Source: a virus
Taxonomy: Duplodnaviria > Heunggongvirae > Uroviricota > Caudoviricetes
Strand: one strand, 5' to 3'
Virus record (IMG/VR): IMGVR_UViG_2744054976_000003
Length of the DNA: 4,528 nt
Part shown: in pieces, positions 1 through 4,528 of the stretch
Layout of the letters: every line of letters starts with the position of its first letter
How positions within the stretch are numbered: position 1 is the first letter of the stretch
Notes under the pieces: model-generated
The model's database searches: none
What the model saw: the letters and a program-made list of their open reading frames with translations, nothing else
What the model was told of the DNA's origin: nothing
Made by a program: the position numbers and the translations under genes

Positions 1-1137
1 GTCATTTCCACCGTATCCACCGCCATTGTTGGCATGGTCTGCACGGCCAGCGATGCGGATGCGGAAACCTTCCCCGTCAATAAACCGGTGCTGATCACCA
101 ATGTGCAGAGCGCGATTGCAAAGGCCGGTAAAAAAGGCACGCTGGCGGCATCGTTGCAGGCCATCGCTGACCAGTCAAAACCGGTCACCGTTGTCGTGCG
201 CGTGGAAGACGGAACAGGCGACGACGAAGAAACGAAACTCGCGCAGACCGTTTCCAATATCATCGGCACCACTGACGAAAACGGTCAGTACACCGGACTG
301 AAAGCCCTGATGGGCGCTGAGTCGGTTACCGGCGTTAAACCGCGTATTCTCGGCGTACCGGGACTGGACACCAAAGAGGTCGCCGTCGCACTGGCATCGG
401 TATGCCAGGAACTGAATGCCTTCGGGTATATCAGCGCATGGGGTTGTAAAACCATTTCCGAGGTGAAAGCCTACCGCCAGAATTTCAGCCAGCGTGAGCT
501 GATGGTCATCTGGCCGGATTTCCTCGCATGGGATACGGTTACCAGTACCACCGCCACCGCGTATGCCACCGCCCGTGCGCTGGGTCTGCGCGCTAAAATC
601 GACCAGGAGCAGGGCTGGCATAAAACGCTGTCCAACGTCGGGGTGAACGGTGTTACCGGCATCAGTGCATCCGTCTTCTGGGATTTGCAGAAGCCCGGCA
701 CTGATGCTGACCTGCTTAATGAGTCAGGCGTCACTACGCTGATTCGCCGCGACGGTTTCCGCTTCTGGGGTAACCGTACCTGCTCTGATGATCCGCTGTT
801 CCTCTTTGAAAGTTACACCCGCACAGCGCAGGTACTGGCCGACACGATGGCTGAGGCGCACATGTGGGCTATTGATAAGCCCATCACCGCAACGCTGATT
901 CGCGACATCATTGACGGCATCAATGCCAAATTCCGTGAACTGAAAAACAACGGTTATATCGTGGATGGCACATGCTGGTTCAGCGAAGAATCCAACGATG
1001 CGGAAACCCTCAAGGCCGGAAAACTGTATATCGACTACGACTATACCCCGGTGCCTCCTCTTGAAAATCTGACCCTGCGCCAGCGTATTACTTCCAGATA
1101 CCTGGCAAGTCTGGTCACTTCGGTTAACAGCAATTAA
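1..1137 (+). CDS. FI: Phage contractile tail sheath protein (P2 gpFI-like), 5'-truncated by the window edge
   Basis: Frame 1 is open from nt 1 (GTC ATT TCC...) through the track ORF 34..1137 to TAA at 1135-1137, so the true start lies upstream of the window. The translation (…[42 protein letters not shown]…[17 protein letters not shown]) is recognised from memory as P2-type tail sheath. Gene order sheath then tube is as in P2. Confidence 0.92.
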
Positions 1138-1141
1138 GGAG
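1136..1141 (+). promoter_or_regulatory. Shine-Dalgarno sequence (AAGGAG) for the tail tube gene, overlapping the FI stop codon
   Basis: AAGGAG at 1136-1141 lies 8 nt upstream of the ATG at 1150, giving canonical spacing. It overlaps the TAA at 1135-1137. Confidence 0.75.
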
Positions 1142-1149
1142 CCTGACCG

Positions 1150-1668
1150 ATGGCAATGCCGCGCAAACTCAAGTTAATGAACGTCTTTCTGAACGGCTAC
1201 AGCTATCAGGGCGTTGCAAAGTCCATCACGCTGCCAAAACTGACCCGTAAGCTCGAAAACTATCGCGGTGCGGGGATGAACGGCAGCGCACCGGTAGACC
1301 TCGGCCTTGATGACGATGCGCTGTCAATGGAGTGGTCGCTCGGGGGCTTCCCGGATTCGGTTATCTGGGAGCTTTACGCCGCAACCGGTGTGGATGCCGT
1401 ACCGATTCGTTTTGCAGGCTCTTACCAGCGCGACGATACCGGCGAAACGGTGGCCGTCGAGGTGGTCATGCGTGGACGTCAGAAAGAAATCGACACCGGC
1501 GAGGGCAAACAGGGAGAAGACACCGAGTCGAAAATCTCCGTGGTCTGCACCTATTTCCGGCTGACGATGGACGGTAAGGAGCTGGTCGAAATCGACACCA
1601 TCAACATGATTGAGAAGGTGAACGGCGTCGACCGGCTGGAGCAACACCGCCGCAATATCGGCCTGTGA
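1150..1668 (+). CDS. FII: Phage tail tube protein (P2 gpFII-like)
   Basis: 172-aa ORF from ATG 1150 to TGA 1666-1668 with a strong upstream RBS. The translation (MAMPRKLKLMNVFLNGYSYQGVAKSITLPKLTRKLENYRGAG…) is recognised as P2-type tail tube. Size and position directly after the sheath gene fit. Confidence 0.93.
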   Translation: MAMPRKLKLMNVFLNGYSYQGVAKSITLPKLTRKLENYRGAGMNGSAPVDLGLDDDALSMEWSLGGFPDSVIWELYAATGVDAVPIRFAGSYQRDDTGETVAVEVVMRGRQKEIDTGEGKQGEDTESKISVVCTYFRLTMDGKELVEIDTINMIEKVNGVDRLEQHRRNIGL

Positions 1669-1675
1669 TTTTCAT

Positions 1676-1696
1676 CCGGTCAGCCAGGCTGACCGG
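1676..1696 (+). other. Perfect inverted repeat (9-bp stem, 3-nt loop) in the FII-E intergenic spacer; possible RNA hairpin or partial attenuator
   Basis: CCGGTCAGC-CAG-GCTGACCGG: 1676-1684 pairs perfectly with 1688-1696 and is GC-rich. The following bases are TTAACCCCGATT, not a U-tract, so it is not a canonical intrinsic terminator. Confidence 0.4.
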
Positions 1697-1724
1697 TTAA
1701 CCCCGATTCAGAAGTGAGAAAACC

Positions 1725-2000
1725 ATGAACAAAGAAAATGTCATTACCCTGGACAATCCGGTCAAGCGTGGTGAGCAGGTTATCGAACAGGTCACGCTGA
1801 TGAAACCCAATGCCGGGACGCTGCGCGGTGTCAGTCTGGCTGCGGTCGCGAACTCAGAAGTCGATGCACTGATTAAGGTGCTGCCGCGCATGACGGCACC
1901 GATGCTGACCGAGCAGGAAGTCGCCGCGCTGGAACTGCCTGACCTTGTGGGGCTGGCCGGTAAGGTGGTCGGTTTTTTGTCGCCGAACTCGGTGCAGTAA
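1725..2000 (+). CDS. E: Tail assembly chaperone (P2 gpE-like), zero-frame product
   Basis: 91-aa ORF from ATG 1725 to TAA 1998-2000 (MNKENVITLDNPVKRGEQVIEQVTLMKPNAG…GFLSPNSVQ). It sits between the tube and tape measure genes, as chaperone genes do in contractile and siphovirus tail modules, and has a slippery heptamer near its 3' end. Confidence 0.9.
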   Translation: MNKENVITLDNPVKRGEQVIEQVTLMKPNAGTLRGVSLAAVANSEVDALIKVLPRMTAPMLTEQEVAALELPDLVGLAGKVVGFLSPNSVQ

Positions 2001-2152
2001 CGTTTCCGAAAAATCTCTCGGTCGATGACCTGATGGCTGATGTGGCAGTGATATTTCACTGGCCGCCATCAGAACTGTATCCCATGAGCCTGACCGAACT
2101 CATCACATGGCGCGAAAAGGCGCTCCGGCGAAGCGGAAGCACGAATGAGTAA
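1725..2152 (+). CDS. E+E': Tail assembly chaperone frameshift fusion (P2 gpE+E'-like), about 142 aa, made by a -1 shift at 1973-1979
   Basis: After the slip the -1 frame reads from 1979: VAELGAVTFPKNLSVDDLMADVAVIFHWPPSELYPMSLTELITWREKALRRSGSTNE then stop at 2150-2152. This 57-codon extension has no ATG near its 5' end and no separate RBS, so it is reachable only by frameshifting. 85 aa from E plus 57 aa gives about 142 aa. Confidence 0.85.
1973..1979 (+). promoter_or_regulatory. Programmed -1 ribosomal frameshift slippery heptamer T-TTT-TTG
   Basis: Zero-frame codons are GGT TTT TTG (1971-1979), fitting the X-XXY-YYZ pattern. A -1 slip here continues in an open frame to TAA at 2150-2152. This matches the conserved chaperone frameshift of long-tailed phages (P2 E/E', lambda G/GT). 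Confidence 0.85.
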
Positions 2153-4528
2153 CAATGTAAAATTACAGGTATTGCTCAGGGCTGTTGACCAGGCATCCCG
2201 CCCGTTTAAATCCATCCGTACAGCGAGCAAGTCGCTGTCGGGGGATATCCGGGAAACACAAAAATCACTGCGCGAGCTGAACGGTCACGCATCCCGTATT
2301 GAGGGATTCCGCAAGACCAGTGCACAGCTTGCCGTGACTGGTCATGCACTTGAAAAGGCACGGCAGGAAGCCGAAGCCCTTGCCACACAGTTTAAAAACA
2401 CCGAACGTCCGACCCGTGCTCAGGCGAAAGTGCTGGAATCCGCAAAGCGTGCGGCGGAGGACTTACAGGCGAAATATAACCGCCTGACGGATTCCGTTAA
2501 ACGCCAGCAGCGGGAACTGGCCGCTGTGGGAATTAATACCCGCAATCTTGCACATGATGAGCAGGGACTGAAAAACCGTATCAGTGAAACCACCGCACAG
2601 CTTAACCGTCAGCGCGACGCGCTGGCGCGTGTCAGTGCGCAACAGGCAAAACTTAACGCAGTAAAACAGCGTTATCAGTCCGGAAAGGAACTGGCCGGAA
2701 ATATGGCCTCAGTGGGCGCTGCCGGTATGGGGATTGCGGCGGCGGGAACGATGGCCGGTGTTAAGCTACTGATGCCCGGTTATGAGTTTGCGCAGAAAAA
2801 CTCAGAATTGCAGGCCGTGCTAGGTGTGGCAAAAGACTCCGCCGAAATGGCCGCGCTACGCAAGCAGGCGCGCCAGCTCGGCGACAATACCGCCGCCTCG
2901 GCGGATGATGCGGCCGGTGCACAGATTATCATCGCGAAAGCGGGTGGGGATGTTGATGCCATTCAGGCGGCAACGCCGGTCACGCTGAACATGGCGCTGG
3001 CAAACCGTCGCACGATGGAGGAAAACGCCGCCCTGCTGATGGGGATGAAATCTGCCTTTCAGCTTTCAAACGATAAGGTTGCTCATATCGGGGATGTTCT
3101 CTCCATGACGATGAACAAAACCGCCGCCGATTTTGACGGTATGAGCGATGCGCTGACCTATGCCGCACCTGTGGCAAAAAATGCCGGTGTCAGCATTGAA
3201 GAAACCGCCGCAATGGTCGGGGCGCTGCATGATGCAAAAATCACAGGCTCAATGGCGGGGACGGGAAGCCGTGCCGTGTTAAGTCGCCTGCAGGCACCGA
3301 CGGGAAAAGCATGGGATGCACTCAAAGAGCTTGGAGTGAAAACCTCAGACAGCAAGGGAAACACCCGACCAGTATTTACCATTCTGAAAGAAATGCAGGC
3401 CAGTTTTGAGAAAAACCGGCTCGGTACTGCCCAGCAGGCCGAATACATGAAAACCATTTTCGGGGAGGAGGCCAGCTCAGCCGCCGCTGTGCTGATGACT
3501 GCCGCGTCAACCGGAAAGCTGGACAAACTGACCGCTGCGTTTAAAGCCTCAGACGGAAAGACCGCAGAACTGGTAAATATCATGCAGGACAACCTCGGCG
3601 GTGACTTTAAGGAGTTTCAGTCCGCTTATGAGGCGGTGGGGACTGACCTGTTTGACCAGCACGAAGGCGCACTGCGTAAGCTCACGCAGACGGCCACAAA
3701 GTATGTGTTAAAACTCGACGGCTGGATCCAGAAAAACAAATCACTGGCGTCAACCATTGGCATCATTGCCGGTGGCGCGCTGGCGCTTACTGGCATCATC
3801 GGTGCCATTGGTCTTGTAGCCTGGCCGGTTATCACTGGCATCAATGCCATCATCGCGGCAGCAGGCGCAATGGGGGCAGTCTTCACGACGGTTGGCAGTG
3901 CTGTTATGACGGCCATCGGGGCGATTAGCTGGCCGGTTGTGGCCGTGGTGGCCGCCATTGTCGCCGGGGCGTTGCTTATCCGTAAATACTGGGAGCCTGT
4001 CAGCGCATTCTTTGGCGGTGTGGTTGAAGGGCTGAAAGCGGCATTTGCGCCGGTGGGGGAACTGTTCACGCCACTTAAACCGGTGTTTGACTGGCTGGGT
4101 GAAAAGTTACAGGCCGCGTGGCAGTGGTTTAAAAACCTGATTGCCCCGGTTAAAGCCACACAGGACACCCTGAACCGTTGCCGTGACACGGGCGTCATGT
4201 TCGGGCAGGCACTGGCTGACGCGTTGATGCTGCCGCTTAATGCGTTCAACAAACTGCGCAGTGGTATTGACTGGGTACTGGAAAAACTCGGTGTTATCAA
4301 CAAAGAGTCAGACACACTTGACCAGACCGCCGCAAGGACTAATGCCGCCACGTATGGCAGCGGTGGTTATATTCCGGCGACCAGCTCTTATGCAGGCTAT
4401 CAGGCTTATCAGCCGGTTACGGCACCGGCTGGCCGCTCTTATGTAGACCAGAGTAAAAACGAATATCACATCAGCCTGACGGGTGGTACTGCGCCGGGGA
4501 CACAGCTTGACCGCCAGTTACAGGATGC
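2145..4528 (+). CDS. T: Tail tape measure protein (P2 gpT-like), 3'-truncated by the window edge
   Basis: ATG at 2145-2147 (MSNNVKLQVLLRAVDQASRPFKSIR…) opens a frame with no stop through 4528, about 794 codons. The N-terminal part is rich in Q/R/A/L/K and helix-like. A long Gly/Ala/Ile-rich hydrophobic stretch (…STIGIIAGGALALTGIIGAIGLVAWPVITGINAIIAAAGAMGAV…) is typical of tape measure proteins. Its position right after the frameshifted chaperone is canonical. The start overlaps the E' stop by 8 nt. Confidence 0.93.
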   Translation, partial: MSNNVKLQVLLRAVDQASRPFKSIRTASKSLSGDIRETQKSLRELNGHASRIEGFRKTSAQLAVTGHALEKARQEAEALATQFKNTERPTRAQAKVLESAKRAAEDLQAKYNRLTDSVKRQQRELAAVGINTRNLAHDEQGLKNRISETTAQLNRQRDALARVSAQQAKLNAVKQRYQSGKELAGNMASVGAAGMGIAAAGTMAGVKLLMPGYEFAQKNSELQAVLGVAKDSAEMAALRKQARQLGDNTAASADDAAGAQIIIAKAGGDVDAIQAATPVTLNMALANRRTMEENAALLMGMKSAFQLSNDKVAHIGDVLSMTMNKTAADFDGMSDALTYAAPVAKNAGVSIEETAAMVGALHDAKITGSMAGTGSRAVLSRLQAPTGKAWDALKELGVKTSDSKGNTRPVFTILKEMQASFEKNRLGTAQQAEYMKTIFGEEASSAAAVLMTAASTGKLDKLTAAFKASDGKTAELVNIMQDNLGGDFKEFQSAYEAVGTDLFDQHEGALRKLTQTATKYVLKLDGWIQKNKSLASTIGIIAGGALALTGIIGAIGLVAWPVITGINAIIAAAGAMGAVFTTVGSAVMTAIGAISWPVVAVVAAIVAGALLIRKYWEPVSAFFGGVVEGLKAAFAPVGELFTPLKPVFDWLGEKLQAAWQWFKNLIAPVKATQDTLNRCRDTGVMFGQALADALMLPLNAFNKLRSGIDWVLEKLGVINKESDTLDQTAARTNAATYGSGGYIPATSSYAGYQAYQPVTAPAGRSYVDQSKNEYHISLTGGTAPGTQLDRQLQD

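Follow-up and report, generated by a model that had tools for sequence, protein, structure and literature searches.

A P2-type −1 frameshift site in a phage tail operon and a conserved SD-like sequence directly upstream of its slippery heptamer

The DNA analysed here, referred to as the window, is a stretch of 4528 bases with its genes on the plus strand, which were assigned by means of the open reading frame list and Pfam. The 3′ two-thirds of a tail sheath gene end at position 1137 (+; Pfam Phage_sheath_1/1C), and the features that follow are collected in Table 1. With FII as the upstream neighbour, the synteny of tube, chaperone and tape measure is fixed; the cassette is flanked by the genes that encode the tail tube (PF04985) and the tape measure (PF10145), in the same order as in P2. 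The product of gene E matched PF10109 (Phage_TAC_7, 'tail assembly chaperone proteins E, or 41 or 14') with an E-value of 2.2e-11 and PHROG 103 ('tail protein') with 1.2e-44, and was 98% identical to the E. coli 'tail protein E (GpE)'. The translation of the −1 reading frame from 1979 to 2152 matched PF06528 (Phage_P2_GpE, 2.4e-22) and PHROG 1756 (5e-28). A search of NCBIfam returned no family for E, E′ or the fusion of both, and a sequence search of the PDB returned no solved relative. An antisense open reading frame at 1697-2059 (−) was without a family match.

Table 1. Features of the tail chaperone cassette and its neighbours, with positions in the window.
Feature	Position	Strand	Basis or remark
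FII, tail tube protein	1150..1668	+	PF04985 Phage_tube, 3.2e-60; P2 annotation
Gene E, zero-frame tail assembly chaperone, 91 aa, stop TAA 1998-2000	1725..2000	+	PF10109, PHROG 103
TAA closing the −1 frame upstream	1961..1963	+	−1 ORF opens at 1964, three codons ahead of the heptamer
SD-like AGGTGGTC, putative 5′ stimulator	1963..1970	+	Complementary to the 16S rRNA 3′ end (GAUCACCU)
Slippery heptamer T_TTT_TTG, −1 frameshift site	1973..1979	+	Register check; 150/152 relatives; homologous base annotated in P2
E′ segment, 57 codons in the −1 frame and stop TAA 2150-2152	1979..2152	+	PF06528, PHROG 1756
Gene T, tape measure, first 794 codons, 3′ end cut by the window	2145..4528	+	PF10145 PhageMin_Tail, 1.7e-45

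The region 1650-2200 showed 95-99% DNA identity to 74 phage records, nearly all of them P2-like Peduovirus, and the whole window matched prophages in 1762 of 5426 complete E. coli genomes, with a best identity of 97.3%. Gene T starts with the ATG at 2145 and overlaps the E′ stop by 8 nt inside ATGAGTAA. Exactly this 8-nt overlap was found in 118 of the 152 relatives described below, while the T ATG overlaps the E′ stop in approximately 95% of them. The SD ahead of T is weak (−3.7 kcal/mol).

The heptamer was checked for its register first of all within gene E, where 1973 is the third base of GGT (Gly83) and is followed by TTT (Phe84) and TTG (Leu85), so that the string reads as X_XXY_YYZ. The E stop is the seventh codon after TTG, with six sense codons in between. 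From 1979 onwards, the −1 frame encodes VAELGAVTFPKNLSVDDLMADVAVIFHWPPSELYPMSLTELITWREKALRRSGSTNE (VAELGAV...STNE) over exactly 57 open codons, and the predicted E+E′ fusion counts 142 aa; a joint slip of the two tRNAs would give it the junction ...VVGFL|VAELGAV.... In these respects, the analysis bore out what an earlier note on this DNA had claimed from the letters alone, namely the coordinates and register of T-TTT-TTG at 1973-1979, its position seven codons ahead of the E stop, a −1 frame of exactly 57 codons whose stop overlaps the T start, and a product of roughly 142 aa, the last of these as a predicted length that P2 E+E′ shares (PMC3091744). On the upstream side, the TAA at 1961-1963 closes the −1 frame, and the E and E′ frames therefore overlap over just 12 codons, with the heptamer among them. 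The same geometry of three open codons upstream of the heptamer was present in 80 of 152 relatives. The first ATG, GTG or TTG of the −1 ORF is the ATG at 2033, 18 codons past the slip point.

A bare heptamer is not a rare string, as two occur in the window against 1.28 expected by chance. Three other X_XXY_YYZ heptamers stand in register, all of them in T, and a slip there would be followed by only 5, 33 and 15 open codons. Since the heptamer string alone is not improbable, its significance has to come from the register, the ORF architecture, the Pfam identity of the −1 ORF and the conservation, and all four come together at 1973-1979.

The frameshift is already known from P2. In the RefSeq record NC_001895, E is accompanied by an E+E′ CDS joined from two pieces, with the note 'shares amino terminus with gpE; -1 frameshift; essential tail protein', and the homologous base is marked as 'site of -1 translational frameshift'. 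The record of Yersinia phage L-413C treats E+E′ in the same manner. The P2 shift has been placed at TTTTTTG, giving the 91-aa E and a 142-aa E+E′ read from the E start, and the site was found to be conserved in the Burkholderia phages KS5, KS14 and KL3, with no downstream hairpin found in P2 or in these three phages (PMC3091744). As P2 RefSeq annotates this very site, its recognition in the window is a catch of annotation and not a discovery; the earlier note had likewise called the P2 E/E′ recoding architecture not novel, in agreement with both RefSeq records and the published account (PMC3091744). It had also remarked that automated annotators commonly miss the site, and indeed many phage records list a 'hypothetical protein' at this place, while PGAP calls a separate E′ CDS.

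The conservation of the heptamer was followed in relatives that had been gathered without regard to it. A tblastn spread of 418 records supplied 18 further phages, and IMG/VR and GTDB genomes supplied 160 loci that were found by the E′ domain pattern AD[IV]Ax[IV]FHW; as these loci were collected through E′ alone, the sampling is independent of the heptamer. This resulted in 180 analysable loci, and the counts refer to 152 distinct 112-nt contexts among them. Frame 0 was open upstream and the −1 frame was open from the heptamer into E′ at all 180 loci. An in-register T_TTT_TTN was present in 150 of the 152 contexts (137 T_TTT_TTG, 9 T_TTT_TTA and 4 T_TTT_TTC), with the two exceptions being A_AAT_TTT in Escherichia phage 503458 and G_GGA_AAG in Mannheimia PHL101, the latter identical to the lambda heptamer. 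The T run counted exactly six bases in 149 of these 150 contexts and never exceeded seven. The residue preceding Phe varied (G, S, T, P, L, N or D), with a codon that always ended in T. At 37-56% protein identity, the heptamer still persisted in phages of Burkholderia, Ralstonia, Acidovorax, Aeromonas and Serratia. E′ had 57-58 codons in 141 of the 152 contexts, and the distance from the heptamer to the E stop ranged from 1 to 22 codons.

Parsimony changes were counted for 106 gap-free relatives, whose neighbour-joining tree was calculated from the flanking columns. The third positions inside the heptamer had undergone 0 (1973), 0 (1976) and 6 (1979) changes, compared with 6-26 (mean 17.3) for the E-frame third positions from −48 to −15. 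This demonstrates purifying selection on the heptamer at the nucleotide level.

With a probability of about 0.93, we read 1973-1979 as the programmed −1 ribosomal frameshift site of a P2-type tail operon, an assignment made from sequence. Most ribosomes would read through T_TTT_TTG and stop at 1998-2000 to yield the 91-aa gpE, and a minority would slip back by one base on the heptamer. For P2, this minority is said to amount to roughly 10%, a figure attributed to Christie et al. 2002 (J Bacteriol 184:6522), in whose work E′ was reportedly essential. In a tandem slip, tRNA-Phe would move from UUU to UUU and tRNA-Leu from UUG to UUU; alternatively, the P-site tRNA would slip alone, and a Phe-tRNA would then enter. 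After either slip, the −1 frame would be read from 1979 for 57 codons to give the 142-aa gpE+E′.

The two routes differ in the peptide at the junction. GFL-VAEL is the possible outcome of the tandem slip, and GFF-VAEL that of a slip in the P site only with subsequent entry of Phe-tRNA. The junction peptide GFL-V put forward in the earlier note thus stands as a possible product by tandem slip, but it is just one of two mechanistic options. The same ambiguity has been discussed for U_UUU_UUA in HIV (PMC5009743). Public records disagree on the point as well: phage Wphi has GFLV, several E. coli entries of 142 aa have GFFV, and GFLF would follow if the join in the P2 RefSeq record lies, as we infer, at the base marked as the frameshift site.

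The heptamer by itself is a weak shifter. In E. coli reporters, U_UUU_UUG gave 0.118% without a stimulator, while the IS911 context and the IS3 pseudoknot brought it to 0.247% and 0.765%, respectively (Sharma et al., PMC4066793). Values of 0.1-0.8% imply that a frequency of roughly 10% needs a stimulator. A conserved stem-loop or pseudoknot at 5-9 nt downstream was absent from the consensus fold of 106 relatives, and across the 152 contexts the 45 nt downstream folded no better than shuffles (median z −0.34, 5% below −2), which is in line with the earlier judgement that no convincing downstream stimulator is present. Rfam, searched in permissive mode, returned no matching family and one chance match elsewhere in the window.

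Several individual candidates were considered and rejected. The weak stem that had been pointed out near 1982-1993 does exist, with 1981-1985 pairing with 1990-1994 (−6.0 kcal/mol, z = −1.7); it starts 1-2 nt past the heptamer and is pairable in 49 of 127 relatives, without compensatory changes. The suggested folding of 1980-2080 was run and gave z = −3.0, owing to a hairpin at approximately 2030-2071, which starts about 50 nt past the heptamer and vanishes in the consensus fold of the 106 relatives. A terminator-like hairpin at 1955-1974 amounted to one match against 0.5 expected, and only 41 of 127 relatives could form it. A collision of ribosomes at the E stop was also discarded as a stimulator, as six codons would presumably be too short for a collided pair, and the distance to the stop varies widely among relatives, as given above.

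Directly upstream of the heptamer lies a conserved SD-like sequence, which the earlier note had missed. AGGTGGTC can form an 8-bp duplex with GAUCACCU at −12.8 kcal/mol and is thereby the second strongest site on the plus strand of the window (mean −2.35, sd 2.38). When the anti-SD affinity profile was averaged over the 152 contexts, a single dominant peak appeared directly 5′ of the heptamer, with −10.7 kcal/mol compared to −2.6 (sd 2.0) elsewhere. The core AGGTG occupies 1963-1967, with 6 nt (1968-1973) before base 2 of the heptamer (1974). AGG[TG]G (AGGKG) was found at exactly this offset in 131 of 152 contexts, against a same-phase background of 0.4% in these genes. Position 1968 alternates between G and A among relatives, both of which we infer to be able to pair with U1532. 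On a coarser scale, 12 of 19 clusters at 70% identity carried the motif in the interval of 6-17 nt; KS14, Klebsiella 3LV2017, Serratia KSP20, an Arsenophonus element and phage 503458 are without an SD-like motif.

The codons underneath the motif were strongly biased. At codon Lys80, the ratio of AAG to AAA was 118:2 compared to 159:363 in the rest of E at the same loci, and where the same codon encodes Glu, GAG and GAA stood at 15:2 compared to 315:469 elsewhere in E. At Val81, 135 of 145 Val codons (93%) were GTG, compared to 38% elsewhere. Parsimony gave 1 change at 1964 and 6 at 1967, whereas the third positions on either side had 19 (1961) and 26 (1970). As the −1 frame is closed over the SD-like motif, dual coding cannot explain its conservation. 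The motif is conserved beyond the demand of the protein sequence at the synonymous sites 1964 and 1967.

What the motif does is a separate question, and several explanations that leave the frameshift site itself intact together receive slightly less than even odds from us: AGGTG would be no stimulator, but a result of codon preference for K/E-V, a ribosome pause, an internal ribosome binding site before the TTG at 1977, or a means of damping the slip. The motif does arise from the codons for a conserved K/E-V dipeptide; however, conservation of the amino acids cannot explain the choice of AAG and GTG, nor the single change at 1964 next to the frequently changing third positions, and the closed −1 frame leaves no room for dual coding. 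With regards to spacing, SD stimulation of the dnaX type operates at 9-14 nt, and the 6 nt here lie below this range; furthermore, the full 8-bp duplex leaves 3 nt to the P-site codon, as in prfB +1 stimulation (PMC5009743). An SD followed by 7 nt and TTG resembles an initiation site, and 7 of the 19 deep clusters lack the motif and yet keep the heptamer. On the other side, the AGGKG class at 6-17 nt ahead of heptamer base 2 is reported as experimentally stimulatory by Sharma et al. (PMC4066793), whose genome-wide search set did not include the motif, and the 6 nt of the window correspond to the lowest edge of that interval.

As a stimulator, AGGTGGTC would presumably pair with the 16S rRNA in the elongating ribosome and thereby raise the slip frequency of the weak heptamer. 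Given a weak heptamer, no RNA structure, a reported shift of about 10% and constraint on the SD-like sequence, a 5′ stimulator is the most economical reading. Nevertheless, we hold only tentatively, and with the odds against it, that AGGTG(G/A)T may stimulate the slip from the 5′ side over an exceptionally short distance, a role not described so far, and would in this way account for the frequency of about 10% without a 3′ structure. No SD stimulator at the P2 site was described in the literature we searched, which did not include key primary papers, so that its absence from the literature is not proven.

Two further explanations concern the frameshift itself. In transcriptional slippage, which we regard as very improbable, RNA polymerase would add one U on the T6 run, and some mRNAs would then hold E+E′ as one continuous frame, with no need for a ribosomal slip. 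In favour of this, the T6 site is a homopolymer, and in-frame E-E′ fusions do occur in assemblies (GFFV in P0013 and others, GFV in P0011 and P0012), where run-length changes arise at the DNA or sequencing level. However, the bacterial runs with productive slippage on record have about nine A or T (PMC5009743), compared with the six bases that are nearly universal here. The seventh base is G, A or C and never T, and the codon register is fixed, as expected for tRNA re-pairing but not for a slipping polymerase. Moreover, lineages in which T6 has been replaced use G_GGA_AAG or A_AAT_TTT, which are heptamers for ribosomal slipping and not homopolymers. The constant run of six, the seventh base and these replacements together make transcriptional slippage unlikely.

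The least probable explanation, with scarcely any chance in our view, is that E′ is a separate small gene with its own start, either the GTG called by PGAP or the ATG at 2033, which would give 39 aa, and that the heptamer is incidental. In its favour, the PGAP call at the homologous 1997-2152 is a CDS of 51 aa named 'GpE family phage tail protein', whose GTG overlaps with the stop of E; a separate 'P2 GpE family protein' also appears in several phage records, and the 39-aa ORF opened by ATG 2033 holds the Pfam domain. However, the PGAP start codon is GTA and not GTG in the window, and just 13 of the 152 relatives have it as the first start of the −1 ORF. Ahead of ATG 2033, anti-SD complementarity is weak (−5.3 kcal/mol). 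The synonymous sites of the heptamer do not vary, unlike those of an incidental sequence, and the P2 work is cited for a 142-aa fusion from the E start (PMC3091744). In addition, the column entropy between the E stop and ATG 2033 was 0.65, 0.47 and 1.21 bits for E′ codon positions 1, 2 and 3, respectively. Such coding periodicity in the E′ frame over the 18 codons before ATG 2033, with no initiation codon preceding, indicates that the stretch is under selection at the protein level. Along with the GTA, the 13 of 152 relatives and the weak anti-SD pairing, it makes an independent initiation of E′ unlikely.

Programmed ribosomal frameshifting at 1973-1979 thus being the preferred reading, its meaning is textbook phage biology: the frameshift sets the ratio of two chaperones needed for the correct tail length. 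Recognising the site here improves the annotation and teaches nothing new. As hardly any SD precedes T and its start overlaps with the stop of E′, T may depend on frameshifted ribosomes and may be translated mainly by them, which would tie the tape-measure output to the output of E+E′. The SD-like sequence may be the sole new element. If it acts as a stimulator, it would provide a simple and testable account of the efficiency of the P2 signal and widen the known spacing range of SD stimulators. An SD-like element under nucleotide-level selection beside a weak and structure-free heptamer is of modest interest to the recoding field.

For comparison with known systems, P2 is the closest. It shares about 98% DNA identity with the window, and the heptamer and its flanks are identical over GGTCGGTTTTTTGTCGCCGAACTCGGTGCAGT; from 30 nt 5′ to 20 nt 3′ of the heptamer, both sequences agree except for one upstream substitution and the E stop. 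This stop is TAA in the window and TGA in P2, both being stops in frame 0 and synonymous Val codons in the −1 frame (GTA and GTG, respectively). Both have an E of 91 aa, an E′ of 57 codons, a 142-aa fusion, the overlap of E′ stop and T start, and the gene order FI-FII-E-E′-T. Otherwise they show point differences only, such as the E′ C-terminus (SGSTNE in the window, SGNTNE in P2) and a few substitutions in E. The fusion product is known for P2, whereas in the window it is predicted from the sequence. More distant relatives, namely phage 186 with orf51/orf52 (gene H) and the Burkholderia phages KS5, KS14 and KL3 with E/E′, carry the same in-register T_TTT_TTG in the overlap between the tube and tape measure genes. 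The E proteins of 186 and the Burkholderia phages have 94-111 aa and are 49-73% identical, and the heptamer lies 6 to 22 codons from the E stop. The same AGGTG or a GAGG stands upstream of the heptamer in 186 and some Burkholderia and Ralstonia phages, whereas KS14 has no SD-like motif.

The analogy to lambda G/GT drawn in the earlier note holds for the two-protein architecture, and the site has been put into the lambda G-T class (PMC5009743). In lambda, gpG and gpGT (Levin et al. 1993; Xu et al. 2004, 2013, 2014) follow the same logic of two proteins with a common N-terminus and an infrequent −1 slip close to where the upstream ORF ends. They are likewise encoded between the genes for the major tail protein and the tape measure, and their ratio matters for assembly; the slip efficiency is reported as about 3% (~1 in 30) in lambda, with P2 and its relatives reaching 2-3 fold this value (PMC5009743). 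By this analogy, gpE and gpE+E′ would act as tail assembly chaperones on T, and how often the slip occurs would set their ratio. Both gpE and the E portion of gpE+E′ would presumably coat the tape measure, the E′ part would recruit the tube protein, and neither protein would be found in the virion. The analogy is a functional one: no sequence similarity to lambda was detected, the two being set apart by Pfam family matches only, and the proteins of the window matched no Pfam families other than those of P2 and Mu type. P2 has a contractile tail and lambda a non-contractile one, and the window heptamer differs from that of lambda, which is nevertheless used by a member of the P2 family, Mannheimia PHL101.

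With regards to the SD-like sequence, the cassettes of dnaX and IS911/IS3 likewise have a 16S-complementary sequence 5′ of an X_XXY_YYZ heptamer, and AGGKG is among the stimulatory classes. The spacing to the heptamer is 10 nt in dnaX, compared with 6 nt to heptamer base 2 in the window. Furthermore, dnaX, IS911 and IS3 possess a 3′ stem-loop or pseudoknot, whereas none is conserved at the site in the window, whose U-rich heptamer is intrinsically weak.

The slip heptamer T_TTT_TTG (1973-1979), at which the chaperone E is joined to its −1-frame extension E', is immediately preceded by an SD-like sequence, AGGTGGTC (1963-1970), whose complementarity to the anti-SD is exceeded at only one other place in the window and whose synonymous sites are kept in most relatives. 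Within the searchable literature, no description of this element at the P2 site was found, and it was absent from the earlier note. The strongest anti-SD complement of the window, GAGGTGGTCA (1459-1468, −15.8 kcal/mol), is located inside the tail tube gene FII, with an in-frame ATG at 1469 directly 3' of it. Downstream of the heptamer, no convincing stimulatory structure had been noted; the z of −3.0 for the fold of 1980-2080 is owed to a local hairpin within E' (table), which does not reappear when 106 relatives are folded to a consensus.

The E' stop and the start of the tape measure gene T share 8 nt (2145-2152, ATGAGTAA). The overlap has the same length in 118 of the 152 relatives and spans 4-17 nt in nearly all others. 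With regard to initiation, the SD of T is nearly absent (−3.7 kcal/mol vs −8.4 for FII), and together with the overlap this suggests that translation of T may be coupled to frameshifted ribosomes. Three slip-type heptamers found in register inside T are probably incidental, as the −1 frame stays open for no more than 5, 33 and 15 codons after them (table).

Local hairpins and slip-type heptamers in the window
Feature	Position	Sequence	Context
Perfect 9-bp hairpin	1676-1696	CCGGTCAGC cag GCTGACCGG	between tube gene stop (1668) and E start (1725)
Local hairpin	2030-2071	CUGAUGGC...GCCAUCAG	within E' coding region
In-register heptamer	3176-3182	A_AAA_AAT	inside T; then 5 open −1 codons
In-register heptamer	3302-3308	G_GGA_AAA	inside T; then 33 open −1 codons
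In-register heptamer	3356-3362	G_GGA_AAC	inside T; then 15 open −1 codons

Database entries for E+E' (P0010, P0013, P0026, P0028, P0011, P0012, P0080) conflict in their junction residues. The junction reads GFL-V in Wphi and GFF-V in several 142-aa E. coli entries. Some 140-141-aa entries from read-archive assemblies give GF-V, implying that the T run has become shorter and the two parts are fused in frame. In E. coli Z247 (NZ_CP021207.1, L003 1997-2152), PGAP annotates E' as a CDS of its own, 'GpE family phage tail protein', whose GTG start codon shares bases with the stop of E. The matching codon of the window (1997-1999) is GTA, so that a separate E' call of this type is impossible here.

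The Enterobacter sp. EA-1 chromosome (CP025776.1, L128, about 895-905) carries a T5 run, not T6, so that E' falls into frame +1 with respect to E; either the homopolymer was misread in sequencing or the prophage is inactivated.

The hairpin between FII and E is a candidate element that could keep the output of E, T, U and D below that of sheath and tube; its counterpart in phage 186, similar and in the same position (L004 275-301), is annotated as 'tI; partial terminator of pJ transcript'. Two family members have swapped T_TTT_TTG for different slip heptamers at the equivalent place, namely Escherichia phage 503458 with A_AAT_TTT (L021 652-658) and Mannheimia phage PHL101 with G_GGA_AAG (L019 682-688), the latter being the heptamer of lambda G/T.
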